A stretch of 64,000 nt of DNA from an uncultured bacterium (GTDB lineage: Bacteria > Cyanobacteriota > Vampirovibrionia > Gastranaerophilales > Gastranaerophilaceae), in the NCBI GenBank assembly GCA_949292185.1, contig CASEYP010000002.1, positions 46,142 to 110,141 of the forward strand, read 5' to 3'. Position numbers and translations under genes: made by a program. Below, piece by piece: positions 1 to 64,000 of the stretch. The notes under the pieces are model-generated. The model did no database searches, was not told the DNA's origin, and worked only from the letters and a program-made list of their open reading frames with translations. The first letter of the stretch is position 1. Each line of letters opens with the position of its first letter.

Positions 1-352
1 CGATAGATACAACTCTATTAATATTATTATTAATATTTGAAATAGATTTAGTTGTATCTTTTTCAATTTTATCTTTAAAAACTTCAACTTTGGCCTTTGT
101 ATTATCTTCCATAGTTTTAATATCTTCAGGAAGTTTCTGCATTAAATCCTCAGCTTTACGTAACAAAACTTGCGAATTCTTTTTTTCATCGTCTGATTTA
201 GCAATATTTGACTTAACAGACTCAATAGATTTATCAAAAGCCGCAGATAAAGCAAACCTTTTTACAAGGTACGCCAACAGCAATACCATTATAACAAAGT
301 TTAAAGTATTTGATGTAATAATAAATTTTAAAATAGAAATTATTTCTTGCAT
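1..352 (-). CDS. atpF: F-type ATP synthase F0 subunit b, N-terminal part (gene runs off window start)
   Basis: Own translation from ATG at 352 (minus strand): MQEIISILKFIITSNTLNFVIMVLLLAYLVKRFALSAAFDKSIESVKSNIAKSDDEKK... One N-terminal TM helix then a charged helix. Follows the a, c and b' genes. Not in the ORF track because no stop codon lies inside the window. Confidence 0.6.
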   Translation of the reverse strand, partial: MQEIISILKFIITSNTLNFVIMVLLLAYLVKRFALSAAFDKSIESVKSNIAKSDDEKKNSQVLLRKAEDLMQKLPEDIKTMEDNTKAKVEVFKDKIEKDTTKSISNINNNINRVVSI

Positions 353-362
353 AACTAATCCA

Positions 363-827
363 TCACTTTACTAGAGATTTACAATCAATATCATCAACCT
401 TAGAATCTATTCCTGTAAGTTTTGAAACAATAGAAGATGCCAAATCTTTAACTACAGAATCTTTTAAACTAGACTTCAAAGACTCTTCCTCAGAAATCAA
501 ATCTGCCTTTTTAGCCTGAATAGCTTTTTTAGAATTTTCTTTAGCTTCTTTTATTTGTTCACCTGCATCTGATTGAACTTTATCAACAACAGTTTTAAAT
601 TCTTGTCTGCATTTATCTTGAGTTTGTTCAAGTTTAGCAGCGCGAGAATTTTGAAGATCGTTTGCATTTTGTGCAAACTTTTTAGAATCCTCGTAATTAG
701 AATTGATGTACTCTTCACGTTTTCTGATAATATTTAAAATAGGTTGATAAAAAATACTATTCATTATCAGAATGAATACAACAAAACTAAACATTGCAAT
801 TAAAAATGTCGCATTAAATTCAAACAT
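363..827 (-). CDS. atpG: F-type ATP synthase F0 subunit b' (second b-type stalk subunit; atpG in cyanobacterial nomenclature)
   Basis: 154 aa. N-terminal TM (FLIAMFSFVVFILIM) followed by a long charged helix. Lies between the c and b genes, giving the cyanobacterial-style a-c-b'-b order. Confidence 0.75.
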   Translation of the reverse strand: MFEFNATFLIAMFSFVVFILIMNSIFYQPILNIIRKREEYINSNYEDSKKFAQNANDLQNSRAAKLEQTQDKCRQEFKTVVDKVQSDAGEQIKEAKENSKKAIQAKKADLISEEESLKSSLKDSVVKDLASSIVSKLTGIDSKVDDIDCKSLVK

Positions 828-841
828 CTGTCTACCTATTA

Positions 842-1081
842 CTATTTAACAAAGATTAATAACAAAGCAACAAGCAATGCATAAATTGCAGTAGCTTCTG
901 CTAAACCAGCACCAAGAATAAAGTTTTTAAAAGCTTCATCTTTAATTTCAGGTTGACGAGCTATAGCATCCAAAACACCTTTTGTTGCAATACCTAGTCC
1001 TAAGCCACCACCGATAGCACCAAAACCGATTGCAATACCTGCACCAATTTTTGCAAGATCTAAAGTTTGTTCAATTGCCAT
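842..1081 (-). CDS. atpE: F-type ATP synthase F0 subunit c
   Basis: 79-aa hairpin proteolipid. Gly-rich helix 1 (GAGIAIGFGAIGGGLGLG), ARQPE loop, ion-binding carboxylate in LAEATAIYAL. Confidence 0.93.
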   Translation of the reverse strand: MAIEQTLDLAKIGAGIAIGFGAIGGGLGLGIATKGVLDAIARQPEIKDEAFKNFILGAGLAEATAIYALLVALLLIFVK

Positions 1082-1096
1082 AAAATCCTCCTTTTA

Positions 1097-1786
1097 TTAC
1101 TCTTCTTTTATTGCCAATGAAATATAAGTTGTAGATAACAATGTAAATACCAATGCCTGAATTAATGCTACAAACAATTCAAACAACATGAACGGAAGCG
1201 GAACAACTACCGCTGCCAAACTTAAAACTGTTGCAACAAGGACTTCACCTGCAAAGATATTTGCAAAAAGTCGTAATGCCAAAGAAAATGGTCTGACAAA
1301 CAATTCCAAAGTATCAACTAAAGTAATAATTATACCTTCAATTGAAAAGCCTTTAAAAAAGAACTTAAACCCATTTCTTTTAACACCATAGAATATATAA
1401 TAAATAGAAACAACAATTGCCATTGCTGCTGTCATATTTATATCATTATTTGGAGATGCTAACTCTCCTGTATGTAAATGTATTAATTTTAATGGAAGCT
1501 GACCAACAAGATTTGCAGTTAAAATAAACATAAATAATGTTAATATAATTGCAATATGTTTCTGAGCTTCGTCATTTCCCATACTTGATTTTGCAATATT
1601 GTTAAAATATTTAATAATACCTTCGGAAAATAATTGTAACTTACCAGGGACCATCTCAAGTTTTCTGGTTGCCATAAATGCAACAACAATCAAAATTAAC
1701 ATAGATAGCCACATAGTAATTAATGTATCCATATTAAAAGATATTACATGATTAAATAAACTTATAGAATAAACCCAGTGTTCCAT
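1097..1786 (-). CDS. atpB: F-type ATP synthase F0 subunit a
   Basis: 229-aa polytopic protein with the stator-Arg motif LALRLFANIFAGE. First gene of the a-c-b'-b cluster. Confidence 0.9.
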   Translation of the reverse strand: MEHWVYSISLFNHVISFNMDTLITMWLSMLILIVVAFMATRKLEMVPGKLQLFSEGIIKYFNNIAKSSMGNDEAQKHIAIILTLFMFILTANLVGQLPLKLIHLHTGELASPNNDINMTAAMAIVVSIYYIFYGVKRNGFKFFFKGFSIEGIIITLVDTLELFVRPFSLALRLFANIFAGEVLVATVLSLAAVVVPLPFMLFELFVALIQALVFTLLSTTYISLAIKEE

Positions 1787-1878
1787 TTTTCTCCCTTCGC
1801 AAATTCATGGTAGCACCAAAAAAATATTTCGCAAACAAAAAATTTTATTTATATTATAATTAAAAACGGAGAGGTAAT

Positions 1879-2616
1879 ATGTCCGGATTAACGATAGGGA
1901 AGATTATATTAGAAGAAGTAGATTCTACCAACAGCTATGCTAAAAAAAACATAGGCAAAATATCAGACAGAACTGCCGTAATAGCTAAATGTCAGACATC
2001 CGGCAGAGGTAGATTAAATCGTTCATGGGTTGACCTTGGTGATGGAAATTTATTCTTATCAATAGTTCTAAAACCATCTAATTCATACCATGATATATAT
2101 TCTAATCTCACACAATACTTATCTGTCGTATTATGCAAAGTTCTTGAAGAATATGGTCTCCAACCTCAAATAAAATGGCCTAATGATGTATTAATTAATA
2201 ATAAAAAAATAGCAGGCATTTTAGCTGAAACAGTCATGAACGCAAATTGTTTGAAAGGGGTAATTTTAGGTATTGGTGTTAATTTAAACTCTAACCAAGA
2301 AGATATTAATAATATTCCGAACAAAATAGCTACAGCGCTCAATATTGAAATAAATAAACATGTTAATATTGAAGAATTTACAGATAAATTACTCGATAAA
2401 TTTTTTGAAAATTATGATGAATTTATAAATACTGGATTTTCAAATATCAAAGATGACTATATAAAAAGAAACTGTTTTTTAAATAACGAAATAAAAGTTC
2501 AGGTATTTAACAGAACAGAAGAAGGTCTAGCTCAAGAAATTAATGATAATGGAGAATTAATTTTAAGAAATAAAAATAATCAAAATGTTACACTTATGAT
2601 AGGAGATATTTTATGA
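1879..2616 (+). CDS. birA: Biotin--[acetyl-CoA-carboxylase] ligase, group I (no N-terminal HTH)
   Basis: 245 aa with GRGRLNRSW and KWPNDV motifs. RBS GGAGAGG upstream. Stop overlaps the oadG start. Confidence 0.88.
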   Translation: MSGLTIGKIILEEVDSTNSYAKKNIGKISDRTAVIAKCQTSGRGRLNRSWVDLGDGNLFLSIVLKPSNSYHDIYSNLTQYLSVVLCKVLEEYGLQPQIKWPNDVLINNKKIAGILAETVMNANCLKGVILGIGVNLNSNQEDINNIPNKIATALNIEINKHVNIEEFTDKLLDKFFENYDEFINTGFSNIKDDYIKRNCFLNNEIKVQVFNRTEEGLAQEINDNGELILRNKNNQNVTLMIGDIL

Positions 2617-2849
2617 CAGAAAAACTATTAGAAGGATTGATTTTAATGATCATCGGTATGGGCGTAGTAGTATGCTTTCTATACGTAATGATCTTAGTAA
2701 TGATGATTATGACAAAAGTTGTGGGATATTTAAACAAATTATTCCCAGTACAAACTGAAGAAATCGTAACAAAAACTAAGAAAATTTCCCAAAACGTTGA
2801 CGAAGCAATCGCATTAGCATTAGCCGCTGTTGTTGCTAGAAAAAATTAG
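2613..2849 (+). CDS. oadG: Oxaloacetate decarboxylase gamma subunit
   Basis: 78 aa with a single N-terminal TM helix. Sits directly upstream of the alpha and beta subunits. ATGA overlap with the birA stop at 2613-2616. Confidence 0.75.
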   Translation: MTEKLLEGLILMIIGMGVVVCFLYVMILVMMIMTKVVGYLNKLFPVQTEEIVTKTKKISQNVDEAIALALAAVVARKN

Positions 2850-2886
2850 AAGTTATTAGTTATTACTAAAAGGAAAGGATAAATTT

Positions 2887-4671
2887 ATGGGGAAAAAACT
2901 TATTAAAGTAATGGATACATCTTTCAGAGATGGTTTCCAATCAGTGTATGGAGCAAGAGTCTTTGTAGATGACTTTATTCCTGCATTACAATCAGCAGTA
3001 GCAGCTGGTATCAAACATTTTGAAGTTGCAGGTGGTGCAAGATTCCAATCTCCAATCTTCTACTGTAATGAAAACGCTTTTGATACAATGGATAAAATCC
3101 GAGCTGCTGTAGGTCCTGATATTAACTTACAATCATTAGCAAGAGGTGTTAACGTAGTAGGTCTTGATTCTCAACCTAGAGATATCATTGATTTACACGC
3201 AAAAATGTTCAAAAAACACGGTGTAACTACAGTTAGAAACTTTGATGCCTTAAACGATGTAAATAACTTATTATATTCTAGCCAATGTATTAAAAAACAT
3301 GGTTTAAAACACGAAGTTACAATCACAATGATGGAATTACCTATCGGATGTACAGGAGCTCACGATGTTGCTTTTTATGAAAAAGTACTTCGTTCAATCT
3401 TAGATGCTGGTATCGAATTTGATTCATTAGCATTCAAAGATGCATCAGGAACATCAGCACCAAGAAAAGTTTATGAGACAGTAAAAAGAACTCGTGAAAT
3501 TTTGGGTGAAAATGCTGATATCAGATTCCACTCACACGAAACAGCAGGTACTGGTTTAGCAGCATACTTAGCAGCCCTAGAAGGTGGCGCTAACTGCATA
3601 GACCTATCAATGAAACCTGTATCTGGCGGTACTGCTCAACCTGATATCGTATCTATGTGGCATGCATTAAAAGGTACAGAATACGATTTAGGTATCGATG
3701 TTGAAAAAATCTTAGAAACAGAAGAAGTATTCAAAGAATGTATGAAAGATTACTTCTTACCACCAGAAGCATTAGCAGTTAACCCAATGATTATTTCATC
3801 ACCTCTACCAGGTGGAGCTTTAACAGCTAATACTCAAATGTTAAGAGATAACAACTTAATGGAAAAATTCCCAGAAGTTGTAGCAGCAATGAAAGAAGTT
3901 GTAGAAAAAGGTGGTTTTGGAACATCAGTTACACCGGTTTCTCAATTCTATTTCCAACAAGCATTCAACAACGTTATGTTTGGTAAATGGAAGAAAATTG
4001 CAGAAGGTTACGGCAAAATGGTTCTTGGCTATTTTGGTAAAACACCTTGTCAACCTGATCAAGAAATTGTCAAAATTGCATCTGAACAACTTAACTTACA
4101 ACCTACAACAGAACTTGTAGTTGATATCAACGACAGAGATCCTAATAAAGGTATCAAAGCTGCAACAAAACGTCTTGAAGATGCTGGTTTACCAGTAAAT
4201 GATGAAAATATCTTCATTTCAGCAGCTTGTAAAGAAAAAGGTATCTTATTCTTAGAAGGGAAAGGTACAATCGGTGTTCGTAAAAACGCTAAAAAAGAAG
4301 AAGCTTCAACAGTTTCATCTTCTTCAAATGAATACACAGTAACTGTTAACGGTAAAAAATATGCTGTAGCTTTCGAAGGCGGCAAAGCAACTGTTAACGG
4401 CAAATTATACGACTTTAACGTAAAAGAAGGTATTGATGCAAAAGCTCCAGCAGGTGAAGGTTCTCCTGTAAAAGCTGCATTACCTGGTACTGTATTAAAA
4501 GTTTTAGTTTCAGAAGGCGATACAATAGCTGAAGGCGATGTAATTACAGTAATCGAAGCTATGAAAATGGAAACAGAAATCAAATCTCCTGTTTCAGGTA
4601 CTGTAAAATCTGTTGAAATTGAAGTTGGTAATAAAGTTCAAACAGGTCAAGTATTGGTAACTGTAGGATAG
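2887..4671 (+). CDS. oadA: Oxaloacetate decarboxylase alpha subunit (carboxyltransferase + biotinyl carrier domain)
   Basis: 594 aa. N-terminal HMGL-like carboxyltransferase (DTSFRDGFQS, HSHETAG). C-terminal biotinyl domain with EAMKME. Confidence 0.9.
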   Translation: MGKKLIKVMDTSFRDGFQSVYGARVFVDDFIPALQSAVAAGIKHFEVAGGARFQSPIFYCNENAFDTMDKIRAAVGPDINLQSLARGVNVVGLDSQPRDIIDLHAKMFKKHGVTTVRNFDALNDVNNLLYSSQCIKKHGLKHEVTITMMELPIGCTGAHDVAFYEKVLRSILDAGIEFDSLAFKDASGTSAPRKVYETVKRTREILGENADIRFHSHETAGTGLAAYLAALEGGANCIDLSMKPVSGGTAQPDIVSMWHALKGTEYDLGIDVEKILETEEVFKECMKDYFLPPEALAVNPMIISSPLPGGALTANTQMLRDNNLMEKFPEVVAAMKEVVEKGGFGTSVTPVSQFYFQQAFNNVMFGKWKKIAEGYGKMVLGYFGKTPCQPDQEIVKIASEQLNLQPTTELVVDINDRDPNKGIKAATKRLEDAGLPVNDENIFISAACKEKGILFLEGKGTIGVRKNAKKEEASTVSSSSNEYTVTVNGKKYAVAFEGGKATVNGKLYDFNVKEGIDAKAPAGEGSPVKAALPGTVLKVLVSEGDTIAEGDVITVIEAMKMETEIKSPVSGTVKSVEIEVGNKVQTGQVLVTVG

Positions 4672-4685
4672 GAGGATAAGGTAAG

Positions 4686-5924
4686 ATGAATATACAAGAA
4701 GGTTTAGTTAGTCTTTGGAACACAACCGGACTAATGAATTTCGTATTACCGGCAGACCCAAATTTAAAAGGATTTGAACAAATATTACATATGCATGGTC
4801 AATGGATAATGATATTTGTATGCTTATTCCTACTATGGCTCGGTATTAAAAAACAATTTGAACCATTACTATTGGTTCCTATCGCATTTGGTGGATTACT
4901 TTCAAACATTCCTATGCCACCGGGAGAAGCAATTGCTGGTCCTGCAGGATTTTTGGGAATTATATTTGAAGCAGGTATTCACAAAGGGATTTTCCCATTA
5001 ATTATCTTTATGGGTGTTGGTGCAATGACAGATTTCGGTCCGTTAATTGCAAACCCTAAAACTGCATTATTAGGTGGTGCTGCTCAATTTGGTATATTTG
5101 GGGCATTACTACTTGCAGTTGCTCTAGCTCCTTTGATGAGCGCTTTAGGTATGGATCCATTTACTATCCAACAAGCTGGTGCTATCGGTATTATCGGTGG
5201 TGCTGATGGTCCTACTTCAATTTACGTTACTAACAAATTAGCTCCTGAATTATTAGGTGCTATTGCGGTTGCAGCTTATTCATATATGGCTTTGGTCCCG
5301 GTTATCCAACCTCCTATAATGAAATTGTTAACAACAAATGAAGAACGTAAAATTCAAATGGAACAGTTAAGACCGGTTTCTCAAAGAGAAAAAATCGTAT
5401 TCCCGCTTATAGTATTATTACTTTGTATCATATTCCTTCCAAGTGCATGTCCACTTGTAGGTGCATTTGCTTTTGGTAACTTATGCAGAGAATGCGGAGT
5501 TGTTGAAAGACTTTCTGATACATTGCAAAATGCCTTAATCAATATTATTACAATATTCTTAGGATTAACTGTTGGTTCTAAACTTTCAGCTGATCAATTC
5601 TTAACTGGACAAACTTTATTTATCTTGTTCTTAGGAATTATGGCATTTTCACTTGCTACTGCAGGCGGTGTTATTATGGCAAAATTAATGAATGTTTGGG
5701 AACTTCTTATGGCTAAAATCCAAAAGAGAGAACCTAAACTTATCAACCCATTAATCGGTTCAGCTGGTGTTTCTGCTGTACCTATGGCAGCTCGTGTTTC
5801 AAATAAAGTTGGTTTGGAATACAATAACCAAAACTACTTATTGATGCACGCTATGGGACCTAACGTTTCCGGCGTTATTGGTTCAGCTGTTGCAGCTGGT
5901 GTATTGTTAGCACTTTGCCATTAA
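4686..5924 (+). CDS. oadB: Na+-transporting oxaloacetate decarboxylase beta subunit
   Basis: 412-aa polytopic membrane protein immediately after oadA. Composition and length typical of the OadB/MmdB/GcdB family. Confidence 0.88.
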
Positions 5925-5947
5925 TATTTATTATTAAATATTTTAAA

Positions 5948-5982
5948 AACCGATCTGATATTATTCATCAGGTCGGTTTTTT
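5948..5982 (+). terminator. Rho-independent terminator of the birA-oadGAB operon
   Basis: 12-bp stem AACCGATCTGAT / ATCAGGTCGGTT (one G.U pair), 7-nt loop, T-run TTTTTT. Confidence 0.8.
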
Positions 5983-6040
5983 ATTGAAACTTATTTGTAA
6001 TAATATAAAAGAAACTATAGATTTATAAGGGTAAATAATA

Positions 6041-6571
6041 ATGAAAAAACTTGCTATAATTTCAAATTTTCAAAATAAAACTACACAAACTATTCTTGAT
6101 TATTTTAAAAATATTCAAGAGATAGAAACTTCAATACATGAAGATTTTACAGATATAAATCATGAAGATTATAATCTTATTGCTTGTTTTTACTTATCAC
6201 CTGAAATAGATTATTCAAAACTTGCTAATGCTAATAATCTATTAAATTTACACCAATCCTTACTACCTGCATTTGAAAGTGAAACTCCAATAATCGATGC
6301 AATAAAATTTGGTTCAAAAGTTACAGGAATAACAATCCATAAACCTGAAAAAGATAATTTTACAGGTAAAATCCTAACTCAATACCCAATATTAATTGGT
6401 TTATCAACACACTATGACACATTATTAAAGGAATTTGAAGATATAGAAACAAAAATTTACCCACTTGTGATAGATGCAATAATAAACGATAAAGTTTTTG
6501 ATTTTACGGATATATTAAAATCTTCTTGCAGTAGAAATTGTGGAAGCTCTTGTAGCGGTCACTGCAAATAG
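6041..6571 (+). CDS. PurN/formyltransferase-like protein, degenerate, with Cys-rich C-terminal tail
   Basis: 176 aa. LLNLHQSLLPAF...KVTGITIH...KIYPLVIDA aligns by eye with E. coli PurN LLNIHPSLLPKY...HGTSVHFV...AIYPLVISW. Ends SSCSRNCGSSCSGHCK. Confidence 0.6.
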   Translation: MKKLAIISNFQNKTTQTILDYFKNIQEIETSIHEDFTDINHEDYNLIACFYLSPEIDYSKLANANNLLNLHQSLLPAFESETPIIDAIKFGSKVTGITIHKPEKDNFTGKILTQYPILIGLSTHYDTLLKEFEDIETKIYPLVIDAIINDKVFDFTDILKSSCSRNCGSSCSGHCK

Positions 6572-6818
6572 ATTATTTCTTAGTGACAATAATATTTAAC
6601 TTTTCAATAACCCCATTGAAAAAAGTTTTATGTTCTTTTTTAGCAGGCTTGATAGTTTCTATTTCCGGTGTAACCGCAGCAGGGTTATTTGACCTGATGC
6701 GACCAGAATATATAGATTTAATTTCTTTTATTACAGATTCGTTCATTATTGTTCAAGCCTCTTAATTCAAATATAGGGTAATACAAGTATTATATCATAA
6801 AAAACTATTTTGATAAAA

Positions 6819-8456
6819 TTATAAAGTTTCGTAAGGTTCTACCAAAAACTCAACAATAAATGGACCTTTGTGAGCAAAAGCGATATTTAAAGCCTCATTT
6901 ATTTCAGATATTGAAGATACCCTAACAGAATTTATACCATAACTTTTGGCAAGCATGATATAATCAGGATTTGAAATTTTTGTATTAGAATACCGACCGC
7001 TACAAAACTTTTCCTGAAGTTGACGTACCATCCCAAGATAACCGTTATTTAAAATCATGATTTTAACATTCAAACCATAATCAACGCAAGTTGCAAGTTC
7101 CTGTAATCCCATTTGAAAAGAACCATCACCCGCAATACAAATAACATCTTTATCCGGTTGCGCTACAGCTGCCCCAATAGCCGCCGGAAAACCAAACCCC
7201 ATAGTTCCGGCACCGCCTGATACCAAAATCTTACGTGTTTTATTACAGGTTAAATTTCGAACTGCCCACAATTGATGCTGTCCAACTTCAGAAGTAAAAA
7301 TAACATCTTGATCCTTTGTAAAAGTATCAATAGACTTTATAACTTCAGCAGAATAAAGCATGTTAGAATGTTTCTTTAATTTTTCATTTAAAGATTTAAA
7401 CCCAGAAGCAGTATTTAACCAACTTGAGAAATCTAAATTTTTATTCAAAATCTTTTGATTTAAACTAATCAAAAATGCCTTAATATCTCCAACTATAAAA
7501 GCTTTAGGTTCAACAAAACATCCAATTTGCTTAGGATTGATATCCACCTGTACAAACTTTTCAGACCAATTAACATCCTTGAACATACACAAAATACGAT
7601 CATTAAATCTTGCACCTAAAGACAAAATCAAATCACTTTCTTTGATAAGCTCATTTGCAGCCTTATCTCCAAAAATTCCAATCATTCCCATATAACAAGA
7701 ATTATCTTGCGGAAAAGATGAAATTCCCATCATAGTATCTACTACAGGAATATTTAAACTAACAGCCAAATTATAAAGTTCATCCTCAGCACCGGATTGA
7801 CAAACCCCACCTCCTGCAACAATAACAGGACGTTTTGAAGTTTTTATAAGGTTTATTATATTTTCTAATTTATCAGAAGGAACTTCTGAGTTATCATTTG
7901 TCAAAGGTAATTTTAAATTTTTAAATTCAACTTGCTGAGAAAAAATATCTTTTACCAAATCAACAACAACAGGACCTTTTTTACCTTCCATAGCAGTTTT
8001 CATAGCATCAATCAAAGTTGATTCTATATCAGAAGCATCCGTAATTTGATAAACTTTTTTTGTACAAGATTTTGTAATATCGCAAATATCCGCTTCTTGG
8101 AATGCAGTTTTTCCTATTAAATTTTTAAAAACTTGGCCTGTTAAAACCAAAAGAGGATAACCGTCTTGATAAGCATTAACAATACCTGAAACAGTATTCG
8201 TAGCACCTGGACCAGATGTCACAAGAACAACTCCGCATTTTCCGCTAACTCTTGCATAACCTTCTGCCGCATGCACAGCTGACTGTTCATGACGTACCAA
8301 AATATGCTTTATATCATTTTGCGCATAAAGTTCATCATAAATATCAAGTACAATACCACCGGGATATCCAAAAATAGTATCTACACCTAAATTTTTGAGA
8401 GTATCCAAAAGTACTTTTGAACCTTTTTGCAACTTAACTTCATTACCAGTCAACAT
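6819..8456 (-). CDS. ilvB: Acetolactate synthase large (catalytic) subunit, ThDP-dependent
   Basis: FGYPGG, RHEQSAVHAAEGYAR, TSGPGATN, LTGQV and GDGSFQM motifs. The track ORF runs to 8516, but the ATG at 8456 (MLTGNEV...) has an AAAGGGGA RBS 10 nt upstream. Confidence 0.9.
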   Translation of the reverse strand: MLTGNEVKLQKGSKVLLDTLKNLGVDTIFGYPGGIVLDIYDELYAQNDIKHILVRHEQSAVHAAEGYARVSGKCGVVLVTSGPGATNTVSGIVNAYQDGYPLLVLTGQVFKNLIGKTAFQEADICDITKSCTKKVYQITDASDIESTLIDAMKTAMEGKKGPVVVDLVKDIFSQQVEFKNLKLPLTNDNSEVPSDKLENIINLIKTSKRPVIVAGGGVCQSGAEDELYNLAVSLNIPVVDTMMGISSFPQDNSCYMGMIGIFGDKAANELIKESDLILSLGARFNDRILCMFKDVNWSEKFVQVDINPKQIGCFVEPKAFIVGDIKAFLISLNQKILNKNLDFSSWLNTASGFKSLNEKLKKHSNMLYSAEVIKSIDTFTKDQDVIFTSEVGQHQLWAVRNLTCNKTRKILVSGGAGTMGFGFPAAIGAAVAQPDKDVICIAGDGSFQMGLQELATCVDYGLNVKIMILNNGYLGMVRQLQEKFCSGRYSNTKISNPDYIMLAKSYGINSVRVSSISEINEALNIAFAHKGPFIVEFLVEPYETL

Positions 8457-8521
8457 AAATAAAATATCCCCTTTCCGGACCTTCATAATTCTATCATAGA
8501 CATTAAGCCTAATCAATAAAA

Positions 8522-8555
8522 GGGCGGAATTTTATTTATAAATAAAATTCCGCCC
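8522..8555 (-). terminator. Terminator hairpin after the rph / secreted-protein transcription unit
   Basis: 13-bp perfect stem GGGCGGAATTTTA / TAAAATTCCGCCC, followed by a U-run on the minus strand. Confidence 0.7.
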
Positions 8556-8578
8556 TCAATTTCTATTAGACTATTTAA

Positions 8579-8890
8579 TTATTTACCAATTAATGTATTC
8601 CAAGCATCTTTCTTCTTTTGAACTTCTTTTTGTCTTGCTTCTTGGCGTTTTTGAGCATCTTTTTTCATTTGCTCTTGTTTCTTTTGCCATTCTTTTTGTC
8701 GTTGCTCTCTTGCTTTTTGTCTTGCTTCTTGCTGTTTTTGAGCGTCTTTTTGAGCCTTATCTAAAGCTTGCTCATGTTGATTTACCTTATTTGCAGCATT
8801 ATTCAATGCATTACTCAAAGGCCCTGCCTGAGCTGCCAAACCAAATGACATCACTGACACTGCCATTAGTGAAACAATTAACTTCTTCAT
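8579..8890 (-). CDS. Secreted Lys/Gln/Glu-rich coiled-coil protein, unknown function
   Basis: 103 aa. Signal peptide MKKLIVSLMAVSVMSFGLAAQA. Internal repeat KDAQK(Q/R)QEARQK occurs twice. Confidence 0.65.
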   Translation of the reverse strand: MKKLIVSLMAVSVMSFGLAAQAGPLSNALNNAANKVNQHEQALDKAQKDAQKQQEARQKAREQRQKEWQKKQEQMKKDAQKRQEARQKEVQKKKDAWNTLIGK

Positions 8891-9234
8891 TCATTTACTC
8901 CTTTCTCTACACTAGAATCCATTGATTCTAACTTCTTTTGTTTTACTTCTAATCTATGCTCTAAAAACTCTAATTCTTTTTGTTTTTTAGATTTTTTTAA
9001 ATTTTGCCTACGAATTTGCTTTTTGGCTTTTATATATTTATTTAAACGATTTTTCTTTGCTTTTTGTTCATTTTTTTGTTCAACTGAAGGTTTTGATTTA
9101 TCTATAGTTTGCTCTAAATTTTCGACACCTTGAGTTGACACAGCCGGCTCTTCTTGTGTTTTTGCAAGTACAGAACAGCAAAGGCTCTGTACCAAAAAGA
9201 TAAATACTATAAATTTAACAATCATTAACCGCAT
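8887..9234 (-). CDS. Secreted Lys-rich coiled-coil protein, unknown function
   Basis: 115 aa. N-terminal hydrophobic signal (IVKFIVFIFLVQSLCCSVLA). Highly basic helical remainder. 4-nt overlap with the downstream gene. Confidence 0.6.
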   Translation of the reverse strand: MRLMIVKFIVFIFLVQSLCCSVLAKTQEEPAVSTQGVENLEQTIDKSKPSVEQKNEQKAKKNRLNKYIKAKKQIRRQNLKKSKKQKELEFLEHRLEVKQKKLESMDSSVEKGVNE

Positions 9235-9255
9235 AGATAGAGTTTATACTAAATT

Positions 9256-9951
9256 TTAATATTTTTCAATAATTTCTTTTATACCCTTTTGAGCAACTTT
9301 AAATATCTCTACCATTTTGTCAAATTCATACGGTTCACCTTCAGCAGTTGTTTGGAATTCAATAATTTTACCGCTTTTTGTTAAAACTACATTAGAATCA
9401 ACTTGAGCATGAGAATCTTCCGCATAATTTAAATCAAGACGAACTTCACCGTCAACAATCCCTGCAGAAATTGCCGCAACAGGTTCAACAATAGGATTTT
9501 CTTTTAATGTACCATCTGCTAACAATCTTTCAACAGCATCAGATAACGCTAAAAATCCGCCACAAATACTTGCTGTTCTTGTTCCACCATCTGCTTGAAT
9601 TACATCTGCGTCTATCGTAATAACTATATCAGGCATCTTTTCTAAATCTACACAAGCTCTAAGACTTCTCCCAATTAATCTTTGAATTTCTTGAGTTCTA
9701 CCAGATATTTTTGTTCTTTCTCTTTGGCATCTTACAGAAGTTGATGATGGTAATAATGAATATTCAGCAGTCAACCAACCTCTTAAATCGTCTTTTGACA
9801 TCCATTTAGGCTTTCCAACTTCTACAGACGCTGTTGTAATAACTTTTGTATCACCAAATTCTACTAAAACTGAACCTAATGCATTTTTTGTATAATGTCT
9901 TGTGAATTTAACTTCCCTTAACTCATCATTTGCCCTATTTTCTAATCTCAT
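9256..9951 (-). CDS. rph: Ribonuclease PH
   Basis: 231 aa with GRTQEIQRLIGRSLRA and DADVIQADGGTRTASI motifs. Confidence 0.93.
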   Translation of the reverse strand: MRLENRANDELREVKFTRHYTKNALGSVLVEFGDTKVITTASVEVGKPKWMSKDDLRGWLTAEYSLLPSSTSVRCQRERTKISGRTQEIQRLIGRSLRACVDLEKMPDIVITIDADVIQADGGTRTASICGGFLALSDAVERLLADGTLKENPIVEPVAAISAGIVDGEVRLDLNYAEDSHAQVDSNVVLTKSGKIIEFQTTAEGEPYEFDKMVEIFKVAQKGIKEIIEKY

Positions 9952-9977
9952 AAATTATTCTCCTTTTTATCTTTCAT

Positions 9978-10202
9978 CTATCCTTTAAAATCATAGTCCC
10001 ACATATAAATTTGACCACAATATCTACATACAGCATGTTCATTCATAAATTGTAAATCAGGTATAAAAACATACCCGTCAACTGTTATTTCAAGTTCGCC
10101 TTTATCGTTATAACGCTTTGAAAAAGACTTTTCTCCCGTATAATCAGGAGAAAACATCAATTCAAATTTATCTTTTGACTTACAGTTTTTACAAATAAAC
10201 AT
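9978..10202 (-). CDS. Small zinc-ribbon-like protein, unknown function
   Basis: 74 aa with two CxxC pairs (CKNC ... CRYC). Confidence 0.55.
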   Translation of the reverse strand: MFICKNCKSKDKFELMFSPDYTGEKSFSKRYNDKGELEITVDGYVFIPDLQFMNEHAVCRYCGQIYMWDYDFKG

Positions 10203-10207
10203 AAATC

Positions 10208-11152
10208 TTATACATCCATATCATCATCTCTAACTTTTCTAGAACGCTTATTTGATTTAGGAACTCTAGAATTTTTCTGCTGATCTGCATAAGCCAAATC
10301 TCTATACCACAATGACCAACAAATACTTCTTATAGGTAAAGTTAATCCCATAACTACAAATGAAATTAATGAATAAAATATAGTTTTTGATATCAAATCC
10401 GGTGTAATAATAGGCATATGCCAATATGACAATAACTGATTACAAAAATCTAACGGAATTTTATTCGTTACAAAGTTGAATAATATTGAAACTTTATCTG
10501 TTAAATTCAAATAATCGAAAACAACAAAAACCCCTTCAGTAATTATAAATATTGTAAAAAACACCAAAAGTGCCAACATTAAAAATGTACTAAACCATTT
10601 ACCTTTAACAAGCGAAAAACTACGTTTAAAGCAGTCAAAAACAGACAAATCATCTTCAAATGTAAAAACCTGAAAAACAAGTATCAAATAAATCCACAAA
10701 ACAAACCCAGGAATTATAAAAAATATACTGCTGGCAACAGAAGATAAAACACCAACACAAATCAATAACCAAACATATTGAAAAGATCTTCTCGTTGCAA
10801 CTTCATTATGAGATTGAAAATCATAAACTCTACCGGTAGAAACAGCGCCCTCAGTCATAGAATTTAATGAAACATAAGCAACCATATAATCCCAAAAAGC
10901 TTTTACAAATATCAACAACCCTGGCATTGCCAAAAGCAATATCATTAACATTGCCATAGTCACACTACTAGATTTTGCAACAATTCTATCAGCCAATCCT
11001 AAAGGCAAAGCAAATGATAAAATAATACCAATTATCTGTCCAAATACAGGAAATAACATATAAACAAAAAACTTATCAATATTAGAAAAATAAATTTTTA
11101 TACCCTCTGCCAAAATCAAAAATATATTATTTTTAACCTTATACTTGGACAT
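10208..11152 (-). CDS. Polytopic membrane protein, unknown function
   Basis: 314 aa with about 6-7 hydrophobic helices and a basic C-terminal tail. Confidence 0.6.
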   Translation of the reverse strand: MSKYKVKNNIFLILAEGIKIYFSNIDKFFVYMLFPVFGQIIGIILSFALPLGLADRIVAKSSSVTMAMLMILLLAMPGLLIFVKAFWDYMVAYVSLNSMTEGAVSTGRVYDFQSHNEVATRRSFQYVWLLICVGVLSSVASSIFFIIPGFVLWIYLILVFQVFTFEDDLSVFDCFKRSFSLVKGKWFSTFLMLALLVFFTIFIITEGVFVVFDYLNLTDKVSILFNFVTNKIPLDFCNQLLSYWHMPIITPDLISKTIFYSLISFVVMGLTLPIRSICWSLWYRDLAYADQQKNSRVPKSNKRSRKVRDDDMDV

Positions 11153-11223
11153 ATACCCTCCTTTGTTATATTATAATTTTATTACAAATAGAGATTGGGT
11201 AAAGACAAAGAAAGTAATTTGTG

Positions 11224-11850
11224 ATGAATTATAAAGAGCTTATAAAATACATAGATAAGGAAGATTTTTTAAATCATAAAGTAAATCTTCACATACATTC
11301 AACCTATTCAGATGGAAAAGCAGAATTTAAAGATTTAGAAAACCAAGCTCTTTTAAATAAAAAATATAAATTATTTTCAATAACAGATCATAATACAATT
11401 CAAGGTTACATAGATAACCCTGATACAATAGCAATTCCGGGAGTAGAATTTGATGTTTGGTACAAATATATCTTTTTACACTTACTAGCTTACGGAATTG
11501 ATATAAATAATACTCAAATGCAACAGTTCTATTCAAAAGATAAACGTGGTACAGAAATGGATATTGTAAGATTTTTTGCCAAAAGGAATATAAAAGATCT
11601 TATAAATGCAATTCATGATGCAGGAGGAATTGCCGTCCTTGCACACCCTTGCTGCTGCTGGGCTCTAAATCTTGAAGAATTTATAAAAGACCTTGTAGAA
11701 CTTGGACTTGACGGCATTGAAGTATATTACCCATACCCACGCTGGAGAAAATACATTAAATTTTCTTGCCCAGAGGATATAGAAAAAATTGCCGATAAAT
11801 ATAACCTAATAAAAACAGGTGGAACGGATTGTCATGAATTGAATCTTTAA
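11224..11850 (+). CDS. PHP-domain metal-dependent phosphoesterase
   Basis: NLHIHSTYSDG, SITDHNT and VLAHP motifs. The track starts at GTG 11221; an ATG at 11224 is in frame. Confidence 0.8.
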   Translation: MNYKELIKYIDKEDFLNHKVNLHIHSTYSDGKAEFKDLENQALLNKKYKLFSITDHNTIQGYIDNPDTIAIPGVEFDVWYKYIFLHLLAYGIDINNTQMQQFYSKDKRGTEMDIVRFFAKRNIKDLINAIHDAGGIAVLAHPCCCWALNLEEFIKDLVELGLDGIEVYYPYPRWRKYIKFSCPEDIEKIADKYNLIKTGGTDCHELNL

Positions 11851-11853
11851 GAA

Positions 11854-12492
11854 TTAAGATTCTTTCAAATGTTTAACATGCTTCCAAACATATATTCCGC
11901 CTAATATTAAACAAACAACAATTATCACAGCATCAAATTTATGCCAAATGCTTTTTAATTTGTCTAAATGTTCGCCAAGTTTAACCCCAACATAAACCAA
12001 TACATAACTCCAAACCAAAGAACCTAAAAATGTTAATAAGAAAAATACTCTTTTCTTTGCTCTTAAAATTCCAGCAGGAAGAGAAATAAAAGTTCTTACA
12101 ACAGGCAACATTCTGCACAAGAAAAATGCCCAATCGCCATATTTTTCAACCCATTTATCAGCAGTTTCCAAATCTTTTTTTGATACCAAAAAGTATTTTC
12201 CGTATTTTTCAACGAACTTACGACCGCCAAAATATCCAATATAATAAGAAGGAACAGAACCAATAACACACCCGATAGCACCAGCTATAGCTGCAGTATG
12301 AAAACCCATTTCGCCTTTACTTACCAAAAATCCTGCAAAAGGTAAAACAGCTTCACTTGGCAAAGGAATATTACATGACTCAATAGCCATCAATAAAGCT
12401 ATTCCGCAAGGTCCCATAACAGTAATAACACCTTCTATCCAATTTATTAAAGCAGCTAACACACTATCCAGCATAATCAAATTCTCTCCCAT
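11854..12492 (-). CDS. DedA-family membrane protein
   Basis: 212 aa. Signature RMLPVVRTFISLPAG and GYFGG. Confidence 0.8.
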   Translation of the reverse strand: MGENLIMLDSVLAALINWIEGVITVMGPCGIALLMAIESCNIPLPSEAVLPFAGFLVSKGEMGFHTAAIAGAIGCVIGSVPSYYIGYFGGRKFVEKYGKYFLVSKKDLETADKWVEKYGDWAFFLCRMLPVVRTFISLPAGILRAKKRVFFLLTFLGSLVWSYVLVYVGVKLGEHLDKLKSIWHKFDAVIIVVCLILGGIYVWKHVKHLKES

Positions 12493-12533
12493 ATTTTTAT
12501 CAACATTTAGATTATATCAAAAATAAAATTAAA

Positions 12534-12565
12534 TAAAAAAAGTTCCCACCAAAATGGCAGGAACT
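12534..12565 (-). terminator. Rho-independent terminator of hup
   Basis: On the minus strand: AGTTCCTGCCA ttt TGGTGGGAACT (11 bp including two G.U pairs) followed by TTTTTTT. Confidence 0.75.
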
Positions 12566-12594
12566 TCAAACTCATTATTTATAATTAACAAAAA

Positions 12595-12873
12595 TTATTT
12601 TCCGTTAACAATAGTTTTGAATTTTTTACCAGCTGAGAAAGCAGGAACTGTTTTTGCAGGAATTTTTAATTCTTTACCAGTTTGAGGGTTTCTACCAGTT
12701 CTAGCAGCTCTCTTACGAGGTTCAAAAGTACCGAAACCTACTAAAGTTACTTTTTTACCTTTAGCAACTGTTTTTTGAATAGTATCTACTAATGAAGATA
12801 ATACTTCAGCAGCTTCTTTTTGAGTAACATTAGCTTTTTTAGAAATTTCTTGTACTAATTCTTCTTTGTTCAT
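12595..12873 (-). CDS. hup: HU-family DNA-binding protein
   Basis: MNKEELVQEISKK...GFGTFEPRKRAARTGRNPQTGKELKIPA. GAAGGAG RBS upstream of the ATG at 12873 (the track ORF extends to 12900). Confidence 0.93.
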   Translation of the reverse strand: MNKEELVQEISKKANVTQKEAAEVLSSLVDTIQKTVAKGKKVTLVGFGTFEPRKRAARTGRNPQTGKELKIPAKTVPAFSAGKKFKTIVNGK

Positions 12874-13118
12874 AATAAAACTCCTTCTTTTCTTGTACAA
12901 ATCTAATTATATTAGAAATTTCAAACTATGCAAGTATTTTAAGGAATTTTAACACTTTTTAACGAAAAAAACCTCCTTATAGAGGAAATAACCACTAATT
13001 TATAAAGATTATTTCTATATTTTTTTGCAAAATGTATCAAAAAATTTATAAAAACAAGCCCAAATATTACTTTTTTGATAAAATGAAAATATACTGTTTA
13101 GTTGAATTATATGATTAG

Positions 13119-14495
13119 GTGGATATGAAAGAGCGAATTTTACTATTCATTATTGTCTTGGGATTAACAGCATTTATTTACATTTTCCAGAGTTATACAG
13201 TTTGGGGACTTGCACTTTTAGTTATATTAATGTCTATATATGCAAGCTTTACAACCGTTGCATATAAAATAAGACAAAGAATTAAATCTAAAACACCCCC
13301 TGTTAAAAACGAAAATTATAAACCTTTTGTAAGCGTTATGATTCCTGCACATAATGAAGAATCCGTTATCGCAGATACAATAAAAACTGTTCTAAAACTT
13401 GATTACCCTAATTTTGAAATTATTGCAATCGACGATAGAAGTACAGATAACACAGCTGCCGTAATTAAAGATTTAGAAAAACAATATCCACAAAAAGTAA
13501 AAGCATTTATCCGTCCAAAAGATGCTTTTCCTGGGAAATCAGCAGTTTTAAACGATGCTTTGAAATTTGCAAAAGGGGAAGCTATCCTTGTATTCGACGC
13601 TGATGCAACAATGGAACCTGACTTTTTGACAAACCTTGTATATGAACTTGAACCCAAAGATGTTGGAGCTGTTCAAGCAAGAAAGATTGTAAGAAATAAA
13701 GATGTAAACCTTTTAACCAGATGCCAAAACAATGAAATGACAATGGACACCCATTTTCAGGTAAGCAGAGATTCTGTTAAAGGTGCCGTTGAATTAAGAG
13801 GTAATGGTGAACTTATAAAACGCACAGCCTTAGAAGATATCGGAGGTTGGAATAATTATACAATTACAGATGACCTTGATATGTCAACAAGACTTCATAT
13901 AAAAGGTTGGGACGTTAGATTTTGCCTTGATACAGCCGTTTATGAAGAAGGTATAATGTATCTATTTCCTTTATACAAACAAAGAAGAAGATGGCTGGAA
14001 GGTACAATCAGAAGATATTTGGAATACTTTTGGGATATTTTAACTTCTAAAAAAATGTCTATGAGAGTAAGACTTGATATGATTGCTTATATTTCAGAAT
14101 TCATAATGCCTGCTTGGTTTATTATTGAACTTGGAATTTTATTAGTTAAAATTATAGTAAAAGACGCCCCGCCTCACATTTTAATGTCATCTGTTATTAT
14201 GGGATGCATAATAGGTCTTGGATTTATTATGGCTTGCAGATATAGTCTTAGAAGATACGATAATGTTCCAAGAAAAGAGGCACTAATTCAATCAATCGAA
14301 ACTTCTATATATTTACTATTAATTTGGTTTCCACTAGTATTATTTATAGGATTCAAGATTTTATTTATGAAAAAGGATATGAACTGGGGTAAAACAGCCC
14401 ACGGACTTATCCAACACGAACATGCTATTCAAAAAGCAAAAGAAAAAATTAGAAAAGCAAAAGAAGAATTAAAGAAGTTACTACTAACGAAATAG
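13119..14495 (+). CDS. Processive family-2 glycosyltransferase (cellulose/chitin/PNAG-synthase-like)
   Basis: 458 aa. DDRSTDNT, FDADA, TDDLD and QRRRW (QxxRW) motifs. TM helices at both ends and a C-terminal coiled coil. Start ambiguous (GTG 13119 or ATG 13125). Confidence 0.8.
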   Translation: MDMKERILLFIIVLGLTAFIYIFQSYTVWGLALLVILMSIYASFTTVAYKIRQRIKSKTPPVKNENYKPFVSVMIPAHNEESVIADTIKTVLKLDYPNFEIIAIDDRSTDNTAAVIKDLEKQYPQKVKAFIRPKDAFPGKSAVLNDALKFAKGEAILVFDADATMEPDFLTNLVYELEPKDVGAVQARKIVRNKDVNLLTRCQNNEMTMDTHFQVSRDSVKGAVELRGNGELIKRTALEDIGGWNNYTITDDLDMSTRLHIKGWDVRFCLDTAVYEEGIMYLFPLYKQRRRWLEGTIRRYLEYFWDILTSKKMSMRVRLDMIAYISEFIMPAWFIIELGILLVKIIVKDAPPHILMSSVIMGCIIGLGFIMACRYSLRRYDNVPRKEALIQSIETSIYLLLIWFPLVLFIGFKILFMKKDMNWGKTAHGLIQHEHAIQKAKEKIRKAKEELKKLLLTK

Positions 14496-14505
14496 GAGAA
14501 AATAA

Positions 14506-15039
14506 ATGGCAACACTAACAATTGATGATGTAAAAAATAAAATCAGAGCAGTAAAAGATTTTCCAAAAGAAGGAATAATCTTTAGAGATATTACAACAGG
14601 TCTAAAAGACGCTGAAACAATGAAAATGATGGTTGATTACCTTTGTGATCAATACAAAGATATAAAAATTGATTATATAGCAGGTATCGAAAGTAGAGGA
14701 TTTATCTTTGGAATGCCAATGGCATATAAATTAAATTGCGGATTTATTCCAATCAGAAAGCCTAATAAACTTCCTGCAAAAACAATCAAAGAATCCTACG
14801 CCCTAGAATATGGCACAGATACTATAGAAATTCATGAAGATGCAATAGAACAAGGTGCAAACGTTCTTGTTGTAGACGACCTTTTGGCAACAGGCGGAAC
14901 CGCAAAAGCTGCTTGCAATCTTGTGAGAAAAGCTGGTGCTAATTTAGTTGGAGCTGCATTTTTAATTGAATTAACAGATCTTCACGGAAGAGAAAAATTA
15001 GAAAATTGCGGAAAAATCATTTCTATGTTAAAATACTAA
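14506..15039 (+). CDS. apt: Adenine phosphoribosyltransferase
   Basis: 177 aa. PRPP-binding VLVVDDLLATGGT and FRDIT. Confidence 0.92.
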   Translation: MATLTIDDVKNKIRAVKDFPKEGIIFRDITTGLKDAETMKMMVDYLCDQYKDIKIDYIAGIESRGFIFGMPMAYKLNCGFIPIRKPNKLPAKTIKESYALEYGTDTIEIHEDAIEQGANVLVVDDLLATGGTAKAACNLVRKAGANLVGAAFLIELTDLHGREKLENCGKIISMLKY

Positions 15040-15065
15040 TAAGATAGCAATTAGGAGAATTTGAT

Positions 15066-15332
15066 ATGAAAAAGTTAGTAATCATAGCTGCATTATTACT
15101 TATACAAACTCAAGTATTATCAGCACCTGCAAATACAACAAATACAAATTACAATAAACAACCTGCGCAAAGACAACAGGTAAATTATCAGCAGCAAACA
15201 AATAATCAAGTAAGCCGTCCGGCTCAACAAAAATCTTATGATAATACATATAGTGCAGACTATTTACTAAAATATAATATTGATGATTTAGAAGCAGCAC
15301 CTTGGCTAAACGGTGGTAAAAGAAAAATCTAA
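15066..15332 (+). CDS. Small secreted Gln/Asn-rich protein
   Basis: 88 aa. Signal peptide MKKLVIIAALLLIQTQVLSA. Q/N-rich mature part. Confidence 0.55.
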   Translation: MKKLVIIAALLLIQTQVLSAPANTTNTNYNKQPAQRQQVNYQQQTNNQVSRPAQQKSYDNTYSADYLLKYNIDDLEAAPWLNGGKRKI

Positions 15333-15360
15333 ACGAAATTAAATAACTAAAAAAAATAAC

Positions 15361-15385
15361 GGGCGAAAGTTTTCAACTTTCGCCC
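15361..15385. terminator. Bidirectional terminator hairpin between convergent genes
   Basis: 11-bp stem GGGCGAAAGTT / AACTTTCGCCC with loop TTC. An A-run precedes it on the plus strand, giving a U-run for the minus-strand gene. Confidence 0.7.
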
Positions 15386-15413
15386 GCTTTACTATTTGTC
15401 AAACTTTATTTAT

Positions 15414-16175
15414 CTATTTCAAATAGAAATTAGCATTTACACTTGAGTAAACCTTTATTACACCAGCTTCAATCGGAGCTGACTCAGAAGTTGCTGAATC
15501 CATTGCGCCTGAAGATTTTGCCATTAACATATTTCTAAATTGAGGAACAGGATAACTTGTATTAACAGAACAAGAAGTATCGATATTTCTTATACCGCTA
15601 ACTGTAGTTGCCGCAGCTGCGGCAACAATATCTGCTCTTTTTCTTGCTTGTTTTGTAGCTTGAGTTAATAAATCTGCGCATTCGCTATCTTTTTCTGACA
15701 AGCTAAAATTCAAACTATTAACTGTTGTTGCACCTAAAGCTAAAGATTTATCAATCATTTCAGAAATTTTATCTAAAGATTTTGTATGAACAATTATATT
15801 ATTTGAAACTTCATATTTATCTAAAGATCTTTTACCACTGTTATAAACATAACTTGGGGCTGCCGAATAATTGGTAGTTTTTAAATAATCACCATTTGCA
15901 GTATTTATTGCACCTTTTAAATACTCATAAACCTTATCAGAAATTTCTTTATTTTCCTTAATAGCAGTTTGCATAGACTTTTTATCATCTGTGCGAACGG
16001 CAATAGAAACTTCTACAGTATCAGGAGAAACTTCTTTTTCCGCAGTATAAGAAACAGAAACATAACCTTTCTCTGCAGATTGAGATGTACTAGTTATAGC
16101 ACTTGCAGAACTATAAACAAATGGGAACGAAAACAAAGCTGCTCCAAGCAGTGAACAAATAATAACCTTTTTCAT
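15414..16175 (-). CDS. SIMPL/DUF541-family periplasmic protein (BP26-like)
   Basis: 253 aa. Signal peptide, then GYVSVSYTAEKEVSPDTVEVSIAV, typical of the family's N-terminus. Recognition from memory. Confidence 0.55.
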   Translation of the reverse strand: MKKVIICSLLGAALFSFPFVYSSASAITSTSQSAEKGYVSVSYTAEKEVSPDTVEVSIAVRTDDKKSMQTAIKENKEISDKVYEYLKGAINTANGDYLKTTNYSAAPSYVYNSGKRSLDKYEVSNNIIVHTKSLDKISEMIDKSLALGATTVNSLNFSLSEKDSECADLLTQATKQARKRADIVAAAAATTVSGIRNIDTSCSVNTSYPVPQFRNMLMAKSSGAMDSATSESAPIEAGVIKVYSSVNANFYLK

Positions 16176-16199
16176 AATACCTCCGTTAAATAATAACTA

Positions 16200-16682
16200 C
16201 TATTTAATATTAGAAACCTTATCATCATCTGTTTTTTCAACAGAATCTTGCTTTTTTACTGAAAAAGAAGAAGATACAAAAGGTACATCAGTTTTATCAG
16301 ACGATTTTTTTGTATCTTTCTTATTACTAAAATCAAATTTATCAGACTTTGATATAATTTTATTCATCATTTTCATCTGAGATGATACTTTTGATTTTTT
16401 CAAAATCATATCCAATTCTTCATCACTCAATTCCGGAGTATTTTTGAATGACACCGCTAAGCCTTTTTTAGACAATATAAAATATGAAATTGCAACAATA
16501 GCCCATAAAAGTACACCTTGGAACAAATTTAGCATAGGAAACATAAAAAGATTTACAAGATATTTATTCCAATAATGCATAGCAACCAAACCAGGGAATA
16601 CAACAAATCCGGCAAATAAACATACACCAATAAATAATGCGGTTACTAATCCTCTTATTCCATCTATTTGAATAATTTTCAT
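16200..16682 (-). CDS. Membrane protein with Lys/Ser/Asp-rich tail, unknown function
   Basis: 160 aa with two or three N-terminal TM helices. Confidence 0.5.
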   Translation of the reverse strand: MKIIQIDGIRGLVTALFIGVCLFAGFVVFPGLVAMHYWNKYLVNLFMFPMLNLFQGVLLWAIVAISYFILSKKGLAVSFKNTPELSDEELDMILKKSKVSSQMKMMNKIISKSDKFDFSNKKDTKKSSDKTDVPFVSSSFSVKKQDSVEKTDDDKVSNIK

Positions 16683-16699
16683 ACTTTTAAAATCCTTTA

Positions 16700-18778
<2,079 letters not shown>

Positions 18779-19615
18779 TTACATAATCATTAAAAGTTCT
18801 CTAATAACTTTTGTAGCAACTGCAGTAGACGCACCACTTGCATCATAATCAGGAGCAAGTTCTACAACATCAGCTCCAACTATATCAAAATCTTTCAAAT
18901 ATTTAAACCAGCAAACAAGTTCATTAAATGACATACCGCCAACCTCAGGAGTCCCGGTTCCAGGCATAATTGAAGTATCTAAACAATCTAAATCAACTGT
19001 AACAAATACCTTTTTACCCTTCAAACAATCTAATTCACTATATTGCTTACACAAGGTATTATGCTTTGCCATAAATTCCCATTCTTCCTTCATCCCTGAG
19101 CGAATACCAATTTGTTTGATATTTTCAGGCTTAACAAACTTAGAAATATGACGAATCACAGCACTATGTGACATTTCTTCACCCATATACTCTTCTCTTA
19201 AATCTGTATGAGCATCAAAATGAACAATAGCTAAATCATCATAAAATTTTGAAACAGCCTTAACTTCAGGCAACGTAACCAAATGTTCTCCGCCAATACC
19301 AAAAACTCTTTTTCCATCTTTATAAATTTGTTCAACATTTTCTTCTATCTGATCCAAAGTTTTATAAGTATTTCCAAGCGGAAACTCTAAATCCCCAACA
19401 TCATGAAAATTTACATCAGCTAAATCTTTATCAAAATAAGGAGAATACTCTTCTAACCCCCAACTTGCAAGACGAATTTGCTCAGGTGCAAATCTAGAAC
19501 CAGGTCTATAAGATACAGTACCATCAAACGGCATACCTAACATTACGATATCAGACGAATCATAATCCGGATTTTGCCCCATCCAAGTTCTATCTAAAAA
19601 AGGTCCTTTTAACAT
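18779..19615 (-). CDS. speB: Agmatinase (arginase/ureohydrolase family)
   Basis: 278 aa with GGEHLVT, HFDAHTDL and VDLDCLD metal-binding motifs. Confidence 0.85.
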   Translation of the reverse strand: MLKGPFLDRTWMGQNPDYDSSDIVMLGMPFDGTVSYRPGSRFAPEQIRLASWGLEEYSPYFDKDLADVNFHDVGDLEFPLGNTYKTLDQIEENVEQIYKDGKRVFGIGGEHLVTLPEVKAVSKFYDDLAIVHFDAHTDLREEYMGEEMSHSAVIRHISKFVKPENIKQIGIRSGMKEEWEFMAKHNTLCKQYSELDCLKGKKVFVTVDLDCLDTSIMPGTGTPEVGGMSFNELVCWFKYLKDFDIVGADVVELAPDYDASGASTAVATKVIRELLMIM

Positions 19616-19679
19616 TTATCTTCTCCTTAAATACACAAATCCTACTTCTATATAATTTTAATTTTACTATAAAAAACTC

Positions 19680-20027
19680 CTATATAGAAATATTTTTTAA
19701 ATGTTCAATTTTTAATTTAGGGTACAAAACAATACCTATAACATCAATTCTATATTTTTTTATATTGTTTTCCTGAATATATGACAAAACACCCGTTTTT
19801 ATATGATTATATTTAGTTTTTGTAATAGCTTCAAATGGAGAGCCGAAATTTTCGGATTTTCTAGTTTTGACCTCAACAAAAACAAAAGTATCTTTATATT
19901 TTGCAATAATATCTATTTCTGAAAATTTTGAAAAATGAACATTTCTGTCAATAATAGAATATCCGTTTTTCACAAGATACTCACAAGCCAAATCTTCACC
20001 CCTATTTCCAAACTCTCTATTATTCAT
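19680..20027 (-). CDS. yraN: YraN-family (UPF0102) endonuclease-like protein
   Basis: 115 aa. GEDLACEYL...EIDIIA...FVEVKTR pattern. Confidence 0.8.
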   Translation of the reverse strand: MNNREFGNRGEDLACEYLVKNGYSIIDRNVHFSKFSEIDIIAKYKDTFVFVEVKTRKSENFGSPFEAITKTKYNHIKTGVLSYIQENNIKKYRIDVIGIVLYPKLKIEHLKNISI

Positions 20028-20029
20028 AA

Positions 20030-20935
20030 TTATTGTTTAATTCCGGCTCTTGCAAAAGTATTTAAATCTAATAACTTATCAAAGCCATTAAATTTACAAT
20101 TTTTGCTATATCTTACAGGTGAAATATCAATTCCGCCTCTTCTTGTATACAGTGCACAAACACAAAGTTCATCATCACCATCTAGTAAATCATACAATCT
20201 TTTATAAATCATTTCACAACATTCTTCATGGAAATGATACTCTGAACGAAATGATACCAAATATTTTACCAATGACTCCTCATCTATATGAACTCTTGAA
20301 TTGTAATAAATATAAGCATCCCCAAAATCAGGTTGATGAGTAACTCTGCAATTTGAACGCAAAGAACCAAATTTTAGATAATATTTTGAAGCCTCTGCCT
20401 CTTTTTGAACTTTTAACAATTCAGGAGCCTCTTTAAATTTTTCAATTCTCAAATTACCTTCGTCAACAAAATTCATAATATCTACAAACTCAGGGAAAAT
20501 AACAACTTTTTCGGAATTGTCATCCAAAAATTCAACCTCAACCTTTGTTTGTAATTTTTCACTTAAATCTTTTTCTATCAAATGCTTGCAAATATCCAAA
20601 CACTCATTAGTATTCTTACCAAACTTATCCATATTAAATGAATTTAGATATAATTTTAAAGACTTAGATTCCACAATATAATCATTTTCACAACTATATT
20701 TCAATTTCAAAACTCTTGAAACAGGAACACAATTTTCTGTCATTGCAGAAAACTCATACGCCTGCCAAATATCAGCACCTAAAAATGGTAAATTCCCGTT
20801 TTCTAAACCGTACAACTTTCTATTTTCAAACCTTGGAACAGCAACCAACAATGAAGGATTATAATTATTAGCACCTTCAACTCGCTTTCCTAAGTATTTT
20901 GAAGCTATATTATCCGTAATATTTTGATATTCCAT
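20030..20935 (-). CDS. queF: NADPH-dependent 7-cyano-7-deazaguanine (preQ0) reductase, bimodular type II
   Basis: 301 aa. QueF motif VESKSLKLYL and catalytic-Cys region SNCRVTHQPDFG. Confidence 0.85.
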   Translation of the reverse strand: MEYQNITDNIASKYLGKRVEGANNYNPSLLVAVPRFENRKLYGLENGNLPFLGADIWQAYEFSAMTENCVPVSRVLKLKYSCENDYIVESKSLKLYLNSFNMDKFGKNTNECLDICKHLIEKDLSEKLQTKVEVEFLDDNSEKVVIFPEFVDIMNFVDEGNLRIEKFKEAPELLKVQKEAEASKYYLKFGSLRSNCRVTHQPDFGDAYIYYNSRVHIDEESLVKYLVSFRSEYHFHEECCEMIYKRLYDLLDGDDELCVCALYTRRGGIDISPVRYSKNCKFNGFDKLLDLNTFARAGIKQ

Positions 20936-20960
20936 AGCTTAATATTAACATAAACAAACG

Positions 20961-22283
20961 CTATGCAATTTCTTCATAAGCTTCAGGATTATTTAACAAA
21001 TCATAATTGATTTCATTTTCATTATCAGCAATAGTCGCAGCAACCACAGCATCAGATGTAATGTTCAAAGTAGTTCTGAACATATCTGTAATTCTTTCTA
21101 TTGTGAATAAGAAAGCAAAACCTGCAACTAATTGTTCAGGGCTTAATCCCATACCATTTAAGATAAGCGCAATAGTAATTAAACCACCACCAGGAATTCC
21201 TGCACAAGTACTAGAAGCTACAATAGCTAAAATTGCAATTTGAATAACCAAGAACGGATCTAATGGAACTTGATAAGCTTGAGCCAAGAATATAACAGCC
21301 ACAGTTTGTAATAAAGCTGTACCGTCAAAATTCAAAGTTGCACCAAGAGGAATTACAAAACTTGAAATTTTATGAGAGATACCTCGTTTTTCACAACAAG
21401 CAATAGTCAAAGGTAAAGTTGCAGAAGAACTAGCAGTACCAAATGCAACCATCATAGCTTCTGCAATAGCAGAAAATAACATTGCAGCAGAGACCTTTGA
21501 AAAGCAACGTAAAAATACAGGATAAACAATAAACATTTGCAAAGCAAAACCAACTAACAAGACTAATAGATATTTAGAAATAGCAGCGAAAATTCCACCG
21601 CCAAAACTAGAAACAGCAACCGCAGTAAGTGCAAAAACACCAGGAGCTGCAAATATCATAATCCAATCAGTAATTTTCATAGTAGCAGCGAAAACTGATT
21701 CAAAGAAAGAAACTATAGGTCTATTAACATCGCCAACCTTAGCTAAAGCTAAAGCAAATAATACAACAAAAATTATAATAGGAACCATATTTCCTGAAGA
21801 CACTGCAGCAAATGGATTGCTAGGAATAAAGCTTAAAAATAAATTTAAAATATTGCCCTGCTGTTCTTGCATAGCAGTAGCAACAGAAGCCTGAACATCA
21901 GATGCAACATTTGCAGCAATATAATGAGCTGCCCCGGCACCAGGTCTAACAATTAAAGCCAAAACAGAACCTATAGTAACAGCAATAGTTGTCAAAATTC
22001 CATAATACAAAATCATCTTAGAACCAAATTTTCCAAGTTGCTTGTTATCACCCACACTTGTTATACCAATAACAATAGCAGATACAACCAAAGGAATAAC
22101 AACCATTTGAATAAGTCTTATAAATACTTGGCCAATAAATATTAAAATATTATCAACCAAAGCTGTTGGATGAGAATGCAAATACACCCCAACTAAAATA
22201 CCGGCAATAATACCAAAAAAGATATGCCAGTTACGTTTAATACCAAGTCCTAAGGCGATAAGTATCTGCATGTGAAGTTTCAT
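20961..22283 (-). CDS. Dicarboxylate/amino acid:cation symporter (DAACS/GltP family)
   Basis: 440-aa polytopic protein with TASSSATLP and NFDGTAL family motifs. Confidence 0.85.
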   Translation of the reverse strand: MKLHMQILIALGLGIKRNWHIFFGIIAGILVGVYLHSHPTALVDNILIFIGQVFIRLIQMVVIPLVVSAIVIGITSVGDNKQLGKFGSKMILYYGILTTIAVTIGSVLALIVRPGAGAAHYIAANVASDVQASVATAMQEQQGNILNLFLSFIPSNPFAAVSSGNMVPIIIFVVLFALALAKVGDVNRPIVSFFESVFAATMKITDWIMIFAAPGVFALTAVAVSSFGGGIFAAISKYLLVLLVGFALQMFIVYPVFLRCFSKVSAAMLFSAIAEAMMVAFGTASSSATLPLTIACCEKRGISHKISSFVIPLGATLNFDGTALLQTVAVIFLAQAYQVPLDPFLVIQIAILAIVASSTCAGIPGGGLITIALILNGMGLSPEQLVAGFAFLFTIERITDMFRTTLNITSDAVVAATIADNENEINYDLLNNPEAYEEIA

Positions 22284-22468
22284 CTTATTATCCTCTAAAT
22301 CTATAAATAACTCTACTACTATACAATTTGACTAGAATATTATACAACCATTATTCGAAAATTTCAAATATATTATAAAAAATGGTATATAAATAGGACA
22401 ATTTAAGAATATGTATTTTATATAATTTTTCTGCTAAACTTAACATAATAAAAAAAGGGGGTAATAAT

Positions 22469-23080
22469 ATGTCAAAATTCATTATCAGCATTCTATCAAT
22501 AGCATTGCTGCTTTGTATTTGTTACATTTCATACAATGAACTTGTTATAATACCTAAAATCAAACAAAACAGCGTACTTGAAAATATATTAAACAGAAAA
22601 TCAGTAAGAAATTATGTTAAAGGCAAGGAAGTAACAGATGAACAAATAGAAAAAATCTTAAAAGCAGGCATGGCAGCACCATCTGCAAGAAACTTACAAC
22701 CTTGGGAACTAATAGTAATAAAGGATAGAAAAACACTAGATACCCTAGCACAAAAAAGTCCATACGGCAAAATGCTTTCAGACGCATCACTTGCAATAGT
22801 AGTTGCAGGAAACTTAAATACAGAAGGCGTAAGCGACTTTTGGATACAAGATACATCAGCAGTAACAGAAAACATCTTATTAGAAGTTGAATCACTAGGT
22901 CTGGGTGCAGTGTGGATAGGAGGATATCCAAGAGAAGACAGAGCAAATATGATAAAAGAAACACTAAAACTTCCACAGAATATTGAACCGCTAAATATAA
23001 TCTCAATCGGATATCCGACAGGAAAAGATAAACCAAAAGACAAATGGAATCCTAAAAAAATCCATTATGATAAATGGTAA
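22469..23080 (+). CDS. Nitroreductase-family protein with N-terminal TM anchor
   Basis: 203 aa. RKSVRNY, APSARNLQPW and WIGGYP motifs. Confidence 0.8.
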   Translation: MSKFIISILSIALLLCICYISYNELVIIPKIKQNSVLENILNRKSVRNYVKGKEVTDEQIEKILKAGMAAPSARNLQPWELIVIKDRKTLDTLAQKSPYGKMLSDASLAIVVAGNLNTEGVSDFWIQDTSAVTENILLEVESLGLGAVWIGGYPREDRANMIKETLKLPQNIEPLNIISIGYPTGKDKPKDKWNPKKIHYDKW

Positions 23081-23101
23081 ATATAAATGATTAAATAAAT
23101 T

Positions 23102-23956
23102 TCAAAAAAAGAGTTCTAATATATTAGAGCTCTTTTTTACTAAATGTAAGATCCAAAGTTCATACAGTTTTTTTTTAGTCCCCAAATACAAAATGGGAAT
23201 AGGAACATACAACGGATTTAATTTAGAAATTGAATACATTTGTTTAAATAATAAACAGTCATAATTTACAATAAAAAGAGCAGAAAAAGGATTTGTCTCT
23301 ACACTTTCCCAATATTCACTTATCAAAACTTGATATTTATTAACTTGTAGTTGATCAATACTATGTTCGCATACTAAAACTAATACAAAATCTCTATATA
23401 GATTTGCATTGTTACCCTTATCAATCTTATTTTGTATTTTCTCTATATCTTCAATGACATATTTTCTAACATCAATAATACCAGACTCAAAAGTTTTTGT
23501 AGTATCCAAATCTTCTTGGTTAACAAATTTCCTTTTATGTTGAGTTCCAGAATAAACAATATCACTACTACAAGCGCTTTCGATACAATCTATATTGTAA
23601 GATTTAGAATGAGGGACAACTGTACAATAGCCATATTCTTTATTATATTCACGCAAAAGATTTTTATAATGTCCATTAATACTTGTAGTACATTCAACAT
23701 TTACAATATCTCCACTTAAGTTTTTTATTTGCGCATCAATAGACCTATTTGTGTTTCCACAAAAATATATTTCATTCATGTTTAAATATTCAGCTAGCTT
23801 AATAATAGGATAAATTTCCTCTGTAAAAAGTTTTATCGCATCCTTATTGTTAAATAACTTATTCAGGTCTTGTCCAACAAGTAATTCAGCTTCCCTTTTT
23901 GCGAATTCAACATTGACAAATTTAGATGTATCATAAAAAAATTTTTTACTTGCCAT
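23102..23956 (-). CDS. Hypothetical cytoplasmic protein (orphan) next to tRNA-Leu
   Basis: 284 aa with no recognisable domain. Its 3' end reads through the terminator hairpin of the convergent nitroreductase gene. Confidence 0.5.
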   Translation of the reverse strand: MASKKFFYDTSKFVNVEFAKREAELLVGQDLNKLFNNKDAIKLFTEEIYPIIKLAEYLNMNEIYFCGNTNRSIDAQIKNLSGDIVNVECTTSINGHYKNLLREYNKEYGYCTVVPHSKSYNIDCIESACSSDIVYSGTQHKRKFVNQEDLDTTKTFESGIIDVRKYVIEDIEKIQNKIDKGNNANLYRDFVLVLVCEHSIDQLQVNKYQVLISEYWESVETNPFSALFIVNYDCLLFKQMYSISKLNPLYVPIPILYLGTKKKLYELWILHLVKKSSNILELFF

Positions 23957-24021
23957 TTAATCCTTCCTCGATTTTTGTATTATACATTTTCAAAAATCAA
24001 TAAATAATAATTAAAAGCAAT

Positions 24022-24050
24022 AAAAAAGAAGTCATTAAGACTTCTTTTTT
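24022..24050 (-). terminator. Terminator hairpin downstream of tRNA-Leu
   Basis: 9-bp stem AAAGAAGTC / GACTTCTTT with loop ATTAA, flanked by A/T runs on both sides. Confidence 0.7.
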
Positions 24051-24052
24051 TA

Positions 24053-24136
24053 TGGTGGGCGTGAAGAGACTCGAACTCCCATGCCGAAGGCGCTAGATCC
24101 TAAGTCTAGTGCGTCTACCAATTTCGCCACACGCCC
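24053..24136 (-). tRNA. tRNA-Leu (anticodon UAG), CCA encoded
   Basis: Reverse complement: GGGCGTGTGGCGAAATTGGTAGACGCACTAGACTTAGGATCTAGCGCCTTCGGCATGGGAGTTCGAGTCTCTTCACGCCCACCA. 7-bp acceptor stem, anticodon stem CTAGA/TCTAG with loop CTTAGGA, long variable arm, TTCGAGT T-loop. Confidence 0.92.
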
Positions 24137-24274
24137 ATTTATTTAATTTTCAAAATCCGCTTTGCTTAACGGCATAGTGATAATGTATAATAACCAGCTC
24201 CGAATGTCAAGAAAAAATTTCTAAGCATTTTCATTTTGTTCGTGCTAATATGAAATTCTACAAGGAGTATAGAC

Positions 24275-25255
24275 TTGGAAGTAAATAGAATTCAAACATT
24301 TGCACCCGTACAAAATTATTATAATGTACAGAATTTCCACAAAGTGCAACACCCTAAAAATACATTTACAGTCCCTAAAAGTAATCTTTCTCACGATTAC
24401 TTTATAAATAGCGCACAGACAAATTCTAATATAAATTTTACAGGTGCTAATAAACTTCAAAAAATATTCATTTCTTATTTAAAAAACAGAAGTTATGAAA
24501 ACTCAATGCTAGGCTCAAGACGACCTTATCTTTCAATGGATCCTGAACTAGAACCTATAACAAAACATTTTAAAATAAAAGTAGGCAAAAATGATTTTAT
24601 TGAAGCTTATGACATCAACCCCAAAAATTCCAATAAATATATAATTTACCTGCACGGATTTTCTCAAAATATAACAAGCAACCAACCTTTATATAAAGCT
24701 TTAACAAAAACTGATTATGGAATTTTAGCAATAGATTATAGAGGTTATGGAATTTCAAAAACAAAAGAAAAAACTACTGAAACTGAAATTATGCACGATG
24801 TGCAAGCCGCAGCAAAATATCTTAACAGCAAAGGTATAAATTCAATAGGATTAGTCGGCCACAGTTTTGGAAGTTATATTTCCGCAAAAGTTTCAAATTT
24901 AAATAATTTTAAATTTCAAATACTAGTGTCACCTATGTTATCTTTGGAATTCTGGCTTAAAAACGTATTAAAAAATCCAAAAAAATATAAACTTGAATCA
25001 GCACTGATAAAATATATTCCGGGATTTAAAGAGCAATACTACAAAGCTTTTGATATTGATAAACACATAGTTGAAAACACTACACCGACTTACGTTATTC
25101 ACTCCAAAACTGACGGATACATAAGCGCCCAAGGGGTAAATAAATTCGTAAAAAAAATTCCTAATGAAAAAGAGTATATTTTACTTCCTCGAGGCGGACA
25201 CAGAATGGATGATTTTAAAATAAAGAGTATTGTTGATATTTTAAATGAATTGTAA
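24275..25255 (+). CDS. Alpha/beta hydrolase with about 60-aa N-terminal extension
   Basis: 326 aa with nucleophile elbow GHSFGS. Probable TTG start at 24275, 7 nt after an AAGGAG RBS (24262-24267). Confidence 0.75.
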   Translation: MEVNRIQTFAPVQNYYNVQNFHKVQHPKNTFTVPKSNLSHDYFINSAQTNSNINFTGANKLQKIFISYLKNRSYENSMLGSRRPYLSMDPELEPITKHFKIKVGKNDFIEAYDINPKNSNKYIIYLHGFSQNITSNQPLYKALTKTDYGILAIDYRGYGISKTKEKTTETEIMHDVQAAAKYLNSKGINSIGLVGHSFGSYISAKVSNLNNFKFQILVSPMLSLEFWLKNVLKNPKKYKLESALIKYIPGFKEQYYKAFDIDKHIVENTTPTYVIHSKTDGYISAQGVNKFVKKIPNEKEYILLPRGGHRMDDFKIKSIVDILNEL

Positions 25256-25317
25256 AAGTTAAATTTTTATGCAATACTTTATTATAAGATCAAACAGAGG
25301 GAGTATTAAAAAGGGAT

Positions 25318-27135
25318 ATGGATTATAAATTAAAAGACACACTGTCAAAAGATGCCTTCAGATACGGATATTTACTTAATAAAGTTTTTCCGTTCATAAA
25401 ACCACACCTTGGAAGAATTATTTTAAACATGATATTAGCAATTCCGTTAGGACTTTTGGATAGTGTTGTTGCGTTTGCACTAAAACCCTATATGGACTGT
25501 GTTATAAACGGTAAACCTTGGCATCTTTTTGGATTTACCATAGAACAAAGCTTACTTGCAACTGTTATTCCGCTAGGTATTATACTATTTGCAATCATTC
25601 AAGGTCTATTAAAATATACAAACAACTACCTAACAGATTGGACAGGGAATAAAATTTCTAACTCCTTAAAAGTAGAATTATTTAGAAAATTAACCTCACT
25701 TGATCCAAAATTTTATGACATTAATTCATCAGGACTAGTATTAACAAGATTTTTCACAGACCCTGAAACTGCATCAAAAAATATCATTAATATGATAAAA
25801 ACATTTATAATGACTATTTTTGGAATAGTTGGTCTTGTTGGGGTTTTGTTATACAACTCTTGGAAACTTGCAATAATTGGTGTTGGAATTATGGCAATCG
25901 CGATAACCCCTGTAACACTTATTAGAAAAAAAATTAAGAAAGTATCTAACGCAACAATGGTAGTTGGCGGAGATATGACAACAAACTTCAACGAAACATT
26001 TGCAGGTAATAAAATTATGACAGCTTATAATCTGCAAAAACTTCAAAACAATAAATTCGAAAACCAAATAAAAGAACAATTCGACTTAACAATATCTTTA
26101 ACAAAAAGAGTTGGCTGGATGTCACCTATAATGTATTTTATATGTTCAATAGGTATAGCACTTGTAATGTTTTACGGCAACCACTTGATTATAAGCGGTC
26201 AAATGACAGCAGGAAGTTTTGCATCATTTGTAACCTCATTACTTCTTTTATATAAACCGGTTAAAGATTTAGGCAGAACCCTAACGGATTTACAAACAAC
26301 ATTTGTTGCTCTAGGCAGAGTTTTTGAATTATTTGATCTTGTTCCAAATATTAAAAACAAAGAAAATGCAATTAAGATGAAAGGATTAAATTCATCTATA
26401 GATTTTGAACACGTATACTTTGAATATGAAGAAGATATTCCTGTCTTGAAAGATTTTAACTTACACGTTAACAAAGGTGAAACAATCGCACTTGTCGGAA
26501 ATTCAGGTGGTGGAAAAAGTACAATAGTAAATTTACTTCCAAGATTTTATGACATCCAAAAAGGTTCAATAAAATTTGACGGAATTGACATAAAAGACTT
26601 AGAAATTGAATCACTAAGAGATAACATTTCATTTGTATTCCAAGATAATTTTCTATTTTCAGGTTCAATAAAAGACAATATCTTAATGGGAAAAGAAAAT
26701 GCAACTGAAGACGAAATTCAAACAGTTGTAAAACTTGCACACCTTGATGAATTTTTATCAACACTTGAAAATGGAATAGACACATACGTAGGAGAAAGAG
26801 GAGCTTCCCTATCAGGAGGTCAAAGACAACGAGTTGCAATAGCAAGAGCGATGATAAAAAATGCACCTATTGTAATTTTAGATGAAGCAACATCAGCTCT
26901 GGATAATGAATCAGAAGCAATAGTTCAAAAAGCTTTGGATAACCTTATGCAAAATAAAACAGTATTTGTTATAGCTCACAGATTATCCACAATTAATAAC
27001 GCGGATAGAATTGCCGTAATAAATGAAGGTGAGTTAGTTGAATTAGGTACACACGAACAATTAATGAATATTCCGGAAGGTAACTACAAACACCTTTATG
27101 AAATGCAATTCAAAAACCAAGAGGTTACTGCATAA
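25318..27135 (+). CDS. msbA: ABC exporter, fused permease/ATPase (MsbA-like)
   Basis: 605 aa. Six-TM domain plus NBD with Walker A GNSGGGKST, signature LSGGQRQR and Walker B ILDEATS. Confidence 0.85.
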   Translation: MDYKLKDTLSKDAFRYGYLLNKVFPFIKPHLGRIILNMILAIPLGLLDSVVAFALKPYMDCVINGKPWHLFGFTIEQSLLATVIPLGIILFAIIQGLLKYTNNYLTDWTGNKISNSLKVELFRKLTSLDPKFYDINSSGLVLTRFFTDPETASKNIINMIKTFIMTIFGIVGLVGVLLYNSWKLAIIGVGIMAIAITPVTLIRKKIKKVSNATMVVGGDMTTNFNETFAGNKIMTAYNLQKLQNNKFENQIKEQFDLTISLTKRVGWMSPIMYFICSIGIALVMFYGNHLIISGQMTAGSFASFVTSLLLLYKPVKDLGRTLTDLQTTFVALGRVFELFDLVPNIKNKENAIKMKGLNSSIDFEHVYFEYEEDIPVLKDFNLHVNKGETIALVGNSGGGKSTIVNLLPRFYDIQKGSIKFDGIDIKDLEIESLRDNISFVFQDNFLFSGSIKDNILMGKENATEDEIQTVVKLAHLDEFLSTLENGIDTYVGERGASLSGGQRQRVAIARAMIKNAPIVILDEATSALDNESEAIVQKALDNLMQNKTVFVIAHRLSTINNADRIAVINEGELVELGTHEQLMNIPEGNYKHLYEMQFKNQEVTA

Positions 27136-27603
27136 ATGAAAAGTATTACTATAAAAAAATGGATAGAACCATATAAACTATTAGAAAGCATAAAAGAAGA
27201 TTTTGAATATTCTGACTACACATTTGACGGTTCAAACAAAGAGTCAATGAAAAAAGAATTTTTAAAAGAACTTGAATCTAACACCTCATCAATTGGACTA
27301 TATATGAAAAACGTAAATAAATATTATTTGTTTACGCATAAAGCCATTTCTGCAGAACAATTATGGGAAAAACTTTGCAAAGAATTTGAATTTACCACAG
27401 CAGATTATGAAGAAACCGAAAACCTAGAAGAAAGCTTTCATCTGGTCGATATTGGAAAATCTGAAGCTAATTTAATTAACATAACCATCGACACCAAAGA
27501 AGCTAAAAACCCTGAAATTATATGGATAGAAGGTGAAGGTGCAGGTTACTGTATAACTGAAAAATATTACGAAAATAGACAAAAAGAAAATCATAAAAAA
27601 TAA
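27136..27603 (+). CDS. Acidic cytoplasmic protein, unknown function, abutting the ABC exporter gene
   Basis: 155 aa. Its ATG immediately follows the exporter's TAA (TAAATG at 27133-27138). Confidence 0.6.
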   Translation: MKSITIKKWIEPYKLLESIKEDFEYSDYTFDGSNKESMKKEFLKELESNTSSIGLYMKNVNKYYLFTHKAISAEQLWEKLCKEFEFTTADYEETENLEESFHLVDIGKSEANLINITIDTKEAKNPEIIWIEGEGAGYCITEKYYENRQKENHKK

Positions 27604-27611
27604 TATAAAAG

Positions 27612-27642
27612 GCAATTTTTCCGATCAAAAATACTTTATATA
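27612..27642 (+). promoter_or_regulatory. Regulon motif site: GCAATT-N13-ATACTTTATATA
   Basis: Exact match, ending 28 nt upstream of the CHAP gene ATG. Spacer contains ATTTTT-N6-AAAAAT. Confidence 0.6.
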
Positions 27643-27670
27643 AATATAGGGGAAAATAGAACGGGGAAAT

Positions 27671-28627
27671 ATGTATTTAGATTTTTATAATCCGATATCA
27701 TACAACACTGATGTTACAAGTCTCGTATATAACTACAACACAAGAAATATGGGATTATTTGGACAAAACTATTACTTCTTTGGCGGAAGTAATAATAATT
27801 CAATCTGGAATAATACAAATACCTGGTTTAGCGGATTTAACAGCATCTTTAACAATAACATGTTTGGTGGAAACAATATGTTTTTCGGGAATAATATGAC
27901 TTTCGGAAACAATTTCTTCGGCAATAACATGTTCTTCGGAAGTTCAAACCCATTTTCAAATATGAATACAGGTTCAGTTTGGATGTATCCAACCTATCAT
28001 TTTTATGGAACAGGCTCAAAAGGTAAAACTACCAGTTCATCTAGTTCTGCCAGTCCATCAAGTTCTATAAGTTCAACAAGTTCATCAACAAAAACATCCG
28101 AAGCTTCCCAAAAGCAAAAAGTAGAAGAAAAAGAAAAGACTCAAGCAAAAGTTCATAAACAAGAGGCTCACAAAACATCTATAGGAAAATCCTTAGCATA
28201 CGATGCAAGTAAATATCTTGGCTATAATGAAGCCGACGGCTCCTCTAAAAGATTTTCAGATAGCGGAGAATGGTGCGCAGACTTTGTGACTTTTGTTGTA
28301 AATGAAACATACGCTCAAAAAGGTCTAAAACCTCCTGCAGGGTTTGGCAACCACAGAGTTGAAAATCTAAAACAATGGGGCATAACAAACAACAAATATT
28401 TACCTATAGCAGGAAAATCAAATAAAGCGGACATAATCAAAAATCACGTCAAAATTGGTGATATAATGATACTTCGAGAAAACGGAGCATCTCATACCGG
28501 ATTTGTGTCTAAAATAAATGATGACGGATCATTTGAAACAATTGAAGGCAATAGAAATGATAAAGTTGTTAGACACACATACAGTCCAAACGACAATGAA
28601 CTTAGCGGATTTGTTCGAGTAGGGTGA
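27671..28627 (+). CDS. Leaderless CHAP-domain peptidoglycan hydrolase with N-terminal aromatic/Gly/Asn/Met-rich low-complexity region
   Basis: 318 aa. Residues ~27-100 are F/G/N/M-rich (NNMFGG NNMFFG NNMTFG NNFFG NNMFFG). Ser-rich linker at ~121-140. C-terminal CHAP domain (GEWCADFV Cys, ASHTGFV His, IEGN). Confidence 0.8.
   Translation: MYLDFYNPISYNTDVTSLVYNYNTRNMGLFGQNYYFFGGSNNNSIWNNTNTWFSGFNSIFNNNMFGGNNMFFGNNMTFGNNFFGNNMFFGSSNPFSNMNTGSVWMYPTYHFYGTGSKGKTTSSSSSASPSSSISSTSSSTKTSEASQKQKVEEKEKTQAKVHKQEAHKTSIGKSLAYDASKYLGYNEADGSSKRFSDSGEWCADFVTFVVNETYAQKGLKPPAGFGNHRVENLKQWGITNNKYLPIAGKSNKADIIKNHVKIGDIMILRENGASHTGFVSKINDDGSFETIEGNRNDKVVRHTYSPNDNELSGFVRVG
27851..27940 (+). repeat. In-frame degenerate ~18-nt tandem repeats encoding (NNMFFG)x5
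   Basis: aacaataacatgtttggtgga / aacaatatgtttttcggg / aataatatgactttcgga / aacaatttcttcggc / aataacatgttcttcgga. Confidence 0.8.
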
Positions 28628-29171
28628 TAATTTGAGATTTTAAATTATCAATAGTTGAATTATTATAAACAACCCAATCAGATTTTTCCTTTTTTATATC
28701 CTGACTCATCTGCTTTGACATCCGCAGCTTTGCATATTCTTTTGTGTAATGATTTCTTGCGATTAATCTTTCTTCTCTCAAAGCATCGTCACAATATACA
28801 AATAAGATTTTATCAAACAAATCTTCCATCTTGGCTTCAAAAAGTTGAGGAGCAGAAACAAATACAAATTTTTCTAAATCATACTTGGCAAAAAACTCAT
28901 TTATCCCGTGACGAACTTTGGGATATAACAAATTTTCTAAATCTGATTTTAATGTATCAGATGAAAAAACTAACTTACCCAACCTATCTCTGGAAATTTT
29001 ACCATTTTCAAAGACATCGTAAGCTCTAAAAAAATTTTTAACTGCATCACAATCCAACAAGGAATGACATAAAGCATCTGTATCCAAAACTTTATAGCCT
29101 AAATCTAACAAAAATTTTTCAACAGTTGATTTTCCGCTTGCAATATTTCCAACAATAGCAACTCTAATCAT
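28602..29171 (-). CDS. coaE: Dephospho-CoA kinase
   Basis: 189 aa with P-loop GNIASGKST. 26-nt convergent overlap with the CHAP gene. Confidence 0.88.
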   Translation of the reverse strand: MIRVAIVGNIASGKSTVEKFLLDLGYKVLDTDALCHSLLDCDAVKNFFRAYDVFENGKISRDRLGKLVFSSDTLKSDLENLLYPKVRHGINEFFAKYDLEKFVFVSAPQLFEAKMEDLFDKILFVYCDDALREERLIARNHYTKEYAKLRMSKQMSQDIKKEKSDWVVYNNSTIDNLKSQIITLLEQIR

Positions 29172-29901
29172 TTTTTGCAGCCAATCTATTTAAAAAATTC
29201 TTTAATTCTTTTATTTGACGAGGCTTAATAGGTTTAAATTCACCACGTTTCAACCCATCTAAATTCAATGTGGCATGCTGAATACGTTTTAACGTTACAA
29301 CTTCAAAGCCTAAATGCTCAAACATTCTACGAATTTGCCTATTCAAACCTTGATATAGCAAAACTTCCATAACAGTGCTATGATTATCGATTTCTAAAAC
29401 ATCAACTTGAGCATAAGCCATTTTGCCAGGTTCAAGTTCAATACCCTTATACATAGCATCTATATCATTTTGAGTAATTTTTCCGTTTATAGAAACTCTG
29501 TATAATTTAGGAACTTTAACAGAAGGATGAGTTAATTCATTAATTAAATCACCGTCATTAGTTAAAATTAATAACCCTGTAGAATCCTTATCCAAGCGAC
29601 CAACAGGTTTTAAGCTATGCATAGATTCAGGCAACAAATCATAAATAGTTTTGCGCCCTTTTTCATCATCTGCTGTAGTAATATAACCGGCAGGCTTGTA
29701 AAATCTGTAATACTCATGCTTAACAGGATGAATTAATTTGCCGTTAATAAAGACTTTATCTTTAGCTTGTACAGAAAAACCCAATTCAGTAACCTTTTTC
29801 CCGTTAACCTGAACTACACCTGATGAAATTAATTCATCGGCTTTTCTTCTTGAGCAAATTCCTGAAGATGCAATGTATTTATTTAAACGAGTGCCGGGCA
29901 T
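29164..29901 (-). CDS. rluB: RsuA/RluB-family pseudouridine synthase with S4 domain
   Basis: 245 aa. S4 N-terminus (RLNKYIASSGICSRRKADELI) and catalytic GRLDKDSTGLL. Confidence 0.85.
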   Translation of the reverse strand: MPGTRLNKYIASSGICSRRKADELISSGVVQVNGKKVTELGFSVQAKDKVFINGKLIHPVKHEYYRFYKPAGYITTADDEKGRKTIYDLLPESMHSLKPVGRLDKDSTGLLILTNDGDLINELTHPSVKVPKLYRVSINGKITQNDIDAMYKGIELEPGKMAYAQVDVLEIDNHSTVMEVLLYQGLNRQIRRMFEHLGFEVVTLKRIQHATLNLDGLKRGEFKPIKPRQIKELKNFLNRLAAKND

Positions 29902-30308
29902 TTTACTTCCTTTTCAAAAGCTTCTGCTAATATCTCCGGCATTCTGCGATACAATTTACCGGCACTATTAACAGCTACAACAACGACTTCAGCTTCAACA
30001 TAAGGTTTCAAATTTTGCTTAGATCTGATAGTCTGCTTAAATGTAACAGTACAACCATTAAAAGCAGAAATTTCACTTTCAATAATCATAGTATCATCCA
30101 ACTTTGCAGACATCTTGTACTTAATATTTAAATTTACGACAGGCATTGAAATATCATGATTTTCAACCAAATCAATCAAACTATAACCCATCATTTCGCA
30201 CAAACCAACACGACCCATTTCAAGCCATCTTAAATAAGATCCGTGCCATACAACACCATAAGCATCTGTGTCAGAATAAAATACTTTTTGTTCAAATATA
30301 TGTTTCAT
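29883..30308 (-). CDS. YbgC/4HBT-family acyl-CoA thioesterase
   Basis: 141 aa with YSDTDAYGVVWHGSYLRW hot-dog motif. Confidence 0.8.
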   Translation of the reverse strand: MKHIFEQKVFYSDTDAYGVVWHGSYLRWLEMGRVGLCEMMGYSLIDLVENHDISMPVVNLNIKYKMSAKLDDTMIIESEISAFNGCTVTFKQTIRSKQNLKPYVEAEVVVVAVNSAGKLYRRMPEILAEAFEKEVKCPALV

Positions 30309-30350
30309 AAACAGATTATAACATCAAAAGTTAAAAATTAATCAATTTTT

Positions 30351-30980
30351 ATGTATAATAAACTTATGAATAAAAAGATTCCTAAAAAAGTTATTAACCG
30401 TTTAACCCTATATCATTGCATTTTGCAGGATTTTATCAATAAAAATACGGAATATATTTCAAGTAAACAAATCGCAACACTTTTAAAAATTGACGATTCA
30501 CAAGTGAGAAAAGATATTAATTTACTGAACAATTCCGGCAAATCCAGAGTTGGATATTACGTAAAAGAATTAAAAAAATCAATAGAAACATCACTTGGTT
30601 TTGCAAAAACTAAAAATGCTCTTATTATTGGAGCCGGAAACCTTGGAATGGCACTTGCAAAATATGACAACTTTACAAGTTACGGTCTTAATATTACAAC
30701 TCTGTTTGATAATGATAAAACCAAAATCGGAAAAGAAATTAATAATAAAAAAATTCTTGATATAAAAACCCTTTCAACATTCACAAAAGAAAATAAAGTT
30801 GAAATCGCAATTTTAACAGTTCCAGGCAAATTTGCACAACAAACAGCAGATTTTATAATAAAATCAAACATTAAATATATATGGAATTTTACACCTACAG
30901 TATTAGATGTACCAGAAGATGTTCAAGTCTGGAATGAAAATCTTATGGGGAATTTTCTACAATTCACATATAATATTTAA
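30351..30980 (+). CDS. rex: Redox-sensing transcriptional repressor Rex
   Basis: 209 aa. Winged-helix N-terminus (IPKKVINRLTLYHCIL) and Rossmann GAGNLGMAL. Confidence 0.88.
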   Translation: MYNKLMNKKIPKKVINRLTLYHCILQDFINKNTEYISSKQIATLLKIDDSQVRKDINLLNNSGKSRVGYYVKELKKSIETSLGFAKTKNALIIGAGNLGMALAKYDNFTSYGLNITTLFDNDKTKIGKEINNKKILDIKTLSTFTKENKVEIAILTVPGKFAQQTADFIIKSNIKYIWNFTPTVLDVPEDVQVWNENLMGNFLQFTYNI

Positions 30981-30987
30981 ACTTGCC

Positions 30988-31791
30988 TTATTTTAAAACA
31001 TCCATAAATTGAAAACGATTTTCTGATTTGAAAGATTTTGACATATTTAATTCATAAATCATTTTTAAACCTTCCAAAGTTAAAATAGGATTAACATAAT
31101 CAAAAGGTCGTTTTAAATAATTAGCAATCAATCCGCAATATCCGCCGGTTGCAATAATTGTAGCTTTTTCGCCAAGTTCTTCTTCACATTGAGACACCAA
31201 CCCGTCAACCATACAAGCGGTACCTCTTATAACACCTGATAATATAGCTTCTGTAGTATTATGACCAACTGCTCTTTGCGAAATTGATACATCAATTTTA
31301 GGAAGTTTTGAAGTTGAATTTTTCAAACATTTCATCTGTGTGTTAATTCCAGGTGCAATAACGCCGCCTAAAAATTCATTTTTAGAATTTATAATATCAA
31401 AAGTTGTAGCCGTTCCAAAATCAATAACAATAACAGCGCCTTTATACTTATTAGAAACAGCAACAGCATTAGCTAATCTGTCTGCACCAACTTCACGAGG
31501 ATTGTCAGTTGCAATTTTAATACCTAAATTAACATCACAATCAACAAATACGGATTTTAAATTAAAAGCATTATCACAAGCTCTTTTAAATTTAATATTC
31601 AATTCCTCAACAACAGATCCGATAACACATCCGTCAATCTTATAATCTTTAAACAATGACTTTAAAATATTTTCATATTCTTCACCGGTCAAATCTCTAT
31701 CCGATGCCAAACGAAATTCATTAATATATTTATTATTATCAAATAAACCTAGGGTAATATTAGTATTTCCGATATCTGCTGTTAATAACAT
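30988..31791 (-). CDS. coaX: Type III pantothenate kinase
   Basis: 267 aa with LLTADIGNTNI, IDFGTATT and ATGG motifs. Confidence 0.9.
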   Translation of the reverse strand: MLLTADIGNTNITLGLFDNNKYINEFRLASDRDLTGEEYENILKSLFKDYKIDGCVIGSVVEELNIKFKRACDNAFNLKSVFVDCDVNLGIKIATDNPREVGADRLANAVAVSNKYKGAVIVIDFGTATTFDIINSKNEFLGGVIAPGINTQMKCLKNSTSKLPKIDVSISQRAVGHNTTEAILSGVIRGTACMVDGLVSQCEEELGEKATIIATGGYCGLIANYLKRPFDYVNPILTLEGLKMIYELNMSKSFKSENRFQFMDVLK

Positions 31792-31796
31792 AAAAA

Positions 31797-31823
31797 ATAG
31801 TCCTCACATATCACAAGGACTAT
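31797..31823 (-). terminator. Terminator/attenuator hairpin whose 3' arm contains the coaX Shine-Dalgarno
   Basis: Minus strand: AATAGTCCT-tgtgatatgtg-AGGACTATT-TTTTT-ATG(coaX). 8-9 bp stem plus U-run. GAGGA SD lies 9 nt before the ATG and inside the hairpin. Confidence 0.6.
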
Positions 31824-31853
31824 TCTATTACAAATATAGTTTTATTGTAAAGT

Positions 31854-32057
31854 CTAAATATTACCTAAATTATTCATCTGAGTAGCAGTAGTAGCTGCAG
31901 ATGCAGATGCAGGTGAAACAAGACCTTTTGATAACAATTCAGATAAATTAAACTTTTTCTTTTGTTGGTTTACTAAATAAGTTTTTGTACTATCTGCAAA
32001 ATCATTAACTTTATTAACAGCTGCTCCTGTAATTTTTGAAATTGATAATTCGGACAT
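31854..32057 (-). CDS. 67-aa hypothetical protein driven by a regulon motif
   Basis: GGAGGATGAGG RBS upstream. Motif site 35 nt upstream of the ATG. Ala/Ser/Thr-rich C-terminus. Confidence 0.55.
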   Translation of the reverse strand: MSELSISKITGAAVNKVNDFADSTKTYLVNQQKKKFNLSELLSKGLVSPASASAATTATQMNNLGNI

Positions 32058-32092
32058 AACCTCATCCTCCGTAGTTCATAATCGTTCTTATT

Positions 32093-32123
32093 TATATAAA
32101 GTATTTTTTAATGAGAGAATTGC
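32093..32123 (-). promoter_or_regulatory. Regulon motif site: GCAATT-N13-ATACTTTATATA
   Basis: Exact match on the minus strand (plus strand reads TATATAAAGTAT-N13-AATTGC), ending 35 nt upstream of the ATG at 32057. Confidence 0.6.
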
Positions 32124-32199
32124 ATAAAAACAAAATTATTGTTACATAAGTTTACAAAAAGGAAAAATAAATGAAATGTATCAAATTGATTGAATAATG

Positions 32200-32227
32200 T
32201 TGACAAAAAATTATGAGCGGATAGAAT
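32200..32227 (+). promoter_or_regulatory. Canonical sigma70-type promoter of tuf
   Basis: TTGACA (32200-32205), 16-nt spacer, TAGAAT (32222-32227), about 67 nt upstream of the tuf ATG. Contrasts with the regulon motif. Confidence 0.5.
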
Positions 32228-32294
32228 TAAGAATATCGTAAGATACTAAGTGTATAGTATTATATAGTAGACAAAAAAGAAGGAGATTAATCTC

Positions 32295-33503
32295 ATGGCA
32301 CGTGAAAAGTATGAACGTACGAAACCGCACGTTAACGTAGGTACAATTGGCCACGTTGACCACGGTAAAACTACATTAACAGCAGCAATTACCGGTACAT
32401 TAGCAGCAGCTGGTAAAGCAGATGCTAAAAAATTCGATGAAATCGATGCTGCTCCAGAAGAAAAAGCAAGAGGTATTACTATCTCTACTGCACACGTAGA
32501 ATACGAAACAGACAAAAGACACTATGCTCACGTTGACTGCCCAGGCCACGCTGACTATGTTAAAAACATGATTACAGGTGCAGCTCAAATGGATGGAGCT
32601 ATCTTGGTAGTTGCAGCAACTGATGGTGCTATGCCTCAAACTCGTGAACACATCTTGTTAGCAAGACAGGTTGGTGTTCCTAACCTAGTTGTATTCTTAA
32701 ACAAATGCGATATGGTTGATGATCCAGAATTATTAGACTTAGTTGAAATGGAAGTTAGAGAAATCCTTTCTCAATACGATTTCGACGGAGATAACATCCC
32801 ATTCATCCGTGGTTCAGCTTTAAAAGCTTTAGAAGCAGTTCAAGCTAATCCAAATATCCAAAGAGGAGAAAATGAATGGACAGATAAAATTTGGGAATTA
32901 ATGGATGCATTAGATACATACTTCCCAGATCCAGTTAGAGACTTAGACAAACCATTCTTGATGCCAATCGAAGACATCTTCTCTATCACTGGTCGTGGTA
33001 CTGTTGCTACAGGCCGTGTAGAACGTGGTATTGTTAAAGTTGGTGATGAAGTTGAATTAGTTGGTATCAAACCTACTAAGAAAACTACAGTTACTGGTGT
33101 TGAAATGTTCAGAAAATCACTTGACCAAGGTCAAGCTGGTGATAACATCGGTGCTTTACTTCGTGGTGTTGATAAAACTGAAGTTGAACGTGGTCAAGTT
33201 TTGGCTAAACCTGGTTCAATTCACCCACACACTAAATTCACAGCTAACGTTTACGTATTAACAAAAGAAGAAGGTGGACGTCACACTCCATTCTTCCCAG
33301 GTTACAGACCTCAATTCTACATCAGAACTACTGACGTAACTGGTACTATCCAATTTGACGGTCAAATGGTAATGCCTGGTGATAACGTTGTTATGACAGT
33401 TGAATTGATTGCCCCTGTTGCTATTGAACAAGGTATGAGATTCGCTATCCGTGAAGGTGGTAGAACTGTTGGTGCTGGTGTTGTTGACTCTATTATCGAA
33501 TAG
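32295..33503 (+). CDS. tuf: Elongation factor Tu
   Basis: 402 aa with [17 protein letters not shown] and NKCD motifs. Contains [16 protein letters not shown], matching the insertion I recall from cyanobacterial/plastid EF-Tu. Confidence 0.97.
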
Positions 33504-33529
33504 TTTTATTAACCATTCAATATAAATAA

Positions 33530-33560
33530 AAAGACTTGATATCAAAGATATCAAGTCTTT
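33530..33560. terminator. Bidirectional terminator shared by tuf (+) and the RHH operon (-)
   Basis: 14-bp perfect stem AAAGACTTGATATC / GATATCAAGTCTTT with loop AAA and A/T runs on both sides. Confidence 0.85.
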
Positions 33561-33637
33561 TTGTTACTTACATTACTTTCATAATCTTTACCGAGAAAAC
33601 TTATTATAAATCCAGAAGACCTCTTACATTTATAAAT

Positions 33638-33814
33638 TTATGCTAATAAAGCTTCTAAAATCTTAGCATTAGTTTGAGCTCTGCGAATATTTAATAAATA
33701 TTTTTCAACATTTGCTCTAATTTCTTGAGCATCGTTATCCAAATATTTCACTTCGCTATCAAGCATTTTCAAATATTCATTTACTGTAATCATTTGATAA
33801 CTTTTGTTATTCAT
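33638..33814 (-). CDS. 58-aa micro-protein, paralogue family member (ITVxEY motif and NAKILEALLA tail)
   Basis: Own translation: MNNKSYQMITVNEYLKMLDSEVKYLDNDAQEIRANVEKYLLNIRRAQTNAKILEALLA. Below the track's length cut-off. Starts 39 nt downstream of the RHH gene, with GGGGAA before the ATG. Confidence 0.7.
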   Translation of the reverse strand: MNNKSYQMITVNEYLKMLDSEVKYLDNDAQEIRANVEKYLLNIRRAQTNAKILEALLA

Positions 33815-33853
33815 TTCCCCAATTCCTTTTTCTAAATTTCCCCTTTTAAAATT

Positions 33854-34042
33854 TTAACCTAACAGAGCTTCTAATATTTCTGCATTTGAAACAGCCTTTT
33901 TACCATTTCTAACTTGTGATCTGTACATATAAGTTCTTAATGCTTCTCTGATCAATTCTGAACGTGTACGATTTTCTGAATCTGCAACTGAATCGATTTC
34001 ATTTAAAAACTTTTCAGGCATTGAAATTAATACTCTTGCCAT
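33854..34042 (-). CDS. Ribbon-helix-helix (CopG/Arc-like) DNA-binding protein with family-specific C-terminal tail
   Basis: 62 aa: MARVLISMPEKFLNEIDSVADSENRTRSELIREALRTYM (strand-helix-helix pattern) followed by the tail ...KKAVSNAEILEALLG. Confidence 0.8.
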   Translation of the reverse strand: MARVLISMPEKFLNEIDSVADSENRTRSELIREALRTYMYRSQVRNGKKAVSNAEILEALLG

Positions 34043-34085
34043 ATTTTTCTCCTTTAATTTTTCCTATTTGTAATCCCCTTACTTA

Positions 34086-34116
34086 TATATAAAGTATTTT
34101 TGTTTGCAAAAATTGC
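34086..34116 (-). promoter_or_regulatory. Regulon motif site: GCAATT-N13-ATACTTTATATA
   Basis: Exact match on the minus strand, ending 43 nt upstream of the RHH ATG (34042). Confidence 0.6.
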
Positions 34117-34209
34117 GCATTTTATAAAGAAAAAGTATATAATCTTAATATAATGTTACAATTCAAAAAGCAAGAGCCACAAGGAATATAAACCCCTAAA
34201 CACACAAAA

Positions 34210-34239
34210 AGGATGTTGAGTATAATACTTCAACATCCT
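34210..34239 (-). terminator. Terminator of the 99-aa gene
   Basis: Stem AGGATGTTGA(G) / (T)TCAACATCCT with an 8-nt loop. On the minus strand it is followed by TTTTTGTGTG. Confidence 0.75.
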
Positions 34240-34264
34240 AAACTGTTTATATTGTGATCTTGAA

Positions 34265-34564
34265 TTAACCTAACATAGATTCAAGAAGATAAGCATTAAT
34301 TCTAGCTTTACGAGATTTGCTTAAAGACAATTCTATTGATTTTTCGATTTCTCTATCTTCAGCAGTTGAATATTTAACTTTGTCTAAAGCTGATGCATAT
34401 TCTTTTACTGTTATAAATTGAGAAGCTTGGGATAATGCACATTGAGCTTTTAAAGATTTAGCATAATCAGATGCTGTAATCATTGTATGTCTTTGAGCAT
34501 TCTCTTTTTTCATTGACTCAACATAGTCATTAACTGTCATTAAATCTGAATAATTATTGTTCAT
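34265..34564 (-). CDS. 99-aa paralogue with a triplicated N-terminal module and the family tail (INAYLLESMLG)
   Basis: Three copies of h-[IM]-T-[VA]-x-[DE]-Y-[VA]-x-[SA]-[ML]-x at residues 8-19, 28-39 and 50-61. Has its own motif promoter and terminator. Confidence 0.7.
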   Translation of the reverse strand: MNNNYSDLMTVNDYVESMKKENAQRHTMITASDYAKSLKAQCALSQASQFITVKEYASALDKVKYSTAEDREIEKSIELSLSKSRKARINAYLLESMLG

Positions 34565-34602
34565 ATATTTCCCCTGTTCTCTTAATATTTTACCCTTACA
34601 TA

Positions 34603-34633
34603 TATATAAAGTATTTTTCTATTTAAAAATTGC
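34603..34633 (-). promoter_or_regulatory. Regulon motif site: GCAATT-N13-ATACTTTATATA
   Basis: Exact match on the minus strand, ending 38 nt upstream of the ATG at 34564. Confidence 0.6.
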
Positions 34634-34695
34634 CTATTTTTTATATAAATTTTACATATTTTAACATTTAAATACAAGTTCTTAACAAATCGAAA

Positions 34696-34718
34696 GGGGC
34701 AGGCGTTAAACCTGTCCC
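34696..34718 (-). terminator. Weak terminator hairpin after 56-aa gene copy 1
   Basis: GGGGCAGG / CCTGTCCC arms (one mismatch when read on the minus strand), followed by CTTTCGATT as at copy 2. Confidence 0.45.
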
Positions 34719-34749
34719 TTAAACTTGTATCTTAATAGAATCCTATTTA

Positions 34750-34920
34750 TTAAGCTAATAAAGCTTCAACGATTTTGGCATTTGTTTTTGCTCTTTGAAC
34801 ACTTAATAAATATTTTTCAACACTTGCTTCAATTTCTTTTTCTTCGATTGATAAACATTTTACATTATCTAAGCTATCAACATAATCTTTAACTGTTATC
34901 ATTTCATAATCATTTCTCAT
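34750..34920 (-). CDS. 56-aa micro-protein, copy 1
   Basis: Own translation: MRNDYEMITVKDYVDSLDNVKCLSIEEKEIEASVEKYLLSVQRAKTNAKIVEALLA. AAGGGGAAAAG RBS. Protein identical to copy 2, with only synonymous DNA differences. Confidence 0.8.
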   Translation of the reverse strand: MRNDYEMITVKDYVDSLDNVKCLSIEEKEIEASVEKYLLSVQRAKTNAKIVEALLA

Positions 34921-34965
34921 AATCTTTTCCCCTTATATTTTTTTTATTCTCTTATCCCTTACATA

Positions 34966-34996
34966 TATATAAAGTATTTTTCTATTTAAAAATTGC
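34966..34996 (-). promoter_or_regulatory. Regulon motif site: GCAATT-N13-ATACTTTATATA
   Basis: Exact match on the minus strand, ending 45 nt upstream of the ATG at 34920. Confidence 0.6.
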
Positions 34997-35068
34997 CTAT
35001 TTTGTAGTTATTTTGTATATAATTTTTACATATTTTAATACCTATAAAATCACTAATCATAATCGAAA

Positions 35069-35099
35069 GGGCAGAATTAAATTTAATTTAATTCTGCCC
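35069..35099 (-). terminator. Terminator after 56-aa gene copy 2
   Basis: 13-bp perfect stem GGGCAGAATTAAA / TTTAATTCTGCCC with a 5-nt loop, followed on the minus strand by TTTCGATT. Confidence 0.7.
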
Positions 35100-35131
35100 T
35101 TATAAACTTTTTATAGATTATATTTTATTTA

Positions 35132-35302
35132 TTAAGCTAATAAAGCTTCAACGATTTTAGCATTTGTTTTTGCTCTTTGTACACTTAATAAATATTTTTC
35201 AACGCTTGCTTCAATCTCTTTTTCTTCAATTGATAAACATTTTACATTATCTAAGCTATCAACATAATCTTTAACTGTTATCATTTCATAATCATTTCTC
35301 AT
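35132..35302 (-). CDS. 56-aa micro-protein, copy 2
   Basis: Same 56-aa protein as copy 1. Five nucleotide differences, all at third codon positions and all synonymous. Confidence 0.8.
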   Translation of the reverse strand: MRNDYEMITVKDYVDSLDNVKCLSIEEKEIEASVEKYLLSVQRAKTNAKIVEALLA

Positions 35303-35348
35303 AATCTTTTCCCCTTATTTTTCTCTTTATTTTCTTATCCCTTACACA

Positions 35349-35379
35349 TATATAAAGTATTTTTCTATTTAAAAATTGA
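35349..35379 (-). promoter_or_regulatory. Regulon motif site, variant TCAATT-N13-ATACTTTATATA
   Basis: One mismatch (T for G) in the distal hexamer. Ends 46 nt upstream of the ATG at 35302. Confidence 0.55.
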
Positions 35380-35420
35380 TTAATTCTTATCTATAGTTTA
35401 TATACTTTTTAAATAGAAAA
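35361..35420. repeat. 15-bp perfect inverted repeat overlapping the copy-2 promoter spacer
   Basis: TTTTCTATTTAAAAA (35361-35375) and TTTTTAAATAGAAAA (35406-35420), separated by 30 nt. Confidence 0.7.
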
Positions 35421-35559
35421 AGCTCAGAATCACGTATGGCTTGATTTATGACAAACAATACCCGTTTACAAAACTTAATAAATTCTAAAAAGCATATAAC
35501 TCATAGTTCATTTGAAGTAAAATTAAAGAAGGAAATAGCTAGTAAAAAAGGAAATATAA

Positions 35560-36657
35560 ATGCTTAGAACAGGGATTGTAGGATTACCAAATGTAGGGAA
35601 GTCAACATTATTCAATGCACTTACAAGTGCTAGAAATGCACAAAGTGCAAACTATCCATTTTGTACAATAGAGCCGAATATTGGAGTTGTTGATGTTCCT
35701 GATGAGAGATTACCAATACTTGCAAAATTATGTAAAACAGACACAATAATACCAACAGCAATAGAATTTGTTGATATTGCAGGATTAGTAAAAGGCGCAA
35801 GCAAAGGAGAAGGTTTAGGAAACCAATTTTTACAAAACATCAGAGAAGTTGATGCAATCATACAAGTTGTAAGATGTTTTGATGATGAAAACACAATACA
35901 CGTAGCTGGTAAAGTTGATCCGCTTAGCGATATCGAAACAATAAACACTGAATTAGCACTTGCAGATATGGCTTCAATAGAACGAAGACAAGCAAGAATT
36001 GCAAAAACAGTCAAAGGCGGAGATAAAGAAGCTGTATTGGAAGATAAAGTTCTCAATAAATTAACAGAATTGTTATCTGATTGTACATTTATTGATATAA
36101 CAAAACATTTTGATGAAGATGAACTTCCAATAGTAAAAAGATTGAATTTATTATCTGCTAAGCCTGTAATTTACTGCGCAAATGTTTCTGAATTTGATTT
36201 GAAAAACGGAAACGATTACACTAAAAAAGTTGAAGAATATGCAAAAGCACACGGTGCTGAAATGGTTATAATTACTGCAAAAATAGAAGAAGAACTTGCA
36301 GATTTAGGGCATGAAGAAGCTCAAGAATATCTAAAAGAATTAGGAATTGAAGATAGCGGTATAAACAGAATGATAAAATCTGTTTATAACTTGCTAAAAC
36401 TAAGAACCTTCATTACTGCCGGAGAAAAAGAAGTTCGAGCTTGGACAATTCCTGCAGGAACAAAAGCACCTCAAGCTGCCGGTGTAATTCATACAGATTT
36501 TGAAAAAGGCTTTATTAGAGCTGAAATAACACCTTACAAGGACTTTGTTGAACTTGGTTCATATAATGCTTGCAAGGAAAAAGGTGTAACAAGACTTGAA
36601 GGTAAAGATTATGTAATCCAAGATGGAGATCTTGTTCACTTTAGATTTGCGGTATAA
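35560..36657 (+). CDS. ychF: Ribosome-binding ATPase YchF
   Basis: 365 aa. GIVGLPNVGKST, DIAGLV and a C-terminal TGS-like domain. Confidence 0.93.
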   Translation: MLRTGIVGLPNVGKSTLFNALTSARNAQSANYPFCTIEPNIGVVDVPDERLPILAKLCKTDTIIPTAIEFVDIAGLVKGASKGEGLGNQFLQNIREVDAIIQVVRCFDDENTIHVAGKVDPLSDIETINTELALADMASIERRQARIAKTVKGGDKEAVLEDKVLNKLTELLSDCTFIDITKHFDEDELPIVKRLNLLSAKPVIYCANVSEFDLKNGNDYTKKVEEYAKAHGAEMVIITAKIEEELADLGHEEAQEYLKELGIEDSGINRMIKSVYNLLKLRTFITAGEKEVRAWTIPAGTKAPQAAGVIHTDFEKGFIRAEITPYKDFVELGSYNACKEKGVTRLEGKDYVIQDGDLVHFRFAV

Positions 36658-36682
36658 GTAAAACTGAAACGCAATATAAAAA

Positions 36683-36704
36683 AGACCGATTTAATAATCG
36701 GTCT
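36683..36704. terminator. Bidirectional terminator between ychF and the GH13-like gene
   Basis: AGACCGATT-taat-AATCGGTCT with flanking A-run and T-run. Confidence 0.8.
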
Positions 36705-36710
36705 TTTTAT

Positions 36711-39700
36711 TTATTTAACTAATACTAAATTTTTACCACATTCATCTGTTTTATTTTCATAAGCCTTACAAATCGTTCTGGAATTAGGCTTAACATCATA
36801 TCTGCCGGTAAATGTTAATGGTGTATCTTTCGGAACAGAATAAAGGATTAATGTCGTATCATTTAGAGGAATTGAACCATCACCTGATCCTCGCTTGATG
36901 AAATATTTACCATCAATCTCATTGACATAATATTTATCATTCTCATCCTTTGCATTCACAAATTCAGTACCAGGTTTCAAGCCAGGGATACCAACTCCGC
37001 CTTCACCATCAATATAAACCGTTTTCTCGCCACCATTGCCGGTGCGTTGAACATCAAAGTTCAATTTTATAGAATCTAAAACAATATTATCTTGTTTATA
37101 TTCACGTCTGTGATCAGTATGAAGAGCTGAAGTATTAAATAATGAAATTGCCATTCTACCGTCAGGGCTCTGTCTAAAGATAGCAGGAACTTTAACATGT
37201 TCTTTTGAATCTTGTAACGGTAAAGTATAAACTGCACCATTATTCAAAGCATTACATTTTGGATTTCTACGAACTGCCATAACTTCATCAAAATATTTCT
37301 TATATTTTGCAATAAATGGTTTATATTTAGTTGCGTCAGTGAAATCCAACCATTCATCATGAACTCTTTGACGACCTTGTAAGAACATATTCTTAGTTTT
37401 TGTATCATAACCAGTTGCACCTACATCGTCGCCATCAAATAAAGTTGGCATACCTGGTAATGCTACAACATATTTCATCATACCTAAGACTTTTGATAAT
37501 GCAGGCTTCATAACAGCTTCAAACACGTCATTTTCATAATCTGCATCAGCTCCAGGTGGTAATTGGAAACCATATTGACTTCTAGCTTGTTTTAACACCA
37601 TTGATATTGTTACATCAATAGGTTTTACACCAAACGCATCCGGATCAAATCGTTTGCCCATAAATTTACCTTGAGCTAAATCAGAAATAGCTTTACTTAT
37701 TGGTATGAAAGCTTTATTAAACTGTTCATCAGAACCCAATTCATTTCTATATTTATCTCTATAATTATTTAAGACATCAATAAATGCAGGTCTTAAAGCA
37801 TCTGCCATAGCAATAGCTTTTGGTGATACTGCAGAGAAATCATAATTATCAACTTCTGCATCTGAAATTGGTTCTAAGAATTTATCTTTAATAATTTGGT
37901 AAGCCTTACGTCTATTTTCACGACCTTCTACATAGTTCAAATCACAGTAGAATAATGACATATCCAAAGCTGCACAATGCAATGCTCTAGGTTTATCATG
38001 GTTACCTATAAATGTATAAGCATACATTACAGAATCCAAGCCTCCGGATCTGATAAACGGATTATTTCCACCTACCATTTTTTCAAATATTACTTTTTGA
38101 AGATAATTACTATCTGTAAAATATGTACCATCTTCAAAATCTTTTGCAAACATATTTGAAATTAATCTAAACCAATGAGTATAATTTGCAGTTGAAGACA
38201 TGCCTGTTTCTCTTTGGAATTTAGAAACAATGTCATTGAACTTGTTAGGGAATTTTCTAGAAGCACTTCCATAGCCTCTTTCGTGCAAATTGATTTCATC
38301 AGTAATTTCTGCAACCGTATAAGCATTTGGATTAATCTTAATAACGCCCTGAGTAAATTTATTCCAGAAATTAATAACTTGTTGCCAAGTATATTCAAAG
38401 TTTGTATTTGTGTTACGTAAAGCTTCAACATCAGCAATATCTTTTGCAGCGTCAATTCTCCAATCTAAACCTGATTGTGCTTTATCAATAATTAAATCTG
38501 CTAATTGGAAACTTGCGAGATTTGTATCTTTTAAGGTTCTGACCATAGATTCAACAATTTCACTATCTATAGATGAATCCAAATTCTTCATTCCTTTACG
38601 TAAACGATGTAACAACATCTGAGCTTCATCTTTAGGTGATGCAGGATTTAGAATACCTATACCTTGTAATGATAATTGCTTTAATTCTTTATAATCGTAT
38701 GATAATTCACCACTTGAAGAATTTATTGCAACAGTAACATTCGGATCTAATGATTTTATAACTGCATATTTAGCAATCATCGGCAACAATATTGGTAACG
38801 CGTATTTACCAAATTCAGTAACTTCATCACCATCAAATAATTTCTTATCATCCGGTAATACAGAATCAACTTGATCCAATACTGTAGTTGCAAAATTAGA
38901 CATTTCCTGAGTATAGATTTTATCCATCTGCTCATATGTATCTTTATACTCTGCAGGAAGATGTTTATTACCTTCTTTATAGATTTGATATCTTGGAACA
39001 GCAATATCAGAAGGAACTACCGCTCTTTTTGAAATCAATGGAGATGCTAATACTGAAACAATGTTGTCCCCTAATTCAAAAGAATCCAATGGAGTATTCA
39101 TCAAACCTTCTAAGATTTGAGATTTCTTGTCTTCATTTGATAATACTCTTTTATTATTATAAAAACCTTCTAATACATTTTCCACTTCAGTTTTTGAAAC
39201 TTCTGCCTTCAATGATTTAGGGAAAATCTTATTATTAGACATATCTACGATTTGACTATAAACTTTAGACGGATTATTTACATCCACGTTTCTTAAAGTT
39301 TGTGCTACATACAATCTTAAAATATCATCAGTCTTAGCTGTCCAATATTGTCCTGAAGATATAGCATAATCTTGAACTTGCATATTACCGCGAATAATTT
39401 TCTTCATTTCGCGTTTTCTCTCATCTACAGGCAAGTTAATTAAAGACTTTGTATCAGCATTTGAAAATACAAAATTCAATTTTGCAATATCAGGGTTAGC
39501 ATCCCAAGTTTCAAAACCACTTTCGTATTTACCATCGACTACAAAGTTTCTGAATTTAGATAAGAATCTTGAACCCATTGGACCATTCATTGTAATTGGT
39601 CTATCCGGATTCATATCATTATATTTATTTAAGTTTTTAATATTATCATTATAAGTTTCAGGATTTATTTCAAATGCGTATGGGAACACTGAATCATTAT

Positions 39701-40871
39701 GAGAATGTAAATCATATACATTTGGAGTACTCATCTTTGAATAAGTTTTTATCAAAGATTTATTATCATTTCTTTCTTCTTCAGTAACTAAACGTGTATC
39801 AAAGAATTGAATGTATGTTGGTTTTTTAGGATCATAAGCTCTATTTTTCTTAATTGAAATATGCCCAATTCTATTTTGAGAATATGAATAAGGTGAGTTT
39901 ACTATTTTATGTGAAATATAATCTTTATTCTTTACAAAAACGCCCAAAGATAAAGGATTATTCTTTATCCCTGATGCTCTAAACCAATTTATATATGGAG
40001 AATCATCACCCCATTTTAAAATATGTTTAAAGTGAACACCTTCCAAACCTTCATTGACAAAAGCACCATCTGAAACAAAATTCAAACCATGCGCAAACAT
40101 TTTTCTCTGTAAAGAAGCATAATTATTTATATTACCAAGAGAACTTGCCATCTGCATACAGTTTTTATTCCAATAAGCATGGGCTGTAAAATCATCATCT
40201 GTAAATATTGGTAATGAAATTATTCTGCTATAACCATCATAATCGCCTTTATCTACAGCATATTCTAAACCTGCCAAAGTGCCACCAAACTTATTAGCTA
40301 CAGTTTTAATACCCTTTTCGCCTCTTTCAGCAAGTTTTTCATCTCTAACAATCATGTTTTGGTCATTATATACATACCCTACCTTTTGGGAATCTATAAT
40401 AACCAATTTCATGGCTCCACCTTTAGATAAGTTAGATTTTGTAGGTACAACTATATTAAATATATTTCTATTTTCATTAGCGCTTGAACGTTCATCTATA
40501 ATTTCACCGGCATCAACTCTGGTCTTTGTATAACCGGTCTTTTTATCAACTAAAAGGAAATGATATGCAAAAGCTTGATTATCGTCAAAACCATACTTTC
40601 TTGCCAAATCAACTTTATTTACACCAGGTTTTAACTCAATATTGTCTTTACCGTCACGAGAATAGGCTTTACCTGTAGAAAAATAATTGCCATATCTATC
40701 TTGATCTAATTTATAGATTTCAAGATAACATCTATCTTTATTCTCGTCATACGGATAAGAAAATTCAAATTCTCTAAAACCTTGATCTGATTTATCAAAC
40801 TTATACCCTTGAAATGCAACTGAATTATTATTTTCAGCCTTATTCTTCTTTAAATCAAAATTTACTTTCAC
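36711..40871 (-). CDS. Giant GH13 (alpha-amylase family)-like protein, no signal peptide
   Basis: 1386 aa. GH13 landmarks by eye: GGTLAGLEY...SLPIFT...HAYW; region I NFVSDGAFVNEG (aa 264-275); region II LDWRIDAAKD (802-811); region III TVAEITDE (852-859); region IV FIGNHDKPR (954-962). Confidence 0.7.
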   Translation of the reverse strand: MKVNFDLKKNKAENNNSVAFQGYKFDKSDQGFREFEFSYPYDENKDRCYLEIYKLDQDRYGNYFSTGKAYSRDGKDNIELKPGVNKVDLARKYGFDDNQAFAYHFLLVDKKTGYTKTRVDAGEIIDERSSANENRNIFNIVVPTKSNLSKGGAMKLVIIDSQKVGYVYNDQNMIVRDEKLAERGEKGIKTVANKFGGTLAGLEYAVDKGDYDGYSRIISLPIFTDDDFTAHAYWNKNCMQMASSLGNINNYASLQRKMFAHGLNFVSDGAFVNEGLEGVHFKHILKWGDDSPYINWFRASGIKNNPLSLGVFVKNKDYISHKIVNSPYSYSQNRIGHISIKKNRAYDPKKPTYIQFFDTRLVTEEERNDNKSLIKTYSKMSTPNVYDLHSHNDSVFPYAFEINPETYNDNIKNLNKYNDMNPDRPITMNGPMGSRFLSKFRNFVVDGKYESGFETWDANPDIAKLNFVFSNADTKSLINLPVDERKREMKKIIRGNMQVQDYAISSGQYWTAKTDDILRLYVAQTLRNVDVNNPSKVYSQIVDMSNNKIFPKSLKAEVSKTEVENVLEGFYNNKRVLSNEDKKSQILEGLMNTPLDSFELGDNIVSVLASPLISKRAVVPSDIAVPRYQIYKEGNKHLPAEYKDTYEQMDKIYTQEMSNFATTVLDQVDSVLPDDKKLFDGDEVTEFGKYALPILLPMIAKYAVIKSLDPNVTVAINSSSGELSYDYKELKQLSLQGIGILNPASPKDEAQMLLHRLRKGMKNLDSSIDSEIVESMVRTLKDTNLASFQLADLIIDKAQSGLDWRIDAAKDIADVEALRNTNTNFEYTWQQVINFWNKFTQGVIKINPNAYTVAEITDEINLHERGYGSASRKFPNKFNDIVSKFQRETGMSSTANYTHWFRLISNMFAKDFEDGTYFTDSNYLQKVIFEKMVGGNNPFIRSGGLDSVMYAYTFIGNHDKPRALHCAALDMSLFYCDLNYVEGRENRRKAYQIIKDKFLEPISDAEVDNYDFSAVSPKAIAMADALRPAFIDVLNNYRDKYRNELGSDEQFNKAFIPISKAISDLAQGKFMGKRFDPDAFGVKPIDVTISMVLKQARSQYGFQLPPGADADYENDVFEAVMKPALSKVLGMMKYVVALPGMPTLFDGDDVGATGYDTKTKNMFLQGRQRVHDEWLDFTDATKYKPFIAKYKKYFDEVMAVRRNPKCNALNNGAVYTLPLQDSKEHVKVPAIFRQSPDGRMAISLFNTSALHTDHRREYKQDNIVLDSIKLNFDVQRTGNGGEKTVYIDGEGGVGIPGLKPGTEFVNAKDENDKYYVNEIDGKYFIKRGSGDGSIPLNDTTLILYSVPKDTPLTFTGRYDVKPNSRTICKAYENKTDECGKNLVLVK

Positions 40872-40973
40872 ACCTTACTCCTTAGTGTCAATTATAACAA
40901 CTCTGAATATTTTTTTTTGATATATGTAAGAGCATTATTAAGAAAATTTTACAATGATTTCAAAAACTTATAA

Positions 40974-42317
<1,344 letters not shown>

Positions 42318-42333
42318 TTAAAAATATATAAAA

Positions 42334-42366
42334 AGAGGGTCTTGAAATTTCAAGGCCCTCTTTTTT
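42334..42366 (+). terminator. Terminator of ahcY
   Basis: AGAGGGTCTTG...CAAGGCCCTCT stem (one G.U pair) followed by TTTTTT. Confidence 0.8.
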
Positions 42367-42384
42367 GTTACACCATATAAAACT

Positions 42385-43443
42385 TTAGTTATCTGTTTTT
42401 TCAAGTTCTGCTTGGTTTTTATTATGAATAAGAGAAGAAATAAATGCAGCAACAATGAATACTAAACCTATCAAGCCAGTAACAACTTCTGGAATTTCTT
42501 TAACTGTTGTAACCAACATAATTATTGCCAAAGCCCCAATAGCCCAATGAGCACCGTGCTCTAAATATAAAAATTTTGCAAGTGTTTTCTTTTCAACAAG
42601 CATAATAGTTAAAGATCTTACAAACATAGCACCAATAGCAAGACCAATTGTAATAATCAATACATCTTTACTTAAAGCAAAAGCTCCTAAAACGCCATCT
42701 AATGAAAATGAAGCATCAATCAATTCCAAATAGATAAAACTTATAAGTCCTGCACATTTGATACCACCTGCTGCACATTGAGCATTTTGCATTTCTTCGT
42801 GTCTTTCCAAAAAGTGTGCTACACCATCTATAACCAAATAAGTTATAATACCTGCCATTCCTGCAATAATAACATTAACTTTGTTATCTTGAGGAATATA
42901 GTGTTGAACAAAAATTAACATCAATAATGATATAACAATTTCAATTCCTCTTATATGATCTAATGTTGATAAAGGCTTTTCAATAGGAGTAATCCAGTGA
43001 ACAGTTTTCTTATGATCAAAGAAGTAATTAAGAAATAACATAATCAAAAACATACCGCCAAAAGTAACAATTGGAGCATGTGTAGCATGCAAATAACTTG
43101 CGTATTTATCCGAATCGGTTAACGCAATTTTAGTAACTGTAATCATATCCAAATTTGCAAAAATTGCTACAACCAAAACCGGGAATAAAAATCTCATACC
43201 AAAAACGGCAATCAAAATACCCCAAGTTAAAAATCTATGACGCCATTTATGACTCATTTTTTCTAACTTCATAGCATTTACGACAGCGTTATCAAAAGAT
43301 AAACTTGTTTCTAACACCGCCAACACTAAAACAATAAAAACACAAGCTAAGCCTGTCCCTGAATGAACATGTTCACCCCATAGATAGGCCCAAATTACCC
43401 CTGTAATTGTAATAATATATGAGCCTAAAAAATATTCCAACAT
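42385..43443 (-). CDS. TerC-superfamily (DUF475-like) integral membrane protein
   Basis: 352 aa polytopic. ETSLSFDNAVVNA and DASFSLDGVLGAFA repeat motifs (family recalled from memory). Confidence 0.55.
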   Translation of the reverse strand: MLEYFLGSYIITITGVIWAYLWGEHVHSGTGLACVFIVLVLAVLETSLSFDNAVVNAMKLEKMSHKWRHRFLTWGILIAVFGMRFLFPVLVVAIFANLDMITVTKIALTDSDKYASYLHATHAPIVTFGGMFLIMLFLNYFFDHKKTVHWITPIEKPLSTLDHIRGIEIVISLLMLIFVQHYIPQDNKVNVIIAGMAGIITYLVIDGVAHFLERHEEMQNAQCAAGGIKCAGLISFIYLELIDASFSLDGVLGAFALSKDVLIITIGLAIGAMFVRSLTIMLVEKKTLAKFLYLEHGAHWAIGALAIIMLVTTVKEIPEVVTGLIGLVFIVAAFISSLIHNKNQAELEKTDN

Positions 43444-43574
43444 AACATACTACCTCTCTTTTATATTACAGCTATATAATAGCGAAAAATTCAATAAATA
43501 ATATCCTATAAAAAAACGAAAAGACTCTTATAAAAGAGTCCTTCCGTCTGTATAATAAATCTATTAATAAACAT

Positions 43575-43991
43575 CTAATTCATATCACTGCTGCTTGGGA
43601 CATAATATTGGAAAGTATCAGGTCCATTATTTGGAAATACCAACTGGAATGGTTGATTTCTTCTAATCAAACCAGCTTTTCCTTTAAATACGGCAGGAAC
43701 TTCTTTTTCAATCGGAAGTTGTTCTTCTTGATAATTTACATAACTAATAGGGATAAATACAAATCCGCCATTTTGTTGAGGTTGAACCTTACCAGTAACT
43801 TGGAAACCTTGGAACAACATTAAATCATAATTAAGTCTTGTATTTGCATTCATTTGTACATGCAAAACTTGAGGAGGATTAGTTGTTTGGAAATCTTCCA
43901 ATGCTGTAACCTGAATAGTTTTAGCGTTTACACCCTGAGCCAAAGTCAATGAAAGGACAAAAGCCGTAAATGCCATAAATAATCTTTTCAT
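43575..43991 (-). CDS. Secreted protein, paralogue of the upstream gene
   Basis: 138 aa with a signal peptide ending AQGVNA. Mature N-terminus KTIQVTALEDFQTTNPPQVLHVQM parallels QTIEVYSLNKFSTENPPKSISIKL in the neighbour. Confidence 0.6.
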   Translation of the reverse strand: MKRLFMAFTAFVLSLTLAQGVNAKTIQVTALEDFQTTNPPQVLHVQMNANTRLNYDLMLFQGFQVTGKVQPQQNGGFVFIPISYVNYQEEQLPIEKEVPAVFKGKAGLIRRNQPFQLVFPNNGPDTFQYYVPSSSDMN

Positions 43992-43998
43992 CTTTTAC

Positions 43999-44652
43999 TT
44001 ACTCCTTTTCTATTTCAAATGTATAATTTTGACCTTTTATAGTATTTTCATTACCTGCATCAATATCATCATTCTTAGAATCAATATCCTTAAACTTCAA
44101 AAAGAAAGGTTGATTAATAGAAATATTAATATCTTCACCTTTCTCTACATAAGAAAAAGGTGATGCTTCATAAACAGAAACGGCTGAAGATTTAACTCTG
44201 TTACCTTCTTCATTTTTAACCGCACCTGATACTGCTGCAACTCCCATCGATAAACCTTTTACAAAGAAATTACCAACTCCTAAAGCGGCATTTTTTGCAA
44301 CTTGACCTTTATCAATAGGTTCTGTATATGATGCTGTAATGTTCGAAGTTATCTGGTATGTTTTTCCGTCCAAATCGATATAACTTACAGGCTTAAAAGA
44401 AAAATCCGCATCGCGTTTCAATCTTTTCGGGCTAACTACATCAAACAAATCGCCTTTCATTATCACTCCTGCTTTATAAACTTCAGATTCTGAAATTTCT
44501 AAAGGTTCCAGAAGTTTTATAGAAATTGACTTTGGAGGATTCTCTGTTGAAAACTTATTCAACGAATAAACCTCAATAGTCTGGGCATATGCTTGTGTAT
44601 ACATACAAGATATTAATATTATAAAACCTGTAAATATATTTTTTTGCCACAT
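43999..44652 (-). CDS. Secreted protein, unknown function
   Basis: 217 aa with a signal peptide ending TQAYA. Its own TTGAAT-N17-TATTAT promoter-like element lies in the 65-nt gap after uvrA. Confidence 0.6.
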   Translation of the reverse strand: MWQKNIFTGFIILISCMYTQAYAQTIEVYSLNKFSTENPPKSISIKLLEPLEISESEVYKAGVIMKGDLFDVVSPKRLKRDADFSFKPVSYIDLDGKTYQITSNITASYTEPIDKGQVAKNAALGVGNFFVKGLSMGVAAVSGAVKNEEGNRVKSSAVSVYEASPFSYVEKGEDINISINQPFFLKFKDIDSKNDDIDAGNENTIKGQNYTFEIEKE

Positions 44653-44717
44653 AAAAACACCTTATCTATGTTTACATAATAGCAAATTCTTCACTAAAAT
44701 TCAAATACTCTATAATA

Positions 44718-47552
44718 TCAAGCTTTTTTAAGATATTTAGATAAATATTTACCGGTATAAGAATCTTTACATTTCATAATATCTTCAGGTGTTCCTTGAG
44801 CAATCACTCTACCGCCATCAACACCGCCTTCAGGCCCCAAATCTATAATATGATCTGCAATTTTAATCAAATCAAGATTATGTTCAATCATTAAAATAGT
44901 ATTACCCTGATCAGCCAAAGCTTGTAATATTTTTGCAAGTTTATCCAAATCAGCCCAATGTAAACCAACAGACGGCTCATCAAGTAAATATAAAGTTTTG
45001 CCTGTAGAACGCTTATTTAATTCAGACGCCAATTTTATACGCTGAGCTTCACCACCTGATAATGTTGTAGCACTTTGACCTAATTTCATATAATCAAGTC
45101 CAACGTCATACAAAGTTTGAAGTTTATTTTTAATAGATGGAATACTATCAAAAAAGTCTAAAGCTTCTTTTACACTCATATCAAGTACATCTGCAATAGT
45201 TTTGCCTTTATATTTAACTTCCAAAGTTTCTCTATTGTATCGCATACCCTTGCAAACATCACATTTTACATAGACATCAGATAAAAAGTTCATTTCAATT
45301 TTAACAAGACCGTCGCCCTTGCAAGCTTCACATCTTCCGCCTTTAACATTAAAACTAAATCTTCCGGGTTTATAACCTCTTACCTTTGATTCATTAGTTC
45401 TGGCAAATAATTCTCTAATAGGTGTAAATACATCCGTATAAGTTGCAGGATTAGAACGAGGAGTTCTACCTATTGGCGACTGATCGATATCAATAATTTT
45501 ATCTATATATTCAAAACCAAGAATTTCATCTACACCTTGAGGTTTTGGCTTATTCTTTCTCAATTTATGAGCGGCATACTCAAATAAAATATCTTGCATC
45601 AAAGTTGATTTACCAGAGCCTGAAACCCCTGTTAATATAACAATTTTACCCAACGGAATATCAACATTAATATGCTTCAAATTATTCAAATAAGCATTTT
45701 TTATTTGTAAATAATGTCCATTACCTTCTCGAATTTTATCGGGAACAGGAATATACTTTTCTCCGCTCAAATACTTACCAGTAATAGATGCTTTAGCCGC
45801 AATAATATCATCCACAGAACCCTGTGCAATAATTTTACCACCGGCAACACCTGCTCTTGGACCGATATCAACAATATAATCTGCACTTCTTATGGTATCT
45901 TCATCGTGTTCAACAACAATCAATGTATTACCCAAATTTCTCAACTTAAACAGAGTCTTAATAAGCATATCATTATCGCGTTGATGTAACCCTATAGAAG
46001 GCTCATCTAGGACATATAAAACACCGCTTAAGCCACTACCAATTTGAGAAGCCAAACGAATTCTTTGAGATTCACCACCTGACAAAGTTCCTGCCATACG
46101 AGCCAAGTCTAAATAATGTAAACCTACATCACATAAGAATTTCAACCTTGCTCGAATTTCATCCAAAATTTGTTTTGCAATTTTCAACTGATATTCTGTC
46201 AAGTCCAAATACAATTCTGTTATAAATTGTAATTCATCATCAACAGACATCTTTGTAAATTCATAAATATTTTTATCTTTAATTTTAACTGCTAATGGAA
46301 AAGGTTTTAACCTTGCGCCATGGCAAACAGGACATGGCTTTGCGACCATAAATTTCTCAATTTCTTCACGCCAATAATCACCATTTGAATCATTATATCT
46401 TTTTTCCAAAAACGGAATAACTCCGACAAATGGCTGCAAATTAGTTTGATAACGACTTGTTCCAAATTGTTTAACTCTGATTTTTATAGGATCCTCAGAA
46501 CCATACAAAATAATATTTTGCTGCTCCTTTGTCAATTTTTCAAAAGGAGTATCCATATCTATATTGTAAGCACTACAAACTGAACTTAATAAATCATGAT
46601 AATAAGTTGTAGCACTACGAGAAGCCCAAGCATATATTGCTCCCTCATTTAAAGATAAAGATTTATCCGGAACAATCAAATCAGGATCAACAACAAAATC
46701 TGCCCCCAAACCTGAACATCTTTCACAAGCTCCGTAAGGCGCATTAAATGAAAAGATTCTTGGTGTCAATTCTTCAAAACTAATATTACAATCAGGACAA
46801 GCCAACTTTTCACTAAAAACGATTTCTTTATCGCCAACAACATCAACAATAACAATACCGTCAGCATTTTTTAATGAAATCTGAACACTATCAGCTAACC
46901 TTGATCTTGCAGATTCTTTAACAACAATTCTATCAACAACAATACTTATATCGTGTTTTTTCGTTTTTGCTAACTCAATTTCATCTTCATCAAGACTGTA
47001 AGTTTCTCCATCAACCTTAACTCTGACAAATCCTTCTTGTCTTAATTCTTCAAATAAAGATGAATATTCACCTTTCTTACCTCTTACAACAGGAGCTAAT
47101 ATCTGAATTTTAACACCTTCACCAAGTGCTAAAATTTTATTTATAATTTCATCCAAAGTTTGAGGTTTAATTTTTCTTCCGCAAACAGGACAATATGGAG
47201 TCCCAACTCTTGCATATAAAAGTCTTAGATAATCATAAATTTCCGTAATAGTACCAACTGTAGATCTTGGATTATTACTTTTTGACTTCTGATCAATAGA
47301 AATTGCAGGAGATAAACCATCAATATATTCAACATTAGGCTTGTCAAGCTGACCTAAAAACTGTCTTGCATAAGTTGACAAACTTTCAATATATCGCCTT
47401 TGACCTTCTGCAAAAATAGTATCAAAAGCTAATGAACTTTTGCCTGATCCTGAAACTCCGGTAAAAACAATAAGTTCATTTTTGGGGATTTCTAATGATA
47501 CATTTTTTAAATTATGTTCTTTTGCTCCAACAATTTTTATCTTCTCTGCCAT
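44718..47552 (-). CDS. uvrA: Excinuclease ABC subunit A
   Basis: 944 aa. Two ABC modules (GVSGSGKSS, GVSGSGKST, two LSGGE signatures) and Zn-finger Cys clusters. Confidence 0.97.
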   Translation of the reverse strand: MAEKIKIVGAKEHNLKNVSLEIPKNELIVFTGVSGSGKSSLAFDTIFAEGQRRYIESLSTYARQFLGQLDKPNVEYIDGLSPAISIDQKSKSNNPRSTVGTITEIYDYLRLLYARVGTPYCPVCGRKIKPQTLDEIINKILALGEGVKIQILAPVVRGKKGEYSSLFEELRQEGFVRVKVDGETYSLDEDEIELAKTKKHDISIVVDRIVVKESARSRLADSVQISLKNADGIVIVDVVGDKEIVFSEKLACPDCNISFEELTPRIFSFNAPYGACERCSGLGADFVVDPDLIVPDKSLSLNEGAIYAWASRSATTYYHDLLSSVCSAYNIDMDTPFEKLTKEQQNIILYGSEDPIKIRVKQFGTSRYQTNLQPFVGVIPFLEKRYNDSNGDYWREEIEKFMVAKPCPVCHGARLKPFPLAVKIKDKNIYEFTKMSVDDELQFITELYLDLTEYQLKIAKQILDEIRARLKFLCDVGLHYLDLARMAGTLSGGESQRIRLASQIGSGLSGVLYVLDEPSIGLHQRDNDMLIKTLFKLRNLGNTLIVVEHDEDTIRSADYIVDIGPRAGVAGGKIIAQGSVDDIIAAKASITGKYLSGEKYIPVPDKIREGNGHYLQIKNAYLNNLKHINVDIPLGKIVILTGVSGSGKSTLMQDILFEYAAHKLRKNKPKPQGVDEILGFEYIDKIIDIDQSPIGRTPRSNPATYTDVFTPIRELFARTNESKVRGYKPGRFSFNVKGGRCEACKGDGLVKIEMNFLSDVYVKCDVCKGMRYNRETLEVKYKGKTIADVLDMSVKEALDFFDSIPSIKNKLQTLYDVGLDYMKLGQSATTLSGGEAQRIKLASELNKRSTGKTLYLLDEPSVGLHWADLDKLAKILQALADQGNTILMIEHNLDLIKIADHIIDLGPEGGVDGGRVIAQGTPEDIMKCKDSYTGKYLSKYLKKA

Positions 47553-47695
47553 ACTGATATTATGATACGAGTATAAATAAATTTCAAATCATATAATGCT
47601 AACTTTACAAAAACATGAAAAAATGTTATAATATATATATCCTAGCCACTTAAAAAGCCATTAAATATTACCTTAATAAGAAAGGAAATATTTAA

Positions 47696-48424
47696 ATGGG
47701 CAAAAAATCTAAATATCCGGAATATTCATCCGGTAGTGTTGAAATTAACGGGAATACAGTTGCTACTGCAACAAAAAAAGATGACAATACCATAAGTAGT
47801 TCATACAACATGTCTGATACCGAAAAGAATATTTATGATGGCATCCAAAATAATTTAGCATCATCACTCGGAAGTTTATTTGATATCTCAGACTCAACAC
47901 AAAAGCAATGGCAAAATCAATTGGAAGCCTATAAACAAGAAGGCATCGACCAAATAAACAGCATCTATACACCAATGGAAACTGCATTAAAAAATGATAT
48001 CGCATCCAGATTTGGGAACTTTGACAACTCAATATTTATGGATAATCTAAGCAACATAACAGATAACAAAGCCAAAGCAGTTGCAGATTTGAGTGATTCA
48101 CTTGTAATGAAACAAGATGAATTATATACAAATGAACTTGCAAACAGAATAAATTACGTAACTTTATTAAGCAATCTAAACACTACAATGAACAACAATA
48201 TTCTAAATTATATGCAATTAGCAGACTCCAATGCAAATTCCGGCAACAACTATAACGCAAATGCATATAATGCACAAAATTCAGGCTCATCATTTCTAAG
48301 CGGTATAGCAGACATAGGCTCAACAGCATTATCCTTTATAAATCCATTAGCAGGAGCTGCATCAAAGCTAGGAACTTCAGCCCTAAAAACATCCTACACA
48401 AGTAACGGAAGCTTATACGCATAA
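47696..48424 (+). CDS. Asn/Ser-rich helical protein, unknown function, no signal peptide
   Basis: 242 aa. GAAAGGAAA RBS and a TGTTATAAT extended -10-like element upstream. Confidence 0.6.
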   Translation: MGKKSKYPEYSSGSVEINGNTVATATKKDDNTISSSYNMSDTEKNIYDGIQNNLASSLGSLFDISDSTQKQWQNQLEAYKQEGIDQINSIYTPMETALKNDIASRFGNFDNSIFMDNLSNITDNKAKAVADLSDSLVMKQDELYTNELANRINYVTLLSNLNTTMNNNILNYMQLADSNANSGNNYNANAYNAQNSGSSFLSGIADIGSTALSFINPLAGAASKLGTSALKTSYTSNGSLYA

Positions 48425-48564
48425 GCACATACGCAAATAAACCAAATATAAAAAAATAAGCAGGGAGGTTAGAAAAATTTAACAACTCTGCTTATTTTTA
48501 TCCAAATACAAACTAAAGACCAAGAAGAAATATTAAGATTTGTTACGAAAAGAACAGTATATAA

Positions 48565-48595
48565 GCAATTATTTACAAGATATATACTTTATATA
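48565..48595 (+). promoter_or_regulatory. Regulon motif site: GCAATT-N13-ATACTTTATATA
   Basis: Exact match, ending 29 nt upstream of the ATG at 48625. Confidence 0.6.
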
Positions 48596-48605
48596 TATAA
48601 AGTAT
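48584..48605. promoter_or_regulatory. Perfect 22-bp palindrome built from the proximal motif half
   Basis: ATACTTTATATATATAAAGTAT equals its own reverse complement. Confidence 0.7.
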
Positions 48606-48624
48606 TAAATAAGAGGACAAAAAG

Positions 48625-49869
48625 ATGGGTATCTACGGAGCAGGCAAAGCCTTCAACTATGAATTTATACGAAGAGGACAGGTTTCAAGAAATCCAAAAA
48701 TCATCCAAAAACAACCCGCAAATGTAGTTTTTGGAGGACACTCAGTAACAAAGACCACAAATATAACTGTAAATAATGGTCCAACAGGTTTTTGGGGCTT
48801 TTTGGGTGGATTTATGAATAGCCTATTCGGCGGTGGATTAAGCTTTGGTGGATTCAATAGCTTTAGCAATTTTGGTATGGGTATGGGCATGGGTATGCCA
48901 ATGATGGCAAGTCCATTCGGAATGCTAAACCAAACACAAATGAATTCAAAAACACCAAAATCCGGAGATAGACTAAACGATTTAAAAACATTATATCCTG
49001 ATTGGAATATCGTATCAGATGGAAATGGCAATTATGATGCAACATCAAAAGATGGTACAGTGCATCACAAAGGCAATTTTGAACAAATGTGCGAATTATT
49101 AAAGAAAAGCTCTGAAGCAAAAGATCCACAAGGAAAAGATTCTGGAGCAAAAGTAGATGATGATGGTAAAGACTCAGGATCAGGTGCCGGCTCAGCTTCA
49201 GGTGCCGGCTCAGCTTCAGGTGCTGGCTCAGGCTCAGGTTCCGGTTCAGGATCCGGCTCTGGTTGGGATGCTGCAACTGCAAATGATTTAAAAGGATTTA
49301 CTGGAAATATCTCTGTTAATGACTTTGCTTCTGGTGGAGGCGCATCAATAAATGGAGCTACTGTATTATCAAAACCTGGTGAAAACACTCAAGGATTCCC
49401 TGCAAAAATAGCTGTCAAAGGATATCAATATGTATTTCAATCTGTAGACTCAGATGGTAAAGCAATTTACAAATCTATGAACGGTAAAGGCGACACATAT
49501 AAACTTGAAAAACAAGGTGATAGCTTCGGATTAAATCAACACGAAGGAGACAGTCTATCAGGTGTTGGAAGCATCGATATTGGAGGTGCAAGTTCAGCTG
49601 GTTCCGCAAGTAAAGCAAACAAAAGTTCTAAAACTCCAAATTCTAAACCGGTAAATGATAATAAAGAGATAAAAAGAAATAATGACGGATCCGTAACAGT
49701 AACAATAGGCGTTCCGTACAAAAATACAGGAACAGTAACTTTAAAACCATCAGAAATTAAAGGACTGAATGATGAACAAATAAAAGAATTGGCAGAAGAA
49801 AAAATAAAAGAACAAAAAACTCCAAAATTACAAGTTCCTAAATTTTCTAATTTTTCAAACATACAATAA
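48625..49869 (+). CDS. Leaderless protein: F/G/M-rich low-complexity N-terminus, (GAGSAS)/(GS) linker, unknown C-terminal domains
   Basis: 414 aa. Residues ~53-101 read GFWGFLGGFMNSLFGGGLSFGGFNSFSNFGMGMGMGMPMMASPFGM. Residues ~184-213 are a Gly/Ser/Ala linker. AAGAGGA RBS. Confidence 0.75.
   Translation: MGIYGAGKAFNYEFIRRGQVSRNPKIIQKQPANVVFGGHSVTKTTNITVNNGPTGFWGFLGGFMNSLFGGGLSFGGFNSFSNFGMGMGMGMPMMASPFGMLNQTQMNSKTPKSGDRLNDLKTLYPDWNIVSDGNGNYDATSKDGTVHHKGNFEQMCELLKKSSEAKDPQGKDSGAKVDDDGKDSGSGAGSASGAGSASGAGSGSGSGSGSGSGWDAATANDLKGFTGNISVNDFASGGGASINGATVLSKPGENTQGFPAKIAVKGYQYVFQSVDSDGKAIYKSMNGKGDTYKLEKQGDSFGLNQHEGDSLSGVGSIDIGGASSAGSASKANKSSKTPNSKPVNDNKEIKRNNDGSVTVTIGVPYKNTGTVTLKPSEIKGLNDEQIKELAEEKIKEQKTPKLQVPKFSNFSNIQ
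49183..49263 (+). repeat. 18-bp in-frame tandem repeat (GC-rich) encoding the GAGSAS/GSGS linker
   Basis: GGTGCCGGCTCAGCTTCA occurs twice perfectly (49183-49218), then GGTGCTGGCTCAGGCTCA and GS-coding degenerate copies. Confidence 0.85.
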
Positions 49870-49897
49870 ATAGAACATAATTATAAAGCTAACTAAT

Positions 49898-49925
49898 AAA
49901 AGGATGAATTTAAATTCATCCTTTT
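49898..49925 (+). terminator. Terminator of the 48625-49869 gene
   Basis: Palindrome AAAAGGATGAATTT / AAATTCATCCTTTT followed by a T-rich tail. Confidence 0.8.
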
Positions 49926-50015
49926 ATTTTGAATAAAGATTTCTAAACCAACAAAATGAACAATTAAAGAATCAAAAAATTTATCCCGAAAGACATAAAA
50001 AGAAGGGAGAAAATT

Positions 50016-50177
50016 ATGGCAAGAATTATTGAAGGTCAAAGACGTGTAATAAGATTAACGGTAGATGATGTTTTAAATATCGTAAGAGAATATCAAAAAT
50101 TAACACAAAAAAGCTGCTGCTACGAACACACAAGAGAAATTTTGTCAAAATCACCGATGTATTTGCCGGAAGACTAA
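50016..50177 (+). CDS. 53-aa hypothetical protein (unlisted small ORF)
   Basis: Own translation: MARIIEGQRRVIRLTVDDVLNIVREYQKLTQKSCCYEHTREILSKSPMYLPED. GAAGGGAG RBS 6 nt upstream. The listed 50026-50211 minus-strand ORF is antisense to it. Confidence 0.5.
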   Translation: MARIIEGQRRVIRLTVDDVLNIVREYQKLTQKSCCYEHTREILSKSPMYLPED

Positions 50178-50276
50178 CAGGTTTATAAACAAATATATAA
50201 AGCTTTACCAAAAACTAATACACTCTTCACTTTTGTAAATGTTCATAGTAAAATCAAAATCAAAAGGATTTATACT

Positions 50277-51560
50277 ATGCAATTTATTGATAAAGCCAAA
50301 ATAAAAATCAGCTCCGGCAAAGGCGGAAACGGAGTAGTAGCTTGGCGCAGAGAAAAATTTGTAGAAAAAGGCGGACCGGCTGGCGGCGATGGCGGCAAAG
50401 GCGGAAGTGTATATTTAGTTGCAGATGAAGGCTTATCAACACTTCTAGATTTCACATACCGTTCTATATTTAAAGCTGACAACGGAGAAAACGGCTTTAA
50501 AAAGAGTATGCACGGCAAAAGTGCTAAAGATTTATATATAAAAGTTCCAACAGGAACTATCGTGAAAGATTTAAAAACCGGCAATATTATTGCCGATTTA
50601 ACACAACACGAACAAAAGGTTTTAGTTGCAAGAGGCGGTAGAGGAGGCAGAGGAAATATTCATTTTTGTACACCTCAAAACAGAGCACCTCAATATTGTG
50701 AACCTGGAGAACCAGGAATTGAAAGAGAACTTCAACTGGAATTAAAATTATTAGCTGATGTTGGGCTTTTAGGATTTCCAAATGCAGGTAAATCTACTTT
50801 TATAAGCAGAGTTTCCGCAGCTAAGCCTAAAATTGCAGATTATCCATTTACAACACTAGTTCCAAATTTGGGCGTCGTAAGAAAAGATTCTGGAGATGGC
50901 TATGTTATAGCGGATATTCCAGGGTTAATTGAAGGTGCTTCAGAAGGTGTTGGACTAGGTCACGACTTCTTACGCCACGTTGAAAGATGCAGATTTTTGC
51001 TTCACATCGTAGACGGAACAGAAATTGATCCTGTTAAAAATTACAAAATCATCAATGAAGAACTTGCAAAATATTCAGAAAAACTTGCTAAACTATACCA
51101 AGTTGTCGCAATCAACAAAATTGATGTAATTGATAAAGATCACCAAGAAGCTTTGAAAAAAGAATTCAATGAAATTGGAGTTGAGCCATTCTTCATTTCA
51201 GCTGTAACTGGTGAAAATATAGACACCCTAAAACACGAATTAGAGCACAAAGTTGATACTATAGAAAAACCGAAATCAGAAGTTACTGTAGAAGAAGATT
51301 TTGAGGCTACAAATAATGATGATGGTTATTGGGATGTTCAAAAATTAAACAAAGATACTTATCTTGTAACAGGCGGTAGAATTATTAGAATTTCACAAGT
51401 TACAGATCCAAGAAGTACCGAACAAATTATAAGATTTCAAAACATTATGATTAGTATGGGAATTATGGATGAATTGAAAAAACTTGGAATTCAAAACGGC
51501 GATACCATAATTGTTGGAAAGCTTGAACTTGAATATTGGGATGATGAAGTTTATAAATAA
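50277..51560 (+). CDS. obg: GTPase Obg/CgtA
   Basis: 427 aa. Gly-rich Obg fold (GKGGNGVVAWRREKF), G domain GFPNAGKST / DIPGLIEGA / NKID, and a C-terminal OCT-like domain. Confidence 0.95.
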   Translation: MQFIDKAKIKISSGKGGNGVVAWRREKFVEKGGPAGGDGGKGGSVYLVADEGLSTLLDFTYRSIFKADNGENGFKKSMHGKSAKDLYIKVPTGTIVKDLKTGNIIADLTQHEQKVLVARGGRGGRGNIHFCTPQNRAPQYCEPGEPGIERELQLELKLLADVGLLGFPNAGKSTFISRVSAAKPKIADYPFTTLVPNLGVVRKDSGDGYVIADIPGLIEGASEGVGLGHDFLRHVERCRFLLHIVDGTEIDPVKNYKIINEELAKYSEKLAKLYQVVAINKIDVIDKDHQEALKKEFNEIGVEPFFISAVTGENIDTLKHELEHKVDTIEKPKSEVTVEEDFEATNNDDGYWDVQKLNKDTYLVTGGRIIRISQVTDPRSTEQIIRFQNIMISMGIMDELKKLGIQNGDTIIVGKLELEYWDDEVYK

Positions 51561-51628
51561 TAACAACTTTACATCAACCGAAAACAATGCTAAAATCATA
51601 GAGTAAAGAAGAAAAGAGGTTATAAACT

Positions 51629-51799
51629 ATGGCAAGATTAATCAGACCAACATGGGCTATCAGATGCGTACAATCAGGATGCAAATGTTTATTTGAAGTT
51701 GCACAAACAGAAGACGGTAAACAACAAGAAGTTGTATGTCCAAATTGTGGAGAACACTATGTTTACCCTATTTACGATAATGACGAAGAACAAAAATAA
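51629..51799 (+). CDS. 56-aa zinc-ribbon-like protein (unlisted small ORF), 2 nt upstream of the radical SAM gene
   Basis: Own translation: MARLIRPTWAIRCVQSGCKCLFEVAQTEDGKQQEVVCPNCGEHYVYPIYDNDEEQK. AAGAGG RBS. Confidence 0.5.
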   Translation: MARLIRPTWAIRCVQSGCKCLFEVAQTEDGKQQEVVCPNCGEHYVYPIYDNDEEQK

Positions 51800-51801
51800 A
51801 A

Positions 51802-52734
51802 ATGTTTTTTAATAATACAGACAAAAGATACAACCAATTTAGTGCATATTTGAAAAACAAATTTGGTGCAAAAGTTTATAAAATAACTCTTGATGCAGGT
51901 TTTTCATGTCCAAACAGAGACGGAACAATATCCACTGGTGGTTGTATTTTTTGTGATGATGGTGGGAGTTTTTCTCAAGCTCATTCTAACCTTCTATCTA
52001 TAGAAGAGCAAGTAAATATTGGAGCAAAAACATTACACGACAGATTTAAAGCTGAGAAATTTATGTCATATTTTCAAGCCTACTCAAACACTTACAAACC
52101 TGTAGAAGAACTTGAAGTTATATATAAATCAGCATTAAAACATCCTGATGTTGTTGGACTATCTATTGGAACAAGACCTGATTGCATAGATGATGATAAA
52201 TTAAATTTAATTTCTGATATTTCAAAAGATTACTATACTTGGATTGAATACGGACTTCAATCAATTCATGATAAAACTTTAAAAAGAATAAACAGAGGAC
52301 ACGATTTTAATTGCTTTTTAAAAGCTTATGAAAAGACAAAAGAAAAAGGAATAAACGTTTGTGTACACGTAATATTCGGACTTTGGGAGACAAAAGATGA
52401 AATATTACAAACCGCCCAAAGACTTGCGCAATTAGGAGTTGATGGAGTTAAAATCCATATGTTATGCGCCTTAAAGGATACAAAACTTGCCAAATTATAT
52501 GAAGCAAATGAAATAGATTTTATGAGTGAAGATGAATATGTAAATTTGGTATGCGATTTTCTAGAAATATTACCTCCTCAAACTACAATTCACAGACTTG
52601 CCGGTAACGGTTTAAAAAAGAATTTGATAGCACCACGCTGGCTTGGAGCTAAATTAGATTGCCTAAATAAAATCGATAGAGAATTTATTAAAAGAAATTC
52701 ATATCAAAGCTCAAAATACTTTACAAGAACCTAA
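51802..52734 (+). CDS. Radical SAM protein, TIGR01212/YhcC family
   Basis: 310 aa with the family-typical FSCPNRDGTISTGGCIFC cluster motif. Confidence 0.8.
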   Translation: MFFNNTDKRYNQFSAYLKNKFGAKVYKITLDAGFSCPNRDGTISTGGCIFCDDGGSFSQAHSNLLSIEEQVNIGAKTLHDRFKAEKFMSYFQAYSNTYKPVEELEVIYKSALKHPDVVGLSIGTRPDCIDDDKLNLISDISKDYYTWIEYGLQSIHDKTLKRINRGHDFNCFLKAYEKTKEKGINVCVHVIFGLWETKDEILQTAQRLAQLGVDGVKIHMLCALKDTKLAKLYEANEIDFMSEDEYVNLVCDFLEILPPQTTIHRLAGNGLKKNLIAPRWLGAKLDCLNKIDREFIKRNSYQSSKYFTRT

Positions 52735-52862
52735 AAATATGTGATAATATGAGGTGCTATATTGTAACATTTTGTTAATGGATTTCACATATAATAGCAA
52801 AAAAAATTGTTTATTCGTATTATACGAATGGAAATTAAATTATAAGGTAGTGGGGGAAATTT

Positions 52863-53675
52863 ATGCTAACAATCCAACCTAATTTTACAACGCATTCTAA
52901 TAACAGATTATCATTCAAAAGTGGCTACAGTGTAGACACTGAAGAAGACAAAAAATTTCAAGAAAAAACCAGATTTTATGAAGATCAAACTCAAGATTTT
53001 GATAATATGATCAATGATACCAAAACCCCTGAGTATATGAAAAAAGTTTTCCAAGGATTCAAAGTGGCATCAGCTGGTTTATTTGAAGGTTGGCTTGTAA
53101 TGTGGGGCGCATCTAAAGGCTCCAGATTCATAAAAAATGGAGTTTTAAAAGGATTAAACAGCAAAGTTGTAAAAGAATTTAAAGAAATTATAAAACCACT
53201 ATCAAAAGGATTACAAGCTGCAAGAAAAACAATTTCTACCGCCATTACAGATGGTGCAACCCAATTTAAGAATTCTGAATTTTTAAAGAAAGTAAATGAT
53301 AACTTTATTGGCAAACAAATAGTAAATGTATTCAAATTTATCGGAAAGAGCATTGCTGCCGTTGGTTCAATGGTTAAATCAGGATACAATGCAATCGCAT
53401 CACACTTTAAAGGTAAATCTGCAAGTGAAATTTATGATAAAGCTGCCAAAGTAACAGGCACAACATTAGGTGTTGGAGCAGGTGCAGCAGGCGCATATAC
53501 AGCTACATTAAAACCTGAAAAGCCTGAAACAAACAACAATATTAATGATGAAGTTGATAATGACTATTACTATACAGATGAACCAGTAGACTACAAACCT
53601 AACAGATCATCTAGAAATGTAGATTTAGATAGAGAATATCAAGAAGAAATGGAAAAATTAGAGGCAGGTGAATAA
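52863..53675 (+). CDS. Lys-rich amphipathic-helix protein, unknown function
   Basis: 270 aa. GTGGGGGAAA RBS, Gly/Ala patch GVGAGAAGAY, acidic Tyr-rich C-terminus. Confidence 0.6.
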   Translation: MLTIQPNFTTHSNNRLSFKSGYSVDTEEDKKFQEKTRFYEDQTQDFDNMINDTKTPEYMKKVFQGFKVASAGLFEGWLVMWGASKGSRFIKNGVLKGLNSKVVKEFKEIIKPLSKGLQAARKTISTAITDGATQFKNSEFLKKVNDNFIGKQIVNVFKFIGKSIAAVGSMVKSGYNAIASHFKGKSASEIYDKAAKVTGTTLGVGAGAAGAYTATLKPEKPETNNNINDEVDNDYYYTDEPVDYKPNRSSRNVDLDREYQEEMEKLEAGE

Positions 53676-53676
53676 T

Positions 53677-54180
53677 ATGCCTTCAATAAATCCTATAAAT
53701 CACCAACCAACATATCATTCAGTACATACCACATCTGCAGAAGAAAGAAAAGACAATAGGGAAAAAGTAGCAGCAGGTGCAGGTGGTGCTGCAGGTGTAA
53801 CAGGAACTGCTGCAAAAGCAATTACCAAAAGAGCAGCACAAATTGAATCAAAAGAACAATTATTTCAACAAGGGATGGCAAAAGTAAATAGAACTTGCCA
53901 TACTATAACTAAAAATACACAAGAAGCAGAAGGACTATTTGCAACATTTAGAGTAAATATCAGAAGATATACAGATGATATTATAAGAAGATTAAGCAAA
54001 TTACAAGATTCCACAATACTAGGTCCAATTATAAAAAGTCCTGTAACCAAAAAAGCAGCAAGTATATGTGGTGGAGCATTAGCATTCTTTGTATTAGTAA
54101 CAGGTATAAATAAAGCAGTAAGAAACGGTGCTATTGCAGTTGATAATATAAAAAATCAATATCACGAAATGAACGGATAA
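53677..54180 (+). CDS. Hypothetical protein with Gly/Ala patch and C-terminal TM helix
   Basis: ATG at 53677, 2 nt after the upstream stop, with GAGG 12 nt upstream (the track uses GTG 53668). AAGAGGAAGVTGTAAKA patch. TM helix AASICGGALAFFVLVTGI. Confidence 0.55.
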   Translation: MPSINPINHQPTYHSVHTTSAEERKDNREKVAAGAGGAAGVTGTAAKAITKRAAQIESKEQLFQQGMAKVNRTCHTITKNTQEAEGLFATFRVNIRRYTDDIIRRLSKLQDSTILGPIIKSPVTKKAASICGGALAFFVLVTGINKAVRNGAIAVDNIKNQYHEMNG

Positions 54181-54206
54181 AATAATATAATAAATTGAAA
54201 AAATAA

Positions 54207-54240
54207 AAAATCGTGCTAAACTAAGTTTATGCACGATTTT
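54207..54240 (+). terminator. Terminator-like hairpin overlapping the folP start codon
   Basis: 10-bp stem AAAATCGTGC / GCACGATTTT with a 14-nt loop. The folP ATG (54229-54231) straddles the loop/3'-arm junction. Confidence 0.5.
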
Positions 54241-55371
54241 TTAATAAAAGAATTATCTAACACAAATATAGAAAATGAATTAAAGCTTATAGGCTATGAC
54301 AAGTTTTACGCGCACACTGCTCAAGAAAAATTTGCCTATAAAAATTTTAAAATTTTCAAACTTAGTTTACCTCAAGCAAATATCTTGAAACAAACTGCGC
54401 TAACTGTTGGTGCAGATTGCGGAACAAACAGAGAAACTATAACAGGCCAAATTGAATACACTGATTGTATTTTAGGTGGAAGCTTTTCTCAAATAAAAAA
54501 GATTGCAAAAAAATTACAATTCCAACCATTTGGATTAAAAAAACTTGGACAAATGCTTGAAGAGCAATTACAACAAACAAGTTCAACTCCTAAAACTCAA
54601 ATTATGGGAATTCTAAATATTACCCAAAATTCATTCTCTGATGGAGGAGAGTATTTTGAATTTGGAGATTCTATCAAGCACTTAAAAGAGTTAATAGAAG
54701 AGCAAGCAGACATTATTGATATTGGTGCAGAGTCAACAAAACCATACTCAAAACCAATTTCACCTGAAGAACAATTAGAAAAACTAATACCTATTTTAAA
54801 ATATATAAAAGAAAACAATATAACAACTCCAATAAGCATAGATACAAGAAGTTCAGAAGTTGCAAAAAAATGTATAGAGTTAGGCGCTAATATCATAAAT
54901 GATGTTTCAGGATTTGATTATGATTCTAATATGGTAAATATAATAAAAGATAATCCAACTACAAAAATAATCATCCAACACTCACAAGGAACACCTGAGA
55001 ATATGCAAGATGCTCCACACTATGAAAATCTTATGGATGAAATTTATATAAACCTAAAGAATAAAGTTGATTACGCAATAGAAAAAGGTATAAAAAAAGA
55101 AAATATAATAATTGATCCGGGTATTGGATTTGGAAAAACTAAAGAACAAAATTTTGAAATTCTAAAACGCTGGAAAGAACTAAGAACAATAGGCTGCCCA
55201 ATTCTTATAGGTCTATCAAGAAAAAGTCTATTAAATATGCAAAATTCAACGAACGAAGAAAAAGACATCTATACACTTGCTATAAATAGCATACTAATAA
55301 ATGATCATATTGACTACATAAGAGTTCATAACGTAAAAATTCACAAACAATTACAAGCCATAACAAATTAA
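54229..55371 (+). CDS. folP: Dihydropteroate synthase with about 120-aa N-terminal extra domain
   Basis: DHPS core from about aa 124 (IMGILNITQNSFSDGG, DIGAESTKP, DPGIGFGK). Confidence 0.88.
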   Translation: MHDFLIKELSNTNIENELKLIGYDKFYAHTAQEKFAYKNFKIFKLSLPQANILKQTALTVGADCGTNRETITGQIEYTDCILGGSFSQIKKIAKKLQFQPFGLKKLGQMLEEQLQQTSSTPKTQIMGILNITQNSFSDGGEYFEFGDSIKHLKELIEEQADIIDIGAESTKPYSKPISPEEQLEKLIPILKYIKENNITTPISIDTRSSEVAKKCIELGANIINDVSGFDYDSNMVNIIKDNPTTKIIIQHSQGTPENMQDAPHYENLMDEIYINLKNKVDYAIEKGIKKENIIIDPGIGFGKTKEQNFEILKRWKELRTIGCPILIGLSRKSLLNMQNSTNEEKDIYTLAINSILINDHIDYIRVHNVKIHKQLQAITN

Positions 55372-55419
55372 GCCACTTATCCAATTCATAATAATATATA
55401 TAAACCCAATAATATTACT

Positions 55420-56316
55420 ATGAAATTCAACTTTACCACCGGCAAATTTATGTTAATACTAATCTTTTTAAGTGCAATCGGTTACGGAATTTTCATATAT
55501 TCAACCCACACTTATATAAGAGCAGAATTTCAACATCTTGACCCGTTTCCTGCTAAAATGCCGGTATATTATAAAGGTTATAAACTTGGAACGACTTCAA
55601 AAAATGAAATTTCAAAAGATTTTACCAAAACAATTTTATACATTCGCCTAAAACAAAGAGGATTACATTTACCTAGAAATATTACAGCTGAAATAAAAAA
55701 GCAATCCGGAAGTTACTATGTTGAACTTGTATTTCCCGAAAAACCAGCAAAAAAATACATTAGAAGCGGAGATTTAATAAAAGGAAAAACCTATTCTGAA
55801 ATTGAAGCAACCAGAAAACTTAATCAGGCGTACTTGGTAAGTCTTGCTGAAAAAGGTGACAATTTGCTAAATTCAGCAACAAAATTATCAGAAAATGCGG
55901 ACAAACTTATACTTTTACTAAATGATGTTATTGATGAAAATAGAGACGATCTAAAAGCAACAACTAAAAACCTAAAAACAACAACTGAAAACTTATCAAT
56001 AATAACAACAGAAGTAAAAGACTTAGCCCAAAAAGCAAATTCAAGTATCAATCCTCAAGAGTTAAAAGCCAGTTCTAAAAACATAAAACTTATAACAGAC
56101 GACTTAACCCAAATAACAAGCAACTTAATACCTATAACCAAAAATTTAACTGATACAACATCAAATCTATTACTTGGGCTGCCGAAACTCGACAACTTAA
56201 TAGATAAACTTACAGGAGTAGTTGTAAATCTTAATGAGATACTTCAAGGGATAAAATGCACACTAAAACAAAGATTTTCAGGATTTAGAATAATGTTTGG
56301 CAAGGCTATTAAATAA
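55420..56316 (+). CDS. MlaD/MCE-like membrane-anchored protein with helical repeat C-terminus
   Basis: 298 aa. N-terminal TM helix, MCE-like segment (PVYYKGYKLGTTSK), then LKxTTxNL-type helical repeats. Confidence 0.45.
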   Translation: MKFNFTTGKFMLILIFLSAIGYGIFIYSTHTYIRAEFQHLDPFPAKMPVYYKGYKLGTTSKNEISKDFTKTILYIRLKQRGLHLPRNITAEIKKQSGSYYVELVFPEKPAKKYIRSGDLIKGKTYSEIEATRKLNQAYLVSLAEKGDNLLNSATKLSENADKLILLLNDVIDENRDDLKATTKNLKTTTENLSIITTEVKDLAQKANSSINPQELKASSKNIKLITDDLTQITSNLIPITKNLTDTTSNLLLGLPKLDNLIDKLTGVVVNLNEILQGIKCTLKQRFSGFRIMFGKAIK

Positions 56317-56360
56317 ATAATAAACCCTACCAAACACATCTTAAAACAAATTCAAAACAA

Positions 56361-57707
56361 TTAAACCTTACTCATAATATCAATCATACATTCACGAGCT
56401 ACATCAGTTACAAAATCCATATCTTCTTTTTCAATAATCAATGGTGGATTAAAGTAAATAACATCACCCAAAGGTCTTAATAACACGCCTTTTTTCAATG
56501 CTTCTTTATAAATTTGATATCCTAATCTCCATTCAGAAGGATAAGGCTCTTTTGATTTTTTATCTTTAACAATTTCAATAGCATTAACCAATCCTATATG
56601 ACGAACTTCACCAACATAAGGCAAATCTAGGAATTTTTCACAAATAATCTTATTGAAATATTTAGCTTTCTCTACTGCGTGAGGAATAATTTGTTCATCC
56701 TCCAAAATATTCAAAACCTCAATAGCCGCAGAACAAGCCAAAGGATTGCCAGCATAAGTGTGAGAATGCATAAAGGCTTTTCCTTTATTATAATCATCAT
56801 AAAAAGCATCATAAATCTTTTGTGTCGTTACACAAATAGACATTGGCATATAACCACCGGTCAAACCCTTTGAAAGACATATAATATCAGGAGATACACC
56901 GGCATGATCAAAAGCAAACATCTTTCCTGTTCTACCATATCCTGTAGCTATTTCGTCTGCTATTAAATGAACATTGTACTTATCGCATAAAGCTCTTAAT
57001 TTGGTCAAATACAATGGCGGATAAACCTTCATACCTGCAGAACCCTGTAATAATGGTTCAACCAACATTGCACAAGTTTCATTTCCATATTGTTCAAATG
57101 TTTTTTCAGCATTTTCAAAACATTCACAACCACAATTATCACGGCATTTGCCATAAGGACATCTAAAGCAATCAGGTCCCTTAACTCTAACTACATCCAT
57201 CAAAATAGGTTTATAAATTTCAGAATACAAATCACAAGCACCTACTGATAAAGCCCCAATAGTTTCACCATGATAAGCATCTGTTAATGCCATAAAACGT
57301 TTTTTCTGAGTATTACCGGTTTGCTGATGGTACTGAAAACTCATTTTCATAGACATTTCAATAGCAGCAGAACCATTATCAGCAAAATTGAATTTACATA
57401 ACCCTTTTGGTAACACCTTAACCAATCTTTGACACAATGTAATTGCTGTTTTATGTGTAAAATTAGCAAATATAACATGCTCTAATATATCTAACTGTTT
57501 TTTCATAGCAGCATTTATTCTAGGATTACAATGTCCCAAAAGGTTGCACCACCAAGAACTTACAATATCTTTATAACAATTTCCGTCTATATCATACAAA
57601 TTTATACCCTTAGCATGATCAATTACAATAGGAGGTAATGATTCGTAATCCTTCATCTGTGAACACGGGTGCCAAATGTATTTTAAATCTTCTTCTTGCC
57701 AATTCAT
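56361..57707 (-). CDS. bioA: Adenosylmethionine-8-amino-7-oxononanoate aminotransferase
   Basis: 448 aa class-III aminotransferase with ADEIATGYGRTG and CLSKGLTGGY (PLP Lys). Confidence 0.9.
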   Translation of the reverse strand: MNWQEEDLKYIWHPCSQMKDYESLPPIVIDHAKGINLYDIDGNCYKDIVSSWWCNLLGHCNPRINAAMKKQLDILEHVIFANFTHKTAITLCQRLVKVLPKGLCKFNFADNGSAAIEMSMKMSFQYHQQTGNTQKKRFMALTDAYHGETIGALSVGACDLYSEIYKPILMDVVRVKGPDCFRCPYGKCRDNCGCECFENAEKTFEQYGNETCAMLVEPLLQGSAGMKVYPPLYLTKLRALCDKYNVHLIADEIATGYGRTGKMFAFDHAGVSPDIICLSKGLTGGYMPMSICVTTQKIYDAFYDDYNKGKAFMHSHTYAGNPLACSAAIEVLNILEDEQIIPHAVEKAKYFNKIICEKFLDLPYVGEVRHIGLVNAIEIVKDKKSKEPYPSEWRLGYQIYKEALKKGVLLRPLGDVIYFNPPLIIEKEDMDFVTDVARECMIDIMSKV

Positions 57708-57734
57708 AATATACTCACTTCCTTATATATAATA

Positions 57735-58421
57735 CTAATTAAATAACTCCAACAAATCACTTTGGCTAATATTTATATCGCTATCACCTTTTGCAACTTC
57801 AGCCAAAACCTTTATTCCTGTTAAAAATTCAACCTGTTTTTTATTATCAACATGCATAAAGTTATTTGCATCATAATTGTTAAATATAATGCCCCTAATA
57901 TCAAGCCCCTGAGCTTTTGCATACTCAACAGTCAAAAGTACAGAATTTATAGTTCCCAAACCGCCATCAGCAACTATTACAATCCCTAAGCCCAATGTTT
58001 TGATAACCTCAGGTAATAGTAAAACTTGGTCTTTCATATTAAAAGGACAAGTAATACCTCCAGCACCTTCAACAACTAAATAGTCATAATCCTTAGTTCT
58101 TTTCTCATACTCAGATTTTATAACATTTTTATCGATAGAAACATTTTGTCTAACAGCAGCCAAATGAGGCGAAACAGCCTCTTCAAAGCAATATGTAACA
58201 CAATCCTCAGGTTTAACATTTACCCCCGAAGTTCTAACAACAAAATCACAATCTCCAGGTAGTAAACTACCATCTTCTTGCCTGATTGCACCACTTAATG
58301 CTGGTTTATAATACCCGCAATTAAAATTTAAATCTCTCATTTTTTTTACTAACAAACCTGAAATATAAGTTTTACCAACATCCGTTCCGGTTGCGGTAAC
58401 AAAAATAGATTTACATACCAT
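57735..58421 (-). CDS. bioD: Dethiobiotin synthase
   Basis: 228 aa with P-loop TGTDVGKT and VEGAGG. Confidence 0.88.
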   Translation of the reverse strand: MVCKSIFVTATGTDVGKTYISGLLVKKMRDLNFNCGYYKPALSGAIRQEDGSLLPGDCDFVVRTSGVNVKPEDCVTYCFEEAVSPHLAAVRQNVSIDKNVIKSEYEKRTKDYDYLVVEGAGGITCPFNMKDQVLLLPEVIKTLGLGIVIVADGGLGTINSVLLTVEYAKAQGLDIRGIIFNNYDANNFMHVDNKKQVEFLTGIKVLAEVAKGDSDINISQSDLLELFN

Positions 58422-58501
58422 ATACCTAATCCTCCATAAAATAAAAGCGGCAACTATTAGTTACCGCCTTTTATTATATATCATCAAAATAATCAATCAA
58501 A

Positions 58502-60520
58502 TTATAATGTTGCTCCACCATCTAACAAGTAATCATAATGTCTGATATCATCATAATTGTTGTTAATAGGTTGAATTGGTTCTGGTTGAGGTTCAGGTTG
58601 TTTTTGAGGAGCAGGCTGAGCCTTTGTAGAACGTTTGCTTAACAAAGCATCAAAGTCAGGTTCTAATGTCAATTCAAAGTGGAATCTACCAATTTTTCTA
58701 TTTGTTTCATAAGCATTGTTGATTAAAGGATAGCCCCAATATAATCTGGCACTCAAGTCACCCGGCAATTGAACTCTTAAGCCCATACCAACAGAAGCTA
58801 AGAAGTAACTTCCACCGTAGTAATCTTGACCTACCCAAGGGAATACACCTGCAGTATCTGCAAATACAGCACCTTTAATATACTGACCAATAAAGTTCTT
58901 AGTTACACCGTCTTTGTTAGTTATAGTTCTAGGTAACAATGGGAACATCAATTCACCACTGAAGAAGTAACCACTTTTACCCATCAAGATACCTTCTGAA
59001 TAACCTCTAACAGTATACAAACCACCTGTTTGGAATTGATCAATATATGGAATATATTTACTGTTAGGAATAACCTGGTAACTACCTCTTAATTGACCGA
59101 TTACACCGTGAGAGAAATCATGCAATCTCAAGATACTTCCAGAATATTTGAAATAACTTGACTGATCATCTAACACAGGTAACGCCATTGCAGCACCTTG
59201 GTATAAATACCAAATACCATACTTAGTATCTTTTCTAGCATTGATACCAACATCGATACTTGTAACTTGATCGGTATTAGCAAACGGAGAATTAAATCCC
59301 ATTTGTTCAAACATACTATCATAACTAGACCAAGTTCTAGAACGTTTATAATTCAAAGATGCAATAGTTCTTAATTCAAAACCACGTTTTCTAACGATAG
59401 GTTGATCATAGTACAAACTATATAAATAAGAATTACTCTTTAATCCTAAACTTGTAAGATAAGCTGGTCCGTATTTAACATTTGCAAAAGTAGAAGAGAA
59501 TGAAAAACCAACTCTACCGTCTTTTTTGTTTACCGGATAGCTATAATCAAAGAATGGACTCACAGATCCACCAGAGAAATAAGAACCCAAAGTCATTTGG
59601 TCTCTATGATGGAATAAACTATCAGCAACAATAGCAGGACCACCTCTCAATGAACCTGTACTTCTTCTACCAGCATTATCCATCATACCGATAATATGGA
59701 ATGGGAATGTTTCTCTTGCTGTTAACTCAATATCAGTAGTTCCAGGCTGAGTACCAGCTTTCAAATTAGCTGCAAGGTTAACACCATCGTGATATCTGTT
59801 AAAATCAAGAACATCTTGCTCTAAATTTACGATATCAAATAATTCACCTGATTTTTGAGGCATACGATCTAAGATATATTTATCTGTAGTATATCTATTG
59901 TTTTCTACTGTAATATTACCAATCTTACTTTCAATAAGTTCGATTCTAATATTACCGTTAGAAACAGTTTGTTCAGGCAAATAAGCTCTTGCTGTTACAT
60001 AACCTTTTTCAGCATATAAATTATTAATAGCATTTATAGCATTTTGAATATCAGACATAAATACGTTTTTACCAACGTATTGCCCAATAACATTATTAAT
60101 TTCTTCCTTAGTTAAAATTTCTGAAGGTGAAACCTCTATAGAATTTATATAAACACCCTTTGTTCCAATTTCATCAATTGTAGCCTTCATTGTATCAGGA
60201 ACATCCTGTGGTGCATAATTAGTAACAGGAGAACCTTGCGTACCATAACGTTGTTCTTGATATTTGCTATAATCTTTATCTTCCAAACGTTGGTTTCTAT
60301 CATAACGCATAATATCACTATCGTGCTTTATAACACCACCAACTTCATTCATAACAGGAACGATACCATGAGTATATCCAAACCCTGCATTTACACTACC
60401 AGGAGCACTCGTTGGAACATCAGGAGCCGCAAATGTTGGGGATACACAAACACACATTGCACAAAACAACGACGCCGTAAGCAATGTTTTTATGCAACTA
60501 TTTCTTCTAATCTTTTCCAT
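58502..60520 (-). CDS. ShlB/FhaC/HecB-type (TpsB-like, Omp85 superfamily) outer-membrane transporter with C-terminal extension
   Basis: 672 aa. Signal peptide ending TFA. POTRA-like IRIELIESKIGNITVENN. L6-type motif TGGLYTVRGY. Barrel-like end RFHFELTL followed by 53 extra residues. Confidence 0.75.
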   Translation of the reverse strand: MEKIRRNSCIKTLLTASLFCAMCVCVSPTFAAPDVPTSAPGSVNAGFGYTHGIVPVMNEVGGVIKHDSDIMRYDRNQRLEDKDYSKYQEQRYGTQGSPVTNYAPQDVPDTMKATIDEIGTKGVYINSIEVSPSEILTKEEINNVIGQYVGKNVFMSDIQNAINAINNLYAEKGYVTARAYLPEQTVSNGNIRIELIESKIGNITVENNRYTTDKYILDRMPQKSGELFDIVNLEQDVLDFNRYHDGVNLAANLKAGTQPGTTDIELTARETFPFHIIGMMDNAGRRSTGSLRGGPAIVADSLFHHRDQMTLGSYFSGGSVSPFFDYSYPVNKKDGRVGFSFSSTFANVKYGPAYLTSLGLKSNSYLYSLYYDQPIVRKRGFELRTIASLNYKRSRTWSSYDSMFEQMGFNSPFANTDQVTSIDVGINARKDTKYGIWYLYQGAAMALPVLDDQSSYFKYSGSILRLHDFSHGVIGQLRGSYQVIPNSKYIPYIDQFQTGGLYTVRGYSEGILMGKSGYFFSGELMFPLLPRTITNKDGVTKNFIGQYIKGAVFADTAGVFPWVGQDYYGGSYFLASVGMGLRVQLPGDLSARLYWGYPLINNAYETNRKIGRFHFELTLEPDFDALLSKRSTKAQPAPQKQPEPQPEPIQPINNNYDDIRHYDYLLDGGATL

Positions 60521-60558
60521 TATTTAATTCACCTTCTATATTAACATATATCTAGTTA

Positions 60559-60673
60559 TATATAGTATACTATATCTCTAAGTATATTGTGTTACAATAA
60601 GTGTCAAATAAAAACCTTTTTTTAATTTTTGTTAAGAATACTTTACAAAAATTAAATAATTATATAGTATACT
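60559..60673. repeat. Two copies of the 13-mer TATATAGTATACT (contains palindrome AGTATACT) in the divergent intergenic region
   Basis: Copies at 60559-60571 and 60661-60673, 102 bp apart, between the TpsB-like gene (-) and skp (+). Confidence 0.6.
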
Positions 60674-60800
60674 TACTAAAATATTATACAGATTTTTAAA
60701 GAACATGTAAAGTTGTTACAAAAAAAAATAGACTAAACGTATTAGCGTATGTTATAAAAAAAATTTTGTGGTAATATAAACCTGTTAGAAGGAGAACATT

Positions 60801-61256
60801 ATGAAGAAAAATTTAGGTTTATTAGCAGCAACAGTGGCTGTATTAGGAGGATTATCATTTGGTTTAGCTGCACAAGCTCAAGATTTTACAGTTGCAGTTG
60901 TTGATGTTCCTCAAGTAGTTAATGCATCTGCACAAGTTCAAGCATTGAAGAAAGAACAACAAGCAAAAACTGCTGAAATTGTTAAGTTCTTAGATAAAGC
61001 TAGAAAAGATGTAGCATCTATTTCTGACTCAACAAAGAAAAAAGAAGCTGAAGACAAATACGCAAAAGAACTTCAAGCTAAAAAAGAAAAAATGGACAAA
61101 GAATACGCAGAAAAACTAAAAGCAATAGATACATCTATTTCTCAACAAATAGCAACACAAGCAAAACAAGATGGCTATAGTGTTGTATTAAGTAAAGGCA
61201 TCGTTCTATATGGCGGTGAAGACATTACAGCTAAAATTATTAAAATTGTAAAATAG
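60801..61256 (+). CDS. skp: Periplasmic chaperone Skp/OmpH
   Basis: 151 aa. Signal peptide ending SFGLAAQA. Lys/Glu-rich helical body. Confidence 0.8.
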   Translation: MKKNLGLLAATVAVLGGLSFGLAAQAQDFTVAVVDVPQVVNASAQVQALKKEQQAKTAEIVKFLDKARKDVASISDSTKKKEAEDKYAKELQAKKEKMDKEYAEKLKAIDTSISQQIATQAKQDGYSVVLSKGIVLYGGEDITAKIIKIVK

Positions 61257-61280
61257 CAAATCTTAAAAATTAGAACTAAA

Positions 61281-61314
61281 AACAGCCTTTGGCGAAAAAC
61301 CTCAGGCTGTTTTT
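61281..61314 (+). terminator. Terminator of skp
   Basis: AACAGCCT ... AGGCTGTT stem followed by TTTT. Confidence 0.7.
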
Positions 61315-61332
61315 ATATTAAATTTACAAATT

Positions 61333-61359
61333 AAAAGCTCCTTAATTTAAGGAGCTTTT
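61333..61359 (-). terminator. Terminator of the hydrogenase operon
   Basis: 12-bp perfect stem AAAAGCTCCTTA / TAAGGAGCTTTT with a 3-nt loop. Confidence 0.75.
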
Positions 61360-61366
61360 ATACTAA

Positions 61367-63118
61367 TTACACATCCTTATAAGAACCAACGAATTTATTA
61401 ACATAAGCAGTATGTAACAATTCGTGAGCTTTATGAGAACCTGGATGTTCAAGATATTCTTGATACAATTTTTGAATTGAAGGATTCATATGAGATTTTC
61501 TAATTGGTAAATCATGATCTTCTTTATATAAACCTTCAGCTCTTTCTTCTTTAATGTGAGAGTCATCACAACTTCTAGGCTGACCTCCACCGTTTACACA
61601 ACCACCTGGACAAGCCATAACCTCTAACATCTGAAAATCAGCTGTACCATTTTTAATTTCTTTCAGAGCTTTTTCAGCCTCTTTCAATGTTGAAACAACT
61701 CTAACTACAAGTTTTGTGCCTTTTAAATCAAGATGGATAGTTTTAGAACGATTAGAAGTTCCTCTCATTTCTTTAATATCAACATCTTTTAACTGTTCAC
61801 CTGTTGCAAATTCATAAGCAGTTCTAACAGCAGCTTCCGCAACACCACCTGAAGCTCCAAAGATTGTACCTGCACCTGTATATTCACCAAACGGAGAATC
61901 ATTAGGTTCCGGAGTCAATGACTTAAAGTCAATACCTGCAGCCTTTATCATCTTACCTAATTCTTTTGTTGTTATTACATAATCTGTATCAGGTCTACCA
62001 CCCCTAGCCAATTCAGGTCGTTTACATTCATATTTTTTAGCAGTACAAGGCATTACAGCTACAACAACAAGGTTTTCTCTATCAATATGGAAATGTTTTG
62101 GTACCAAATCTACTAAAACTGGTGATAACATACTCATCGGAGACTTACAACTTGATAAGTGATGTAACATATCAGGATGTTGATCTTCCATATATTTAAT
62201 CCATGCAGGACAGCAAGAAGTAAACAATGGTAAATCTTTACCTGATTTTAATCTTTCCAAAAATTCAGTAGCCTCTTCCATAATAGTTAAATCTGCTGAA
62301 AAATTAGTATCGAATACAAGATTAAAACCTAATTTTCTTAATGCGGCATTCATAAGTCCAATAGTATTTTCACCAGGTTCCAAACCAAACATTTCACCCA
62401 AAGCAACACGAGTTGCAGGTGCCATTTGAACAACAACAGTTTTATCAGGATTAGTAATTTCATCCCAAACTCTATCTGTATCATCTTTAATAGTCAAAGC
62501 ACCTGTTGGACAAACAGCAGCGCACTGTCCGCAAGAAACACAATCAACCTGTCCTAAAGGTTTACCTGCCATAGGCTGAACCACAGTTTTTGACCCTCTA
62601 TTTGCAAATCCTAAAACGGAATGTCCTTGAAATTCTGAACATGCTCTAACACAAGCACCACATAAGATACATTTGTTAGGATCTCTAACTAATGCTGGAC
62701 TGCTATCATCTACAGGAAGATAATCTTCTAACTTCTTATCCGGGAATCTTATATTTTTTATTCCGTATTCTTCTGCATACTGCTGCAATTCACAGCTACC
62801 GCTTTTTTCACAAGTTAAGCAACTTCTATCGTGATTTGCCAGTAACAATTCTAAAACTGTTTTTCTTATTCTTCTTGTTTTTTCTGTATTTAAATGAATT
62901 TTCAAACCATTTTCCGGAGGCATTGTACAAGAAGATTGAATTCCTCGACCTTCAACCTCAACAACGCACATTCTGCAAGCTCCAAATGAAGTTAAATCAG
63001 GTCTGTAGCAAAATGTAGGAACATTCATGCCGGCTTTTCTGATAACTTCTAACAAGTTTGGCTCATTAGAAAATTCAACTTCTTTGCCATCTATAAATAA
63101 TGTTTTTTTATCTGCCAT
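61367..63118 (-). CDS. hydA: [FeFe]-hydrogenase catalytic subunit (HydA, M3-type with N-terminal 2Fe-2S and 4Fe-4S domains)
   Basis: H-cluster motifs TSCCPAW, MPCTAKKYE and EVMACPGGCVNGGG, plus N-terminal ferredoxin-like Cys clusters. The ATG at 63118 follows an AAGGAAAA RBS (the track ORF extends to 63139). Confidence 0.93.
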   Translation of the reverse strand: MADKKTLFIDGKEVEFSNEPNLLEVIRKAGMNVPTFCYRPDLTSFGACRMCVVEVEGRGIQSSCTMPPENGLKIHLNTEKTRRIRKTVLELLLANHDRSCLTCEKSGSCELQQYAEEYGIKNIRFPDKKLEDYLPVDDSSPALVRDPNKCILCGACVRACSEFQGHSVLGFANRGSKTVVQPMAGKPLGQVDCVSCGQCAAVCPTGALTIKDDTDRVWDEITNPDKTVVVQMAPATRVALGEMFGLEPGENTIGLMNAALRKLGFNLVFDTNFSADLTIMEEATEFLERLKSGKDLPLFTSCCPAWIKYMEDQHPDMLHHLSSCKSPMSMLSPVLVDLVPKHFHIDRENLVVVAVMPCTAKKYECKRPELARGGRPDTDYVITTKELGKMIKAAGIDFKSLTPEPNDSPFGEYTGAGTIFGASGGVAEAAVRTAYEFATGEQLKDVDIKEMRGTSNRSKTIHLDLKGTKLVVRVVSTLKEAEKALKEIKNGTADFQMLEVMACPGGCVNGGGQPRSCDDSHIKEERAEGLYKEDHDLPIRKSHMNPSIQKLYQEYLEHPGSHKAHELLHTAYVNKFVGSYKDV

Positions 63119-63159
63119 AATTTTATTTTCCTTATACATAAATTCTTAAATTTTATCTA

Positions 63160-64000
63160 CTACTCAAGAACAATAGCCTTGAACGGACAATTAGTTAAAC
63201 AAGCTTCACACTTAATACATTTTGACTGATCAATGTGATGAGGTTGTTTAACTGAGCCAGAAATAGCTCCAACCGGACAAACTCGTGCACATTTTGTACA
63301 ACCCTTACATAAAGATTCTTGAATAACAATCTTTTTCATAGCTGCACAAACACCTGCTGGACATTTTTTATCCTTAATATGCGCAATATATTCATCTCTA
63401 AAGTACTTTAAGGTAGATAAAACAGGATTTGGAGCAGTTTTTCCTAAACCGCACAATGAACCTTCTTTAACAGTTCTTGCAAGATCTTCCAACAAATCCA
63501 AATCTTTCATTTCACCTTTGCCAGCAACAATTTTTTCAAGAATTTTTAACATATTCTTTGTACCTTCACGGCAAGGAACACATTTTCCGCAACTTTCGTG
63601 CTGTGTAAAATTCATGAAAAATCTTGCTACTTCAACAATACAAGTATCTTCAGCCATAACTACAAGACCGCCTGAACCAACCATCGCACCTGCTTTAATC
63701 AAGTTATCATAATCCATAGGGATATCTAAATGTTCTTCAGTTAAACATCCGCCGGAAGGTCCACCAATTTGAACAGCCTTAAATTTTTTACCATTTCTAA
63801 TACCACCACCGATATCAAAAACAATTTCTCTTAACGTTGTTCCCATTGGAACTTCAATAAGTCCTGTGTTATTAACTTCACCTGTTAGGGCAAAAGTTTT
63901 TGTACCTTTTGAAGTTTCTGTACCCATAGATGCAAACCAATCTGCACCTTTTAACAAAATTACAGGGACATTGGCTAAAGTTTCAACGTTATTAATCAAT
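63160..64000 (-). CDS. hydB: NuoF-like NAD(P)H-binding hydrogenase subunit (HydB/HndC-like), C-terminal part; gene runs off window end
   Basis: [12 protein letters not shown] (N3-type cluster) and two C-terminal ferredoxin motifs [12 protein letters not shown] / [12 protein letters not shown]. The ORF is open to the window edge. Confidence 0.88.

Follow-up and report, generated by a model that had tools for sequence, protein, structure and literature searches.

The open reading frame at positions 48625-49869 of the window (the whole stretch of DNA analysed here, 64,000 nucleotides long, from a Gastranaerophilales genome of 1.89 Mb, 31% GC and 96.7% completeness) is a real, conserved and lineage-restricted member of a new modular protein family that has no public name. 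Family members share a head of about 166 residues, composed of a basic N-tail, a disordered charge-free segment with a GFWGF/Gly-zipper core and a small alpha/beta domain, and carry exchangeable tails behind it. The promoter of the head gene is common to this gene and to cell-wall enzymes without a signal peptide, and it is therefore probable, judging from sequence data, that the head protein acts at the cell envelope. The reading that we favor, with a probability of roughly 0.4, is that it is a disordered cohesive or interfacial envelope tether, which would display a variable tail after Sec-independent export.

Searches with the 414-aa protein retrieved 54 relatives in a word-indexed collection and, among 1.84 billion proteins, 92 cluster representatives at E≤1e-3, of which 40 reached E≤1e-10; none of these relatives is given a name in any source. 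The database matches nearly always begin at residue 1 of the hit, and the alignments place the family-defining part in the first ~166 residues. Nothing significant was found for the protein in profile searches of Pfam, NCBIfam, PHROG and PDB or, by tblastn, among phages, and the last ~200 residues, in which the first-pass annotation had recognized no domain, indeed have no match in Pfam, NCBIfam or PHROGs. Extending the search to 81 family members retrieved no Pfam domain, with nothing significant at lenient thresholds either; Choline_bind_3 was seen below threshold in one member only (P0053; E=0.021, 15.2 bits as compared to a cut-off of 27), and no CW_binding or Choline_bind repeats rose above threshold in the tails of the relatives. 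Across 201 sampled genomes of the order the head occurs in 30, including 22/26 in the genus of the window, 6/6 in a second genus and 1/32 in a third, and in this sample the family was found to be restricted to only two or three genera.

The head begins with the conserved sequence MGIYGxGKAFNLRY, with conservation of at least 90% at M1, G2, I3, Y4, G5, G7, K8, A9, F10 and N11. A second conserved block, TNVTINNGPxGFWGFMxGLxxGLFGGG, leads into an M/G/F stretch of variable length, followed by SPFGMLN and by a small domain of the form GDRLxDLKxxYPxWNIxSDGNGxYDAT…FDEMC. The motifs NGPxGFWGF…G and SPFGMLN are invariant in the family head, with G52, P53, G55, F56, W57, F59, G62 and N102 invariant in 47 sequences, and variation in the length and sequence of the Gly/Phe/Met segment is confined to the M/G/F stretch after the GFWGF core. 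It had been proposed that selection acts here on composition. Selection that disregards sequence is not supported, since conservation along the protein peaks at residues 45-71 (52-81% identity, as compared to 4-26% for the linkers). The head is also not absent or unconserved in orthologues, as the same annotation had considered possible, but is the conserved part by which the family is defined.

The richness of the head in Phe, Gly and Met is real (GFWGFLGGFMNSLFGGGLSFGGFNSFSNFGMGMGMGMPMMASPFGM, residues 55-100). In a genome-wide compositional scan its best 40-aa window contains 70% F+G+M, the top value among 3370 ORFs, with the two DnaJ proteins of the genome at ranks 4 and 6. Residues 53-101 (49 aa) contain four FG and four GF dipeptides, and the stretch from GFWGF to SPFG (23-44 residues) has no D, E, K or R in any of 52 members (52/52). 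The part before GFWGF carries on average 6.3 K/R versus 0.5 D/E in the family. The proposed parallel to the head of the CHAP protein encoded at 27671 was also borne out: the two heads are not alignable (BLASTP E=25) and their compositions correlate at r=0.65, as compared to about 0.05 for either head against the proteome.

We built an AlphaFold2 model of the 414-aa protein with 47 sequences (Table 1). Residues 1-113 have pLDDT values below 50, with a weak helix at residues 57-66 only, and low values over this region in two family members agree with the earlier suggestion that the head has no fixed fold. Three small modules, at residues 114-166, 212-310 and 345-400, are folded at pLDDT 81-87. 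The fold of the first was also predicted in P0019, a member with another tail type and an overall picture alike, and an HMM of this domain matches 32 head-family ORFs in other loci. Module A1 occurs solely inside head-family proteins and has no Foldseek match below E=0.3, and module A2 is limited to a few close homologues; for the two models, Foldseek retrieved no PDB structure below E=0.25 and no BFVD structure below 0.04.

Table 1. Coordinates of features in the window that relate to the head gene and its promoter class.
Feature	Position	Strand	Basis
CHAP hydrolase with N/F/G/M head, same promoter class	27671..28627	+	Pfam CHAP, E=1.4e-9
-35-like box GCAATT of the regulon promoter	48565..48570	+	fixed geometry GCAATT-N14-[AT]ACTTTATA
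-10-like box ATACTTTATATA (48584-48595) within a perfect 22-bp palindrome	48584..48605	+	motif match
Shine-Dalgarno AAGAGGA, 7 nt before ATG	48611..48617	+	direct sequence reading
ORF, 414 aa, unnamed 'GFWGF-head' family member	48625..49869	+	54 and 92 relatives
Basic, almost acid-free N-tail, residues 1-52 (MGIYGxGKAFNLRY … TNVTINNG)	48625..48780	+	charge counts, conservation
Charge-free Gly/Phe/Met segment, residues 53-102: PxGFWGF core, zipper, terminal SPFGMLN	48781..48930	+	invariant columns, pLDDT <50
Alpha-beta-beta-beta-alpha domain, residues 114-166, end of conserved head module	48964..49122	+	pLDDT 81-87
Hypervariable disordered spacer, residues 167-211, with (GAGSAS)n(GS)n after an acidic part	49123..49257	+	18-nt tandem repeat
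All-beta tail module A1, residues 212-310	49258..49554	+	pLDDT ~83
Beta-beta-beta-alpha tail module A2, residues 345-400	49657..49824	+	pLDDT ~85
15-bp-stem hairpin right after the stop codon, likely terminator	49895..49928	.	hairpin in sequence

At least three unrelated types of tail are swapped among the family members: the beta-module type found in the window protein, a GWYRA/helical plus beta-hairpin type, and a type with a duplicated ...GWTNVTL. No tail domain was found fused to any other N-terminus, including classical signal peptides. Several members with different tail types (P0007, P0009, P0019, P0046, P0050 and others) share the C-terminal peptide HPANNGKTHxGSRQPWL, which is absent from the window protein and from every other protein of its genome. 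The spacers in the family are of GS, PT, TD and STPG types, which are mainly known from extracellular stalks. In the window protein, the Gly/Ser linker noted earlier corresponds to the spacer GSGAGSASGAGSASGAGSGSGSGSGSGSG, encoded by an 18-nt tandem repeat (49173-49264), and the spacer is just 67% identical in a homologue with 94% identity over the whole protein. Head genes are tandemly duplicated, in two to four copies, in 9/34 loci.

Upstream of the head gene, GCAATT is followed after 14 nt by TACTTTATATA at 48585-48595, a geometry that reads as a -35 box GCAATT, a 17-nt spacer and a -10 box TTTATA. The first-pass annotation had placed this gene and the CHAP gene at 27671 under one promoter class. 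Both genes indeed carry the motif ATACTTTATATA, which has 10 matches in the window versus 2.3 expected; before the head gene each strand carries a match (48584 and 48594). At a score of at least 22, a position weight matrix (PWM) of GCAATT-N14-TACTTTATATA with fixed spacing retrieved 51 sites genome-wide, located 29-45 nt upstream of start codons, whereas three genomes simulated with a second-order Markov model yielded none. The motif was further found at a constant distance (the 43-nt PWM ends 21-26 nt before the ATG) in front of 34/47 head genes in 34 other genomes, or 36/47 when two over-extended ORFs are corrected; head genes of rumen lineages are among those that carry it, and in tandem arrays every copy has one. 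GCAATT-N14-TACTTTATATA is an order-wide promoter class. The word "leaderless", which had been applied to the head gene product, is correct for the protein, as it has no signal, but not for the mRNA, as shown by the Shine-Dalgarno sequence before the ATG; the 5' UTR is inferred to span ~22-25 nt. A terminator-like hairpin upstream of the gene (~48455-48500), together with the one downstream (Table 1), indicates that the head gene is monocistronic.

Of 1716 genes compared, 35 belong to the promoter set. Scanning the genome for charge-free stretches (at least 40 aa, at least 55% F/G/M/N/P/Y/W, leaving out transmembrane-like ones) retrieved six proteins: the head protein, a CHAP enzyme, an SLT transglycosylase (C31:173806-174705) and three proteins of unassigned function. 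All six (6/6) belong to the promoter class, in line with the "functional set" that had been suspected from the head gene and the 27671 gene. The 27671 CHAP protein has a promoter score of 47.9 and a charge-free stretch of 91 aa, and a second CHAP enzyme is likewise found in the promoter set. The three wall hydrolases of the set (CHAP, CHAP and SLT) have no signal peptide and must act outside the cytoplasm. In a crude scan, signal-peptide-like N-termini were seen in 0/28 of the strong promoter-set proteins as compared to 281/1692 of the others. The composition of the 20 N-terminal residues, examined for a T3SS-like bias, did not differ significantly between promoter-set proteins and the background; the sole enrichment in the set is a start of the form MG[ILFMV] (9/44 versus 34/1716). 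The charge-free segments are N-terminal in four of the six proteins and C-terminal in two, which argues against a simple N-terminal export tag; a functional module fits better. Three proteins encoded in the genome, each from the charge-free group, contain the pentapeptide [NS]PF[SG]M; as the pattern was defined once these had been seen, this result is descriptive.

Other members of the promoter set include a signal-less protein of 232 aa (C19:22181-22879) with a borderline match to PF03496 (ADP-ribosyltransferase exoenzyme; 23.1 bits, cut-off 23.4), as well as two proteins in which reading the sequence by eye revealed an HExxH motif (C20:46068) and a calpain-like DDCYLISA (C7:90030, 784 aa). 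In a rumen relative, the product of a gene adjoining a head-family gene is a protein of 229 aa whose head is rich in F/M/P and contains NPFM (L017:8193-8882, minus strand), and a strong promoter site (8940, score 37.8) lies upstream of it. At least ten paralogues of 350-700 aa start with MG[LMI][AS]ASQAR[LFW][LI]..TAR and have helical ends and variable middles; examples in the genome of the window are C2:115640-116692, C7:63257-65326, C9:44067-46178 and C31:67707-69194. Two of these paralogues are located ~6 kb upstream of the fliE-flhA operon, and shorter promoter-set proteins show the same N-terminal theme.

How the head protein might leave the cytoplasm was examined through its N-terminus. 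The claimed absence of a signal peptide was confirmed: on the Hessa scale, the insertion energy is +5.1 kcal/mol for the best 19-mer, as compared to -4.3 for the transmembrane helix of FliF from this genome. The head therefore does not qualify as a conventional signal anchor. A Sec signal peptide or signal anchor was rejected on these unfavorable energies and on the negative scan for signal-peptide-like N-termini. A Tat signal was rejected as well, the RR at residues 16-17 of the window protein standing against a consensus, AFNLRYAxxGQ, in which R13 alone is conserved. Reading the protein as a type IV pilin would place G-F at residues 55-56 and imply a 54-aa leader, with L or M at +5 and a Gly-rich stretch after it, and was dismissed (canonical pilins of related genomes read AFSLTELL); a double-glycine leader was rejected on motif grounds.

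Among the alternatives to the tether, the one that survives best, although we regard it as unlikely, is a bitopic inner-membrane protein, with the N-tail in the cytoplasm, the Gly-zipper acting as an oligomerising signal anchor inserted by Sec/YidC, and the tail in the periplasm. The charge pattern fits the positive-inside rule, the uncharged stretch is ~50 aa long, and the weak AlphaFold helix at residues 57-66 falls within it. In addition, the family consensus contains a GxxxGxxxGxxxG register at G58-G62-G66-G70, which in the window protein reads G58-G62-S66-G70. A transmembrane glycine zipper is described as a (G/A/S)xxxGxxxG register in a membrane-spanning helix (Kim et al. 2005, as cited in PMC5380434); the register is present in the head (58-62-66-70), but membrane insertion is not predicted and the helix is of low confidence. 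Indeed, the best 19-mer ranges from +2.9 to +6.6 kcal/mol across the head family, far from the -4.3 of the real transmembrane helix, and the heads of the CHAP and SLT proteins are less hydrophobic still (+12.5 and +7.5). The conserved residues, moreover, are contiguous (GFWGF) and do not lie along one helical face.

The same segment could instead serve inside the cell, as a scaffold whose FG-like head drives phase separation or gel formation and whose tails recruit clients; phase separation had already been raised in the first-pass annotation. Its disorder, lack of charge and FG/GF richness would suit such a role, as would the absence of an export signal and the resemblance in composition to the G/F regions of the two DnaJ (Hsp40) proteins. 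The flexible, Gly/Phe-rich region of DnaJ is indeed the nearest bacterial segment in the genome by composition; however, the head protein has no J domain, and its head is Met-rich and has a conserved motif of its own. We consider a cytoplasmic scaffold quite unlikely, since a segment of this kind is also carried by three peptidoglycan hydrolases, which have their substrate outside the cytoplasm, and since exchanged tails, tandem duplicates and GS/PT spacers are seen more typically in exposed proteins. The head also resembles the GLFG-type cohesive FG domains of nucleoporins, which are disordered and essentially uncharged and repeat F-G/G-F dipeptides among small polar residues; closer to them than the 48625 head is that of the CHAP protein, with its NNMFFGNN repeats. 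The likeness of the 48625 head in these sequence features does not extend to homology, and it differs in being bacterial, Met-rich, ~50 aa long and built around a single invariant GFWGF core.

For the envelope tether that we favor, the head would hold the protein in place by self-association and by association with the similar segments of the five co-regulated proteins, or alternatively would sit at the membrane interface. Low-complexity spacers would then hold out the small beta-rich tail modules, which appear to evolve fast and to be exchanged between lineages. We infer three elements of this model, namely a tail outside the cytoplasm, export that does not use Sec, and a head that is cohesive or interfacial. 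The conservation of the head while tails are swapped, and the presence of tandem copies each with its own promoter, were counted in favor of the tether, as were the disordered head next to confidently folded small modules, the charge pattern, the confinement of charge-free segments to the promoter set and the lack of signal-peptide-like N-termini there, the spacer types, and flagellar-type genes without a flagellin or T6SS. Counted against it were the C-terminal position of two charge-free segments, the N-terminal composition of promoter-set proteins, the lack of promoter sites next to export-apparatus genes, of holin families and of tail domains fused to signal peptides.

The candidate export route is a flagellar-type export gate. 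Genes of this type in the genome comprise fliE-fliF-(fliG-like)-fliH-flhA, fliP with its neighbors, and flgB/C with two rod-like genes, and the retained gate is the only signal-independent apparatus recognized in the genome. No flagellin was detected at 96.7% completeness, no T6SS or contractile-sheath genes were found, and there is one secretin. The head protein shares with flagellar and other type III substrates the lack of a signal peptide, ~110 disordered N-terminal residues, and the presence of an export gate in the genome. FlgJ consists of a disordered rod-binding N-terminus and a C-terminal wall hydrolase, and a FlgJ-like layout is shown by the CHAP and SLT proteins of the promoter set. 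Unlike flagellar substrates, however, the head protein has no Rod_binding or other flagellar domain, and its N-terminus is conserved in sequence, which typical T3SS signals are not; no chaperone was identified, and no promoter link to apparatus genes was found.

The alternative is a holin-type route. In holin/endolysin "type 10" secretion (PMC9527704, PMC10109510), as here, signal-less proteins are co-regulated with signal-less peptidoglycan hydrolases, and a further likeness is the co-regulation of small single-TM proteins with basic tails. The promoter set differs in that no holin family was matched among its small membrane proteins, its genes are dispersed and not arranged in a cassette, and no phage relative was found. 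FlhA is universal (present in 201/201 genomes of the order, so that co-occurrence is uninformative on a link between head and FlhA), no promoter sites were found adjoining the export-apparatus genes, and no holin family was matched, so that the export route is putative.

In most Gastranaerophilales, flagellar genes are reported to be retained only in part (PMC4040986), and a preprint postulates a role in secretion for the retained subset (10.64898/2026.04.24.720558). Across the order, we found matches to FlhA of two classes by score, ~870 and ~725 bits. The genome studied here has the 725-bit type (L035, C2:126393-131384); both classes are present in several genera (e.g. those of G110, G198 and G155), and non-flagellated genera have the 725-bit type only. 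The existence of two classes suggests that the "partial flagellum" may be a separate paralogous export system instead of a relic. Two additional stand-alone proteins, of 493 aa (L036, C19:138209-142240) and 285 aa (L037, C28:12325-15621), match the cytoplasmic domain of FlhA only, and the gene of the latter is ~700 nt downstream of a promoter-set gene encoding a G/Y/F-rich single-TM protein of 116 aa.

In its widest form, the tether model would extend to a lineage-specific signal-less "secretome" marked by charge-free segments with [NS]PF[SG]M, comprising wall hydrolases, the variable-tail family and enzyme-like proteins. These would be expressed from one promoter class and exported via the flagellar-type apparatus retained by non-flagellated Gastranaerophilaceae, with the head holding proteins in a cohesive envelope layer. 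The apparatus in question seems to be paralogous to true flagella, next to which it is found in some genera. This full scenario is, in our view, rather improbable.

The neighborhood of the head gene was also compared across genomes. Upstream lies a gene of 242 aa (47696-48424) whose product has no family match, is predicted from its sequence to be helical and ends in a weakly hydrophobic C-terminus rich in Gly/Ala/Ser. A separate sigma-70-like promoter (TTTACA-17-TGtTATAAT) serves this gene, and a terminator-like hairpin goes with it. Downstream is a 53-aa ORF (50016-50177), also without a family match, which is 68-77% identical among carriers of the head gene. The three genes stay together in close relatives despite rearranged flanks. 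A functional unit of the three was rejected, since the 242-aa gene is widespread without the other two: it is found in 37/60 genera of the bacterial family, and in eight other genera it adjoins mnmE with neither the head gene nor the 53-aa gene. The head genes of rumen lineages are at a different locus, beside miaB-like and mini-RNase III-like genes (assigned by sequence reading).

A polymorphic toxin or bacteriocin-like system, in which a glycine-zipper head would form pores or surface aggregates as do CdzC/CdzD and the tails would be toxic or targeting, is highly improbable: in its favor are C-termini that vary behind a conserved N-terminal module, genes in tandem arrays, a narrow and patchy distribution and a glycine zipper as in the surface-aggregating CdzC/D (PMC5380434), but a toxin domain was found in 0/81 members, no immunity-like gene varies with the tail (the 53-aa gene keeps its identity whatever the tail type), tandem copies abut with no ORFs between them, and no ABC/MFP exporter is adjacent. 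Of the features of polymorphic toxin systems, the family thus has the variable tails but neither a known toxin domain nor a tail-matched neighbor. The likeness to the Cdz proteins of Caulobacter, which remain as aggregates on the surface of the producer, lies in an extended GxxxG zipper within a charge-free hydrophobic stretch (PMC5380434). Unlike the head protein, these are ~85 aa long and have a type I secretion leader and neighboring ABC/MFP exporter and immunity genes, whereas the head protein has 414 aa and folded tails, without exporter or immunity neighbors.

The Gastranaerophilales are common uncultured gut bacteria for which hardly any cell biology has been described. Along with the CHAP and SLT enzymes, which likewise have no signal peptide, the head family suggests a group of co-regulated envelope proteins that have an unusual uncharged disordered segment and no recognized export signal. 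If this is true, these proteins would provide a handle on how proteins without Sec signals are delivered to the wall, and on the purpose of the retained "partial flagellum" genes. With a length of ~50 residues, the charge-free part of the head lends itself to direct biophysical study, and the fast-changing tails are candidates for contact with the host, with phage or with neighboring cells.
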